Assembly (NCBI GenBank): GCA_017499595.2
Contig: CM039003.1
Coordinates: 124,001 to 188,000 of the forward strand
Origin: Psilocybe cubensis
Lineage: Eukaryota
Length of the DNA: 64,000 bases
Reading direction: 5' to 3'
Numbering within the stretch: position 1 is the stretch's first letter; each line of letters begins with the position of its first letter. Below are positions 1 to 64,000 of the stretch, one piece after another. The position numbers and the translations under genes were made by a program. The notes beneath the pieces were generated by a model. It worked only from the letters and a program-made list of their open reading frames with translations, had not been told where the DNA came from and searched no databases.

Positions 1-487
1 GGCATCTTCAAATTCGCCGTCGTCTCCACCCCTGCCGCCTCCTGAGCCCATATCGCCACCACTTCAAAATCGTGAAGTTGGATCGTCGGCACCTCCATCA
101 CCACCGGGCCCCATGTCACCACCGCGTCAAAATCGCGAAGTTGGATCAACCGCGGGATCCAACTTGCCGCCGAGTCCGGGCCATGAAGAGCCGCCGTCAC
201 CCATGCCCCCAGCGCCAGACCACCTGCCGAAAGATGTCGAGATGGACAAGATCAATGAGGATCATAGATCCTCTGATCTGTCATCCCCTGAGCCAAGCGA
301 TGACGAGGCACCCGCTGAGAAGGTGAAAGGGAAGGCAAAGCAAAAAGGGAAGGAAAAGGTGGACCCCAAGGTGTCCAATGCGGCGACGAGGACTCGTGCT
401 GGAAGAAGCGGAAAGCGCAAAGCAGCTGAGGAGCCAGAGACGCTACCTTCCCCCAAAAAACCCAGAGGAAGGGCCTCCAAAAAGTAA
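1..487 (+). CDS. 3' end of Pro/Lys-rich protein (probable transposon accessory gene), partial
   Basis: Pro-rich then basic ORF ending KKPRGRASKK-stop, followed by T-rich 3' UTR-like DNA. Confidence 0.6.
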   Translation, partial: ASSNSPSSPPLPPPEPISPPLQNREVGSSAPPSPPGPMSPPRQNREVGSTAGSNLPPSPGHEEPPSPMPPAPDHLPKDVEMDKINEDHRSSDLSSPEPSDDEAPAEKVKGKAKQKGKEKVDPKVSNAATRTRAGRSGKRKAAEEPETLPSPKKPRGRASKK

Positions 488-800
488 TCACAGGTTGGGT
501 GTGTTTTTTTATGTATGTTACCTACTTTCTTTTCCTGTGCTATATTTCATTGGTCTTTTCTTCTTGTCTCTTGGGCATTCCTACTTGGTGTTTTTTTGCT
601 TGACCAATCACTTCATTTTCTATTCTGCCTCACATAGTATATTTGCCCTATATGTCTTTATAATGTTTAATGTCCTGTATATAAAGATATTTTTCTTTTG
701 CTCCATATGTTGGATGAACAATGAGCTTTGAGTGAAAAATAAAGAAGTTTGAGTTCTATAAAAGCAATGTTATGTTGCATTAAACTAACTAAACAACCTG

Positions 801-3025
801 TTATTTCTTGGCTCTAGCTTTTCTTCTTTTTTTTGCAGTCAAGCCTAAGTTATTTGCTTCCTGGAGTGCTAAGTCGTCAGAAGTTTGCTTGCGTCGGGAG
901 GCTCTTGCCGCCGGTGGTGGAACGGGGTCATTTGCCTCCGAACTGCCAATTAATTTTTGATTTTTCTTCCTAGGCCGAGGTTGAACTTTGCGTATAGCTT
1001 TGCTAGTACCTGGCTGTTGAAGTTCAGGAGTAGGTCTTAAGGAAGAGTTTACTACTGTGGGGCTTCCATTAGTTGGGATTGTGAGTTCTTGACTATCATC
1101 CCGACGTTGTTCGGCACGAGTAACATCCCGAGGAGGATCAGCTTGAGTGTCTTCCCGATGTTCATCGGCTCGTGCTGCATCCCGAGGATTATTGGCTTGT
1201 GTGTTATCCCGTGGCTGTTCGGCCCGAATGTCATTCCGAGTGTTATCGGCCTGAGTATCATCCCGTGCACGACTTGCAGTTCCAACACCAGGGCTGTCAA
1301 CACTGATAGAATCTTGTTGAGGGTGTCCATCATGAGTATCAGAGGGATTAGATTGCTCTGAAAAACTCAAAGATGTTTGACAAGGTCTCCTACGAACTCT
1401 CCTTGAGGTAGTCAAGCGCCTTGGTGCTGGGGTTATAGGCACTGTTTGGAGACCTTCAAACAAGTTTGAAGCGTAACATGGTTCCAACAGTTCTTCATTA
1501 TCACGTGCCAATACTCTTTCAAACTTGAAAGGAATCAGTCCACGAGACTGACGCTGTCTCCAATGTCTCAGAAGAGCAGCAGTGTCATCAACGCGGAGTC
1601 TGCTCGGATCCGTGAACGGAATGGAACTTGGCCAATATTCGGGATCAATCATCTCTCCAAAATGTTTCTCCACGGAGTCCCATGGGATTCGAGATCCACT
1701 CCTATCTTTTGCCAAGGCTATAACATTTCAGCCATATGTTGAATTAATTCAATACATTACTCACCATACACTCGGTTCATATAGATTCTAATGATTGTTT
1801 TTTGTATTGCATTAGTCTCCCTCCCCTTTGAGTTGTATATAGGTGACGGAACCAATGGAAATCCATTGCTATTGAACTTCAAATCCTTTTCAAGAAAAGT
1901 GCCTGCAGGGACGGCGGGAGTTGATACTCCGTTTTCAATCTCTGAAACCTTGACAAGATATTTCACAAACGCCCTTCTGAACGACTTTAATTCATCTGGA
2001 AATAGTTGTCCAAATGAAGGAATGCGAGGGTCATCCAACCCTAGATCGTGTGTTTGTGTCCTGTTAATGAGTTAGCATCAAGTTGTTAATGATTGGGACA
2101 ACAGGTTGTCCCGTCCTCATGACCGGCACAATGTAATCCCGAAGGTCATCGGGAGCCACATACATCCCGAAAAACAGAAGTGTTCAAATAACAAAATAAC
2201 TCACATTGAGTATTCAATTTTTCCATCAAGATCGTAATGGCCTTCAAATGTAATAGATCTCATTCCCATCCTCAGCCACTTGATTCGATCCATTTGGTGA
2301 AGAATCTTCTTTCCTTGTCGTTTCGCAGTCCTATGGATGGGTAAGCATCGGAGCCGAGTAATGCCGCCGAACGTACTTTGCTTTCAAAGTCTTGGAGAAA
2401 CCCTTCTTTTTCCACTCCTCTAATATTCGAGCATATTCCTCTCTCTCCGCAATGGTAAGTCTAGATTCAACTCGTTTTCTTGCCTGCTGATAAAACTTGA
2501 TCCATTGCGGGCTACCCCGTCTTGCATTTCCCGATAAAAGCTGCACTTCTTCTTCAATTTCGGCTGCCTTTTTCTCCCGAAAAACACTTTGAAAGGTTGC
2601 TCGTCCATGCATACCATCCAATTTGGTATTTCGAGGGGTTGAGGCATGGTTTGCAAACCAATTAAAGAGTCTCTAGCATTTTATGTTAGCCTCTATTTCA
2701 TAATAAAGACATGACTTACATCTTTCTTAGCTTTCCATTCATTGAACAAGGCTTTATCGGCTCTCATCGCAACCTCCGAATACTTGTGATCCCATGTGGC
2801 TTTGATTAACGGCACAATAGTATTCCGAATAAAGTCTGATTTAGATAATCTCGGTGCGTCTTTGTAGTTTTGAACGTTGCCTCTCAGAATTCTCATCTCC
2901 CTAGCTGTCCACAGTTGTTCCTCGTCGGGAGGAATATCGGGCCCGACAGTGCCGCCGGGCGGAGGGACAGAAGGTCTGCGACCTGAATTGTCAGAGGTGT
3001 TTGAGGGAGGAGGTTGAGGAGGCAT
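801..3025 (-). CDS. KDZ-associated helical DNA-binding-like protein (WFxN motif, HMG-like segment), 5 exons
   Basis: Hand-spliced GT-AG exons join in frame: ...WKAKKD|RLFNWFANH...EREEYARILEEWKKKG...|MTQTHDLGLDDPRIPSF...|ALAKDRSGSRIPW...; basic NLS-like C-terminus KKRRKARAKK. Confidence 0.75.
1086..1265 (-). repeat. In-frame 54-bp (18-aa) tandem repeat, ~3.3 copies
   Basis: RDDTQADNTRNDIRAEQP / RDNTQANNPRDAARADEH / REDTQADPPRDVTRAEQR / RDDSQE. Confidence 0.85.
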
Positions 3026-3906
3026 TTGTACAAAGGGATGGGCATCATATTAGCTTATCAACGAATGACTGAATAATCTACCACCAACCGGAGATAAAAT
3101 AAGATTTTGATCTTGATTACTATTTTAAGACATGGGAAACTACTTAATCTGGCAATCCCGCCCAAACGTCGGGGACAGCGAGCAAACATCTCTTGTCATC
3201 ATCACACACAATCACAAAGTATATTCACTATAGCTCACCCAGTTCTTTCTCTATCCTCTCACAATTTTGAGAGCAGTAAATTGTATATGTATTAATTGAA
3301 TTTCTGTATATAAGACTGTTATATCTCACATGGAAATGTTTAAAAATGTAAAAGTAAGCAAATGACTTTCCACCTCCAATCTTAAAAAAATTGAAACGGT
3401 GAATATCTAAGAGTCTGTGTAAAGTACTCTAAACTGTGTTTCTTGTGCAAAGAAATTGGAATCCCAGCAAGTTCAAATTGGGCAACATTTCAGTAAATTG
3501 CATATATCTTCTCACATACATGGATTTAAATTTGCTAAACACTATCATTGGATAGACATTTAAAATACCTTTCATATGATATATGCCGGAGGAGTAGGGA
3601 GCATGTGCATGAAGAGTTATGGCCAAAATACTTCAGGAGAGTGGTTTTGAGAGGTCATTGTAGATCACATTATGCATTTCTGTTGGGATCACGACCATTT
3701 TCTGCACATCCAAAATGAAACTTGTTCATAAAACTGGCTACAGTTCTCCAAATTCCTTGCAAGATAGATCATATGAAAGCTATTTCCTCCCTCGAAAAGG
3801 TTATGTAGACTAAAATAAATTTAATGCACATTGTGAAGAGCTATCAATGGAATACTGTATTTAGAATGAAATTCACAGGTGCTCAGACACTTTGCTTCCC
3901 ACTTCC

Positions 3907-6900
3907 ATGGGCTTTCATACTGTGCCAGATAATGGATCAGATAGCGACGGCCCTAAGGAGGCAAGCTGGTCTTCTGGGGCTTCAAGGAAAAGAGGAAGGC
4001 CAAGGAAATATAGACCTGATACAAGCCATTCTTCCACTTCTATTCCTCTACCTGCCCAAAACATGTTACAACACTTTGAACACAATATAGATGAATCAGA
4101 CATACCTCACTATCCGGGAGATCTGACAGACCAGCAGGTAATTGACAACTTGAGAGAGTTACAGGATGTTAGGACGGGAGGAAAGGTATATCCGTGTCAA
4201 TGGATTGAGGTGTTCTTGCTCACAAATTATTATCTTAGTCTCAAAATGACTACCTTAGAGAGTGGCTTCCAAAGAGAGAAATATACCTCGGGACACTCAT
4301 TGGTCGGGAGGCGCCTCCTCCGCGTCGGGATAATCAATGCCAGCAATGCCAAAGACTCCCGGGATGTTGGAGATGCCTTGAATGTTTTGGATCTCAACTT
4401 GTTTGCCCTCACTGTCTGAGACAAAACCATCAACTGGTTCCGTTTCACCGAGTCGAGAAATGGACAGGGGAGTACTTTCGTCCTGGAGGTTTATGGGAAG
4501 TGGGTATTAGGTTGTATCTTGGTCATAATGGGAAGAGGTGTCCAGTACAATTGCCCTTAAACGAGAGTACCCACGGGACAAGCATTGGAGCCGAAGGATA
4601 TGTTGGAAACGGGATTCAATCTGCCGCCGAAAACAACTATTGGAGCGGCACATCACTTGCCGCCGATGAATATAGCAGGAACGGGACTCGTGATGCCGCC
4701 GAAGTTACGGATACTCATGACATTGGTCCAACACCAGCAAACAATGACGAAGAGTCTTTCACATCTCAGCTTCTTGCAGATCCTGAAATCCCAACTCTGT
4801 TTGAACTGGACGATGGAGACGATGAGGATATCAACTTGTATGAGGAACTTGATACAAGCTTCCACGATCAACCCCGTCCAAGGGCAGAAGATAATGATGG
4901 TATCCCATTCAAAGTTATTATTCATACATCCGGAGTACACTATCTACCCGTTCGGACTTGTACTTGCCGATCTGCCATGCTGCCTTTGGATTTGCAATAT
5001 CTGGAAATGGGTCTTTTTGCTACTAGTTTTCAGAATATCCGAACCTTGTTTACACTGGAAGTGCTGGAGGATTTTAGGGTTACCAACCTTGAATGCAAAA
5101 CCTCGGGCTATCAATATTATCAAAAGCTCAGACGCATTACCTCACCTTCATTTCCCAAACAGGTTCTGAACCGCTATCGGGAACTGAGAAGGCTTAGTCG
5201 CCAATACAGAAACCTTATATTGCACAAAATACACGGTCAAGGACACTCTGAACAGGCTCTAAAGGCTTATATGGAGTTGAAATACCCACAACAAGGCTCC
5301 GAAATGCATCCCGATCAGGAACCTTTCGGCTCAATAACACCTCCGGAACCAGGGCAAACACGGAACAATTCTTCGTCCCGACAATCGGAACCAAATGAAG
5401 ATTCCGAACGGAATGATACAACATCCCGGTTGGAAGTTGATCCAGGTGATTCTGACCCAAATAATATGTCACCTGAACCTCCGTCCAGAAACGAGCCAGA
5501 TAAAAGAGGGTCCTTGACATTGTTCTGTCCAGCGTGTCCACAGCCAGGTGTTAACCTACCTGATGACTGGGTTCTCGAAGCCGATAGGTAAGCAGAATGC
5601 CTTCATTCAATTATTGGGCTCACATTATATTAGTGATATCTATATTCGTAGCTATGTGGCAGATGGAAACTTCAAAGCCGATCATTTGAATCAAAAAAAC
5701 GAGGGAGACGACGTCTGGCTCAGTGTTGGAGAAGGTTTTATGACCGATCCTGGGCCATACAAGGAGCATATAAAGGAAGCTATTTCTCTGGCACCACGTT
5801 ATAAACGGGTAAGTGTATTGCCGCCGCGGCTCAACATACTCCCGATTAACAACTTTTCCAGGAACCAACTTGTCACAACTACCATGCACAAAAAGCAGAG
5901 AATAGAGTTAGCCCTGGAAAACGCGTTAGAGGAATAGGCGCCCATGCGTGTGCAAGACATGGATGCTTTTGTCCTAACAGTGTTGTTGATTTCGACAAAG
6001 GAGAGAAGCAAATGCACATGGATTGGTCCTTAACACAGGCAAGGGAAACAACAAATACTAAAGGCATCACTAGGCATCTGGAAATTTACGATATCAACTG
6101 CCAATATTGTGTCAATCTCATGAAGCGTCTGACTGACTCTACAAAGATGCACTGGCCCCCCTCTGTCAAAATAACCTTTGCTATTGGTCTTTTCCATGTC
6201 CATGGGCATAAATCTGAATGCTTGTACAATTATGCCTCAACCTACATTCCGGGCGTTGGAATTATTGATGGAGAAATATTGGAACCTCTCTGGTCCGTCC
6301 TCAATGATACTTCCCGAAGTACTCGTTCGGCAACCACTGCACACCGCGCTGAAGTTCTGGATGACCACATGGGTGATTCAAATTGGAAAAAAACAATAAA
6401 CATGGGTAAGTACTTCTACTACTATGGAGTCTGCTGTGCTAATTTCTTGTTTGCAAAGCTGCCACCATAGCGGCCAAGTACAAGCGGGCCGGTGAACAGT
6501 CCGGTATAACGGAAGCATTCTACCGAAATCTTACGGAACAACAACCTCCCGAGCTAGTTGACACATGGGAGCAAGAAATCAAACAGGCCGAGTTTGATCG
6601 GGATCAAGGAGTATCCGATGCTATGAGTCAAGTAATGGCAAGCAAAGTGAAAACTGCTGCCGGAAGACAAGAAATTGAATTACATCTCTCAAATATGGAG
6701 CTGACTTCCTCGGGAGCTACAGGCAAAGCTGCTTGGATTTCATCTGGCTTGAAATTGGAACAAGCTCAGTATGTTTTCTATTTTTTTGAATTTTATATAT
6801 TTTTATACCCTACAGATTAGAGCTAAGAAGCCATGTTCGCAAACTTGGAACTCATCCATCCACAGCTCAACAGCTTGATTTGGTTAATAAACGTCGGTCA

Positions 6901-7893
6901 ATGCGAACACGAGTTGAGGCTTTCAGCCGTACTGCATTGACATTCTTGGGGGAAGAGGCTTTGGAGAGTATTCAAGGAGTTAATACCCCAGTTCTTGACG
7001 ACGAAGTCAGCGATGATGAGATAGCCGACATCGGGAATGTCAACATCACCCGGGCGGATCCGGAACGGCAACCTCTCCCGTTCCCGTCAGCACTGCTTGA
7101 TGATTATTTCCGAGATCTTGAAGAAGGCATGGCTCACCAACTTAAAGGGCTGCAAAAACTCGAGTTACGCATTCGCCAGGGCCATGCTGAAGATTGCCTT
7201 GAGGCAGTTAGATCAGCCCTGATTCAGCTCTCGTGGCAATATAAATATCAAGTCCGCATGGCAGATTCGGTATACACAGGCACCCGCGCATGGGATGGAG
7301 TCAAACTGTTGAATGCATCTTGGAAATTGCACAAAAAGATATACAATGCAAACCGAATAGCAATGATTCGGATTGCCGGTCATTCCGAAGAGGATATTAT
7401 GCAGATACGGAGGGAGTTTCCTGTTTTATATGACCATGATTGCAAGCACAGTGCGGCAATTTCGGATCCGAATGTTCGGGGCGGCAGTTCCGACCGGCTT
7501 AGTTGGATTTGGAGATCCCGCCAGGGACTCAATGCTGATAACCAATTATATGTAAACGAATGTGAGTTATCTTTTCTCTTGACTCTACAAACTATCTAAA
7601 ATTTGCAAGTCTTTCGTCTTAACTGGCTCAGAGCTCGGGCACAAAGAAACAGATGGAAAGAAGAACTATCCCTGACAAACAAAGAAATGGAATGGACAGT
7701 GAGATTTTATGTCCACATGGCCAAGACTTGGAAGGAACGGCATGAAATTGTTCCGGACCGCTTGGCAGGTCATAGGGCTTTCTGTCAGAAGCAGATAGCA
7801 ATGTGGAATGACTTGGGGCGGGCCGCCGATGTCAAATTCCGGAAGATAAACGGCAATTATCCCTCCGTGTGGATTTTTATAACTACAAATTAG
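3907..7893 (+). CDS. CxC2-type KDZ transposase, 7 exons, apparently intact
   Basis: CxC2 motifs (WRCLECFG...CPHC...H...PFHRVEKWTG, LGHNGKRCP, CTC, FCPACPQPG). KDZ core motifs (ADGNFK, ACARHGCF, DFDKGEKQ, YDINCQY, FHVHGH, DGEILEPLWS, LDDHMGDSNWKK). C-terminal FRLNWLRARAQRNRWKEE. All six introns splice in frame. Confidence 0.92.
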
Positions 7894-7969
7894 GTCATCT
7901 GTTCTATTCACTAGACTTGTAATCTATATATTTCTCCAACTAACTGATCAATATTGCCACAAGACCACC

Positions 7970-9751
7970 ATGAGCCTTCCTCGTATCTTCAATCCCCCTA
8001 CTGAAGATGAACACTATCTTCTCAGCTACGATGAAAGACGTGCTTTAGCAAAGCTGCATGTTCATTTGTGTGGTGCTCGGATCCGAACTGGATACCGATT
8101 GTTACTTAGTTCGGCATCAAGCGTGCCGCCGGACACTTTGGCAAGATGGCTCTCATTGTTGGAAAGAGAGGCAGTAAGTGAGATGATTCTTTTAATTCTT
8201 CATTTATTCAAATAAAGTTGCAGGCTATATTGCTCAGAGTTCTTGGATATTGTTATATAAATGGATTTGCTGTCGATACCTCTTTCTTCATAGCAGAAAT
8301 CCTTAACCAATCTGTCCATGCTGTTCTCAATAGCAACCCCCATCATAATGCTGTTCTCTTTCAATCACTTAACCAGTGCTGGTCAGCAGAGGAAGATAAC
8401 GATATTTTAAAATCAACAAAACCATGGGGCTACTGGTGGGAACCTGGACATAAAGCCGACGAAGATTGGAAAGTCTCTGATGTCACAATTGAGTCTCAGG
8501 TCAGAGAGTTTTGGAATAAGGTACCTATAGAACCATATTTATTTTATATAATTGTTTGTTAATAAATCTACATAGATTGTTCTCCCGCGATATGCAGAAG
8601 AGCTCAAGTTGAGCAAGAAAGGTGGTCCATCTGAGTCTGCGGCACAAACCCATTCCGCCGCTCCGGCGGCAGCACAGCACTCCGAAAGGCCCACGCCGGG
8701 AGCCAATTACCCCGATCAACCTTTGGCGGATGCCCCTCACCCCATTTCGTCAATTTCCTCAGCTTTAAACCGTCAAAAAAGCTCCGGAAGTTCCAAAAAA
8801 ACAGCTCCACAAGGTTCAGCATCAAAGGCAAGGGATAGCTTTCCTTCAGGACCTCAGGCCTCCAAACAACCTTCTGGAAGCCGCTCCGCTGCCCCGCCGG
8901 TTGCCAATACTCGGGATCATATGTCTCCCATTGCCATCTCGGACCATAGGCCTCCCTACTGCCCCAAATGCGGGCAGCCAATTTTTACACGTGTTATGAG
9001 ATCTTTGGCCAATCTTCGTCTTAACCTTGCAGATATGAGGAAAACTGCTGATGAAGCCGTAGCCCACTTTTCTGACCTGGTGGGCCGATATTCAATCATA
9101 GAAAACATAGCTTACGAGTATGGGAGGCCTCCTTTTGAGAATAACTTTTCACTCCCCGACGAATACAAGCTTCAGCATCCAGAACACCCAAAATCTGATG
9201 GCTGGAACGCTCGTCTATCCGAAATGCAATACAATGCTCTTTCTCAAATGAATGATGCCTCATTCTGTATTAATGGCATCTTTTATTCATTTGTCGCCTT
9301 GAAAGAGCTTCCTTTCCACCCCCCTTGGCTGTATTCTACACCAATATCGAGGGTTGTCAACGTTCAAACGGCTCCGGAGACTGCCGCCGAATCATCGGAT
9401 CCAAACGTCATCCCGGTCAAACCTTTTGCCGTTTCGGCTTCCAGTTCTTCCACAAACGAGGTATTTGTTCTGGATCCACGCGCATCCTTGAACAATTATA
9501 GAGAAAATAATGACGACTGTGCGTCTTCCTCTTCTTCTGGCACATCTGTTCCTGCAGATTATTTAGAACAATTGGCAGAACAAATTGAAGATGAAGAAGA
9601 TTTTGAAGAGTTCTCGGACGTCATGGAAGATTCAGAAGTTTCTGATGATGAAACACAATCTCATAATGACTGGAGCTATGAAGATGAAGATCAAGATGAT
9701 GATCAAGACAGTAGTTACAATTTAGATAACAATTTCAATACTTCGCAATGA
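7970..9751 (+). CDS. Uncharacterised KDZ-element accessory protein (helical N-terminus, CPKC motif, acidic tail), 3 exons
   Basis: Exons ~7970-8173, 8224-8520 and 8576-9751 join in frame; D/E-rich C-terminus. Confidence 0.75.
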
Positions 9752-9765
9752 GATCAATTTAAAAT

Positions 9766-11006
9766 CTACAAGTTTTGAAGAATATCGGAGGAAGTTGACC
9801 ATCCCGCTTTGCTAACTCCTAGTCGTTCCAAAACCAATCTACGCATATAAAAGGCTAAAACTGCTCTGTCTCCATTACATATTACCCCGTGCTGTAGCAC
9901 TCTTCCAGAAATTGCAAATAATGTTGTTGGATCATACTTGTACCTTATGCCAACTCCTGGAAGTTCAATTCTCCCATTTTCATAGTTGCCCAATGGCATG
10001 AGCAAATCATACCATGGGTGACAAGACCCGTTATCACGATGAAAAGGTGTGTCCCTATTGCTGATGACACTGATGACGCCAAAGGGGGAAGTCCAGAAAG
10101 TGAGGATATGCTTCAAAAGTTCAGCCTTGTGAATGATCTCGGGTTGAGACGATATCCGCTCGAGGAACTCAATTCCGGCCCGAAACTGTGCCGGATGAAT
10201 AATACTCAGGATGGCTCCGATCAATGCCGAAGTAGTCATTAGACCGGCAATAAATGATAGTCCGTCGGGATGTGTGAGATCAGCCGAAACCTCCAACGGA
10301 TTGGATTGCTGCCAAAGCATTCAAATCAATAAGTCACAGAAGGAATAAAACACCCTACCTCATGCCCCTGCTGAAACCAAGCAGGTGAAAAGTTGGCATT
10401 TCCTGGGCGCAGCCAGGCAGACTCATGTCTGAAGTAAGTTTTGTTGGCCCTCCAGCTAGTTGATGAAGGGGTCATACGAATGAGACCTTCAATATTTTGT
10501 AGCATTTTCCATGTAGAATTCTGAGGTTTTCAGATATTTACCTGACATTCATTTAAAGCACTCACCACCCGTCTTTCCGTCAAGATTCCAGGCAAATACC
10601 ATGCCAGAATGTTCCCCTCACTATCAGCCACAGTTCCGGGTTTGCACCGATACAGCATTGGAAGATGTATTGGTGGAAATAAATTTTTTAGATTGTCTTC
10701 AACAGCATCGTTTCTTCCAGTGCAACGTTCTGACAAGTGTTCAATATAATTGTTTGCATTCCATTTAGTTTGCTCTAATGTGGTATAAGGCAGTCTGAGA
10801 CCTTGACTTTTGGGTAAATTTCTTTAGCACTTACCTTGATTTGAGCGGGCCTCCAGAATTATTTCAACAGCTAGATTACACTCATACAATGTTTCGGCAG
10901 TCATATCTTCCGGAATCAATGTAGGCATTCCATTGTTGACCTTGCTTGCCATGTATGATTGCATGTAAGTAGAAAGGGCTCGGGTCATATCAATGGGCTG
11001 ACTCAT
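9766..11006 (-). CDS. TET/JBP family 2-oxoglutarate/Fe(II) dioxygenase, 4 exons
   Basis: GNILAWYLPGIL, SPAWFQQGH, NRDTPFHRD (HxD), LQHGV (distal His) and DRAVLAFYMR (2OG-binding Arg). Exons splice in frame from ATG 11006. Confidence 0.9.
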
Positions 11007-11194
11007 TATGTTTGAAGACAGTGGGTTGGTAGGTGAATCGATTATCGGAGGCACTGATTAATGTAATTTTTGGGTATGTTATGTCCCGGGTTCTTCAAAC
11101 ACGGCTCATATTTTCCCGCGTCAAGCATAGCTTTCGGAGTAGATAAGGTACCGCAAGCTAATATTACGGCTTGGACTGATCCTGTGATTCATTT

Positions 11195-11390
11195 ACGGGC
11201 AGAATATGACGGCCCGTGGACGAGTCCTGCGAGCAGTCGGCTCCGAATTTTGCCGTGATGCGCAGACGGGTCAAATATGACGGTCCGTCATGGGCCAGCG
11301 AGGGGGCCATTTATTTATAAATGGCCCGTGTGGCAAGGGCTAAATTAGCCGTTCCAGCTGGACCGTAGGGGACGGGCTATTTTTAGTTTA
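11195..11390. repeat. Subterminal direct repeats and palindromes of the KDZ element
   Basis: acgggcagaatatgacggcccgt (11195-11217) ~ acgggtcaaatatgacggtccgt (11266-11288); gggccatttat-tt-ataaatggccc (11304-11327); ggctaa-a-ttagcc (11338-11350). Confidence 0.7.
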
Positions 11391-11393
11391 GTA

Positions 11394-11881
11394 CTTATTG
11401 TAAATCACTCCGTATGTTACGTTAATTCATCATTTTTAAATATATCGTAAGGTACGTAATTATACAACTGTCCTATGTGCCACTGCTGTTTCTGCATCCC
11501 CGCCCCCGCTATCCCAGTAGCAGACAAACCCTCCCAGCCCTGCACCTGCGTCGCATTCGCCACAAGCCCATTATTCAAGTCCAAATACGTCCCCGTGCGT
11601 ATGTTCTGCAACGTGTACACATCGCATCTTCCAGGAACAGATTTGATCAACCATTGCTGGTTGAATGTGTCCTCGGTGGTGGATTCAATGTGGAGTTGAC
11701 ATGGTGTGCCATTTGCTGATCTCGCTGTGTGGCCGATGATGATGTCAGTATAGGTCAACGTAGCATTTGGAGTTGGAAATGGGTTGATTAATTTACCTTG
11801 GGATAGGGCCAACATCATGTTGTTCCCATTGAACTGCTTCCTGTTGGAAATTGTATATACGTGGTTTGCGATGAAAGCCAT
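11394..11881 (-). pseudogene. Ricin-B (beta-trefoil) lectin-like gene, probably truncated by the transposon
   Basis: YTISN...QQWLI and YTLQNIRTGTYLDL...QQWHI subdomains; 72-nt GT-AG intron 11796-11725; no signal peptide; third subdomain missing. Confidence 0.65.
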
Positions 11882-13891
11882 ACTGGTTTTGAATCTTCAG
11901 CTAAAGACGTTAAAGTATGAAATGAATGTGCTGTCTTATCTGCTCACTCTCCATACGCACCCTTTATACCATCCAATAAATCCTATCAAAATCGTATTTC
12001 ATGAGCATTCTCGTAGATGAGGGTAAGTTGTCACTCCGTGATCGAAGCTACTGTTGGTGTGGAAGCACGCACCAGTCTTATTTAGACAATTGTGTTATCC
12101 CAAGCTTCCCATAGCGTCGTTTAAACCATCGCGGGTCCAGATACCTTCCAAAATTGTGCCGACAGACGCACCAGGTTATCATCCGTTCGTTTCCATCTTT
12201 TCATATACTTCATAGATGGCATTACTGGGCTGGGGTGTGAGTTATCGGCCCATCTTATAGACTTCAGAGTGTCAATTTGATGGTCGGGTGAGGGATTTGG
12301 CCGATGAAAGAAGGATAGCTTAATCCAAAGAGGTGTGTGCATACCAGAAGGCGGCAAGATGTTGATCAAGCGGTACCTGACGGTCAAAGTACAGGTCTAT
12401 AAGCCAATAGACACTGAAAGGGGTGTACAGGGGGCAGGAGTAGCTGCGTAGTCTGGGTCGATCAGTCTGCCAGTATTCACTGGAGTAAAGCGTAAGGAGG
12501 TAAAGCAGATGAATGGGGAACTTAAGGAACCCTTACCAAAACAGCTTTGAAACGTCCATGAGATCGGGTCATAGCTGGACGCTACAGTGCATGTCAGCCT
12601 CCACATATGGGAAATGAATACACATCAGGCCTAATGATGTAATGGCACAGAGACTGTCTTGTGCAGCCATTTCCTTTAGCTTCTCTTAACGAATGATGAC
12701 ATGGACACGTTGAGGTTTAGAGGTAGAGAAGCGTTCGGTGCAGTTTCCAACATCATTGAAACTCCGCTTTGAGCTCAGTTCCACGGTCATGCGACGGACA
12801 ACAACGATTGAAATATGTTTCGTGTCGTGATAGCTTGACGAATTGCATTATCAACTTGGTACCATGCTTCATATCGCAGTTGAGAAAGAACATTCGTGTA
12901 AATACATATTGGTTAACGCCTAGATAAAATCGTAGTAGCTGTGAATGATTGATTGTATCACCACTCTGTGTGTGAATGCCCGTGGGACTAAAGGGTAACA
13001 GAGCCGAAGCTTATTTATAATTTGCAACTTAGATGTATAGCAGGATACTCGACCGTACACGGCTGAATGCGGGGGCCTTGAGAACTTCTGGGCCTATTTG
13101 TCACATCCAAAATAATGTACTTTTGGAAACCGGATCCTGCTTCCGGTGCTAGACGCAATCAAACGTGGTGGGGTGGGTGCTTTCAGCAGCAGAAAGGAAA
13201 ATCTTCTGAACCAAACGTACACTATTTGTAGGAAACTGGTCATGCTGATGATGAGCGCTGATGACAGGCAACTGATCTGGCTAAGAAGCTGAATATCATC
13301 ACAGTCTATAGAAAAGTCAAGGAGTTCATGACACTTTATGCCATGAATAGAAGCTGATAATCAAATGAGAGGAACATATCAGTCTCACATTTTCCCGACA
13401 TTGATATGAACCTATCGATTTCTTCGTCCCGGTTTCAGCGGTGTCTTGGGGGATATTCGGCCTACATGTATTAAATGCAAATGTGAACCGACCAAACGTC
13501 TACTATCAGGACCTCGCACATGTGATTTCCCCTGCGTAAAATTATCCACCCTCTGAATCCGGATCCACTAACGATTTGATTTGTTAAATTGTTCGGATAC
13601 CAGAAGCTATGGGTATAGGATGACAGGTTACATCAATAGATTCGTTCAATGTTGGCCGAACTATTGATCATGATATTCAGCGCCGATGGCTAGTTTCCTG
13701 AATAGAAAGCCAGCAATTCCTATAATAATGACTAAGAAATGTAGGACATGTTTGTGCTATTAATACGTACTGATAATCAAAGGTCAGGAGCATGTAACAT
13801 TGGAGCTACATATATTGGATCTGTACATTGAAAACAACGGAAAGAGGCCATCATCCCTCCATCCTTCTCACACTGTGGTACTTGTAGTTCC

Positions 13892-15613
13892 ATGAATTCG
13901 ACATCTGCTTTACCCTCACAGGAGTCTCTGAAGACACTGGTCCACACTCTTGAAATAATTCAATTAACTAGAATCCTTAGAGGTGCGCGACCATCCTACC
14001 TTGTTGACTGTCCGCTAGCTTACTGAATCAATCAGTGTCCGCTGTCTGCATTATCATGTACGATTATAGTATGTTGTTGTTGTTGTTTGGTGAATGCAGT
14101 TCCTAATCATTCAAAGTCATCACATTTGACCAAGAGGTAGGCGCAAACATCCTTGATTCCTTCGCTCAGATTAAAATACTGCATACTGACACTATATGAA
14201 TGATCTTAGGTGTCATTCCTATGGGTAAGCAGTCAAAATTCCTGTTTCATTTGATCATTTCATATTTATTTTGCTCAATATGTATGATAGAGTAAACGAC
14301 CCTCACTCATAAAGATACTGTTCTTTTTGGTTAGTGAGATTACGCCTTTCCCTTCAGAAGCGAACAACCGTGAACTGGTAAATGGTAGAATCGCTATTAT
14401 TTTCTCGGGACTTCAATGTTAGCTTTTTCCTTTGCATCTCATGCCATTTACTGATTTATTTTCTAGATATGTCCTTTATGGTAGCTAAAGCATTCTAAGT
14501 AATGAATTTATTCCCCATCGCTGATTAAAAGAATCATCTAGGATTCTTTTTTCCGGCTGTGAATGATAAAGTATGTGTGTTTGCAAAGAAATTGTTGTCG
14601 TTGTTTTCTGACTTCTTGATTCAGTTGTATGTCTTTTTGCACCTAGATGTTGTGAACAAAATTCGCTAACTCTGTTCTATGCTTTTCGTCTCAGTTGTGA
14701 GCCATTTAGTTACAGACCTTCCATGAGTGCAATATCTGACTATATGTCGCAGGCCTAAACTTCATGAGATGGCAGGCATGGACAACATTTCTAGGAACAT
14801 TATTTTCGCAAGGCAAGCATCACCACGTCTACAATGCAGAGAGAATTGATATAGTTTCATATGTTCAGCCATTCTTCAGGTCAGACTATATGCCCTCTAT
14901 TCCAAAAGCCGGAAGCTACTTGCTTTCCTGCTGCCCTTCTACGTTTTATCATCCCTGGGATCTATGTTTGTTGTCCGTCAAACGGTAATACAGCTCTCAG
15001 TCGGTGAGTATTGCTGGTTAACGTTTTCAAATACAATTTCTGATTAATTTCGAGTAAAGATCATAATGCTATGGCAATCCCAATACCAGGAGGACACTTC
15101 TGCGTCGTTGCCCATAGTCCAACATTTATATATGCATTTTGGATACCAGCCTTCGCTTTTGACTGGACGCTCTGCGCACTAGCTATCCGTAGAGGATATT
15201 TGTGTTTCAAAAATTTGAAATCATATGGCCCACAATCCAGCTACACAACGGGTATTCGCATTATGGATATCCTAGTTAGAGACTCTGGTCTTTATTTCAT
15301 TGCGTAAGTCGGAGAGACGCGTCATGACTATTGGGTTATCTCATATTGACCACTTACCAGAATGGCTGTCACATACCTCGTTTGCATGGTTATTTGGATA
15401 GTGGATTTGGTAAGATATCAAAAACTGTGCTTGTGTCGCTGATAGGCCTTCTGTTTCTTGCTAGTGTCGAGTCTGACATTACCTCTCATTTTACAGGAAC
15501 TTTTTGATGCACCAGTAGGGTTCTCAATTGCCATGTCTTCCACTCTTTGCAACCGCCTGGTACTCAGAGTTCACATGGCTTTATCCGAACGTCCTGGTAT
15601 TCCATCGAGTTAA
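13892..15613 (+). CDS. DUF6533 multi-pass (7TM-like) membrane protein, many short exons
   Basis: YDY..TFDQEVSFLW N-terminal motif, ILQVRLYALY, ILVRDSGLYF, CNRLVLRV; includes two 2-nt exons and a GC-AG intron. Confidence 0.85.
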
Positions 15614-15707
15614 AACGGTTTCCACAACGAGTAGACCCTGAAGGACATGGAAATAATATGTACTGGGAGAATCGTGAAATGATATCTTGCTACTTAACTG
15701 AAATCAA

Positions 15708-17717
15708 CTAGTCAGCTTCATTATCAATGTTGCGGACAATCTTCAACATAAATAAATATACAATTCTGACTTGCACCAGCTGTTCAAACACAAACCACCC
15801 TAAGTCCTTTGAATCTTCTGTGGAATGAAAGTAGCCTACGCGCCTAAAGTCTCCCCCCTCAGCAGCAATAACAATTAAACCAACCGCGTACGATTCTTTA
15901 AGGTTCCATCTCACAGGAACAGCCCAAACCTCTTCAACAGATTCGCTTTCCTCGGCACTATCAGGATATGAACATGCGACACAAACCCGTTCTCCTTCTC
16001 GGAAAACAAACAAATCAGGCATCTCCGCCGTAGGATTCCACGTTACCCTGACCAGCGCAGCACGCAACTGCAATACCCCTCCTACTACCCCACCAAATAT
16101 GACCATCTCGCTGGCTAGCATCACACTGCAGTAGACAACCTTACACTCCGAAATACTGTATCTGTCAGTGTCCAGCCTTGAATCGTCTTCCGTCCCTGTA
16201 TTGACATGTCCGTCGACTGCCGCCCACGACCAAGATGGCGCGCGGTACTGCACTGGACGCGGGTGCCTTTTTGCGTAGTTCTTGAGCCAGAGGAGGTCTT
16301 CTACCAGCGTATGCCGCCATATACCGGCGAGGTACTCGCTCCTAGGCCAGACACGTTGGAACTGAGCAGCCACACCCGAAAGGGCTACCAGCTTGTCAGA
16401 AGGCGCGGTCATGTTGCGCTGGGAATAGTCTTCCAGGATATAATTCCATGCGCGTCTGGCTTCATCCATCTCCCGCTGCGAGGGGATACTATCCACCCCA
16501 CCTGTGTAAGTGTTAAAGACGGCCCTGGGCAGCCGCTTTCCACTGACAGATGGACACACGGCGTCTCCGATATTTACTGTTTCTGTCTGACAACAGTACT
16601 GCAATGTATGTGAGGCGTAGATCATAGATCTTGGTGAAAGCATGCGCTCCTGTAGACACCAGGCGCGACTGCTGACAGGCTCCGACAACTCTTCATACTG
16701 TTTCCAGACTGGCGAGAGACAAACGGACCCCAACGTTCGATCCGGACACAAAAACGGCACTCGTGTGTCCCTCTCCACAGTTGAATCTGGTCGGTCTTGC
16801 ATAAACCCTTCGCTGACCCTTCCAGCACTTGCGGCGACGATGGTGAGGTGCGCATCGTGGTAAATCCGTCTCATATCGGAAATCTCGCAGTTTTTATCGG
16901 CCTGAGAGTCCTGAAGAATGCAAAGAGCATCCACCCAGAGGTATCGTAGCCCATAACGATGGGTGGCAATGATAGCGTCTTGGATTGTCTTCGGTAGTTC
17001 CTCGAGATCAAGTTTTTTCATACGCACATCGATGTTCTCGGTTGTAGTGCATGGCTGCGGTTCTCCCCACACGTAACTCAGTGCTACATATTCATCCATC
17101 ATGCCTTTGGTGATGAAAATCCTTGGTGTCATTGGTTTAGCACAGTCAATAACACGGGTTGGAAGCCTGCTTTTCTGCGGCTTTGGGCACCCATGATGAT
17201 AAGTAATGCAATGTGCCATACAGTCTAGTGCTTGCCTATAGCTCTTAGGGGACAACACTCAGCGTACAAGGTCCCTTGCGTTGATATACCGAGCAGCAGC
17301 GTCATCTAAAGATCATCAGTGAGGTAAGCACCCGTAGAAAAAGTCGAACCTGCCCTCTTTAGTATAGGTATAAAACGTCGCACTCGGCCGACCGTTAATC
17401 CCCAGCCTCAAGGTCTTCCGCCCCTTCAGCATCGTACCTGGATTCTCAATCTGCGTGCGGAACCCAACCGTCACACTGAGTTTGGCCTCATCGATAGGGA
17501 TCGCCTCATCCTTCACAGACAAAAGAAGCTTACACCAGGTGCACTCAGCCTCTGCAGAGTTCTGTACGTCTTCCCATGTAGTTGAGTAGGAGGATCCACC
17601 GAGCAGGGTCTGCGATGCCAGAGCCTTTTGAAACGGGATAAAGGAAAAGAGATTGCTTCGGCATGTTTTACACACGATAACTGGGAAATCTCTAGCCTCA
17701 ACCGAGATATCATTCAT
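15708..17717 (-). pseudogene. HET-domain (heterokaryon incompatibility type) protein with in-frame TGA at 17261-17259
   Basis: LPTRVIDC, YVALSYVWG, LPKTIQDAI, YLWVDALCILQD, RAWCLQER, DKLVALSG, YLAGIW, YRAPSWSWA. The splice to DDAAARYINARDLVR hits TGA before VLSPKSY. Confidence 0.8.
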
Positions 17718-18099
17718 GGCTAGAAACAGAGATTATCTGGAGGCAGCACGGTCAAGAAGGGCAGTGTCAAGCAGGTGGAAAGTCAAGGAAAAGCACCGAA
17801 GTATGCAAGGCTCTCCCAGTTGGGAATAGAAATGCATGCAGTCGGTTATTTTAAGTTCTAAACCAATATATATTTGTACACTTAATTGACGTCTTAACAC
17901 GACCTTAAAGGTCTCAAAAAGGGCTTCAAAAGCGATACCAAACGTAAAGGGAACACTGATACTGATGCACTGCGACCAGATTAAACCGATGCGCTAACAA
18001 CGCGCCATACATCCATTCAGCGTATACAAGGGACTGTAAATACATAGCACCGTATCCATCTTCACAAATCGTATCCCGTACTGTCTCCGCTGACTGTAA

Positions 18100-19761
18100 T
18101 TATGACCATTGGCTCCTCGCTCGCAGGCTATATATGCCTGTTTCCCTGGGGGAGACGGCGGAACGTAAGTTGATTAGTATCCTGCTTCCTAGTATAGCCG
18201 ATACGGCCGTCAGATAGGGGATGGGAGCATCCAGCATTGGCTAGACGAAGCGTCAGCTGAATGACATTTTTTGAGTCAATCTAGTAGAGTATTTTCTCAC
18301 TGGGGGATAGTAGTTCCACCACAGTATACTCATAATATACGCCATCGCAATGCTAAACACACATACGTCATAATCAGCAAATAATATCCTCTTTTCATCA
18401 CCAAAATGGATTTAAACACCTACACAATGAAGTATAGGACAGAGTCCCGCACCATGACCTCCATGAGTGACTTACCCTTAATAAAAATCGAGACATTCGA
18501 ACCAATTTTACTACCCTTCACCGCCTTCCGGATGGCCATTGCACACAGAACGCTCTCAAACAACAGGGGCGGGATCCAAAACTTTGCATAGAAGCGAGTT
18601 AAGCTGCTTTCCTCCGGGGCACAGTACGTCCCGCCAGGGATATTTACTACTTGTACTGCCATGAGATTTTTGTTAGTGACATGGCGGTATTTCTGGATGC
18701 AATGGAGCAGCAAAATTGGTTTGCGTACTCACCTACGACCGAAGTTGTAGCTACAAACCATATTTCAACTGCTGTTGTGGCGGCGAATCCTACTAGCAAT
18801 CCTATGAGAACCATATGATTGAAGGAGTACAGTGCATAAATCCGCATTTGCAGGATCACTACAGGCAGTCAGAATTGCTTGGTTAGCAAATTATTTGAGA
18901 CGCTTCAAAGTTGGAGAGATGTAAGAACACGCCTTGATTAATTACAGGGGTTAACATGATCGTGACCACTTGCCAGAGGGAGAATTGGTTGCCTAGGTGG
19001 GTCAATGGATATTTGTGTAAATTACACAATGATTAAATGGATTCGGAATACTCACAGCTAGGGACAACATCAAGCATTATTTAGCATTCAGCTAATTATT
19101 TCAATCAAGGAGAGTCCTTTCTTACAACTAATAACACATAAATGTTAATATTTACTGAGCGTGAGATAGAAATATACCTGCTGGGACACCTTTAGGGAGA
19201 GATATGCTAACAGGAACCAATCGTAAGCTCATTTAAGGGGTCCAGAACTGTTAGGCGCACCATAAAGCTCTACTCTGCAGAGAAAAAATGAAATTTAAAC
19301 TTTATTTGAGGCTAGGCAGAACGACTTGCAATGCTGTTGCCAAAACGTAGTAACGATTTTGCCATTTAAGTAGCCTGTGAGATAGTCGAAGTATAGAATA
19401 ATCCAACATTCAAACCCACCACGAAGAACATTATTTTTCCAAAGGTAAGTTTTCCTGGCTGTCCGAACACAAGCTCAGATTAGACCTATATTTCATCGAG
19501 AAGGAAAGAGCATAGGTAGCACCCAAAACAAAGATATTTCGTTGTCCAAAGTGATGACTACGAATTTGGAGATCAGAACGTTCACAAAATAGTATATCGA
19601 AAGTGAACTTTACCATAGTCGTAGAGATACCACACGATAGGAGCCACTAGAAGTAATAGTTGAGTGAATGCCTCCCAGACAAGGAATTGGAATGACATAC
19701 ATCGTGCGTATTCAATTTGTTTGATTACACGAAGGAGGCTGATTAATTGTCCTGAATCCAT
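18100..19761 (-). CDS. DUF6533 multi-pass membrane protein, paralog of 13892-15613
   Basis: YLYDY..TLDNEISLFW, ILQMRIYALY, VMVRDSVLYF, SRILINLR; same 14-nt, 29-nt, 2-nt, 2-nt exon series as the paralog. Confidence 0.85.
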
Positions 19762-20569
19762 AAAACGGAGATAGGAGAACCTGAGGTTGAATCGTACACT
19801 TCTACACCAAGCGAGGTCTCTCTTGTCGCTCTCGGTATTTATCAACCGCAAATATGGCTTGACATTGTGCAATGTTTAGCAACCTCCGCGGCGTGGTCTA
19901 TGTTTGGGGTGTATCAAGTCCTGTTTAAAATTAACAAAATGCCACGAATGCTGAAGGAAAGTCATGGTGGTGTCATACACAACAAATGAATGGTTCTTGA
20001 ATTGATAGTTTGATACCATGGTCTCTGCGAAGCATACTCACAACTACATTTATCACGAACCACTAGGTGTTCATATTCCCTCACGGCTGTACTAATAACT
20101 TTTGCAAGAGAATTCATGTGGAAGGGGACATTGAACGGTTTGAGAAGAGTCTAAACTGGTGGTGTTTATCCCAGAGACAAAGCATTTCTATGTATATAAG
20201 CCTGATTACTTGCCTATATTCTGATCCATGGGTACCTCGAAGACCTTTAAATTTGATGATTTCCAGTTTCCCGTGATGGCTGACAGATTATCAATGCAAT
20301 GCGACAGAGGTCATTCTCCATCTGATGGTTGGAAAGGAGATTAGAGGGAGGAAGCGATACCTCGCCAGAGGGGATCCGCCACTGAATTAAGCGTTGTGGG
20401 AGAATATATTATACATAGCAGAATCTGGTAAGCTATAAATTATATGACGTGATCGGTGTGTACGATGCCCTTCTAATTAATCCTTCAAGGTCATATCTCT
20501 TCATCACAAAACATACAGACGCCATGACTGAAGTCACTTGAAGATCACAAGTTGTTACCATCTTACAGA

Positions 20570-21452
20570 CACTGCGGGCGCCGACCGCTGTAAGTTAAAC
20601 ATACAGCAGAAAACTTACATGTCTTATGTAAGTTTCGCTGTAAATTCAACATACAGCACACGTGTATGAAAAACAAACACTCGACAAAGACATATTGTGT
20701 TTGGTGGCTGTATGCCGACCAAACACAATTGCTGTAAGTAGACTGTAAATAAAATAAACACCTAAATTACACAAATTGTGTTTGTCCGGTGTTAGTAAAA
20801 CATACACATTTTCTGTAAATGACACAAACAGCACTTGCTGTAAGTAAAATTTACATACAAAGAACACTATTTGTGTATGTCAGACTTACACCATTAAATG
20901 AATTGAAAAACTTGTGTAAGTATAACATACACAAATTGTTTTCTTTGTGTGTAATTTCTACTTACAGTAAGTGCTGTTTGTATTACTTACAGACACCGCT
21001 GGCGCTCATACATATTTTCAAAGAAAATAAGACCCAGTAATTATGTTTCCTACATTTTTTTGACGTATTTTATTGGAATATAGGCTTCGGGCTTCCCTAA
21101 TTGGGTAACCCCGGACTCTATATACGAGAAAAATATGTCAAAAACCAACAAGAAACATAATTACCGATACATATTTTTCTATCAAATATGTATCAGCGCC
21201 AGCAGTGAGAAAATGTGTATGTTTTACTAACACCGGACAAACACAATTTGTGTAATTTAGGTGTTTATTCTATTTACAGTCTACTTACAGCAATTGTGTT
21301 TGGTCGGCATACAGCCACCAAACACAATATGTCTTTGTTAAATTTTTGTTTTCCCGACACATATGCTGTAAGTTGAACATACACCTAAACTTACATAAGA
21401 CATGTAAGTTTACTGCTGTATGTTTAACTTACAGCAGTCGGCGCCCGCAGTG
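20570..21452. mobile_element. Non-autonomous CACTA/CMC-like fold-back MITE (CACTG termini, 3-bp TSD AGA)
   Basis: Starts CACTGCGGGCGCCGAC, ends GTCGGCGCCCGCAGTG; AGA at 20567-20569 and 21453-21455; arms complementary along most of the length. Confidence 0.92.
20994..21207. mobile_element. 214-bp CACTG-type MITE nested in the right arm of the previous MITE (TSD AGA)
   Basis: CACCGCTGGCGCTCATACATATTT ... AAATATGTATCAGCGCCAGCAGTG; AGA on both sides; removing it restores the host arm's symmetry. Confidence 0.88.
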
Positions 21453-23305
21453 AGAAGTGTCGTTGGATATGAAACTTTATGCCGTAAGAGACAGATATGT
21501 GCCCTAATAAAACTCCAAATGATACAACTGCGGGGACTTGAAATGAAAACGAAGTCTTGCGACAATCAATTGGAAATCGGATTGACAGCCTTGCAAAGCT
21601 TCTACGAGGGTTTCATTCAGGTTTCGTCACATCGGCATTCAACGGCGTTATCGGACATACACCTACGGTGGCAAATCAAAGCAATGTCCAACTCTCTAGA
21701 ATAAGCAAATATGTAAGCCCATTCTCTTTTTAAATCCCAGTATTACAATTGACTGCTGGGGTGAGGAAGGAGCGAGTGAAAAGGCCAGACCGGTATCCAA
21801 GACCGAAAAAAAGGTAGCACGTGATCGTAGAGTTTCGGTATTTCCCGTCGGGTATTCTCGAGGCTTTTTGCAGGTCCCAACTTTTTTTAGTTTTTGTCTC
21901 TTTCCCCGATGTTCTGATGTCGCATACACGAATGCCGGCGACGAAAGTGTATACACCTACTGTTAAAATTTATGGGCATTTTTCTCTAAACAACTCGGAG
22001 AGTAAAAGTGAGTTCCTCAATTTTGGTGTGGCTCTGACCCCTATTTTCAGTAGCTTTGCGACTTTTAGCTCGCGGCAATTTATCCAAATTTCTCCTTATC
22101 TCCCTACATCCCTCGATGACACTTCTGCTGTGCATATACCTCTCAGGATGTCGGCTCAGGCAATATTTCCCCGTGTAATGATGTGACCGGTCATATATGG
22201 GTTGGATGCGGGGAGTAGCGTGATTCTGAGGAGTGGCACAGCATATTCCACCGAGTCGATCGGTGTATCTGCTTGCGTGTGCAGCAGTATTCGATTGGAA
22301 TCTCCTGGGATACGCTGGTGTCTTTCCTCATGCGCTGAAAGATTTCCCTTCTGCATCCCAAGGTGCATATATGCGCTCTGTTGTCGGGCTACAGACATCA
22401 TTTACCATGAACCCTACCCGCATTGATGAACTGAACCATCTACTGTCAATTTCGTTGTCTCAATCTTCCGCCTGCTCTGTTGCTTTGCCACTTCCAGGGT
22501 TGTTCACTCTGTGGGAGACCTTGTTCTGAAGTCTCACGCGCCTAGTTGAGGCATCCAAATTATCTGCCTTTCTTTGCTGCATATGTCATCCTTGCTTCGC
22601 TACGGCTAAGACTGTTGTTTAGTCTTGATCATTCCCACACATTGCCGCATATGGACATGGATATATTCCCTCTAACTGTCGACTGTACATTCCAGCCATC
22701 ATTTTCTGCGTTCAACACCATGACTTTCCTACTCACGTTGCTCACTGACGAGACGACAAGGTTTTTGTTAATCGCCGTTTCTTTTCTCTTCTCCTCCATA
22801 TCCAATACTCAGTCAGCCCGAATGCGTGCTCGTATATGCGTCTTCATCTGGTTGTTTCAATACCGATCCGTAAAAACTGTTCACAGCCCCCTTCTCCCTC
22901 TCCTTCCCATTCTGCTTCACACCCACGACTTGATTTACGATGCATCTTGGGCCTTGGGTAGCACTAATTCTGATTGTTGATGTGGCAATTGGCGAATCCC
23001 ACTTGTGGATCGCCTTCTCTGCCTTTTTCACATCTCCACCGACCATTTGAAAGGTGAGGTATCCAACAAACGAATCGCGCATGTACGGTGAGTTTCTTCT
23101 GATGGACGTGAAGTGTCCGCGTATGTCCACTTTGAGGTACTCAGTACGTACACTACTCTGCGAAACGCGCCCTTTCTTGCGAGGTACTGCTTCCATTAAA
23201 CTTCGGCGACTTCCGATTTACTGGTTAAGTCCAATATTCTTTCCTTGTCATAGATTCAACGAAAATTCGGAAATAGCTAAATCCATATCAAGCTGATATG
23301 TTAGA

Positions 23306-23626
23306 CTAGGGGATAGTCCAAAATCCGTCTCCAGCGATGTTATTGGGTGGGAAAATGGGCTGGTTTAATGTTCCAGAAATGATAACATTATTAGTGAAGG
23401 TGAGCGTGAAATCGTTACTACCAAGTGGGCCGCTGAAATCACGGGAGGAGATGAGGTCGTCCTCGTTGGTGTAGGTCAGCGTTGCAGTATCGCAGATGAA
23501 TGTCTGCACACTAGGTACGAATGATCCAATGAACGTTGCTTGCTGACCACTCGTAAGCATGAAGATCGCCGTGAAGGTACTGGGGCTGTCTGACTGGATA
23601 CATCCATTAGCTGTCATTTGGGACAT
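23306..23626 (-). CDS. 106-aa small beta-strand-rich cytoplasmic protein of unknown function
   Basis: Intronless ORF with alternating hydrophobic strands and C-terminal GDGFW; 5' UTR intron 23696-23650 and TATA box upstream. Confidence 0.75.
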   Translation of the reverse strand: MSQMTANGCIQSDSPSTFTAIFMLTSGQQATFIGSFVPSVQTFICDTATLTYTNEDDLISSRDFSGPLGSNDFTLTFTNNVIISGTLNQPIFPPNNIAGDGFWTIP

Positions 23627-23756
23627 GGCCGTTATTGCTTGAGATCAGCCTGTTGGTATTGAGCAATAAGTATACATACAGTAAAATGAGACTTACTTGC
23701 TTGACTTGACAGACGAAGTGTATGATTTTCCGAAGTTTTTCTTGCATTTTCCGGGC

Positions 23757-23763
23757 TTTTATA
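23757..23763 (-). promoter_or_regulatory. TATA box of the 106-aa gene
   Basis: TATAAAA on the minus strand just upstream of the 5' UTR intron. Confidence 0.5.
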
Positions 23764-24538
23764 ACCAATTTGATACCACCAAGTCGCCCGTCAAGGGCTG
23801 AGATCCAAACCTGGAAATTGCTCAGGAGAAGTATTCGCTTCATGCATTTGACGTAAGTACATCTGTTATCGCGCCTCTCATCATCAGTGTCTTCTAGGTC
23901 CAAACTCTCTATGAAGCACATATTCCACTGCACAGCCTTTTAATTTGTTCGTGTACATCCTCCATTCATGAGCGCTGGTTTGTCCATATACTCATCCAAC
24001 AACGCGAAGTACCTCTTTGGACTTCCCGTATGTTAACCCTTCTTCATTTCTCCTTCCAGGGGTACATTATGGCCGCTCGACCCTTCTAATTGGATGTTGA
24101 AAACCTGCGACTGAGCGCTCGGTATTGGCACATTACGCAGGCACTATATTTAGATCAGCTCCTTGGCATCATGTCCTTCAAGTTGGCATAGAACCAAAAA
24201 TAGAGCGGTACGAGACCATCCGACATGACAGGCACAGGCAGAAACGCTATGTTCAATTGCACTAGAACTTGCAATGAGGCGTCTTCTGCAAAGTTTTGAC
24301 AGATTCCTGATCAGCGTTTCAACCACAAAGAGGATTATCTGCGTCGATCGCCCTATTAGTCTTCGCATGCAAGTAGACGGAGGGTCTTTTCTCGGTCGCT
24401 ACGTTGGTAACGTTCCCCTTAAGTCGATCTTGCTGCACGGCATTCTTTGGTTACCGTATGTTCTCGCTACAATGGCAGACCCGGTTGGAAACACTCTATA
24501 AAATGAGCTTCATTCGGAGGGTATAGCACATCGTCACA

Positions 24539-25832
24539 ATGTCTGCACCCCGCTATTCCGTTAGCGTCCAAGAGAGTATCATCAGTGCTAATATCAACAG
24601 CTCTATCCTTCTCACTTTGCTGATGGGTCAGTCTTTTTTACCTAGTTAATTTGAAATATTTCTGATAGGCGCTGTGGTTAGGTGTGTACACAATGGTGTA
24701 CGGCGGAACGGTATACGTGTATCGTATGTCCGTTTATTCACACTCACTAAACCCGGACATTAACATATAAAAACAGTCAATGAAAAGCCCTTGAATACCA
24801 GTAGACGGGTGGTTCTAAGCGCAATTTCTGCCCTTTACATTCTTGCCGTTCTAGATTTCGTTTTGGAATGGTACTTTTTGAACGTAACATTAATGGTTCA
24901 TGGAGATACGCGCGAAGACATTTTCAGAGCAACGCTGATGGATGTTCCGTTGTGGCTTGCGATTATCTTTGAATGCATACAAGACTTTATGCTTGTCATA
25001 TCAGATGGGCTATTGGTATGTTGTTTTATTAGAATGCGTACATGGTGGGTCTAATGTAGATCAACAGATATGGAGATGTTATCACGTATGGGGCCGATCG
25101 CTCAAGGTTATTGCCCTTCCATCACTGCTATGGCTAGCAGAGATTGGTCCGTGAGCTGCTGATTCTTGCGATATATCCAACTAATACAAACATTTACAGG
25201 CCTATCTATCACCAACACAGTGCTAGACGGACTGACAACAAATTTCGCACTTCAGATCGATATTCCAATATGCCTCATATTCACATCGCTTGCAACCACT
25301 ATAGCCTGCACGGTGCTTATAGGCTTCAGAATATACACTGGTGTCGATCACAGCTGGCGGTCAAAGACGGTATATAGCCGGGTGCTGGTGACAATTGTGG
25401 AGTCTTCTGCGGTATATGCGGTCGTTCTCCTGTTCCTTGCGTTGACTTTGGTGGTCCCCCCATTGTACACCTTGCCTCTGTATGCAATTGGATACTACGT
25501 TCAGTCAACCCTTATTGTCGTTTCAGTACGTTCGCAGCATAATTCTTGTCTTATTCTATATAATCCTTACTTGTCGTCACCAGGGAATGGCTCCAACGGT
25601 CATGGTTGCACGACTTTCGATTACGAACAGCAAAGCGGCTTCATCTGCAACCGTTACACACATCACCGGACTGAACTTCGGCTTGAATCATGGAAAAGAC
25701 AGTTTTCAAAGTCAACGTTCCATCAGCGGAGACAACACCTATTCCATTCACAGACAAGCCTCTGTAAATGATAAAAATGCCGACATAAAGGAGTCTCATA
25801 GAACTCAACAAAGTGATCAGAGTCCTGTTTAA
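24539..25832 (+). CDS. 7TM (GPCR-like) membrane protein, multi-exon
   Basis: NSSILLTLLMGVYT, ISDGLLIWRCYHVWG, IVESSAVY, GMAPTVMVARL; several hydrophobic helices. Confidence 0.8.
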
Positions 25833-27050
25833 ATCATGCTTATTTAAAGTAAATAGAACGGTATTTAACGATTTAGTATACGCCCTATATGTACATTATG
25901 AAGACCTAATGCGCGGATATTTTTGTTTGCATACATCGTTCCCCCCCTCCGCACGTCCTCATACCGACGAGCAAGAAGACATGCTACATCAGGCTCGCAA
26001 GGCAGCAAAGGTGCGTCACCTCAATTACTCCCTTCTGGATCCAAAACACATACCATATATCCAGCATATATGCTGACCGTGCCGTCAGCCACTTCCGTGT
26101 ACCCCTACTGTTGGGTTTACAAAAATCCCAGCTTTGATCACAACAACCGGACATGTTAATGAGATGTTGGAAGAGCAAGAAGACAGAGGCACTAATATCA
26201 GCATCTAGTCGATTCTTCAAGCAGATATATACTCAAAAACAAGTGAACTACACATTCTACTTTTTTTGCGAACACACACAACCAACGTGACGTACGTTGA
26301 TTCATTCATCTCTTCCTCAGTTCATCAACGCTAGTTGTCACGAATCTGATCCCCTCGATACAGAGGTAGCAGAACAGAACTGATACTCACACTTATGACA
26401 GCAGTCGTGTTGGTGAAAGACTGCCGGTTGGAAATATCCACTACGGATCAGTTTATTTGGCCATCAACTTGTCAATGCTCTGAATCCAATCCCACCAAGT
26501 ATTTTGTGATATCTGTTGAAGAGATTTTCAAGAGGTTTTCAACGGCTTACGCCTCTGGAACTTGATAAATTTCCTTGTAGAACGCCCTTCATTCAATTAA
26601 GTGTTATAATTTCCTTGGGGGGAATGTCTTTTATTTATTTAGGAGACAAATGAGCCTGCAAATTCTATGAATTTAGCCGTTTCAGGGGGACAGGATGGGC
26701 AGCTCATGATGATCAACAGCAGTAAACGTCGCTGAGCTTCGATTCTAACGTACAGACAATCTAACTATCACAAATGTAAGATATTTGGGCTGCTGGCCGA
26801 GACGGCTACAAGTGAAAGCCTGAGCACTGCTCAGATTCCCAGCTCAATATGGCTACAGTAATGATATAATACACCTCATTATTGAAATAACAATCATTGC
26901 CAACAGTGTGTCATTGTGAAATGACAGTTGGTTGAACCCAGGACCTTTACGCGCTCCACACTCTACAGGTTTAGCAATGCTTTTAGATGAACCCTCAAAT
27001 ATAAACATGGTCTCATCCTATCTTTCAGATGTTACCGACCCACTTCAGAG

Positions 27051-28308
27051 ATGGCCAGCCAAGGAGATTTGTCGATACCAGCCAACATCGAAAACCACAT
27101 ATTATACGCCAGTTTAAACAGCTCTATGCTTGGAAACCTCCTGATTGGTATTTTCCCGAATTCGAAAGCGGTATTGAGCATCATGATTAATATAACGAAC
27201 TCTGCAGGGATATATACAGTCACCTATGGTGGCACTGTGTACCTTCTCTGTAACCTCTTTAGCTTGTGTTAAAAACTTTACGATTTACCTAGGATATTTA
27301 CAGTCTTCAAGAGCACATCTACGGTCTCTCGGCAGGTGGTTTTAGCTGCAATATCACTCCTTTATCTTCTCTCTATTACCGATGCTATTTTGCAATGGTA
27401 CTTCCTCAATGTATCATTCATCGTTCATGGAGACTCGAGGGATTCAATCTTTTGGGAGTCTCTTAGTGCACCGCTGTGGTTATCCACCGTTAACAGCGCA
27501 CTGTTAAGCGCATCGTTTATCGTCTCAGATGGACTCCTCGTATGTACCCAGTCTAGATACACAGCTAGCTTTATTAAACCCGCCGACTGACAGATTTGGA
27601 GATGTTATCATGTCTGGGGAAGGCGCTTAAAAGTCATCGCATTTCCCATAATCCTTTACGGAGCAGAAATTGGTGTGTTTCTCTTTCTGACAAGGCCATT
27701 CAACGGATTCTCAAGCTGCCTACAGCTCTATCAGTCGCAGATTTAGTCCTCCAAGCAACCATTCCTTTGATTAGCAGCCCAGAGGAGGCAAGCATAGAGA
27801 ATAAAGTTGCGACTGCCCAGCAATTCACATCACTCGGTACCACGGCCACAACCACATTCCTCATCGGATGGATGTTTTTCTCTGCGTTCAAAAACGGAGC
27901 CCTGCATTCGGAATCGCAATACACTCGGATTCTAGTGATCATTGTGGAGTCCTCTGCGATATACTCTGTGATTCTGACATTATCTGCTGTGGCTGGTGTG
28001 ATACCGCAGACCTACACCATAGAGTCTCCGCTATCCCAGTGGGACTACTATGTAACAACTTTACTGATGAATGTATCAGTAAGTATTTTTTCTGATCGCA
28101 ATTGGACGCTACTTATTATCTGAATCAATGCACGATAAACCAGGGTCTCGCTCCGACTGTCATGGTCGCAAGACTTGCTCTTAGGAGTTCCAAGAATGCA
28201 AATGCTTCTGATACACGTTCCGATGACGATATGCGTTTTCGGAATGCTCAAAGTCTAACTGACACAGAGAAAGGGCTCAGAGGGGTCATTACATTGGACA
28301 TTGTTTAA
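27051..28308 (+). CDS. 7TM (GPCR-like) membrane protein, tandem paralog
   Basis: LNSSMLGNLLIGIYT, VSDGLLIWRCYHVWG, IVESSAIY, GLAPTVMVARL; introns at positions matching the previous gene. Confidence 0.8.
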
Positions 28309-28469
28309 TAATTTCTAATAGTCCACGACCGCTGTAATCAGAAGACCAGTTTACCGAGCTACTTGGTCTGAAGGTCTAGGACTAAAAGAAAACTGTATTT
28401 CCGTTACTGTACACATTGGTAGTATTGCTCCAACACCTTCCTACTAATACAACCTCATTATCTCGCATA

Positions 28470-29238
28470 TTACACCACTATCCCCAGAGCCAGCAAAGTG
28501 AGGTCCAAAGAAAGGTCATCCAGGAAGTTTGCGACATCAGGGAACCCAGCATCACGGAAACTGGGTTGTAAGAAAGATTCCAATTGGTCAGAAAAAAGTA
28601 AAACTTTGTTCCAGAAAATATATAATGCTCACAGCTGTGCAATTCCATCGGTCACTCCAAGGAGAACTCCATCCACGCCCGAGATAATTTGGCTTAGAGC
28701 TGGATCGAGTCCAAGCTCATCAATCAGGTCGTCAAGTCCCGGGATGACCAGAGCGCCTTGCAGAGTGCTGCTGATTTGCTGAAATTGGCATATCAATTTA
28801 AACCCTCACTCTTTTAATTGAGTTATTCTTGATCTATGCAAACACGTACCCCGATAATTGCAACGATAGCCGCTGCTGCTTCCGCATCGGTATCCGTAGG
28901 CGCGGGTGAGGTGACAAGTGCCAACGAAGTGTGCGCTGTGTTGGCATTGCTCACGACACTAGCAATTAGTGGTGATATCGAACTCTTGGTGGCTACTCCG
29001 CTTGCAACGATGGATTCTATATCACAAAGACAATACAGGTGAGCAAAAAAGGCAGAGCGCTCAGAGGATGCATCTTACTGATCTCTGGGAGGATGAACGA
29101 CGTCTGCTTTTGAAGCGTGTTCAGCGTTCCCACAATGCTCGGAACTTGTCTCGAGCTTTTTGGTTCTGGTGAAGGGATTGCATAACCAGAGAGTGTTCCT
29201 AATGCCAGAAATGAGACAATGAATTGCAACGCATGCAT
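28470..29238 (-). CDS. SC15-like small secreted amphipathic protein 1, 4 exons
   Basis: Signal peptide, QTSFILPEI|..VASGVATKSSISPLI, LGLDPALSQII, C-terminal LTLLALGIVV; no Cys. Confidence 0.75.
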
Positions 29239-31447
29239 GATGAGTGTAGAAAATCCTCTGAGACCTAGGAATACGGGAACTACGAGATCCTCGTTGACTT
29301 GCTCTTATAGATCCTCGCTTCAGAATGAATTTCACTTTACAAGTCATTCTGTGTGATAATTCACTCTTTTGGGCGAATTACTCGATGGGTGCCATATGTT
29401 CATCGAACTTCTCTGGCTTTGAGACAATCGTACCCGTTAATTATATTTGGAAATCATTCTAGTTCATAAATAACAAACCTCTGTGTGAATGATGGATTTC
29501 AAGAATCCAGGAGTCCGAGATGGTAGGTGATCACATCTAGAAAAACGGGTGAACATCACAATTTATCCATATATATCCTCTCTCACCATTTTTTTTGCAC
29601 ATTCATAAACGCTCGTCATATACTACAGGTATTGGTTTACTCGGGATCACAGACTTTGATCTTCTAACTATAGAATGATAGGTGATTTAATGATGCATCA
29701 ATCATTCGGAACGCCATTCCCTCAGCATTGTCTTCTTGGGGTCAGCTGAACTTTGATCTTGACGACGGGAAAGGTCAATGGGAACCTCCGAGTCAGAGTT
29801 TAGGAAATCGACGGATGCAGTCTCAGAAGTGGTGTAAATGACACAGCACCCATACCGGAAGCGTGGTGGGAAACCGATTCAGTAACCTTGGTAAAGCACT
29901 CCTGGAGTCAATCTTTGGTTCATTTCGCAAATCTAAATTAACGCACTTCCCGAGTCTCCGAAGGCGCATCTCACATATAAAGCAACGCTGAAATTCTCAG
30001 AGTAATCATACATCAAACAAACACGTCGGGATTTTCCGAATATAAAACTCACTTCTATGAAAGACTCGTATCTTGCACAGATATTCAAAGTAGAATTCAA
30101 CGCAGAAATTTCTTTTACCTTAAAAAAGATGAACTCTTAACTTATCTAATACATCAAGTACCAGATTAAGATGTCATAATGAACTCCAGTTTGAGTGGAA
30201 ATCAAACTGTAGTAAATGCCCGTATGTTAACTGGAAGACAAAACAAGAGAAGTTCTTGCAGTTAAACTAAAAACATGCTGCGACTCTATTAGTCAGATTA
30301 TATAGCGTAATTACCTACCTGACTTGGCTGGAAATCAATCTTATATCTTGATTGTGGCCCTGATATCACCGTAAAAGATTGCTTTCCAGCTAATCCGGGT
30401 AGGTTTTGGATGATATTGCAGTGAAGAATGAGTAAGGTGCATACTTCATGCGCCAAATAACATTCCTAGGCTTACATGATTAACACCCGATAAGATTACT
30501 TTGATCATGTATTAGATTTATTGCAGCTGCGAACATCTTCCTGCCTTAATGGTTACCTACCGTTGACAGATTACGGGTAAGCCAATTGTAATAGCTAAAT
30601 TGTCGGATTCAATATCACAGCTTTCCATATACGCTTGTAATAAAATGGCTCTTCCTGGACAATTATCGGACTGACAAAAGTTATTGCCTCCCGGAATCTA
30701 ACCACATGCGAAGCTCGTCTTTTACTTGAACTATTAATAGATCTGTAACAACATACTGAGGTTATTACAGGTCAGCCAAAGGTTCAGCTACACCATAAAG
30801 ACGTCCTTGACTATGAAAATGAGTATTTTCACAGGTTTGTTGATATTTTTTTCACGTTCTTTTATCTTTCTGTCCTTGTTTACCTCAACAGTACAAATGC
30901 AACATTTGGAATGGCTACGTCATTTGTTTGGAACAGAAGTGCGGACCAAGCAAATGATTTCTCTAGCTGTCATGTTTTTTTGTCGCCATCACGTTCATCA
31001 ATGACTTCCATTTTCACCTTGTCTTCGCCACAAACTAAACATTTTTTTGCAATCTACGAATTCTTGTTTCTCTGAGGTCCGAAACCCATGCAATAGTCCC
31101 CTTGCCCGTCTGCACCCTATTCGCCATGTGTCCCGATTTCACCATCTTCAGCCTTTTCCGGTTATGTTGGGAAAGGGCTACCACCGCCACCAATCGTTCA
31201 CAATCAGCTTAACGCCTATTCCAATTCATTCTGAGCAAATTGCACGGCCTCCGACTACAAGCCGACCTTTTTCATCTCTGGCAGCGGAGTAGGTCATGCT
31301 CGATACCCTCTCTCCATCTCCACACACCCGAAGATGTTCCCCAGAGTACCCCACGCACCTCGGAACATTATCGCAACGCGTAGTTGACGATTCCTCGCAT
31401 AATATGGCTTCGGCGAAGTCAATAAACGGGATTTTTACTTGTGTTGC

Positions 31448-31454
31448 TATAAAA
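31448..31454 (+). promoter_or_regulatory. TATA box of GH131 gene
   Basis: TATAAAA about 65 bp upstream of ATG 31518. Confidence 0.5.
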
Positions 31455-31517
31455 CAAGTGAGTGGTTTTCAATCTTCGTTCTCTTCAAACGCTCACTCGG
31501 TGTTGTTCAGGGTCAAT

Positions 31518-32805
31518 ATGAAGTCTGCTTTTTGCCTCCTATCTCTCTTGGTGTCCCAGGCCACGGCCGGAACCATCCTCTGGAACGGTTTCTTCAACTC
31601 ATCATTCACAGTTGCTGACTTTGACAAATGTGAGTCTACTAGTTAAATTTTATGTTCCAGTTATTGACTCCCTATCTAGGGTCTTGGTCAAACCAGATCG
31701 CCCCATGGCAATGGTACATCCACGGAAGCGGAGCGACCTCTACATACCTTGGTGTCTCACCCAACTTCAAGAACCCCGCTGATACTACTGATGCTCAGGG
31801 TCTCAGGACGACCATCGTGAGCAAACGTCGTGGTTTCCATTTAAGAACATTTACTGAAACGTCAACTAGGACGGAACCGCATTCTGGAACGGTCAGACCA
31901 TGGAACGCACTGAGGTTATCCCCCAGACCAGCGCTAACCTCGGAACTGGTCACCTCTACTATCACTTCTCCCTCTCCACCTCCTCGACAAACGCTCCTAA
32001 CCCTGGATTCGAACACCAGATTGCATTGTATGTATTTATCTCTTTTCTGATTGACCTTCTACTGAGATAACATTACCTACAGCTTCGAGAGCCACTTCAC
32101 CGAGCTCAAATTCGGTTTAATTTCGGGTGAACAAGGTACCTCCGACCCCCTCCTGCGCTGGGACATCGGCGGAGTCTCGCAGTGGACCACCACCCTCACC
32201 CCCAACACCTGGTACAACTTCGCCTACGATGTCGACTTCTCCTCCAGCACCGTCGGCCTCTGGTTCTCCACCGGCTCGTCCCCACTCACCCAGGTCGTCG
32301 CGAACAAGGCCGCGAGCCCGTCGACCAACTCGGCCGACTGGCACATCGGTGTCCTCCGCCTGCCCAACGGCGGCACCAACTCGGCGCCTGAGGACTGGTT
32401 CTGGTCCGGCATCTTTGTCGAGCAGGCGCCCATCACGACGAGCATTGCAGGGCCTCTTGCTGGAAGCGCGCCGTCTGGAAGCTCTACCGTCGCACCATCG
32501 TCGAGCACAACCACCAAGCCTTCGACCACCTCCGCCCCCGCGTCCACCACCAGTACCACTGCTGGCCCCACTCAGACCCAATGGGGTCAGTGTGGAGGCA
32601 ACGGATACACGTAAGACTTTATTGCTCATCCTCAGAGCTCTGTTTCCTGATTGAAATTGTTCTTTAAACAGCGGCCCAACCGTCTGCGCCAGCCCATTCA
32701 AGTGTGTTCCTGTCTCTCCCCCTTACTACTCCCAGGTATGTTCAAGATTTTACGCAACCAACTTCAATTTTCTTATAATCAATTTCTTTTTTTTAGTGCC
32801 AGTAA
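31518..32805 (+). CDS. GH131 beta-glucanase with Ser/Thr linker and C-terminal CBM1
   Basis: Signal peptide, WSWSNQIAPWQWYIHG, QTMERTEVIPQ, FESHFTELK, ADWHIGVLRLP; CBM1 [29 protein letters not shown]. Confidence 0.9.
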
Positions 32806-34265
32806 ACGAAGTCTCTGGACTATTGGGAACAGTAATATACACGCCTGGAACGGGTGTGCCCGCGAGACATGTAAAACTCGTTACTGTATACCAATATCAA
32901 AAGGAAATTGTGAAAGTGTCCAATCGCCGAATGAGTTGAAGCGAAGAAAACGAAAACTTGAAAAGTGCAAAGAACTATTTTATCGCATGGAGCATCAAGA
33001 TACCAAAGTTGTCTGCCCTTCTAATCAAATCCATTTGGGTTATAAGTCAAAGTGACAATGGCTTGCATGTATGCGCACCTCTTCACCTCAACATAGCCTG
33101 GTCACATGTACTAAACCTCTTCATTAACAAGAGCACATCAAAGTAGTGCAAAAACGTACTGGTCCATTGGTGCTCGGGGAGGCATCTGTTGCATACATCA
33201 GTTAGACCTGTTTACATTCGATGAATTTATGAACCACCTGGATGTACATCTGCTCGACAAATACTGTAAGGTATGTCATGTTGTTCGCATTCAAGCATAC
33301 CCAACTACTTTGATACTAGAGACTCAGATACTCAGGGAAAAGGTGTACCTTCATGATCATCCCAAAGCTATGAAGTCAAGAATAATTCTTAAAAGGTCTA
33401 TGCCACTGGGACCTACAGTTCAAAATATAGAACACTGTCGTCAATCTAAACTGCAAAGAGGATGTTGATGCGTACAACACACTCGTACATAGACGCGCTC
33501 CTGGATTCCAAGTCAGCCGCTTCTGCGGGGAGCGGTTAAACCATTGAAGCATGATAAAAATATATCTTGAGCGTATATATACCCTCTAACACGGCCCGTC
33601 CGGAAGATGTTTTGAAGAACAAAGAGGCGACGCATCGTATTCCAGTACACTCTTCCTCAATGGTTATCATTCAAGTTGATTGTTGACTTCTGTTGAGTCA
33701 AGATTCTACGTCGAAGTCCTACTTCTCAACCCCACTGCGCACTCGCCCTTCTGAACGACTTCCCAGAACAATGAACAGGAATAAATTGACTCCACCAACT
33801 TATTCTCTCCACAACAGCTGGTCTAGAGTTTTGACACATCTTCTATGTCCACCGAGAGTGCGAGTCTGTCACTGCGCATGCCTAACTCTTCCTCCCTGGA
33901 CCGCGCACGGCACGCATGCTCCGCTGGCGGCTCCGCCAGGCGCCAGCACGGATATTTAGCACGCTTCGACTCCTCAGGTGACCTCAATTCACCGACGCTT
34001 AACCACAGAGAACACACCACGTCACTGCAATAGACAACGAACTGGATAATAAATGCCCTCCTGTTACCACTCACCACACGTCGCAGCAAGACGATTGTAT
34101 TCTTGTATTCTTGGTCCCGTTTCCATCGAATTTTCGATGCAGTGTCAATGAATCCCACAATTCACATAAATTTGGGCGTCTGAACTGCGTCCTCCGCTTG
34201 CTCTCCCCTCCCCTTACATCTTCCCTCAAATTAAAAAAAAAACAGGGATTAAAATAGCACTGTAA

Positions 34266-35774
34266 ATGGCGCTATCAAAAGCCATATCGACGCTCCTCCT
34301 CCTCCTAGCCGCGTTCAGTGTCGTGCATGCACAGACGGCGCAAGTCAATGGACCAGCGAAGAAACCACCGGCCCCCGTCCCACCCCCAGGCCACTGGGTA
34401 GACACCTGGACGTCAATGCCCCAGCTCACAGAACCCGCAAATCTACCCCCACCTCCATTTGTACGTCCCCGTTCAACTAAATAGCAAAAACTCCCATACA
34501 CATCAAAAAACCCACAGAACAAAACAAACTCGGTCTTCGCCAACTCGACGATCCGACAAACTCTGCACACCTCCGTCGGGGGATCGCAGTTCCGCGTGCG
34601 CATATCCAACAACTTTGGCGTGACCGACCTCGCCATCTCTCAAGCGTCCATTGCACTCCCAGCCTCAGGCGCCGCGGGCGTGTCCTCCATCCAGCTGCCC
34701 ACGCTCAAGCCGATCACATTCAGCGGTAACGCGAGCATCATCATTCCAAACGGCGCGCTGGTCGTATCCGACCCTGTCGACCTCGGCGTAAATGTGGACC
34801 CGCAGAGCATGGTAACGGTGTCGTTATTCCTGCAGCAGGGCCAGACGACGAACGATGTGACGTCGCATCCGGGAAGCCGTACGACGAGCTGGTTTAGCTT
34901 CGGGAACTTTGTGAATGCGGAGAAGATGACGGATGCGTCGTTGCAGAGCGTTGCGCATTGGTGAGTGTCAGGTTTGGTCTTGGATGTGTTCGAATTGAAG
35001 GGTACGTAGGTACTTCCTGACTGCGCTGGAGGTCTGGGCTCCCCCTACGACGAGCGTGTTTTCCATTGTGGGAGATAGTATCACTGACGGAAGGGGAAGC
35101 GATGACAACAAAAACAACAGGCAAGTTCTACTCACTTATCCATCCTTCCCTTCTCATCTCCTGCTTCGAATAGATGGCCTGACCTAGTCCTCGCCAAAAT
35201 GCAAAAGAACGCTGCGACGGCCAACATCGCAGTCGTCAACCAAGCCGCGGGCGGGAACCGCATCCTTGCAGACGGACTCGGCCCCAACGCACTAGGCCGA
35301 ATCGACCGCGACGTCCTCGCGCACGCCGGAGTGAAATACGCGATGATCTTCGAGGGCGTGAACGACATTGGCACCGCGCCGCCGACCGTCGCTGCCCAAC
35401 AAGCCGTTGGCGACCGCCTCATCCAGGCATTCAAGCAGATCTCCACGCGCGTGCACACATTCGGTATACCGCTGTTCGCTGCGACTATCACGCCGTTCTC
35501 AGCGCCAAACTCGACGATCCAGCCGTACTCGGACCCGACGCGCGAGGCGACGAGGCAGAGAATCAACACGTTCATCAGGACGAGCGGTGTGTTCGACGCG
35601 GTGATTGATTTCGATGAGGTGTTGAAGAACCCTGAGATCCCAAGCCAACTGAACCCCAACTTCAACTCTGGCGACTTTTTGCATCCTAATGTGGCGGGCT
35701 ATCAGCAAGTGGCGGATGCGTTCCCGTTGGACATCTTTGATCAGTTCAAAAACGGTGTTAGCGGTTTCAACTAG
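34266..35774 (+). CDS. Secreted SGNH/GDSL esterase
   Basis: Signal peptide; GDSITDG (block I), GGNR, EGVNDIG (block III), DFLHP (block V). Confidence 0.9.
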
Positions 35775-37597
35775 GGACAGACATGTCGTTCAGGAGAGAA
35801 AAAATACTACTGGATATTTGTTTTCGTTCCTTGGGATGGTGTGAGAAAAGGGTAGCTTGCTGATCATTAGGAGAAAGCAAGGAGAAAGACGTCCGTTTTC
35901 ACGACTCATTCCGAGTCATTCGTTTTGATTTGGTTTCGATGGGCCCGTTTATTTTGACTCCGACACATGCCGATTGGACGGCACTCTCTCAAAACAGTGA
36001 TGGCATGTTCCATTGAACTTGGTCATCAACGCGCGTCAGTGAGATTTTGGAGACTAATAGCCTTTCCCGCACGATAATTCACGGCTGAGCAGCGATTGTT
36101 ATCATACAGGAAAGCTTTACTTGAAATAAGGACATGTCAAACAATGAGCATAATCTCTGGCTAGATGGTCGTTTCGAACGTGTATTCCACATTCCTACAC
36201 AGGAGGTGTACATAAGTCTATGATTTAGCCCAAAGAACTCTGCTTTCCGACATCATATAAAACTCGACATTTTCTAGTGTCTGAACCCATAAATATTAAA
36301 GAATGATTACCATTGAAACGACATAGGTGTCAAGATTTCTTACCGGTATGCTTGAGCCGAAATTTACAGTGATATCAATCAAGAAAAAGTATAAACATGA
36401 GGTGGCAAATCAACATTACAGATGATCGTCCTCATAATTCGGTCATGGGAAATAAGGGCAGTTTTTTTTCGAAGTCAGTAGAGTGGCTGTGTTGCCGGGC
36501 CGGCAAACATCAAGCGTTATAGTAGTGTGACGTTGCAAAAGACATTGATAATAATAAACGTTGCCCGCTTTATGTCAAGTTTTCCTCACCAATACAGTTA
36601 GTTATGAATCATAGTATATATGAAGCCTGTAATGGCCTTCCTATGTGAACCCTTTCTGTATGTTCGAGCAGACTGTATGTGTGACACCGTGTGACCATCA
36701 GCTTTTGCCGATCCGGCAACACTGCCACTGCTATCATTGTCGCAAAGGTGCGGTTGGTGCTGGTTGGTGGTTTGCAAATCTCACCAAGCAATTTTAGCAC
36801 TCGGGAGCTGAGACCGGCTGTTTGACGACTGTCCAATTGATCAGAACATTTGGTTTCTCCTTAGCAACAATGAAGAACCCTGAACAAGCTTCGGGAGCTG
36901 AAGTTAAGTGCCAGCATACTTGGTGCATCAACAGCTCCAGACAGCCAGGTTAATCGAAACTGGTTATTGTTAATTCATCCGTGTCTGCCAAAAGTTGACC
37001 TTTTTGATCTGTCCTGTTCATGGGTGCATTCTTCCATATTAGCAAACATATTCGGTGGTGCGGGTGAATAGAATTCGTCAACCTCAAAATATGACGCCCA
37101 TTATTTGTCACCTTGGAAAGGAATCCCATGAATTCGGCATCAGCACAAATTGTCCAGCTGACTGTATACAGTTAGTTGGAATGATTTGATCATTCTGCAA
37201 AATGATAATACGAGTCAAAATTCTCACAGTTATACTTAGGCAGCCTGAAAATCTGCAAGTTATACGCTTGAATCTCATTATCAAACTCGAATATTGCATA
37301 TTCTGCTACTCCAGCTTCTTCAACTGCCAGAGATCTTTGTTTGTTTCATGTCAAACGTCTTAATCAGATTCTAAGTCACAAATGTGAATACTCACAACAA
37401 TCAGTGCACCCGTACAAGATGACTGGTGACAGCGCGCGTAAATGAACTATGTTTATTCTGAAAAGTTGAACAACACGATGGACAGAGAAGGCAGATGGTT
37501 CATATGGTCCTCGTCAGCTTCTTTCGCATTCTCCCGGAGAAAATCTGGTACAATAATCCAATTTAGTAGCGTGAGCCTCGTTTACCTTGCTTTACAG

Positions 37598-37604
37598 TAT
37601 AAAA
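37598..37604 (+). promoter_or_regulatory. TATA box of SC15-like gene 2
   Basis: TATAAAA about 60 bp upstream of ATG 37665. Confidence 0.5.
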
Positions 37605-37664
37605 GACGAAGCTTAGCTCTCATGTTCTCCAGCGCTGTGTCCCGAGTCAGTCGAAACAAAGACA

Positions 37665-38397
37665 ATGCTTACTCTTCAGATCTTCGCTTTTATCCTCTCA
37701 TTCAGCGCATTGGCAGCGTTCTCCAAGCCGACCACTGAATCCAAACGCTCCACTGATGATCTTTCTATAATGGACGTCGTAACAACTCTGCACAGTCAGA
37801 CATCCTTGATCATACCTGAAATCAGTGAGTGAACCCTTCCTCTCTACTAAAATACAAATATTAACTGTTCTAACCTACCTTATCTCATTTTAGATTCTCT
37901 TGTCGCGAGCGGTGTTGCTACAAAAGAGTCAATCTCCCCATTAATCTCTAGAGTCGTAGACAATCTCAATCAGGCCCACTCATCATTGGTGGCGATAACT
38001 ACGCCGGCCTCTACAGACACTGCGGCCGGCGTTGGCCAAGTTATGGGCGCCGTTGTGTCGGTAAGCACTCAAATTGTGCATTTAGAGGTCACTATAGGGC
38101 TTACCAACGCATCGTTTGTTAGGATATAACCACAACGTTCACTAATGCACAAACAGTAATCCCTGACCTCGACGTTGTACTGCAACAGTTTGCTGTTGAT
38201 GATGCAACCAATCAAATCCTGGTGTTTTTGGATGACCTGCTCAACGATGTTCTTAATTTCGTCACACAAGTGTGAGTGTACGATGGAAATTAGGGCTGCG
38301 CTTCTTTCACTGAAATTTCCCAAACAGCCTGATCCATCTAGTAAATTCCTTGATCGATCTGGGATTTAAAGAAATCCTGCAAAGCCTTGGGCTATAA
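37665..38397 (+). CDS. SC15-like small secreted protein 2, 4 exons (missed by ORF track)
   Basis: MLTLQIFAFILSFSALAAFS..SKR..QTSLIIPEI|NSLVASGVATKESISPLI...|DITTTFTNAQ...|LIHLVNSLIDLGFKEILQSLGL; same three intron positions as paralogs. Confidence 0.8.
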
Positions 38398-38691
38398 CAG
38401 CTGTACAGATTAAACACGCGATTTCAACTGTAGTATTTGTTCTGAAGATATCATGTCACTGAATTGAGCATCAAATGTATTTACCAATGATTTGACTGTT
38501 CACGATTGATGAAAATATTTCAATCCCCAGTTATTGGGGTGCAGTTATCAAAATAATAGGGAAACCACCAAGGGACGTCCGAGTTCGTACAGATTCGCCA
38601 CAACACAGTAGAATCGCCGCAGGACACCATTCCTATACAACGAGAACCAGGGTTCTCTTCAACGTCTTACGCACCAGATTTTCCCGGACTA

Positions 38692-40842
38692 TTACTCCAG
38701 TACAATCCCACCGCAATTAACATATTCATTGTTTGGGCCATGACTCCCCATCTCCCAGAGCTGAATTTCATGAACGCGGTACGCTCCCAGGTTGGTAAGA
38801 AGAGGTGGAGGGACCTGCAATGGTTGTGGACGGATGCGCGTCGGCTGTTTATCTTCGCCCTCGAATACTTCTTTCGTGGTGTTGGGATTTGGATGTGGAG
38901 GAGGGGAGGGGGTGTTTGTCGATGTGAATGGCAGCGCAGGATCCGATGAAACAAGGTTCGTGATTGGGAAATCTTGTTCCTCATTAGATTTCACGTCTAA
39001 ATATTCTGAGTCCACCGTCTCGAGAGGAGGGTTAATAGATACAGTGCCCTGATTGGATATATCGGCAGGGACAAGCGGTATCGATGAAGAACTAGGAGTA
39101 CTGCTGATCAAGGAAATTGCAGGAGAGCGAAGAATATCCGAGTAACAAAAAGGTAGGCGTTTCGGGGGCTTGTGGTGGCTTGCATTTAATATTGTACAGT
39201 GTAGCTTTGTGCGCAAATAGCAATATAATGTAGAAGATACAGATTGATTGATGGTCAGTAAATGTCTTGTCGAGGAAGAACATGTATACATACTTTTAAC
39301 GGGCGTCTGTCCGTAATGTACCCCGCCTTTCTGAACGCAGAATCGACCAGCACTACAAGCGGACGAGTAAGCCACAGTAACATAATGGCATGGCAATCCA
39401 GTCAAAATAAAATAGGTGATGATTTACAAACCAAGTTATCAGTACTCGTTGACTCATTATTGAAAGTAAACTAGAACTGGCGTCACTCACCACAGACCTC
39501 CATCAGTTTTGTCCGTTCTTCCCGATCTTCGTTCTCTTGTGTGTACGCCTCATTCCGAGGACCAATGAACAGCACGCCAGCTCCCACCCTGGAGTCATCA
39601 TCCAGCGTCAACTCGGTATTCGCTTTAACCGATGCAGGCATCCGCGACGTCTTTAGAACATCTAACTCCTCCAATGGTACTAATACGCCTTTAGATCCAT
39701 TTAATATTTCCGATATACGAGGTTTGAGCGAAGCGAGCAACGAGAGTGCGCTGGAAACTGTCTTGGGCTCAGTTGTGGGTGGGGGAGAGGTCGAGTGAAT
39801 ATTAGACACATCGGGCGGTGAGGAAAAGGTTTCTTCACTGGGTCCTGCAATGGGCTGGGCAGCATCTACACTTGGGATGGAAGGTGCAGAAGTGGATGCG
39901 AGGGATGGGTTTGCTTCAACGGTCTTGGATGTTTCGCCAGTCTCCTCAGGAGCAAGGTCGTCGCTCTTTTCAGTACTCAGCGCCATCACACCAAGCGTCA
40001 TGTGCATCCGACGTGGATCGATGACGATGCTCGTATCAAGTCCTGCAACGGTGGGCGACGTCACGACTGGCTTTCGGGCCCTTCCTTTACCTTTTTGGTG
40101 AGATGACGGAGTAGTCGTGTTTGGAATCGCGGCTTTGGAATCACTCATGCCTCCTGAGCGTGGTTTAGAGGCATCCACAGCCGCAGTTGAGCCCTGGTCG
40201 CCATTGACCGATGGAGATTCGAACAATGAGGCCTGGAATTCTGCTACCTTCTCTCGGAGAGTAGAATGGTTGTGCTAATCCCATCTTGAATGAAAATCAC
40301 GCAAATAAGGGCGAAAATTTAGCTCACAAGGGGTAATGCGAGAACTAAATTTACAAAGGTATATTTTTATGAGAAAAAGGGGGATTAAAAGCGATTTTAG
40401 GAAAGGGCTTACAATGTGTTGGACGAGCCTGTTGTGCATTTTTTGTCGCACCAGCGTTAACAGTATGACTCGGTTCCTCGGTGATGTTGTTCCTGTTCCT
40501 CCCCCAGCCCCCTCCCCTGACTCGCCCTTTACCTCTACCAGTTCCATGTGCACCTCTGTCTGTTTGAGTTATTCCGCGTTGCTGTTCTGATGCAGATATG
40601 GAAGAGTTTGATATCGTTATAGCAGAGTTTGGGCCCTCGGGTGCGTCCTGTGGGGATGCCGTCGGCCCCTCAGAGTTTCGTGATCTCGCTCCCGCGGTAG
40701 AGAATGCTCCACGTCCCCGTCCACGTCCACGATTAATAGATCCACCGCTAGAGGGATTGCTTTCTCTAGAAATTGTTCCGGAACTTGTGTTGCCCGTGGA
40801 ATTCCCCATCTGTGGAATATCTGGAGGGCCGGTTCTGCTCAT
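38692..40842 (-). CDS. AKAP7/ASCC1-like 2H phosphoesterase with RG-rich N-terminus
   Basis: RPTH, two HxT motifs (RMHMTLGV, KLHCTILN), IQLWEMGS...Y; RGRGRGRG and GRGKGRVRGGGWGR low-complexity N-terminus. Confidence 0.75.
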
Positions 40843-43264
40843 CCTGTGCAGGTAAAGAGAAGAGATTTCGAACGTGAGTATCGAAAATTAGCAAAATATA
40901 GAAGCGTAAAAGGAGAATAAAAAGATTCCAACAAATACACGCACAAGGAGTCCACCGATGTAACGTTTGCTCTTTCATGTACACTTGAATATTACCTGGT
41001 TCATTGGTGACACAATAGCTTCATCGTAGCTTTATGTCATGAACCGGGGCAGTGCCCAGTGGGTGAAAACAGAATGTTGAGTGAGTACAACAGACCTTTG
41101 AATATGAATGAACCGCGCCAATAACGCGATGTGCTTTATTTGAGACAGCTTTGGTGAATGTTGGCGGAAGCCAGCCTTGAACAGAATAACGAAACGAGCG
41201 AACGGATTGTGCCGAAATGTCCCATCACGTTCATTATCCAGTCACGTGAAATCTCCGCGCGCGTCAGGTACACGTACTATCAGCCTGGGATAGATCCTTT
41301 TGTTGTGAGTTCGGAATTGCCAGTTACGAATCCTCTCTAAGAGGGCTTGTTTCTCATAGAGAGCAACTATCCTGCAAGGTTTTTATTCACCGGCTCAAAT
41401 CGGCTTTGTTTCGATTGAGTCAATTTTGCTGCAGATGCCGTACTGGAAACCAAGTTTTGAACATATAATGCTTTCTGATATACTGCAGACGTTTTATTTG
41501 TTTCGATTTTACAAGACATATGATAGTTCAAGTACGGGTGAACAATCTCTTTCTATCGGGCTGGCAGAGGTAACGCGACGCGTCGCATCACGGGACGTAG
41601 CACGTGATTAGTCTGACTTCAAATTTCTGGCATTGTCGGCCGCTGTGCGAACATTTGAACATGGTCTTCCGCACCAGCAAAATCCGTAAAACCAAAACTA
41701 TTTTATAGAAAGTATTTGGAAACATCTAGAGTACGAGCCGCCTTACCCGCTGCCATGAACCACTCTCCCAACCATTAGATGCCTAGTCTCGCGAGCCCCT
41801 GTCCACGTCACCACTCTTCTCCTCTGAAGCGAAGGCAAACTTACTGCTAGTTCGTGCCGCCCCTTTCCCCCCTTTGACGACCATCAGTGAAAAAATCCTG
41901 GTCCCTGTCTCCCCTGCCTTCTCGTCCATGACAGCAGTACGAAGTTGCTAGTCCCCGTCACCACCGTTTTGCTGGGTGGCCAGCGTAATGTTTCTGGTCT
42001 GCTTCATCACCTCGGCCCTGCTCCTCTTGACGATCAGCAGAATCACGTTGCTGGATCTCTTGCCCGCGAATGTATCTCTCTGGCTAATAAATCGCACCAA
42101 ACAACAACGTGTAAAAACGCGCTGCATAAATTGCTTCTTGTTTTGTTTGCCACCCCTCCATTGACTGCCGATACAACCTGCTGTTCGTATTGTTTGTCAT
42201 CCTTGCCCACACCCTAAACGAATAGCTAACGAACAGCGTTATAGTGTTTGTATTGCTCGCTGCCCTCGCTCTGCAGTGCGTCTTTCGAAGAGATGAGTCG
42301 TGAAGTACTTGGACCAATTATGACTGATACTGTACAATTGGGCAATCTTTGACCACCGACTCTAGAACACCTTGGGCTTTCCCGACGTTTACTCTTCTGA
42401 ATCTTTGAAGTTACCAGCCTACCTGACTTTCTGGTGTCTAATCCTGTATAAATCACGGCATTTTGCGGCAATATCTCAGGTCGGAACTCCGACGTTAGCC
42501 GACGCATTCACTCTTGAGCTTGAACCTCAACTGGTTGCCATTCATCGTTCTTCGCGTTCAGTGGGACTTTAAGAGGCGCCACTGCAATCAAGAGACGCCC
42601 CACATTTAATCACCTCACTACTACCAACTCATTCATACACGTCATGTGTTCAGGCACATTACGGCCATATTATAGCCTCCGCGTCGCGTCCCCGTTCAAT
42701 ATGTTTCACTCGATGAAACACGGGCTATGTGAAGTACGCTCACAGGCTTTCTTAAGTACCTGGTTGTGTTGCGTGCTGTGCTCAGGCGAACCCGGGATTT
42801 GCACGGCTCCGCGCACCATTACACCCGAGCCACTTACCATCCCGCCCCCTTCGGAAAGAGTCGGTCGGATAGTCATCTTACGAGTTGAGAAGTCGATATG
42901 TACGTACTATACCCCAAAAGAAAAGAGGCTATTCAAACCATTCATTCCGATTGTGGCCTTCGAGTGCTGTCATCGACTCTTTTTGCTGACAACAATCTCT
43001 TCGTTTGTGTAGATCTTTTCCATCTGCGTGCATGCCCGGGAGTTTATTGCGGGGAACCATCGCCGCCAGTCGGCTAGCGCGACAATCATCACCATCTGAA
43101 GACCCGAATTCCCAACCTTGCGGGACAGGATCTTGTCACCTCAAAATTATATAAACTAAAAGCCAGATTCTTCTTCACAGTACGCCCCTTTTACCTTTGT
43201 TCGCTTTCCCCCCTTCCTTCTCTCCCTTTCATCTTCCTTCACTAATACAACCCCTGAACCCAAG

Positions 43265-45718
43265 ATGCTGTTGTCATCTTTCGTCAGGTTTTCCGCGTTG
43301 CTGTGCTTAGCTCTGCTCGCAAGTGCCGACCTCCGATCAGACTTGTCCGGGAAGGGCTTCACTGTCTCGTTCCCAGGAGATTCCCAATACTCTTCTCTTA
43401 GTCAAGCATGTACGTTACTGACCTATCTGACGCTATATTGAAAGCTCATATTACGTGCACCAGACAATCAACGATATACCTTCCAACCAGCAGCTATCGC
43501 CCTACCGAATACCCCTCAAGATGTATCCGCCATAATTACAGCAAGTGCTGCAAACAACTACCAAGTTGTCGCTCGCAGTGGAGGAGTAAGTAGTCGTTCA
43601 TCCATTTACAGAATCCGGATTGAAGTAGCTTTCTTTTCTTTTCACAGCACAGTTACATCGCCAATGGACTTGGGGGCCGGGACAGCTCGGTAGTTGTTGA
43701 CCTTCGCAACTTTAAATCCATCTCCGTGGATCCTTCCACTGGAAACGCGGTCGTTGGATCTGGAAGCAGACTGGGGGACATTGCGTTAGCGCTGAACAAT
43801 GCTGGAAGGGCAATGTCCCATGGAACATGTCCTTATGTGGGAATTGGAGGACATTCAGGTGAGTTGCCACTGACTGATACCTATCCGGATACGCTTAACT
43901 TCGAATTCAGGATACGGGGGATGGGGATTTACTTCGCGTATGTGGGGACTAGTATTGGACAACATTCTCTCAATCAACGTCGTCACCGCTGATGGATCCA
44001 TTAAAACCGCATCAAGTACCTCGAATTCCGACCTATTCTGGGTTAGCATTTTTCCCGTTTTCCTGTTGTCATCTTCTCTGAACTAGACTCAGGCTCTTCG
44101 AGGCGCTGCGGGATCGTTTGGTATCACCACCTCAATAACATTCAAAACATACCCCGTGCCCTCCTCCGCAACAATTATTGGCTACAACTGGGACCTTACT
44201 GCGGCTGCTGCCGCGGATGCCCTAGGCCGTTTCCAGACATACGCTACATCGAACAACATTCCTGCGACCTTTGGACCCGAACTCACATTCTCCAAGGGCA
44301 GTGCACAGGGTCGAGTTACGTTCAGTCTCGGTGGTGGCTTCTACGGTCCCGCGAGTCAGCTCGACGCGATTTTATCACCGTTCCTCAGCCAGATGCCTGC
44401 GTCTCCTGGCGGCGGCCGTACGACGGGAAGCTACATCAATAGTGTCGCGTCGCTGACGGGTGGACTACCCCTGAACACGGCGAGTGGGCCCGACAGGAGG
44501 GACACATTCTACGCGAAGAGCTTGATGACACCCCAGTCGGCGCCAATTGCGGACGCAGCGCGCAAGGCATTCTTCAACTACCTGGCGAATGATGGATTCA
44601 ACGCAAACACTGTGAGTTTTCTTTTTGTCGTTGTTGTAGATATTGAGATTGATTTGAGCAGGCGTGGTTTGTGCAAGCTGAGCTGTATGGAGGTTCCAAC
44701 TCTGCTATCAACTCGGTAGGCGCGGACGCCACTTCGTACGCGCACCGCTCCTCGCTCCTCACATGGCAATTCTACGCGAACTCGTTCAGCGGCAATCTGC
44801 CCTACCCTTCGCAGGGCCTTGGGTTCGTTGATGGAATGGTCAACGCGTTGGTGGCAAACAGTCCGTCAAACTGGGATATCGGGTGAGTATCACAGGTCGC
44901 TCGTTGTCAGGAGAAATTTTCGCTGAGATAAGCTCAGAGCGTACACGAACTACATCGACGACCGTCTGCAGAACTGTAGGCATATTTCATTGGTGTTTAC
45001 TCTCCCACCACTAATGATGCTATCACATACACAGGGCAACAGATGTACTTTGGCGCTCACTACTCCCGTCTGCATGACCTCAAGAACCAGTTTGATCCCA
45101 ACGGAGTGTTCACATTCCCCACAGGCATTCAAGGCGACGTTGTCCCGAACCCACCGACCAACACCAACGGCGTCGCAATCCATCCCAATGGAAACACCGC
45201 CAAATGCCTCGATGTCCGTGCGGCAGAATATGCCAACGGAACTCCAGTGCAAATGTACGCTATTTGAGCTGTGATTAGTGTCCTTGAAACTGATTACCGG
45301 TGATTAGATATGACTGCAACGGCACAGGTGCACAGAAGTGGGTGATCAACCGCGGGACAACGGCTGTACGTGTGGCTGGGACCAACTTCTGCTTGGATGC
45401 CGGTTCAGGTAAGCTAGTCTGCGTAGAATACATCGAGCGAATATCTAACACACGGAACAGCGCCCGCGAACGGCATTGGGATGAAAATTTGGACTTGCTA
45501 TGATAACCTCGCAGCACAGACGTGGAACTACAACTCGAACAACATGCTAGCGCTCTCTGTTCAAGGTAAGCGCTCACTACTGTCAATAGCAACCTGAATA
45601 GGGCTGATGATTATCAGGACAATGCTTGGACCTAACAAACGGTGTGCTTACGAACAGCAATCAAGTACAGACTTGGCAGTGCGCGGTTGGGAATGGGAAC
45701 CAGGTGTGGACTATCTAA
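43265..45718 (+). CDS. AA7/BBE-like FAD oligosaccharide oxidase fused to C-terminal ricin-B (CBM13-like) domain
   Basis: Signal peptide; RSGGHSY and HGTCPYVGIGGH (His/Cys FAD attachment sites), DLFWALRG, AYTNYID, LKNQFDP; then KCLDV..QKW, FCLDAG..QTW, QCLDLT..NQVW repeats. Confidence 0.88.
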
Positions 45719-47072
45719 ATCACTGGCGGAGAGGGAATGGTATGAATGGACTTCTATTCTCTTGGGACTCTGTATGGACATGTGCACGGACACTGATTAA
45801 TATGCCTTTGTCGTTAGTTCTTGTTGGGACTTCTTTTGGTCTGAGGTGTTGTTGTAATTTTACTTGTAATAATGAAGTAATACAGAAGTAATGAAATTAT
45901 GGCGAAGATAGCATTCAAGTCAATGTTTTTTCCGCAGTTGATCCATGGACAAACCCATCAATACTATACACTTTCGCGGGAGCTTAAGATTGTCATGATC
46001 AGTGATACTCAGCAAGATCTAAATACGCCCTACGGTGCCCCACTCAACTTGCAGGGCTGGCTTTCCTCTCAGAATCAAATCTCTAAGTTTCAACATTGAG
46101 CGTTTGAGCTTATGTACAACTCCAGAAAGCTTTAGCTACTGACCAGTATGTTTCTTTTCTAGAGGCAAATCTTTAAACGGCGCATATTTCAATCGCTCCT
46201 CAATCTAATATAGTGCCAGGATATTTGGGAAAACTGGTGTCAGTGCCTAAATCCGATCATTCCATTGACATTGCTGCGCCATCTCTACAGCCCCTCATTG
46301 GCGCCTATATATACAGCTCCTCCGACATAGAAGGAAAATCTGGATTACTACCATACTGCTTTGAATGATGCACTCCTCTATTTGCACGCTAGTGACATTT
46401 CTTGGAATCGTGTTTGGCATTGCATCCAACGCTCCACCTGTTGTGATTAATGACATCGCTGTTGGTGGAGTGTTACAGCTCGGCTGGATCCGTGGTGTGT
46501 AGCATGAATGCCAAATCTGTGGGCTTACTGAAGTTTTGCAGTCTTGAAATATCTTCGACATATGCACTCTCACGCTTTGTACGACTTCAGGTTTGCTCGA
46601 CCAGGCAGTCGTGCATACACATGTAGAGAGCTGACAATCAACTAGTTTTAATGTATATTGTAAATTGTAAATGGGTGGTCAACTTGGCAGTAGTTCTTTA
46701 TGTGTGATTAGCTAGGATGTAGTCCTAGTCGTTTTAAAATTGTAACAGGATAATTCTGAGCAAACCAATTCTCGCACAGTCTGTCAAACATAATTTTCGT
46801 TCTTGCATCTTCTAGCTATCTTTAAACAGAAACCTCATGTAGAGCTCTTAAGATTTTGATTAATGGGTAGGCGATATCTCACTGCGCTCTGGTTGGCAGT
46901 CGTGTTGAAACTTGATCAAACGACCAAAACTACGACATCTATCTCACGACGTCGATCAGGACCCAAATTAGCCCAACGATATAAGTCCTCGTCATCTTAG
47001 CATCTAAGAGCTGTCCTTAACCCCATCCTATCCTCGAGACACCGCCGGTAAAGTACAGCTGGGCACCCTCCA

Positions 47073-48271
47073 ATGCTCACGATAACAAGCACGGACAGGA
47101 TTTTGGCCTTGTGCATCGCTGCCATAGCCACAGGGGTGTACCTATGCTCCCTTGCAAGCTGCATACGGTGGTTGGTCTACGTCGATGAAGGATGGAGGAT
47201 CAGAAAAAGCGTCAACAAAGTACTGCTTTTGGCAACATTCGCGATCTTCTTTTTTTCCTCTCTTCACACAACCTTGGCCGTGTCAACAACCTTTTTCAAT
47301 ATCCGTGACCTGGAGAGAGGAACTTTGGTGAAAAGCGACACCATTCCTTGGACAGATGTTGTTATGGTATTTATTAAACCAATCAAATAGTTTGTCTATA
47401 TACTCAGTTAAATTTTTTGAAGTGCACCGCTACCAATATGGCTGTACTAACTGTGGACGGTTTCCTGGTAGGAAAAATATATTCTTACCAGTTGTGGTCA
47501 TTGATCTACAACGTGCCACTAGATCTACCGATGCTGGCTCGTCTGTTCAAGGACTTACAAAATGATCATTTCCCCCGTCATATTCTGGGTAGGAGGAGCG
47601 GCATGTACAGTACTCCAGATATATTGGCAAATAGTACAAAGTGCGAAAATCAGCACAGTTTGGACTCCTGTCAACATGACAACAGGGCCGGGGACCATTC
47701 TCACGCCTTTCTGGGGCTGCTCTATCGCGGTTAATTTGTATTCGACCGGTGAGCAAATCCATGTTCTTTCTTTAAGGGAGTACAAGTCGTTAATACTCAT
47801 GAAGGGGTCATACTGCACCGTATCTGGCTTCATGTTCAAGAACAAACACGATTCTCAAGCTCGCTTTCTGCTTCAGTTCGCGAACTCCGTTTTGTGATGC
47901 GCGTTTTGATCGAATCCGGTGCTTTATACCTTGTTATCACAATTCCCCATTTCATTGTTTGGTGGACGCCTAGCTCCACCGCCATCCTGATATTTGCATG
48001 GACTGTGAGTGGAATGACTGATTGAAAAATTATGGATTTTGAGCTAACCTTTTGGTAGAACCTCCCAGCGGTCGGTTGTGCGTTTAATTTCATTGTTATC
48101 CGTACCTCCCAGAGACGTGTGGAGCATGTCAAAGATCTTGAAAAGGATGCAGGGTTTATCTCAACCGTCATGCAGTTTCGGCCCCCCATCATCGCCAACA
48201 CAACGACCACGCACACTACTGATCATTTCTCTAGTGGTCGAACCTCCTCAACTTACGAGATTGGGCAATGA
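47073..48271 (+). CDS. 7TM-like membrane protein
   Basis: VDGFLIYRCWLV, LIESGALY, GCAFNFIVIR motifs shared in style with the 24.5 and 27 kb genes; multiple TM helices. Confidence 0.75.
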
Positions 48272-48821
48272 TACAAATAAACAAATCAAGATAATGGGAA
48301 ATGTGTACTGTAGTCAATCATGGTAATATGTAGGGATATATCGTACCAGGATATGGTTCAGGTTAAAAAAAATGCCATATTATATACGGCTATATAAACC
48401 CAGAATCCTCTCTTCAATCGTATAAGCAATGTATTCAACCACACTGCAAGCGAACAACTGATCGGCATGAGTCGGCTGGTTACAATTTAGGGTCAGCTAC
48501 TCTCTGATTGGCTCTCTTTGATCGGAGATGTTTTTGCAAATTGTATCCAGCGACTGTTTTTAAAATGGATTCATTACTTTCCTTCCTCACCCTTTTTTCA
48601 AACGGGCCGTCGGGTATGGCTAAAGAAGAATGACACGACGTTCGAAGCGATAGACTTCTTTACACCTTCAAGTATTGTTTCGCCACGAACTCCACTGACG
48701 AAGCATTGATCATATGGGCCTTTACGAGAAGCACGAGCATATGGCGCAGAGCTCGGAGCAAGGGTCCGCTCGGAGAGGTACAAAGGCAGCACACTCGACC
48801 TAAGCTGTAGTTGACCTCCTA

Positions 48822-51018
48822 ATGACTCGCTTTCTCTCATATCTCGTGGCCAGCTTGACAGCTGGTAGTGCCGTTGCAGTCATACTCGGGGAGGTCGATA
48901 GTCTACGAGAGACGTATGACTTCGTCATTGTGGGCGGTAAGTCGCCATTTAGTCCTCCTCTAAGCAAACGCTGAGTGCAATAACATGTTAGGCGGCACAG
49001 CCGGATTGGTTGTGGCCAATCGATTGACAGAGATCTCCAAATTTAATGTCCTTGTGCTTGAAGCTGGACCGACGTAATAAGACATTTGTTCTCTCTTGTC
49101 GTTCCATCTGACCTTGTTCATAACAGTGACGCTGGTGTATTGGAGATTGAAGTACCGTTTTTATGCACGCATACCACTCCACAGACACCTTGGGATTGGA
49201 ACTACACCACTATTCCACAGGCAGCACTGAATGGTGCGTCGTTGACATACCCACGTGGGCACGTTCTAGGGGGGACGAGCTCAGTCAGTGAGTAATAATG
49301 CAGCTATATCAAATGAATTCAAACGTGATGTCAATATGCGTGTAGACTGTTTGGTATACACCCGAGGTTCGCAGGCGGATTTTGACCGCTATGCACAAGT
49401 GACAGGCGATTCTGGCTGGTCATGGAAGAGCATGTTGCCCTATTTTAAGAAGAGCGAGAAGTTCACTCGACCGTCCGATAACCACAACACGACAGGGCAA
49501 TTTGACCCCGCCGTGCATGGATTCTCTGGTTTTAATTCTGTCAGCTTACCCGGAGCATCAACTGCTATTGATAATCGCTTTAACGAGGCGGTTGGCCAGC
49601 TTGGAGGAGAATTTTTCGAGCAATTGGATTACAATTCAGGGACACCGCTTGGATTCGGTAAGTCAGATATGAATTGAAGCAGATGAAAACGAGCTAATTC
49701 TAAACATAGGTTGGTCTCAGGCTGTAATTGACGGTCCATCAGGCACTCGAAGCAGTTCATCTTCTGGATATCTACAGAAGAAAATTTTGGAAAGACCCAA
49801 TCTTCACGTTTTGGTAAATGCTCAGGTTTCCCGCATATTGCACAATAGCAAGGCGGAAGCTGCAAACCCACTCTTTAGCAGCGTTGAATACCGCATCAAC
49901 GGCAAAGGTATGCATTCCTTCAATCTCTTGCAATACGATATTCAATGTAGTTAACTTAGGATCCCTGAGGACGGTGACTGCGACGAAAGAAATTATACTA
50001 TCTGCAGGATCCATTAACACGCCGCAAATACTGCTAAACTCTGGCGTAGGAGGAAAAACTGCTCTTGAAAAACTAGATATCGTATCGCAGGTCGATATTG
50101 AGGACGTTGGCCAAAACCTCTCTGACCACCCCATCATTACATTTGCATGGCTCGTAAACGCCAGCACTACATACGACGACTTCAATCGAAATATTACCCT
50201 ACAGAACGAAGAAATTCAAATCTGGAACAAGACCCGCCAGGGTGTCTTTGTTAACGGCATCGCACAACATATTGGCTTCGTTCGCGTGCCTGATAATAGC
50301 TCAATCTTTCAATCCGCGCCGAATCCTTCATCTGGACCAAATTCACCACATTTTGAGATATTCGTTTCCGTGAGTATATGTAACCTGACGCAAGCCGAAA
50401 CTTTTTCACGGCTTTTATTTGTCAGAACTTCCTTCTGGGAAATACACCGCCGACTGGGCAATTCCTTAGTATTTCTGCAATTATGCTCACTCCAGGCGTA
50501 GCAGCACGCGGATCAGTGACGATAACCTCAAATGACCCCTTCTCTACTCCCGTAATCGACGCTGGCCTCATGCGAGACAACGGAACTGACCTCCCCCTTA
50601 TGCGAGAAGCAGTCCGCAGTATCCTCCGGCTCGCATCGGCGCCTACTTGGGCCAACTACATCATTGGCCCTGCGTCTTCTACTCAGCCTAACCTCAACTC
50701 ATCGGATAATGAAATTGACGCATTTATTAAAGGGAACGCTAGGTCCGCATACCATGTGGTAGGTACAAGCTCTATGTCAAAGAAAGGCGCAAAGACGGGC
50801 GTTGTGGACCCTAACCTTCTACTCAAACACGCCGCGGGTGTTCGGATTGTGGATGCTTCTGTTTTGGTAACAAAATCCATCTTAGCAACAGCTGCATTAA
50901 CATTGACTATTCATGCTTTTAGCCATTTGTGCCTGCGGGGCACACCCAAGCCTCGACGTACGCACTCGCAGAACGTGCTGCTGATCTGATTAAGGCAGAT
51001 TTTGCAATGTCCTCATAA
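48822..51018 (+). CDS. GMC oxidoreductase AA3_2 (aryl-alcohol oxidase / pyranose dehydrogenase-like)
   Basis: Signal peptide, YDFVIVGGGTAG, PRGHVLGGTSS, EIILSAGSINTPQILLNSG, VGQNLSDH, AYHVVGT, VDASV, GHTQA (His/His catalytic pair). Confidence 0.9.
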
Positions 51019-51451
51019 AAAAATACAATGCATTTCCTCTACCTCAGCCAACTGTCTCCGGTAAAGACATTTATCCTTGGTCTCCCACTGTCTGTTGCAT
51101 TTGAAATAGGGATGGGAACCATTCACGACAACATAAATCATCCTGGAGGATATATTTGTCTGATATAAGCATCGTGTTCAATTACCCACACATGTGGCTA
51201 TTTGGTATATCTTTTGCTTCTCTTTTCCCAATTTTTGTGATTCGTGGAACGCATGTTTAGGTGTGTAACGCGTAAAGTGCTACTCTATTCTCATTGACCC
51301 TGAGCAAAGAAGTGTCCAGTCCTCGATATATCAGGTTATATTGAACAACTGACAGACTATTTCTAACGCTATAAGTGTCTGCCGTTCCTCAATAAAGTTG
51401 TCATAAAGGGTGTGAATCCTCCAAGTATACTATTATCTTCTCCCCAATCCT

Positions 51452-53030
51452 ATGCGTACAATGTACTATCATTTTCGCAGTGCAGTGATATGGGTTCTCA
51501 TCGACAACTTATGCTTTTTTCTACGAGGTGTTTCAGGTTTGGTAACAGTTACAGACTCGTCCACATTGTCCATCGTATGTCAATGCTTCATCGCAGCTAG
51601 CACGTTTTAATTCTTCATCTCAAACCATCACAGGAGATCCCTCCACTTTCTTTTGCCGTCCTTGGACAAAATGCGTCTTTCCGACACAACAGCACTAGGG
51701 ACCTGTTTAATCCTACTAATTCAACTCCACCATTCTTCCAGATATTTCATCCCGATTTCCGAAATGTTCTCGGGCCCAATGCTTCTATCAGACGGATAGC
51801 AATGAATACCACCTTTGCATTTGGAAGTTTTGCATTCGAAGCTCCGATTTTCAATCCTCCGACCAACGAGTTGTTCTTTTCCAGCGTCGTTCTTCCTCCT
51901 GAGAGTAGTATGACCCACAACAATCACATTAGTAAAATAGACATGGCACTCGTTGAAAAGGAACTATCAAGCACCGAGAAAGATATCAATGTCCCGTTCA
52001 CAGTGGTGAGTCTGTCATATTAATTTGTTTTACTAAAATTTATTGATCCTTTCTGATTATCCTTCCTGCACCAGCTTTCTCTACCAGAAACTGTTCAGAT
52101 TACAAACGGGGCGACAGGCCCTTTCCGAGGCTCGTTGCTTCTGACAACCCGAGGCCGAGCTGAGCTGCCATCTGCTCTGGTATTACTGAATCCAAAACCA
52201 CCCAATAATGCCACGGTCCTTCTAGACAATTTCTTTGGACGTCAGTTTAACTCCATGAATGACCTCAAGATACACCCGAGTGGGAATATATTTTTCACTG
52301 ATGATAGGTAGGAGTTCCATCTGGTGATCAATATCTCCCAGTCAGACAACTTAGGGTATACCTCCAGCCTTGCCTTTACAGACAACGAAAGGCCGCCTCC
52401 TTTGCTCCCAAGCCAGACCTATATGTTTGATCCAAGAACAGGTCTAGTTAAAATGGTAGCCGATGGGGTAGTCGTCCCTAACGGAATCGCGTTCAGCCCG
52501 GACGGCACAATAGCTTATATGTAAGTGCTGCCCATTCATTACATTCCTCCATGGTGAACCAGGCTTTTAAATCAATCAGAGCCGATTCTGCTTCTGTGGC
52601 AACTGATCAAACTCGACCAGCTACAATGTATGGTTTTACCCCCTAACAGACATATACCATCCATTACATCGTTTGTCCTAGCTATGCTTTTGACGTTGAT
52701 CCAGAGTCGTTTACATTCAAGAATCGCCGGGTCCTATGTTACATTGATTCTGGAATACCAGATGGAGTTCAAGTAGATACTGAAGGAAATGTGTACGTTG
52801 CTAGCGGCGATGGTGTTCAAGTAAGTATTGAAAAGTCAACTGTACAAACGAAATTGCTGAAAGAATCCATCCAGGTGTTCAGAAAAGATGGTGTTATTCT
52901 TGGAAAGCTGTTTTTTGGAGCAAGGGTGGCCAACATGGCATTCGCAGGAGATGGAAACTTGGTGGTACTCGTCAGTAGTGCAATTTTTCTCGCCAAAATT
53001 AACGCCAAAAGTGCCCTGGTCTCTATATAA
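51452..53030 (+). CDS. SMP-30/gluconolactonase family protein 1
   Basis: FAFEAP, GRQFNSMNDL, FFTD, PNGIAFSPDG, GIPDGVQVDTEGNVY, ANMAFAG; hydrophobic N-terminus; start codon approximate. Confidence 0.85.
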
Positions 53031-53676
53031 TAAGAAAAGTTTGTTATTCTTTAATAGATGTAGAAGAACTTATCAGGTTCTATAATTTTACTGGTCTCTA
53101 CTGGTCTCTTATAACGCATCTAAGAGTCCAAAAACGACATTTCATGGGTGTCGTCGCACCAACGTCGCACCCAGCAGCGGACCCGGAACCGGAGGATAAA
53201 ATATAACCACGTGATTGATGCTGAAACGTGTCGCGCCCGCCTGAGTACTATAGGGGTATTAAGTAGTCGCAAGAATCCACTTCCAATGATTAACACGCGG
53301 TCATGTTAAAATGAATCTTGACTCAGCTGGCCCATCAGAGTGTCTAATAGTGCCTCAAGAAGGAGCTGGTGCTACTATATATCATCAACGCTCCATCAAA
53401 AAAAAAAAAATAACCCGACTGAGCGAATCTTCTTTTAGATTTTATTCCCACAAGAAGTCGAATCCTTGCCCAATAACTAAAAGCAGGTTTGACGCAGCAC
53501 ATTTTATCACATTCGACGTCACATGTGTGAACGTTATATAGCGCGTGCGGAACATCGCATCATAAAATAGAGCTGTAAATTTAGTGAGCGTATCTGCTCA
53601 CACATAGATTATGAAGGCTTAAATACTCCCCAACTTTGAAGTAGCTCTATAGGACACATTCTAATATCATCCCAAA

Positions 53677-55231
53677 ATGCGAGAGGTTTCAAGTTTCTTA
53701 ACTCTATTCAAGTTCTCTGCGAAACTTACTATACTCACCATATGTCTCACAGCAAAGTTAGTAGGGGCTTCAGGTAACTCAACCGTTGTTTCGACTGGAG
53801 AGACTGTTGTAAGTACTTTTATCCCTGAACACTAACCTGTGGTTATCCCTGACCTTAAATTAGATTGTATCTCCTTTGTCGTTCGCTGTACTTGGTCAAA
53901 ATGCTACATTTCGGCAAAACTTTAAAGACTTTTTCAACCCAACCAACTCTACACCTCCATTCTTTCAATTATTTCACCCTGGGTTTCAGGCCATTCTTGG
54001 TTCAAATGCATTTGTCAGGAGAATAGCAACAAATACCACGTTCGCATCGGGTAGCTTTGCATTTGAAGCACCTATCTTCAACCCCCCAACGAATGAGTTG
54101 TTCTTTGCGAGTGGTCTTCTTCCACCCGAGAGCAGCATGACACATAATAATCGAGTCAGTAAAATTAACATGACTATGGTTGACATCTCCTTGGAGCGTA
54201 AAGCCACAGATATCAATATTCCTTTCACGACGGTAAGTTGTATGTTCTGGTCATTTATTGAATTCATTTGGTATGTAGCTATCACTTCCGGAAACTGTCC
54301 AAGTTACCAACGGAGGTACTGGTCCGTTCAAAGGATCACTGCTGTTTGCGACTCGTGGTCGCCAGAACCTTCCTCCTGCATTAGTTTTGGTCAACCCAAC
54401 GGCCCCTAACAATGCAACTGTGCTTCTCGACAACTTTTTTGGCCGTCAATTCAACTCAATGAATGACCTCAAAATTCATCCCAGCGGCAACATCTTTTTT
54501 ACGGACGACACGTGCGTGACTCCAGTATCTTCAACATAGTGCTCATTTTCAATTGTGTGTTCATTGTAACGTAGTTTTGGGTTTGTGAACGATCAGAGAC
54601 CTCCACCTTCGCTACCCAGTCAAAGCTATATGTTCGATCCGGAAACAGGTCTCGTCAGAATGGTGTCAGATGGAGCCATCACTCCAAACGGAATAGCATT
54701 CAATGCGGACGGTAGTGTCGCGTATATGTGCGTATATTTAAGACCGTCTTTTACAAATCTATTGTGACGTACTTGAAGAGCCGACTCGTCAGCGCTGATC
54801 AACAACACTCTTTCTGCCACAATGTGAGCCCCGTCGCTGGCACAGGTCTTACGACCTTCACATATATTTTACAGATACGCTTATGATGTCGACGCGAAGA
54901 CCTTTGCATTCAATAATCGCAGAGTTTTTGCCTTTATTGATACGGGAATACCTGATGGAATACAGGTCGATACCAATGGAAACGTTTACGCTGGTTGCGG
55001 TGACGGAGTCCAGGTATGAAATGTTTCATGCCCCAAGTTGGCTTTGATCCCTGACCGTTTGAATGCGATGAACAGATCTTTAGAGAGGATGGTGTATTGC
55101 TAGGAAAGATATTTGTAGGAGCGAATGTAGCGAATATGGCGTTCGCAGGTGACGGAAGACTTGTCATCCTAGCTGGAAGCTCTATTTTCCTTGCACAAAT
55201 TGAGGCAAAAAGTGCGCTGTTTACAATCTAG
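53677..55231 (+). CDS. SMP-30/gluconolactonase family protein 2 (tandem paralog)
   Basis: Same motifs and intron layout: FAFEAP, GRQFNSMNDL, PNGIAF, GIPDGIQVDTNGNVY. Confidence 0.85.
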
Positions 55232-55388
55232 CATTCGTCGTAGACACTGTTTTTCTTGTGTTCCAACCCAAGCGTCCAAATATTTGAGGAAGTGGAATGG
55301 TATATTCACCACGGAAGCCGCGGCATTTATGGCTCATCGACGTCGCCCATGGAAAAATAAAAGTAGATGTGAACACAGGAGCTCGTCA

Positions 55389-57411
55389 TTATACCATATA
55401 GCGGAATCCTTTCTCCTTTACGCCTTTCCTCAATTCTTCTTTGTCCAAACCTTCATTTACCACGGTGAAATGCCATTTTAAAACGCAGAGCATGAGAACA
55501 GCAAGCCCAGATGTCGCGATACATATTCCGTAGGAGTTTCGGTACGTCGGACCCCAGGTAGCAGGCCAAACATACCTTTCATTTATCCAAATATAAGTAT
55601 AATTTCTCCAACACGCAGAGTAGACGAAAACGACAACGTACGATCCAGCCACATTTCCCAACTGAGAGAAAGCGTTTATGATGGCAATTGCCACGGCTCG
55701 CTTCGATGCGGGGTAGGGAAAACTGTTGCTCATCCACGCGTAGAATACAATGTATCCGGCGTATGACTGGGCCATGAGGAATCTGAGTATGCAGACATCA
55801 GTGCAGTGTCACCACGTCTCGCATATTGATTCCTGGAACATACAATGAGATATAACGTGCAGCGATATTCATCGTGTTGGTTGCAATAACAAAGCCTAAA
55901 ATACCAAGAATGAGCGATCCTATGCAGTGATAAAACCGTTCATTGGTTTTGTCTGAATGACGCGAGAGCCCAAAGGCTATAACGGTCGTAAAAAGGAATG
56001 GTGGTGCACAGAGAAGTAGTGTCACCGTTTCGTTGAATCCCATGGTAGCACTCAGTGTCGGAAAGTAGGCGTTGAACGATAAGGAAACGACCCATGAAGT
56101 TAGTAGCAATGCCATCCACCACACCTTCCAATCTGTAATTGCCATCCAGAGGCCGGTATGTCCATTTGCATCTTCGCCCTCGCTTTTTCCATGGCTGTCC
56201 TCTTCCATTCGTCTTAATGCCAGCGCCCGCTCTTCCTCGGTCAGCCATTTAGTCGTGGATGGGAAGTCGGGTAGTATGAATATAGCCAATATTGCCACTG
56301 CAATTGTCAGTACTCCTTCGATAAAGAAAAGCCATCTAGAGATATTGGTGAGCATACGAGTTATGCAGCGATAAAAAATTGCAGACCTCCATGCAGCGTG
56401 GCCGAGCTTCCCTTGCATCCCACTAAGAATTCCAGAAGCCATAAGCGACCCGAAGGCATTACTGATAATGTTTCCACAATATAGAATTGCGGTTCGCAGA
56501 CCTAATTCATTACGCTTATACCATTTAGACAGAAGAAACTGGAACATTACTTTTAACAAAGATCGACCAGGACCGAAATGACGCCATCATAACTCACCAG
56601 AGCTCCAGGAAAGAATGCTGCCTCGACAAACCCGAGAAAGAACCGCGTTAGCAAAGCTCCTTTGAAGCTATGCGCAATCAATATATATTGCAAATTTTCG
56701 AGAGAATTTGTACTGTACTTTGTGGTTACTCCTGTTCCGTTCACCATTAATATTTGGAAACACTAATGGACGCAAATTCTCTACACGCACCAGTAAGGCA
56801 AGATATGGTACCCCAAACGACCATGCACGCCGGAAGATATAATGAAGGCTTTCCAATCCAGTTCAAGAACATGTTCCTGTGCAGTAAGTCAGTTTGGATG
56901 GTTAGGCAACCTGGCGTTGTAATCCTTGCTTACGATGGAACCTGCATGATTATATATCCCACATATAAGATTGACAACAACGTCGCGAATTGTGTGCCTA
57001 ATTTGAGTGGATGAAACGCCCTGTTTCTACGTTGGATGTGCAAGTCATACCATGAAGGTCCAGGTCAGACTGTAACCCTCGCAATCGTGCAGCACTGGTG
57101 TATAGTTCAGTACGAGTAAACGAAAAAGCAGGAAATCATACCCGGCATTATTCCTGTCGATCTAAAGCACAGCTAGTCAGCAGAGGTCTCTGAAAGGCAA
57201 CAGACGGGGTTTTACTCACGTAGTTTAGAATATAAATGACAACGAGAATGCTCATCCTCAAATCTACCTTCCACAACAGCTTTCTCTCCAGTACCTTTCG
57301 TGCCTCCGTGCCGCCAAACTCCCCATCAGGATCCTCGATTTCACTGAGCTTGGACTTGTGTGATTTCTCCGAGGTGGAACGAACAGACGTGCTGAGTTCA
57401 GTGGAAGGCAT
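55389..57411 (-). CDS. MFS transporter, anion:cation symporter (allantoate/tartrate-like) family
   Basis: ERKLLWKVDLR, NYIDRNN, RFFLGFVEAAFFPG, WYKRNELGLR, WRWLFFIEG, LPDFP..WLTEEER, terminal FRYMV. Confidence 0.9.
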
Positions 57412-58983
57412 ACTGGATAGACCGTTCCCTCTAGTCTTAAGCAAAGAACCGAGAGATAAACCGGTCAATGTTGAAAAGCAGAGCTTACCTTCGTTCTCAA
57501 TCTCGTGTCACGTCTATAACTGGAATAGGATCATGAGAGTATCTGGCGGGCCGATGCTAATTTCAGAAAGAAGGCAACACGTCGGAAAGTTGAATCGTCA
57601 TTGGAGTATGTCGGGGGTCATGAGGGCCACATACCACTGTCATCCATCAGGATAGACTGAAGTTCCGAAGGTGTATGGGTATTCCACTTCCGGATTAAAT
57701 GCAAGTAGTTTGTGAAAGGCTCTGCGTGTCAGCAATGGATGAGGCACGTTTTCAAACGTCCAGGAATCATGTGGTGTGAAGCGCGACAATCTTGTGCAAC
57801 CAAATACAATTCAATTCATAAAATACTCACATATATAACAACGTACAGCAATACGATGATCTACTAGTAATGCTTATGCCGTTGACCAAACTTGATTTAC
57901 TCGATTTCCTTTGTCACAATTTTATCATCGATATTCATACATTGGCCTGGTAAAAATTGTAAGCCGGAGGCAATGCCATGTATTGCAATCACTCACCGTT
58001 CTCTGCAAGTAAAGCATAACGAAAAGCGCATTAATGATGAGGTGATCTCTCTTGCAACGATGCTGACACCGATATTCAAACGTCTAGCATCTTTGACGAC
58101 GTTATAGCAGTTTGTCTATATTTGCCTATCAATATCGTATCTGTCGGAGAAGCAGCAAGACGCACTGAGGAGTAAAACCATGCTCTGGTAGTTGAGCTTC
58201 CTATAACCTTGACGTCGGTCACATATGTATATATCAACCCGCCGAAGGAAACCTCGAATATCTTGTTCATGTCGTAGCACTACCCGTGGCCAGTATTCCA
58301 TGAGTGTCTACAATGGTTATTAGCCATTCGCCGAGTGTTAGACTGGCTCGATGCGGTAGTAGGGCATGATTAAAATAGGGGCCAGGATGTAGTCGTTGGA
58401 GAATGCCTAGATGCAGAGGGTAGACCAACCAACCGCTCCAGCTGATGCTAAGAAGATATGAATCTTGAATCTTGAATCTTGCGCATGGAACCGGTTCACC
58501 GCAGTGAGGGTTAGAAAACGCCGCTTTGGACCGCCTGGAGTACACGACCACGACGCCAAACGCCAAGTCATTGCCAGTTGAACATGTTCCTAAGAGAACT
58601 TCGACGTCGTCTTGTAATGCCTTGCGTTAAGCTGGCGTTGACTTGTATTCTTTTTACTGGGAGCACAATATAGTTCCTGCACGAAGTCTGAGTGTCAACG
58701 AAGACAGACGTGCCTCAAAAATTTACATTCCATAGCATTGTTGACAGATTCCCACGAAGGCCGTGATCTAATCTTATCTCCTGCATATCTCGGACCGGAA
58801 CTGCAAACTAAAAACAATCGATCAAAAAACTTTGGTTAATGGTTTAAACGCAAGTTCAAAGCAGAGCTGGTGGGTTAAATAAAATCAAAAAGATACTAAA
58901 CTATATAAACTATAGTTTTAAAAAAACATGAAATGTTCAGAAGTTAGGTCCGATTATGGATTGTACAAATTAACAGGCGCGGT

Positions 58984-59711
58984 CTACAATCCCAGCGTGG
59001 AAAGCGTGAGCGCAAAGGCCAGCCTCCTCAGTAAATTTGCAACATTGACAAGCCTTGGTATATGCGAGTCAGCACTAATAGTATTCATCATGAGGGTGTT
59101 GATACCCACAGATTTGCAACCAAATTGAGAACACCGGCCAAAAGTCTCTCCAGTCCGCCAAGAAGTTGGTTCAATGCAGCATCTAGTCCAAGTCCTCCTA
59201 GAAGAGTCGTGATACCGGGAACAGCAGTGCTAACGCTATCCAAAGTTGTAGTAATGTCCTATGCGATGCAAAATAAAAATTATACTTTGGCCAATGGTTT
59301 GGATAATTTCCTTACCGAGACAATTGGCGCAATTGCATTAGCTACATCTGAAGCCGAACCACCGGACGACGAATCAACCGACTCAATGCTAGCCAAAGAA
59401 GATGTTGCAGTGTTAAGGGACGCAACGAGGTCAGTTATAAGAGGAGAAACATTTAATTCCGACGCAGTGCCCCCGGATACAAGCGAATCTGATTAAAAAT
59501 GGTTCCTGTTAGTGAATGGTATTGACTTTTCTTGAAAGAAAACATTACTGATTTGCGTAGTAATTGTGCTGGTTGAGCTTTTCAAATCGCTGACAATTGA
59601 CAGAACATCAGACACGTCGGCACGTTTCTCGACATTCTCTGGAATGGGAGTTGCTGATATAGTGAAGGATCCCAGAGCGAGAAGTGAAACGAAGAATCGA
59701 GATGCGAACAT
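58984..59711 (-). CDS. SC15-like small secreted protein 3, 4 exons
   Basis: Signal peptide, VEKR|ADVSDV, LGLDAALNQLL.GLE.LLAGVLNLVANL, LTLSTLGL. Confidence 0.85.
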
Positions 59712-60257
59712 GATGGCTTCTTTGGAGGAATGGGTTGTTGAATGTGTAGACTGCTAATGAAGCAAAGAGCGAAAACCTATCTTTTATACCTTGTAGTTGT
59801 GGAGTAATAATGCCCAGTCTTACGCGTATATCGTCAATATATTCCGAAAAAAAAATCCACCAAAATGACGCGAATGTATGGATATCGCGAAGTAGAAGGC
59901 AAGACATCATTACTCCGCATGTACTTTGTTACAGCTTTGGCGCCAAGAAAGAATATTTAAACTGCATAATCTATTTTAGGAAGTGCGTGAAAAGAAACAG
60001 AAACCGGTTGAAATATATCATTTTTCTCAAGAGATATTAGACAGTGGATGCATATACATAAAAACGTTACGCCCTCCTGAACAACATAATGCATTTTCTT
60101 TGTAGTCCGCAGAACCAAGTTATGCTAAGTATCTGGCTACCGTCTATATGAATAGCACAGCGCCAACTCGACTCCAAAAGCCATGTGGAGGATAAAAATA
60201 CTATTCCATGTATAGTGAAATATTCAGTCGCTAAATATCTCAGTATTCACGACGTAT

Positions 60258-60977
60258 CACTGCAGGCTCCGATACATGTTTGATGTCAAACATTGACAAT
60301 CAAACAGATATTATGTAGGATGTAGATGTTTGATGTCACGCACATATTGTGTTTGACAACAAACAGGCTTCAGACATAAATTGTGTTTGAACTCTGTGTG
60401 ACATCAAACACCAAATATGTTTGAGCACTGTTTGTTAAAAAATATTAGCCTGACATAATACCTGTTTGAATAGCTGTATGATAAGTTTCTGTAAGAGATC
60501 AACCATAAAATCCGTATCTTATCTAACATGAATATCAAACATATTTTATATAAGCATTCAACCAGAATATTTGTCCGAAATCAAACAATTATCAAACATC
60601 CATTTTTTCTCGCATCTGATTGGTTCATACATATCTGTTTGGCAATCTGTTTGATTTCGGACAAATATTCTGTTTGAATGCTTATATAAAATATGTTTGA
60701 TATTCATGTTAGATAAGATACGGATTATATGGTTGATCTCTTACAGAACCTCATCATACAGCTATTCAAACAGGTATTATGTCAGGCTAATATTTTTTAA
60801 CAAACAGTGCTCAAACATATTTGGTGTTTGATGTCACACAGAGTTCAAACACAATTTATGTCTGAAGCCTGTTTGTTGCCATACACAATATGTGCGTGAC
60901 ATCAAACATCTACATCCTACATAATATCTGTTTGATTGTCGATGTTTGACATCAAACATGTATCGGAGTCCGCAGTG
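60258..60977. mobile_element. 720-bp CACTG-type fold-back MITE (TSD TAT)
   Basis: CACTGCAGGCTCCGATAC ... GTATCGGAGTCCGCAGTG; TAT at 60255-60257 and 60978-60980; ~330-bp near-perfect inverted arms with a ~60-bp spacer. Confidence 0.92.
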
Positions 60978-61394
60978 TATCCAACTGTTGATTGCTATGA
61001 AAACTGTTGGAAAATTGGCTCATGTACTGATAAACCTGAGCCAAGCCTGTACTGGGCATTGCCGGGCACAGCGCTCAGCAGTGGGTGTGGGAATGGGTTA
61101 TGTAGACAAATCTGGGACCTGGACCCACCTAGATCCAATCTGGGTCTTTGTCGTAATGTCCAAATGGTGACTAACACATGTTTTCCCGGTACTTGTCCTA
61201 TTAATAGACTAACAACTTCGCTGTTCCAGAGGCTAGGGGCAAAGCGAGGATAGTGAAGAATGGAGACAAACAACATGTATTGGTTATATATCTAAGGATT
61301 TTCAGAGACATTTACATAGAACGTTTACGTAGAAATGTGCCCGGAGTTCTACTGCTTCATCACAGGAAGTGGGCCACTTCCCCTCGGAGCCTAA

Positions 61395-62122
61395 TTAAAG
61401 CCCCAATGTAGCGAGGACAAGGGACAACGCAAGAGAGCTGAGAACTCCGGCAATGGTAGTCAACCTTGAAGCAAGTAGTTAGCTGTTTTAGTCGTCACTA
61501 TCTCTTGAAATATGACTTACAAAGCAGAAACCAAGTTGAGTACTCCAGCAACAGAAATTTCCAAACCGGTGAGGAATTGGTCCAGAGAAGCGTCAACTCC
61601 AAGTGTTCCGATGACGGTGCTAAGTCCAGGGACGGCAGTTTGGGCGTTGTTCAAAGTGGTGGTGATTTGCTGAAATATTTCCCCATGTTAGAAATGTTTG
61701 ATTGTCCCCGATAAGTGTACACCTTACCTGAACAAGGGGGGCAACAGTGTTGGCAACGCTTGCGGGGGTACCACCAGTGGCCGTGCTGACGGGTCCTAGA
61801 ACACCGAGGGAGGATGTAGCGCTGTTCAAAGAGCTAACCAGGCCGCCGATGAGCGGTGTGAGGTTAGATTGAGTGGCAAGACCTCCAGAGAGAAGGGAGT
61901 CTAGAGGGGGAAGATTGTGAGAATCTTATTATAAAGAGAAGTAACGCGTTCCGTACTGATCTCTGGAAGGATAATTCCAGTTTGTCCACCGAGGGTTCCA
62001 AGAATCCCGAGGACGTTGGAGATGTCGGCACGTCTCTCAATGTTCTCGCTGGGGACGGGTGCAGCCAATGCGGAAAGGGCACCGAAGGAGAGCAGAGGAA
62101 GGAAGAAGCGAGAGAAGAACAT
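61395..62122 (-). CDS. SC15-like small secreted protein 4, 4 exons
   Basis: Signal peptide, IERR|ADISNV, QTGIILPEI, LGVDASLDQFLTGLE..VAGVLNLVSAL, LVLATLGL. Confidence 0.85.
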
Positions 62123-63651
62123 GTTGAGTAGATTGAGAGAAGCTAAGACTGTTGCTTAAGAAGAATTCAACTGTGAGTTGACTGAGGGAATGCAGAATAT
62201 TAGGCCACCTTATATATGTTTTCCATATGACAAAACTTGTCGATAGTTTTTGAAGTCCACAAGGCACGTGGAAAGCTTGTACAGGTCATGGAAAGAGCAA
62301 CATACGGCACGCGGTCCCAAAATAAACACCAATGAACATATCGAGTGATCTCCGCAACACGAAGGCAACATAATGTCAATGCACAGGCAGCGGATGCCTG
62401 AGCAATGACGAAACCGCCTTCATTTTCTGGGAAAAACAGTCATGACAGAACATTAGGAGTATTGTGAACTTGCCGCGATTCCCATCCGATGTCAAAGCCC
62501 ATCTGGGGTCTCCGAGGCCGCGGCCTGTCCTATGTAAAAATATGCAAAGAATATTGTCTCGACCAAATCTACGACCGTACACAGAACTTAAAACACCTTT
62601 AGGCTATACGTCGAGCGAAACCTCATAGTTCCATTGAACCCTTGACTTGACATCCATCAAAAAAGACTTATACAAGCTCATGGAGGAGGTTCGGCCTCAT
62701 AAAAGGACCTGCGTAGTAATTCCCAGTCAATCTACACCCTGCACGATTCACGCAAGGAGACATTTACAATAATATGTCATCACGTCATGCGAAAAGGGGA
62801 CGACAAAAAAACAGCTTTCTGAGCTTATAGATCAATGTGCTGATGCTCTGCGGTTTATCTTCTCACCGACGCTCGGATGTTTGTAACTGGAACAATGAAT
62901 CTCAAGAAGGTAGGTTTTTCCCCATAACGTGGTAAATTTGGGTCCGCTTGCGGGCATGCGCACTCGAGACGCTCACAATTCAGGAACACTTACAGGACTT
63001 ACAAAGTGGGGCTAAAGGAACGCAGTACCAGTCAATTAGATGTGACTGTTCACAAGGAGCAAGAAAATTTTATGACACAACTATAAGTATAGACGGATCA
63101 TCCCGAAAGTACATAAATAAGCAATGTACATACCATATTCATGAACAAAACATACGGATTTCGACAACGTTACAGGCGGAGCCGTGAGCGAATTACTTGT
63201 GCGTGGTAAATTATTATTGAGCAACTTCAAATTTTATGGCGCAATGCCATCATCGTTGTGGCTGTCATATGCCAGTTACTCGCACATCAAATCCCCTTGA
63301 ACATTTCCAACTCATCCCCCGTTACTGGAATGGTTCTATTGCCTATACACAATGTGTGAACATCAGAAATGCATTCCTTACGAATAGGTACAGCGAAATA
63401 TCTATTGAAACGTGTTCTAGGTCAACGTACATGTGCAATTGACAAACAGTAGTGGCCAAAGTCATGACCTGAACACTCCTAACTGTCTCCCGTTCGTTCG
63501 GCAAATCCAATTGATAAAGCGTCCGCCTTTCCTAGGTTATGTCATTGAAGACAGGCCTGGGTTGAGGCATATGGTGCTTCCAGAGCATGATCGATCACAT
63601 ACAGTCCTGAGAATCGTGTTGAACAATTATGATACTTGGATGGGGTCATAA

Positions 63652-63935
63652 TTAAACGGGGTTCAGGTGAAAGAGAAATCCGGAGTTGTGCTTCGCTGAC
63701 GATTGCTTAAACCCTTTTATTCTGCCAAAACCACGAGCAAGAGGCTCTTCGGGCTCGGGAGACCAAGTACTTCGCTCCACCGTGTCATAAGAGCTTGCGA
63801 ATGGATCATCAGAAAGGACACCATTATGCCGGAAAGAATTATTGGATTCACGGTGTTGAGTGCCTTCGGGACCCAGTCCCGATTTCTCCTGATCAGAGAG
63901 TCTACGGTTCTCTGGGCCCGGGGTCTGAGAAAAGG
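63652..63935 (-). CDS. Probable last exon of a gene extending beyond the window
   Basis: cttgcag acceptor then an open 94-codon frame (FSQTPGPENRR...FHLNPV-stop). Confidence 0.4.
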
Positions 63936-64000
63936 CTGCAAGCGATATCAGCGATTGAATAATGTATCAGACTGAATAAAAAACACGTACAGAAGCGACC

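Follow-up and report, generated by a model that had tools for sequence, protein, structure and literature searches.

Architecture and termini of the element

The window, a stretch of 64,000 nucleotides of Psilocybe cubensis DNA (C6:124,001-188,000), opens inside a large KDZ-class transposon and includes its right-hand portion, followed by part of the host gene into which it is inserted (Table 1). Six genes make up the element: a transposase with CxC2 and KDZ domains, a TET/JBP dioxygenase and four accessory genes, here termed A, B, D and F. The original prediction counted three accessory genes, and the total rises to four because the sixth gene of the element, F, lies wholly outside the window. 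Its description of the other genes holds: genes B and D, the transposase and the TET gene each form a single open frame joined across GT..AG introns, and the partial fifth gene at the left edge corresponds to the last exon of gene A. The splice models, which include 21 introns in all, are predicted, and they are supported by conservation in other copies of the element and by the match of gene B to a public protein, a Psilocybe cubensis entry in UniRef that is identical to the model at every residue.

Table 1. Positions of the element, its genes and the flanking host gene (window numbering unless C6 is given).
Feature	Position	Strand	Description
KDZ element, whole	C6:119,715-135,479		15,765 bp, both ends located
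Part left of window			4,286 bp; left TIR, gene F and most of gene A
Part in window	1..11479		right 11,479 bp
Gene F	wholly left of window	-	348 aa, one GC..AG intron
Gene A, in-window part	1..487	+	end of last, proline-rich exon; whole gene 790 aa
Gene B	801..3025	-	5 exons, 646 aa; candidate DNA-binding protein
KDZ transposase	3907..7893	+	7 exons, 1,228 aa; CxC2 and KDZ domains
Gene D	7970..9751	+	3 exons, 558 aa; no known family
TET/JBP dioxygenase	9766..11006	-	4 exons, 361 aa
Right TIR	11225..11479		255 bp, 99.2% identity to left TIR
Right TSD copy	11480..11486		CCACTGC, 7 bp
Host ricin-B (beta-trefoil) lectin gene, 5′ part	11480..12320	-	outside element, interrupted by the insertion

The exon frames of the transposase match the Pfam profiles KDZ (E=2e-38, 133 bits, cut-off 26.6) and CxC2 (E=2e-20, 73 bits, cut-off 27), and the protein thus combines a KDZ domain with the N-terminal CxC zinc-chelating domain characteristic of the KDZ class. 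It also carries the motifs ADGNF, YDINC, FHVHGH and DGEILE, which we take to be the site of the catalytic D/D/E residues. With six open frames and a transposase that retains the expected acidic and histidine motifs, the element may be autonomous, as was originally proposed.

A query made from the right end gave 12 matches in the genome, and comparison of the copies places the boundary of their common sequence at position 11,479. The right end was set there rather than at 11,393, the limit first proposed, because sequence common to other copies extends 86 bp beyond the latter position. The matching left terminus that the original prediction called for lies outside the window at C6:119,715 and is accompanied by the 7-bp TSD. 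The TIR starts 5′-CACATAGGACAG. Three young copies have CA..TG termini (CACATAGG..CCTATGTG), and the copy on C12 ends in CATATAGG..CCTATGTG. All four copies for which two ends are available have defined termini and a 7-bp TSD, the sequence of which is different at each site: CCACTGC (C6), TAAGGCC (C17), GGTGCAC (C2) and GCATTTG (C12). An 8-bp TSD, as reported for Zisupton and Dileera (PMC12730594), is absent from these four copies, as the eighth base differs in every one.

Copies, insertion sites and selection

Two other full copies, on C17 and C2, are nearly identical to that on C6. The C17 copy differs from it by 9 substitutions in 15.8 kb; in the C2 copy, over the same length, 7 substitutions are accompanied by two small insertions (1 and 6 bp). 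These three copies are more than 99.9% identical, occupy unrelated sites and have intact frames and splice sites for all six genes, which, together with a site that is empty in other isolates (see below), bears out the earlier suggestion that the element is young. At 91.6% identity, the C12 copy is broken in all six genes by stops or frameshifts, and a copy on C8 is 93% identical and has ∼3.75 kb inserted in its transposase; the left part of the latter was not found within the 24 kb examined.

The genome contains 29 TET matches, of which 5 belong to the same family, 22 to a sister family and 2 to more distant elements. TETs of the sister family are 63-68% identical to that of the element, and their 22 loci have 22 different flanks and thus correspond to 22 insertions. 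Two sister copies viewed in full are 15.6-15.7 kb long, with 318-bp TIRs and the six genes in matching order and orientation, and a 7-bp TSD is present in both of the two sister copies checked.

Four of 16 public sequencing runs (X9, X13, X14 and X15) were aligned to positions 1-15,000 of the window. Two of the four, which come from two studies, reveal the empty site: in X9, a set of DNA contigs, and in X15, whose contigs probably derive from RNA, the right flank from position 11,480 joins the sequence that precedes the left TSD, and the 7-mer is present once. The presence/absence polymorphism whose search had been proposed is therefore real. The flanking gene contains a lectin frame that matches Pfam RicinB_lectin_2 (E=7e-12), and a deep X15 contig spanning positions 11,678-12,320 has three skips that correspond to minus-strand GT..AG introns. 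From the frame and this spliced contig, it follows that the insertion splits a lectin gene from which another isolate makes a spliced transcript. No RNA run was listed as carrying the element, and X15, the one RNA-like run aligned, has zero depth over it, which is uninformative for or against expression.

In X13 and X14, 140 and 141 reads exit the element at position 11,479 with an agreement of 0.39, indicating several flanks. The loose ends in X13, X14 and X9 have consensus heads unlike any of the 10 flanks of the loci compared; the mixed consensus of X13 and X14 is weak evidence, and the single X9 contig is firmer. The depth ratios of 4.9 and 5.9 are not copy numbers, since older copies contribute to them, as does cross-mapping at 90% likeness.

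A segmental duplication of a host gene cluster, or an assembly artefact, might also place similar sequences at several loci, and one copy does lie on a short contig of 74,668 bp. However, flanks and 7-bp TSD differ from copy to copy, and two other runs have the empty site with a single 7-mer. The TSDs and the empty site refute this explanation, to which we give practically no credence. The element is an intact, recently mobile and strain-polymorphic transposon of the TET-carrying Kyakuja type. We are confident in reading it as a cut-and-paste DNA transposon that moved recently and belongs to the Kyakuja lineage within the KDZ class; judging from its family, the transposase would bind the TIRs and integrate the element through a 7-nt staggered cut.

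All six genes have been under purifying selection, with dN/dS values of 0.18-0.43 relative to the dead C12 copy (F 0.27, A 0.37, B 0.42, transposase 0.43, D 0.29, TET 0.18). Comparison with the sister family yields pN values of 0.18-0.46 and pS values of 0.64-0.89 over aligned codons that are free of stops, with synonymous sites at or near saturation. The aligned codons cover most of the transposase (1,186 of 1,228) and TET (357 of 361), and smaller shares of B (393 of 646), D (394 of 558), F (140 of 348) and A (199 of 790). Gene A presents the weakest case for selection, with a dN/dS of 0.51 relative to the sister family over its 199 of 790 codons. Because of these selection data, we regard the accessory genes as maintained parts of the element rather than freshly captured debris.

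The same data bear on whether the copy at this locus, although it moved recently, is now silent, its open frames reflecting youth only and a helper elsewhere perhaps having moved it. The question is one of present activity and leaves the identity of the element untouched. Broken older copies (C12 and C8) and CpG-biased decay are in keeping with a silent copy, and the 96 matches to the KDZ profile in the genome, which are exons and not copies, represent other possible transposases. However, purifying selection has acted on all six genes along the lineage, and the TIR is specific to its family, resembling that of the sister family across the outer 80 bp only, at 75%. We hold a silent copy to be possible, though somewhat short of probable.

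The TET/JBP enzyme, accessory proteins and CpG decay

The exon frame of the dioxygenase matches Pfam Tet_JBP (E=4e-17), and its last exon aligns with CcTET (PDB 7VPN; E=6e-23 across 151 residues). It retains H271, D273, H321 and R329, including the HxD...H triad, and has Asp at the position of CcTET D337 and Ser at that of G331. These features identify an AG-type TET within the termini of the element, a type assignment based on motifs and resemblance to CcTET rather than on a tree. Kyakuja TETs have Gly or Ser at the G331 position, and retention of D337 with Ser at 331 has been read as compatible with both 5mC and 6mA as substrates (PMC12730594). Homology to CcTET suggests that the element may alter DNA methylation.

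Gene B has 348 relatives at E<=0.001 among representatives clustered at 50% identity. A structure model based on an alignment of 73 sequences (the query plus 72 of 150 listed matches) is confident across most of residues 40-430, and predicts a helical bundle (37-117), an HMG-like domain (125-193), a GTF2I-like domain (293-426) and a disordered tail. The best structural match is to GTF2I repeats (2d99; Z 7.2, rmsd 3.6, 89 aligned, residues 293-426), which a profile search also finds (E=0.006). Residues 125-193 match several HMG chains with Z values of 4.4-5.4 (best 6l34_A; Z 5.4, rmsd 2.7, 60 aligned), and Pfam HMG_box_2 is found in 5 of the 73 family members, gene B itself not being among them. 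A Foldseek search with gene B gave no match at E<=0.001, and the Atlas matches of its exon 2 are unnamed clusters only. Because all Z values are below 8 and Foldseek gave no significant match, these folds are treated as leads, and gene B bears a weak resemblance to a multi-domain DNA binder with predicted HMG and GTF2I-like folds. Iyer and colleagues reportedly associated a gene with an HMG domain with TET/JBP-transposase pairs of fungi.

The other accessory proteins offer fewer clues. Gene A encodes a charged tract rich in E, R and K and a tail rich in Pro, and its two CxxCx6C half-motifs, at residues 413 and 449, are separated by 36 residues. Its match to Pfam Zn_clus, the six-cysteine (Zn2Cys6) binuclear cluster, falls under the cut-off of 21 (E=0.021, 15.4 bits), and a comparison with 1,303 candidates (329-2,000 aa) gave no outside homologue, which is weak evidence of absence. 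Gene D has one CxxC motif and an acidic tail; its homologue search returned three matches, all from Psilocybe cubensis, and its best Atlas score, 0.85 to an unnamed cluster, is a lead only. Gene F has no Pfam match in its three exon frames. Matches of exon frames to Pfam CTD7, DUF6241 and YDR124W-like were discounted as sub-threshold.

The young copies carry a pattern of substitutions typical of CpG decay. C>T or G>A changes make up 12 of the 15 substitutions in the three copies, and 10 of these 12 occur in CpG context (expected 17%; p=7e-7). Likewise, 25 of 41 such changes are at CpG in the sister family (p=4e-8), for which 12 young copies were picked from the 22 loci as having no more than 15 differences from the majority. 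The CpG observed/expected ratio is 0.72 in the young copies and has dropped to 0.52 in the C12 copy. A rough control is provided by flank SNPs, where 9 of 25 transitions touch a CpG in one allele among the best-supported 39, with 696 further rows outside the count; the CpG excess over these SNPs is modest (p=0.04 for the family of the element and p=0.13 for the sister family). These patterns suggest that the copies may be CpG-methylated for much of the time. Given the CpG-biased changes, the TET enzyme probably does not fully shield the element, and the data fit full protection less well than a relief of silencing that is partial and perhaps limited to certain stages or untargeted.

The mechanism that we favour is built largely on what is typical of the protein families involved. 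TET would act as an Fe(II)/2-oxoglutarate enzyme that oxidizes 5-methylcytosine, and possibly also 6mA, and oxidation of 5mC would ease silencing by CpG methylation enough to allow occasional expression of the element's genes. Such protection would be partial and probably not confined to the element itself. More tentatively, gene B might bend or bind DNA for a transpososome or at the two divergent promoters (F/A and B/transposase), and gene A might be a zinc-cluster-like regulator; genes D and F are conserved.

A different outcome would follow if TET wrote a stable mark (5hmC, 5fC or 5caC) or acted on 6mA, changing chromatin without demethylation. Retention of the D337 position with Ser at G331 is a pattern compatible with both substrates, oxidized marks have been discussed as regulators in their own right (PMC12730594), and ongoing CpG decay fits an absence of true erasure. 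However, the replaced Gly is a residue reported to aid 6mA recognition, so that Ser in its place may weaken this activity. On balance we hold this alternative to be possible but less likely than not.

Partial and untargeted relief can also be set against a targeted form of anti-silencing, in which B, A or both would bind element DNA and recruit TET for family-specific demethylation, comparable to the plant Vandal elements, which regulate their own silencing in a way that is sequence-specific (cited in PMC12730594). The six-gene order is fixed in two families whose proteins are 37-73% identical over aligned codons, and gene B, with its several predicted DNA-binding-like folds, is also present in a more distant TET-carrying element on C13. 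Conversely, CpG transitions predominate in the young copies, and the CpG observed/expected ratio is 0.72 in the element, lower than in seven blocks further along the window (0.79-0.97). Moreover, oxidized mC in Coprinopsis was found also on other transposons and on centromeres (relayed in PMC12730594, which speculates that such enzymes are non-specific in their action). We judge targeting to be improbable. Its boldest form is similarly unlikely: B and A would recognize the TIRs or divergent promoters and bring TET to them, making the element a self-targeting, fungal counterpart of Vandal equipped with a catalytic eraser; the family would still be mobile and would disrupt expressed host genes.

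Significance and relation to known systems

The contribution of this locus is modest. The ends are placed exactly and bear long TIRs, the layout of six genes is conserved and under selection, the insertion has hit an expressed lectin gene, and there is a hint that CpG decay continues despite the presence of TET; otherwise the element is an ordinary example of a kind already described. That young copies show CpG-biased decay is slight evidence that the element is not kept unmethylated by the TET gene it carries. According to PMC12730594, no experiment has tested the function of transposon-encoded TET/JBP genes, and the element offers a usable test case: it is intact, low-copy and strain-polymorphic, its ends are exact, and it resides in a cultivable mushroom with public sequencing runs.

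As the original prediction stated, KDZ transposons with TET/JBP genes are known from mushrooms, and this kind of element has been published. Kojima 2025 (PMC12730594) describes TET-carrying Kyakuja elements of Agaricomycotina, such as Kyakuja-1_LB and Kyakuja-2_LB, with complete examples across five orders, 7-bp TSDs and CA..TG ends. The element shares with them a KDZ transposase and a CcTET-like (AG-type) TET in one unit, the 7-bp TSD (four of four copies here) and the CA..TG ends. Its first 12 bases match those of Kyakuja-1_LB at 11 of 12 positions, and 11 of the 29 Kyakuja rows among those listed in Table S1 of that paper start CACATnnnnCAG, as it does. Its size also lies within the range of 9 to >30 kb for the rows listed there. 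By TSD length, termini and TET type, and not by a tree, the element appears to match the TET-carrying Kyakuja lineage.

However, the two Laccaria families, Kyakuja-1_LB and Kyakuja-2_LB, are described as being without TIRs (PMC12730594), a description of these two families and not a rule for the lineage. Because its 255-bp TIRs are 99.2% identical, the element was not filed in either family. Psilocybe does not occur in the supplement of PMC12730594, Table S1 included, and the passages of the paper that were covered describe neither accessory genes nor strain polymorphism of Kyakuja; long-TIR families or their gene sets may already be contained in its Figure 1 or full consensus sequences. Among the matches listed in a literature search on Kyakuja and Psilocybe cubensis transposons, there was no description of this element.

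For the enzyme, the closest reference is CcTET of Coprinopsis cinerea (PDB 7VPN, 7W5P and 8JKK), which has the same HxD motif, distal His and D337 position, but has G331 where the element's TET has Ser and is 430 rather than 361 aa long. For the transposon as a whole, a further parallel is provided by KDZ1-3 of Cryptococcus, large KDZ elements of the Dileera clade that have been shown to move (PMC11343200). Unlike the element, they have an 8-bp TSD, CxC1 instead of CxC2 and a size of 9-11 kb, and TET is not mentioned for them in the available part of that paper. Nevertheless, their TIRs are long as well (236 bp in KDZ1) and they carry additional ORFs of unknown function (PMC11343200), and therefore long TIRs and accessory genes, as described for KDZ1, are features already represented in the KDZ class.

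Variant, young and more distant copies

Two public sequencing runs, X13 and X14, contain variant copies of the main element in which parts of gene D are deleted (window 8172-8414 and 8457-8546), together with 1-bp deletions in the transposase region at window 5736 and 7572. These deletion-bearing variants indicate that intact copies coexist with defective relatives. The young copy on C17 lies on a short contig (74,668 bp), within a region of imperfect tandem-like repeats.

Two further TET/KDZ elements are present in the genome. The degenerate element on C12 has a terminus that is 80% identical, its gene F is split by a 2.9-kb insertion, and it carries an inverted duplication of 3.6 kb with 99.7% identity. 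In the element on C13, the transposase and TET share one strand.

Features of the window and of the distant elements
Feature	Location	Strand	Details
Ricin-B lectin gene, split by main element	window 11480-12320 + L013 (locus holding the element's left end) left of 5715	-	Pfam domain match, X15 contigs
HET (heterokaryon incompatibility) domain frame	window 15708-17258	-	516 aa; Pfam E=1e-30
Long AT-rich palindromic elements (n=2)	window 20570-21452; 60258-60977		arms of 245 nt (93% complementarity) and 330 nt (97%), respectively
Direct repeat, 257 nt	window 51700-51956; 53927-54183		71% identity; spacing 2.2 kb
Degenerate TET/KDZ element, more distant from main element	G000:C12:1,610,718-1,636,230 (L068, L026-L028)
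Third TET+ KDZ element	G000:C13:1,408,822-1,424,400 (L064-L066)		TET (34%), gene B (25%), transposase

Repeats elsewhere in the window

The palindromic elements have short motifs in common and look like MITEs or foldback elements. The 257-nt direct repeat probably reflects tandem paralogous genes.

The lectin gene at the insertion site

In run X15, whose contigs are probably RNA, the ricin-B lectin gene is unbroken and spliced, with high contig depth. Another spliced X15 contig, with a single minus-strand intron (12480-12536), maps upstream of this gene at window 12377-12708. Mushroom lectins of the ricin-B type are frequently defence proteins.

Follow-up and report, generated by a model that had tools for sequence, protein, structure and literature searches.

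Two consecutive 2-nt exons predicted at the codon for a conserved helix-3 cysteine in the DUF6533 family of basidiomycetes

The question raised by this locus is whether two consecutive exons of only two nucleotides each can be genuine, constitutively used parts of a gene and, if so, whether such an arrangement is peculiar to that gene. The locus, gene 1 (13892..15613, + strand), lies in the 64,000-nt stretch of Psilocybe cubensis DNA that was analysed (the window), and was described in a first-pass annotation as carrying two TT exons that jointly encode Phe-Cys. Based on the comparisons given below, we consider it highly probable that both 2-nt exons of gene 1 are real and constitutively used, at junctions inferred from the DNA. 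The same reading very probably holds as a rule for the family as a whole. The genes would then provide a natural test case for how the spliceosome handles exons that are too short to be bound, and questions of how short an exon can be, in what order introns are removed and how intron definition works would become testable in tractable fungi. Moreover, the arrangement would explain a systematic annotation error at the conserved helix-3 cysteine of the DUF6533 family, where faulty gene models distort both sequence alignments and predicted structures of receptors for which links to development (SNB1) and peptide sensing (Gpe1) are now emerging. Such models could be repaired in bulk by the rule L-T-D-x / NT / NT / GY, then W-Q-G-W.

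Structure of gene 1 and its paralog

The hand-built model of gene 1, attributed to a seven-helix, GPCR-like membrane protein of the DUF6533 family (see below), comprises 15 exons and 292 codons and is stop-free. The gene is intron-dense, with modelled introns of 48–87 nt separating exons of 91, 33, 20, 15, 39, 29, 14, 29, 2, 2, 60, 135, 244, 49 and 117 nt. Exon 8 (14542..14570, 29 nt; this and all following features of gene 1 are on the + strand) closes in phase 0 with GAT AAA and is followed by intron 8 (14571..14624, 54 nt, GTATGT...TTCAG, CTGAC close to the 3′ end). Microexon 1 (14625..14626) is a TT that supplies positions 1–2 of the Phe codon. After intron 9 (14627..14694, 68 nt, GTATGT...CTCAG, CTAAC), microexon 2 (14695..14696), likewise TT, contributes position 3 of the Phe codon and position 1 of the Cys codon. 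Intron 10 (14697..14752, 56 nt, GTGAGC...CGCAG, CTGAC) leads into exon 11 (14753..14812, 60 nt), the initial GC of which completes TGC for Cys. Thus, the microexons are flanked on both sides by introns with GT...AG signals of their own, and these three introns sit at phases 0, 2 and 1 of the Phe-Cys codon pair. With all three removed, the sequence reads AAA TTT TGC CTA, i.e. K-F-C-L, in frame with both flanks. Exon 11 covers the beginning of helix 3 with the family motif W-Q-x-W, and is followed by a GC-AG intron (14813..14868, 56 nt, GCAAGC...CAG) which is required to stay in frame into the I-L-Q-x-R-x-Y-A-L-Y exon. This strongly conserved exon sets the downstream frame of the gene.

The coordinates first proposed for the three introns and the two TT exons (14571..14752) proved exact when the sequence was re-read, and the GT donor, CTRAC branch point and CAG acceptor ascribed to each intron are all present. 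Three DNA runs of another strain differ from the sequence at 64–65 letters and four gaps over 2301 nt, with none of the gaps falling within 14571–14752. Two further runs, presumed to be RNA, contain almost nothing of the stretch, and alignment of one of them gave no match. In silico, loss of either microexon causes a frameshift that ends the protein after residue 157; when both are skipped, the stop follows residue 91; removal of 14571–14752 as one unit leads to an immediate stop.

Still, gene 1 by itself tolerates many other solutions. When introns were limited to GT..AG segments of at least 35 nt and to at most three, 91 paths left the frame open, among them a single 178-nt intron and the in-frame retention of intron 8. 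Donor and acceptor matrices were trained on the remaining 20 introns of the two paralogs in the window. With the donor matrix, the three claimed donors are the top three of the 20 GT sites in the 182-nt span (scores 7.3, 6.3 and 6.3), and a rival donor GTGTGT at 14575 falls barely below them with a score of 6.0. The three claimed CAG acceptors score at or below the lowest training values of the acceptor matrix and are not favoured. Intron length does discriminate: the training introns measure 48–87 nt (mean 61.5, sd 10.0), whereas a length of 178 nt would exceed the mean of the two genes' introns by 11.6 sd. The sequence of gene 1 alone does not prove the twin-microexon reading. Because of the 91 open paths and the unfavourable acceptor matrix, the case rests on the comparison between genes rather than on splice-signal strength.

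The window itself provides one such comparison. Gene 2 (18100..19761, − strand; 284–286 codons) is a paralog with 34.7% identity to gene 1, and its exon sizes of 33, 35, 39, 29, 14, 29, 2, 2, 60... nearly match those of gene 1. On the − strand, the exon upstream of the twin microexons ends at 19178 and is followed by a 50-nt intron (19128..19177, GTATAT...TAG), microexon 1 (TT, 19126..19127), a middle intron of 68 nt (19058..19125, GTAAGA...TAG), microexon 2 (CT, 19056..19057), a third intron of 63 nt (18993..19055, GTGAGT...TAG) and a 60-nt exon that begins with GC (18933..18992). The microexons spell TTC TGC, again Phe-Cys, and the synonymous difference to gene 1 lies inside microexon 2. Here too the 60-nt exon is followed by a GC-AG intron (18859..18932), with the GC donor at the same position as in gene 1. 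When the window and all loci were searched with an HMM in six frames, no paralogs emerged beyond those already known.

The twin exons across related loci and public gene models

Relatives were collected with the 80-residue exon at 15062–15301 as query against a library of 1.84 billion proteins, which gave 202 matches at E ≤ 0.001, of which the best 150 were used; among public proteins of greater length, none matched this query at E ≤ 1e-10, and no public model of gene 1 itself was found. The 36 near-full-length protein matches were aligned with the gene 1 model. The family consensus at the site is L-T-D-x-F-C-x-x-F-x-x-W-Q-G-W-T, and the microexon-made F-C of gene 1 falls exactly there. Scanning metagenome contigs with a 9-sequence alignment revealed 11 related loci (L001–L011). 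L009 begins downstream of the site and was left out of the count; L004 and L008 are free of introns and are treated separately. Twin 2-nt exons are found at the homologous place in all eight metagenomic genomic loci that cover the site (L001, L002, L003, L005, L006, L007, L010 and L011) and, with genes 1 and 2 included, in 10 of 10. By flanking sequence these ten loci form about six groups.

The letters of the microexons vary between loci. Microexons 1 and 2 and the first two bases of the next exon read TT, TT and GT in L001 and L010; TT, CT and GT in L002; TT, AT and GC in L007; CT, AT and GC in L011; CT, TT and GC in L003 and L005; and AT, TT and GC in L006. Across the ten loci, the second base of the microexon is T in 20 of 20 cases. 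Codon 1 is TTT, TTC, TTA, CTA, CTT or ATT (Phe in five loci, Leu in four, Ile in one), and codon 2 is TGC or TGT, i.e. Cys throughout. The variation follows a coding constraint, Phe/Leu/Ile and then Cys, unlike what intronic dinucleotides would be expected to do. Size, phase and position of the microexons are the same in all ten genomic homologues, and the donor of the first intron stands immediately 3′ of the L-T-D-x motif in each. All 30 introns at the site are GT...AG introns of 48–70 nt, which matches the 20 other introns.

The first-pass annotation had proposed to survey DUF6533 genes for the pattern ag-NN-gt...ag-NN-gt, and this pattern is present in each of the ten loci that cover the site. 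In its loose form (AG-NN-GT..AG-NN-GT..AG) it was found 18 times on both strands of the window and the 11 related loci (225,752 nt), compared to a mean of 8.65 in shuffled sequence, and 10 of the 18 matches correspond to the homologous codon of the ten DUF6533 loci.

A second line of comparison comes from the contigs L004 and L008, which lack introns along the entire protein (HMM positions 6–320 and 8–309). At the site they read S-F-C-L-N-F-F-R-W-Q-G-W and N-F-C-L-T-F-F-R-W-Q-G-W, respectively, in both cases contiguously. As every genomic relative examined is intron-rich, we take these contigs to be transcript-like, a view founded solely on the absence of introns. Neither carries poly(A), and comparison with the other loci gave only short matches of 76–87% identity and no near-identical genomic partner. 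The claim of two consecutive 2-nt exons coding for Phe-Cys is supported by the family consensus, the paralog, all eight other genomic loci and the intron-free contigs alike.

An origin by recent tandem duplication of one intron was considered and rejected. In 30 within-locus comparisons of the introns no consistent similarity emerged, with one pair at p < 0.004 and three pairs at p of about 0.05. The lack of any sign of recent tandem duplication suggests that the twin-microexon structure is old. Judging from the loci compared, the twin layout dates far back in the basidiomycete DUF6533 family and is not peculiar to gene 1.

The public gene models at this site are heterogeneous, as is apparent from an HMM alignment of the best 150 of the 202 public proteins, 39 of which cover the site. 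Only 11 of these 39 are clean, in the sense that the residue is directly followed by Cys, and seven of the 11 read F-C. V-S or V-R is found in eight models and V-C in two; another 11 carry between 3 and about 65 extra residues immediately ahead of the Cys; three are ambiguous and in four the segment is missing. The expectation that exons of this kind would be missed by gene predictors is well reflected in these numbers. The sequences GTNA/GC, GTNC/GC and GTNT/GC encode exactly V-S, V-R and V-C. Hence, we infer that the V-S, V-R and V-C models are predictor workarounds, in which the donor is taken at the +5 GT of GTNNGT and a single long intron regains the frame. That six of the ten loci offer a +5 GT and four do not is in line with this attribution. 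The insertions, in turn, look like retained introns.

Rival readings and a possible splicing mechanism

Two of the open paths of gene 1 do without one or both microexons. A single intron of 178 nt could run from the +5 GT of the first donor (14575, GTGTGT) to 14752, in which case the exon gains GTAT and the protein reads K-V-C-L with no microexons at all. This solution is in frame and stop-free, its donor is close in score to the claimed ones (6.0 versus 6.3–7.3), and V-S, V-R or V-C at this very site occurs in 10 of the 39 public proteins. Nevertheless, we regard it as very unlikely. The V-x pairs look like the workaround described above, while the intron-free contigs show F-C and not V-x. 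In four of the ten loci the first donor (GTATAT, GTATGC, GTAAGA or GTAAGG) has no GT at +5; gene 2 is one of them, so that this route is closed there. Furthermore, the internal AG-NT-GT...AG-NT-GT signals, and the T's which make Phe/Leu/Ile-Cys, would be left unexplained in 10 of 10 loci, and the length is out of range for the introns of the two genes, as noted. Retention of intron 8 (14571–14624) as coding sequence would instead leave a single 2-nt exon: the TT at 14625–14626 becomes the end of an 85-nt exon, and 18 residues are added before F-C. Intron 8 is indeed in frame and stop-free, and the product would comprise 310 residues. However, no 18-residue insert is seen in the family consensus or the intron-free contigs, and the segment carries a strong donor, CTGAC and CAG. 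The insertions in public models exactly at this position look like intron retention on the part of the models, and the length of the equivalent intron is a multiple of three in only 3 of 10 loci, as often as expected by chance. In gene 2 the first intron measures 50 nt, not a multiple of three, and its retention would shift the frame. Retention of intron 8 is scarcely credible on these grounds.

A different alternative accepts both microexons. The first-pass annotation had suggested that they could act as a splicing switch. On this reading, one of them would be skipped under some conditions and the resulting frameshift would shut the receptor off. The frameshift itself stands, as skipping one or both microexons shifts the frame in silico (stops after residues 157 and 91, see above), and a regulated microexon has been described in Trichoderma Xlr2, in what is accessible of that report (PMC11121469). 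The use as a switch finds no support. Mis-splicing can frameshift any multi-intron gene, and what is conserved is the coding outcome, Phe/Leu/Ile-Cys, as constitutive use predicts. The conservation of the pair in every locus likewise points to constitutive use, and regulated skipping appears highly improbable.

Returning to constitutive use of both microexons, the proposed mechanism involves three ordinary short fungal introns of about 50–70 nt placed around the Phe-Cys codon pair. Each is equipped with a donor, a branch-like motif and an acceptor, and could be removed by intron definition, which suffices to account for the splicing such that no exon need be bound. The mature mRNA of gene 1 would then read ...AAA TTT TGC CTA..., and the layout would be one that is kept at the codon for a Cys where helix 3 begins on its outer side. 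In this geometry only 2 nt separate an acceptor AG from the donor that follows, and the AG falls within the U1-pairing stretch. Neighbouring introns are for this reason probably not engaged simultaneously and would be removed one after another. Such stepwise removal would resemble recursive splicing, with 2 nt kept per step; any order in which the introns are removed is purely conjectural. A bolder version of this mechanism holds that the pair forms a family-wide, ancient and obligatorily ordered cascade, in which stepwise splicing gates or times the helix-3 disulfide Cys and partial splicing serves as a post-transcriptional off-switch. We consider this version unlikely. If it were true, the arrangement would not have been retained by inertia, and no gene family would have shorter conserved tandem exons, as far as the literature searched is concerned.

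Protein family and comparison with known systems

The model of gene 1 is 44% identical to the related protein P0004 over 286 aa (E 3e-87), and P0004 matches Pfam PF20151 (DUF6533) with 58 bits at a cut-off of 24.1; P0009, L004 and L008 also pass. Gene 1 is assigned to the DUF6533 (PF20151) family indirectly, via the 44% identity to P0004, its own domain being split over exons 2–6. According to its description, DUF6533 is a region that occurs in integral membrane proteins and is specific to basidiomycetes. For one member, SNB1 of Coprinopsis cinerea, seven helices with the N-terminus outside have been predicted, according to the accessible part of the report (PMC10949477). Likewise, what is accessible on Gpe1, a GPCR of Ustilago maydis, reports a predicted disulfide between Cys108 in TM3 and Cys178 in ECL2 and identifies DUF6533 proteins as structural relatives of Gpe1 (PMC13652807). 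Gpe1, SNB1 and the protein of gene 1 are alike in being predicted seven-helix membrane proteins with the N-terminus outside. Gene structure is not mentioned in the accessible parts of the SNB1 and Gpe1 papers (PMC10949477, PMC13652807).

The AlphaFold2 model of L004 (pLDDT 80.5) shows seven long helices, with a beta hairpin separating the fourth from the fifth. In this model the microexon-encoded Cys is Cys81 at the start of helix 3, and an invariant Cys157 is located in the helix 4–5 hairpin. A Foldseek search of the L004 model against the PDB gave weak matches (TM 0.38–0.48, E about 1e-4 to 1e-3), and all 49 matches listed are GPCRs. From the sequence of gene 1, the placement of the Cys had been likened to that of a disulfide-forming extracellular Cys in 7TM proteins. 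This remark appears reasonable, as the position fits both the L004 model and the predicted TM3–ECL2 disulfide of Gpe1, with the bond itself being putative. As far as the accessible part of the Gpe1 report allows the comparison, the microexon-built Cys of the family occupies an equivalent helix 3 start to the TM3 Cys of Gpe1.

Exons of 1–3 nt are already known. The closest precedent is the long-read study of C. cinerea, the accessible part of which lists 13 one-nt, 57 two-nt and 27 three-nt exons (PMC12230235), in the same fungal class and with the same exon size as in gene 1. These data imply that 2-nt exons are spliced in Agaricomycetes; moreover, as the 57 two-nt exons are distributed over 50 genes (PMC12230235), some genes must carry more than one. 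The same source states that the microexons are missed by automatic annotators and that their omission creates stop codons (PMC12230235), and the accessible part of a related preprint reports their enrichment in two DUF families (10.1101/2024.05.10.593147). In its main text, to the extent that this is accessible, the C. cinerea paper names neither DUF6533 nor an adjacent pair and is silent on conservation across species (PMC12230235). The DUF6533 pair may already be contained in its supplementary gene tables. In the literature searched, we found no description of an adjacent 2-nt exon pair, of family-wide conservation of one, or of the gene structure of DUF6533 members. The conserved adjacent pair, as opposed to the single ultra-short exon, was thus not found described there.

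Single exons of 1 nt have been reported for APC11 of Arabidopsis (PMC4674806), for plant APC11 and VPS55 (PMC8831610) and for CYP621A of Fusarium (PMC12940212), in each case as far as the source is accessible. Within the same limits, these exons share with the DUF6533 pair that they are ultra-short, constitutive, located between canonical introns and essential both for the frame and for a conserved motif, and that they are conserved in orthologs and absent from reference annotations. APC11, VPS55 and CYP621A have single 1-nt exons, whereas the DUF6533 genes have two 2-nt exons in a row, with three introns within about 150–200 nt that are kept across paralogs of 35% identity. Adjacent microexons have been validated in rice, with lengths of 5 and 12 nt in the accessible part of the report (PMC8831610).

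Two further systems involve consecutive splicing steps. Fungal stwintrons are complex intervening sequences removed by consecutive splicing reactions, and can in this respect be likened to the DUF6533 introns as far as the available text of the sources goes (PMC6616335, PMC8469720). In a stwintron, however, an internal intron interrupts a splice signal of the outer intron, whereas gene 1 has three side-by-side introns with complete signals. A stwintron was accordingly rejected for gene 1, since the signals of all three introns are uninterrupted and removal of the whole span 14571–14752 gives an immediate stop. In recursive splicing at ratchet points, acceptor and donor almost overlap and removal is stepwise, as proposed here for the DUF6533 pair, and the donor acts either once the upstream splice is complete or irrespective of it (PMC8605326, PMC5126111; accessible parts). 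A recursive splice site in the strict sense was rejected as well, as AG and GT are two bases apart and the predicted mRNA retains both of these bases. Ratchet points, as described in the accessible parts of these reports, have a zero-length exon and very long introns, whereas in the DUF6533 genes 2 nt would be kept per step and the introns measure about 50–70 nt.

Very short exons in the two genes and their relatives

The two adjacent 2-nt exons of gene 1, the DUF6533-family seven-helix membrane protein gene on the forward strand, lie in a finely divided part of the coding sequence, as 11 exons share codons 1–111 of 292. Three further exons of this gene are very short, measuring 20 nt (14117–14136, +), 15 nt (14210–14224, +) and 14 nt (14467–14480, +). 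In the paralogous gene 2, the 20- and 15-nt exons are replaced by a single 35-nt exon, and the intervening intron is absent. A different arrangement is found downstream of the microexons in three related loci from metagenome contigs, L003, L005 and L006. Here, an additional intron with the donor GTAATT follows the W-Q/R-Q codons and thereby limits the exon after the second microexon to 24 nt (3623–3646, 3598–3621 and 3630–3653, respectively). Thus, these loci carry three consecutive very short exons of 2, 2 and 24 nt.

Non-canonical junctions

Three GC–AG introns are spread over genes 1 and 2 in the window. Two of them occupy matching positions directly 5' of the exon encoding I-L-Q-x-R-x-Y-A-L-Y, namely 14813–14868 (+) in gene 1 (donor GCAAGC) and 18859–18932 (−) in gene 2 (donor GCGTGT). 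The additional one is located 3' of the N-R-Y-Y exon of gene 2 (19275–19329, −; donor GCAAGT). Among the related metagenome loci, the exon after the microexons ends at the same residue position as in gene 1 in L001, L002, L007 and L011, albeit followed directly by a GT rather than a GC donor. L010 has no intron where genes 1 and 2 have the GC–AG intron, and a single exon (2213–2472) spans both the C...W-Q-G-W and the I-L-Q...Y-A-L-Y segments.

The junction preceding the N-R-Y-Y exon differs between the two genes. In gene 2 (19359–19430, −) the intron end reads CAA, whereas the gene 1 counterpart is an AG acceptor. Combining a weak donor, GTTCTT (19429), with the acceptor CACAG (19375) preserves the frame and adds two residues. 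The CAA is attributed either to a shifted junction or to a damaged site.

Strain variation and intron-free relatives

DNA contigs from another strain under the same species label (X1–X3) show 64–65 differences from the window over 2301 nt, with no indels in 14571–14752. Among the substitutions listed, which extend to 14593, A at position 14568 of the window is G in X1–X3, so that the final codon of the exon preceding the first intron is GAA (Glu) in place of AAA (Lys).

In the “metagenome” collection, the contigs L004 (1245 nt) and L008 (1327 nt) contain complete intron-free DUF6533 reading frames together with flanking untranslated sequence, and are most simply explained as environmental fungal transcripts.

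Follow-up and report, generated by a model that had tools for sequence, protein, structure and literature searches.

Twin two-nucleotide coding exons in receptor-like genes of one Agaricomycete DUF6533 subfamily

A receptor-like gene of Psilocybe cubensis, gene 2, is interrupted by two adjacent coding exons of only two nucleotides each, and this twin layout (2+2) is real, ancient, and spread through one whole subfamily of DUF6533 genes. The pair is likely a constitutive, ancestral and ordinarily spliced unit, kept by the need to hold the reading frame and to supply a cysteine, with the split itself probably neutral. The stretch analysed, hereafter the window, comprises 64,000 nucleotides of contig CM039003.1 (assembly GCA_017499595.2, positions 124,001 to 188,000), and the features of its two receptor genes are collected in Table 1.

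The coding exons of gene 2 measure 61, 33, 35, 39, 29, 14, 29, 2, 2, 60, 126, 232, 52 and 141 nt, and exons 8 and 9 satisfy the definition of a microexon (internal, at most 15 nt, canonical splice sites). The initial annotation had placed a TT microexon at 19127-19126 and a CT microexon at 19057-19056; both are present with canonical splice sites, in the contexts tag-TT-gtaaga and tag-CT-gtgagt, and the splicing model returns the proposed reading VSQQ-F-C-NQF. The preceding exons of 14 and 29 nt were said to match those of gene 1, and their sizes are indeed the same in both genes. The range proposed for the whole feature, 18993..19176, contains these elements but falls one base short, as the first intron begins at 19177. 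The proteins of genes 1 and 2 are 34.7% identical, and a spliced aligner given the other gene's protein as query, with eight residues at the site masked, chose 2+2 in each gene. Skipping either gene 2 microexon shifts the frame and brings a stop after 98 aa; skipping both shifts it as well, with a stop after 93 aa. No RNA of gene 1 or gene 2 was found, the RNA-like run X1 covering neither; gene 2 is presumably expressed.

Table 1. Features of the two receptor-like genes in the window (nt, positions of the window)
Feature	Coordinates	Strand	Description
Gene 1, paralog	13892..15620	+	15 coding exons, 292 aa; end approximate, stop just inside
Gene 1 microexon 1, TT	14625..14626	+	From splicing model
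Gene 1 microexon 2, TT	14695..14696	+	From splicing model
Gene 2	18100..19761	-	14 coding exons, 284 aa; predicted DUF6533-type 7TM protein
Intron-4 acceptor CAA, not YAG	19359..19361	-	Mutation, assembly error or non-canonical site
14-nt exon	19261..19274	-	Upstream of microexon pair
29-nt exon	19178..19206	-	Upstream of microexon pair; first extracellular loop
Intron A	19128..19177	-	50 nt, GT-AG, phase 0
Microexon 1 (exon 8), TT	19126..19127	-	Bases 1-2 of Phe81 codon
Intron B	19058..19125	-	Between microexons; 68 nt, GT-AG, phase 2
Microexon 2 (exon 9), CT	19056..19057	-	Base 3 of Phe81 and base 1 of Cys82
Intron C	18993..19055	-	63 nt, GT-AG, phase 1; splits Cys82 codon
60-nt exon	18933..18992	-	Completes Cys82, begins TM3
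126-nt exon	18733..18858	-	Invariant Arg107 (TM3 end) and TM4
232-nt exon	18424..18655	-	Invariant second-loop Cys155, likely disulfide partner

Splice signals lead to the same layout when protein and frame information are withheld. For gene 2 the 2+2 path then comes out ahead with a score of -5.5; a single long intron scores -15.5, and the strongest in-frame alternative -17.6. With flanking exons fixed and the same information withheld, a canonical 2+2 path exists in 42 of 42 paralog intervals of at least 140 nt and is the top-scoring path in 25; among shuffled intervals any canonical 2+2 path appears in 177 of 4200 and is the best in 0 of 4200. One could nevertheless hold that the parse is wrong, that the region is a single long intron or contains a larger in-frame exon, and that the 2-nt exons are chance splice-like words. 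The splice-only score does favour another path in 17 of the 42 loci, and raw pattern counts do not rise above control, either for the bare 2+2 pattern genome-wide (13 matches against 10, no enrichment) or for another genome-wide twin 2-nt pattern (187 against 456). These genome-wide counts alone carry no weight, and 12 of the 13 bare-pattern matches, compared by hand, each precede one of the 48 homolog exons by 0.41-0.49 kb. Against a wrong parse stand the frameshift that a single long intron or a single microexon would produce and, more directly, the homologous transcripts and natural fusions described next, with which this reading becomes barely credible and is, for the homologs, largely refuted. 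Six other twin 2-nt motifs in the genome look genuine (G000:C5:922338, C7:160994, C5:2498525, C3:3635712, C3:3777425 and C3:3798831); some lie near weak family matches, and the two without such a neighbour may be part of other genes.

Among metagenome homologs, L095 is a partly spliced contig that keeps introns A to C with TT and TT microexons, and L098 is its intronless twin, in which exactly four T stand between the flanking exons. The two align over 989 nt with 2 mismatches, neither at the junction, so that the four bases can be read directly from the comparison. Within the 183-nt interval of L095 there are just two AG-TT-GT sites, and no single exon of 1, 3 or 4 nt is possible. Six further intronless clusters besides L098 show the homologs' microexon bases included, and the intronless L089 and L101 read TT-CT-G, the gene 2 type. 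Intronless contigs (1.2-1.7 kb) were taken as transcripts from their size and their loss of every intron; read in this way, the homologous sequences indicate that the four microexon bases are included in spliced transcripts. Natural fusions tell the same story, as AGCT, TT-extended and CT-extended exons match the 2+2 prediction exactly: L070 reads AGCT and groups in the tree with AG+CT genes, L082 has its first microexon fused upstream, and L118 and L119 have the second fused downstream.

The claim that the architecture is real beyond two genes is thus borne out by the spliced homolog contigs and, further, by its spread. In the genome searched (46.6 Mb, 48 paralog loci), profile spliced alignment with nine columns masked gives 2+2 at 43 of 48 loci, within a near-constant exon series of 33, 20, 15, 39, 29, 14, 29, 2, 2 and 60 nt. 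The five exceptions are L070 with one 4-nt exon, L082 with 28+2, and three loci without a recoverable 5' part, one of which, L058, yet contains a 2+2 path in the splice-only test. L083 is not doubly fused: the profile pass reads AT+AT there. About 20 of the 48 paralog matches are clustered within 0.4 Mb (G000:C9, 2.65-3.06 Mb). Some paralogs of gene 2 are 100% identical to public proteins that bear the label Psilocybe cubensis. A metagenome scan of contigs without taxonomy yielded 75 homolog loci in 49 sequence clusters, of which 34 have 2+2 (shuffle control 56 of 6800), 7 are intronless, 2 are too short and 6 show no path at threshold; among these six, L118 is a fusion and three have 2-nt candidates by eye. 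The comparison of gene structures across homologs that the initial annotation had called for finds the 2+2 layout at most paralog loci and in most metagenome clusters. A distant expanded clade (L122-L156) apparently carries an extra 5-nt exon ahead of the pair, in an uncertain parse.

How far the layout reaches, and from how many origins, can be stated more narrowly than at first proposed. The term family-wide holds for one DUF6533 subfamily; the best 30 Pfam matches in the genome have other layouts, in low-scoring models that are all the subfamily profile yields there. Named homologs span Agaricales, Polyporales, Hymenochaetales and others. A quick tree, which took in 29 of the 75 metagenome loci, places genes 1 and 2 in separate clades, with 2+2 as the general state and the fused forms nested within it; conservation in a diverged paralog is accordingly upheld, but it points to one ancestor rather than the two origins that the word independent would suggest. 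Near-duplicates (L046, L075 and L086) were excluded from the paralog counts, the donor comparison and the tree, and L058, L068 and L071 were also excluded from the tree and the intron table. When gene 2 is compared with gene 1 and with its nearest paralog, the interiors of introns A, B and C show no greater similarity than shuffled sequence does, and hence the microexons have been kept over saturating divergence.

The four bases make up the codon of a variable residue and open the codon of an invariant Cys. Among 40 non-duplicate paralogs the first microexon is TT in 26, AG in 6, CT in 3, AT in 3, TA in 1 and AC in 1, and the second is CT in 19, TT in 16 and AT in 5, its last base being T in 40 of 40. 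The encoded dipeptide is F-C in 26, S-C in 5, L-C in 3, I-C in 3, and Y-C, T-C and R-C in one each. The Phe-Cys reported for gene 2 is present there, and Cys is kept in 40/40, but Phe is not fixed. At one metagenome locus with 2+2, L160, the bases encode Leu-Val and no Cys. In gene 1, gene 2 and L094 alike, the split Cys precedes the invariant TM3 Arg by 25 residues, and the gene 2 residues C82, R107 and C155 are invariant in the homolog alignment as C86, R111 and C161. Likewise, Cys lies at the expected distance in 47 of 51 short-contig ORFs, a set overlapping the intronless contigs used as transcript evidence, and the other 4 do not span the site. A single-exon homolog search for longer proteins found none.

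An alignment-based model of the intronless homolog L094 reaches a pLDDT of 91.6. It consists of seven long helices, the third (TM3) spanning 83-115, and has a hairpin, 149-164, that holds the second invariant Cys. The structural matches of this model are GPCRs, the best being Ste2 (Z 17.1, rmsd 3.7, 252 residues aligned), and the predicted topology of the subfamily is thus GPCR-like with seven helices. The split Cys, the TM3 Arg and the second-loop Cys are what we take to be the class A arrangement of C3.25, R3.50 and loop 2, and by analogy with class A GPCRs a disulfide probably links the TM3 Cys to the one in extracellular loop 2. All 6 of the full-length homologs scanned pass the curated PF20151 (DUF6533) cut-off; gene 1 gives a sub-threshold match, and two gene 2 fragments, in which the domain is cut into short exons, give none, so that the assignment of gene 2 to DUF6533 is one of homology.

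Selection acts on the coding content of the microexons. The architecture had been called selected, which the evidence bears out for that content and for working splice sites but not for the split: intact genes have lost it no less often than they have lost introns at other positions. In a table of 64 genes, including 22 of the 75 metagenome loci, one gene lacks intron A, one lacks intron B and one lacks intron C, against 0 to 7 genes for other positions, some of these counts being alignment noise, and fused genes keep open frames. L082, L070 and L118 have each lost one cassette intron and retained the neighbour 2 nt away; L082 is one codon short, and L070 arose in a clade whose first microexon, AG, duplicates the two bases that end the intron. 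The model of intron loss favoured for fungi, in which mature cDNA recombines with the gene (PMC8476143), would remove all three introns together, and genomic deletion or partly spliced cDNA therefore fits better, although three events are too few to conclude. Donors after microexons have +5G more often than others (77/80 versus 344/423), but the excess is gone when donors without -1G are compared (71/74 versus 182/197, p 0.41; 21 of the 75 metagenome loci entered this comparison), and the idea of unusually strong microexon donors was rejected. No control elements or unusual splice sites were found in the three introns of two gene pairs set against shuffles or in the -1G-controlled donors. Intron B exceeds the other introns in length (median 65 versus 58 nt, p 6e-5), a hint that the pair may be under some constraint of its own.

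It might then be asked whether the triple-intron cassette is a selected control point at which slow or conditional splicing sets the amount of receptor. This we regard as quite improbable, as we do the mechanisms proposed for it, namely detained introns or skipping into frameshift and decay. Any skip would lead to an early stop, intron B is longer than average, and plant microexon introns are more often detained (PMC8831610). L095 keeps five introns in the region of TM2 and loop 1, among them the three at the microexons, with all others removed, a pattern that in this one assembled contig fits slow splicing and may be regulatory; two of the retained introns, however, do not flank microexons. 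Each cassette intron has been lost in an intact gene as readily as introns elsewhere, splice sites are ordinary after control, and intron interiors resemble one another no more than shuffles do. A bolder proposal, that of a family-wide splicing checkpoint on a structural Cys codon that gates the maturation of dozens of orphan GPCR-like receptors, is unlikely; if true, three introns within four coding bases would slow or gate receptor maturation in mushrooms.

The preferred account, that of an ordinarily spliced ancestral pair, is simpler. The twin exons would go back to the common ancestor of a single Agaricomycete DUF6533 subfamily, and each short intron is probably recognised singly by ordinary intron definition. 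Intron definition with stepwise removal is established for short-intron fungi, and were these introns likewise removed one at a time, exon length would hardly matter. The pair would supply a variable residue and the first base of the Cys atop TM3, itself probably bonded to the second extracellular loop. The microexons would be kept for three reasons: every skip shifts the reading frame, the protein needs the Cys, and introns are seldom lost precisely.

Gene 2 itself is a weaker witness than the family because of its CAA intron-4 acceptor, although the family result is unaffected. The acceptor is AG in 41 other loci, CAA being unique to gene 2 among 42, and gene 2 also has a weak donor, GCGTGT at 18927-18932 (minus strand), where its nearest paralog has GTGTGT. 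Both features would suit a damaged allele or young pseudogene whose microexons are relics within a real family layout, a reading that is possible if on balance doubtful and that is compatible with the best explanation for the family. On the other side, the 284-aa frame is otherwise open with all invariant residues kept, the branch length of gene 2 (0.43) is close to that of its sister (0.40), the CAA could be an assembly error, and an in-frame path bypasses it by pairing a different, weak splice donor with an acceptor 16 nt upstream. No gene 2 indel appears among the 12 listed of 15 in another strain, and position 19359 is absent among the 40 listed of 224 differences in the other strain.

Several further features of the window may be recorded. 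Between the two receptor genes lies a HET-domain gene (PF06985, E 1e-30; 15708-17732, minus strand), partly covered by run X1 with a 48-nt skip at 17305-17354 whose ends, read on the minus strand, are GC-AG. About 0.8 kb upstream of gene 2, an 883-nt element (20570-21452) with 245-nt terminal inverted repeats at 93% has high depth in DNA runs and is missing at this site in runs X4 and X5; it is a polymorphic MITE-like insertion. Runs X3-X5 behave as DNA from another strain, and at gene 1 one contig of run X5 joins both ends of 14139-15358 with 1218 nt skipped (short side 30 letters). An ORF at 11417-11896 (minus strand) has a ricin-type beta-trefoil lectin domain (PF14200, E 7e-12), and 24764-28123 (plus strand) holds a tandem pair of similar multi-exon membrane-protein genes, with no Pfam match in the two fragments scanned.

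The implications begin with annotation. By a pattern-based count, 20 of 69 genome-annotated homologs show the Cys at the right spacing; 18 are without Cys, 20 have it at other spacings (a few of these being pattern offsets), and 11 do not span the site. Many named-homolog annotations read Val at the Cys site, which is what read-through of the GT donor would be expected to give, and a public Psilocybe protein reads through introns here. The microexon pair thus explains the poor annotation of a large receptor-like family, and corrected gene models bring back the Cys that is likely to form the disulfide, to the benefit of structural and ligand studies. More broadly, the fungal spliceosome routinely handles 2-nt exons that stand side by side, and does so in dozens of genes of a single genome. 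The twin exons thereby set a minimum that models of exon size and of splicing order have to accommodate, and the single-intron losses could serve to discriminate between mechanisms of intron loss.

No description of a conserved tandem 2+2 pair was found in the literature searched, most subscription journals lying outside its coverage. What appears new here is accordingly the conserved pair, 2-nt exons and DUF6533 microexon enrichment being already known in Coprinopsis. The long-read annotation of Coprinopsis cinerea counts 57 exons of 2 nt in 50 genes, and DUF6533 heads its microexon-enriched InterPro families (Fig. S2B), so that 2-nt exons and the DUF6533 enrichment are common to both (PMC12230235); the accessible text of that account gives no gene-level tandem 2+2 pair, position or conservation, and its gene models may contain the pair. 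Cryptococcus has 1-nt exons (PMC3990503) and Phanerochaete has P450 microexons (PMC1184071), and they share with the present genes very short exons between short introns in basidiomycetes; a conserved tandem 2-nt pair is not described in the accessible parts of these accounts. The peptide receptor Gpe1 has been linked to DUF6533, with a conserved TM3 Arg named R3.50, and such basidiomycete GPCR-like proteins resemble the present subfamily in their 7TM fold and TM3 Arg; gene structure and the TM3 Cys are not treated in section 10 of that account (PMC13652807). In plants, APC11 and VPS55 have 1-nt exons, and Peptidase M1 has neighbouring exons of 5 and 12 nt (PMC8831610, PMC11096116). Like the plant microexons described there, the mushroom pair is, on the preferred reading, constitutive, and it is frame-critical, widely misannotated, and sometimes fused by intron loss. 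Unlike them, both of its members are 2 nt long, it belongs to a family that numbers about 48 paralogs in one genome, and single introns have been lost beside a neighbour kept only 2 nt away.
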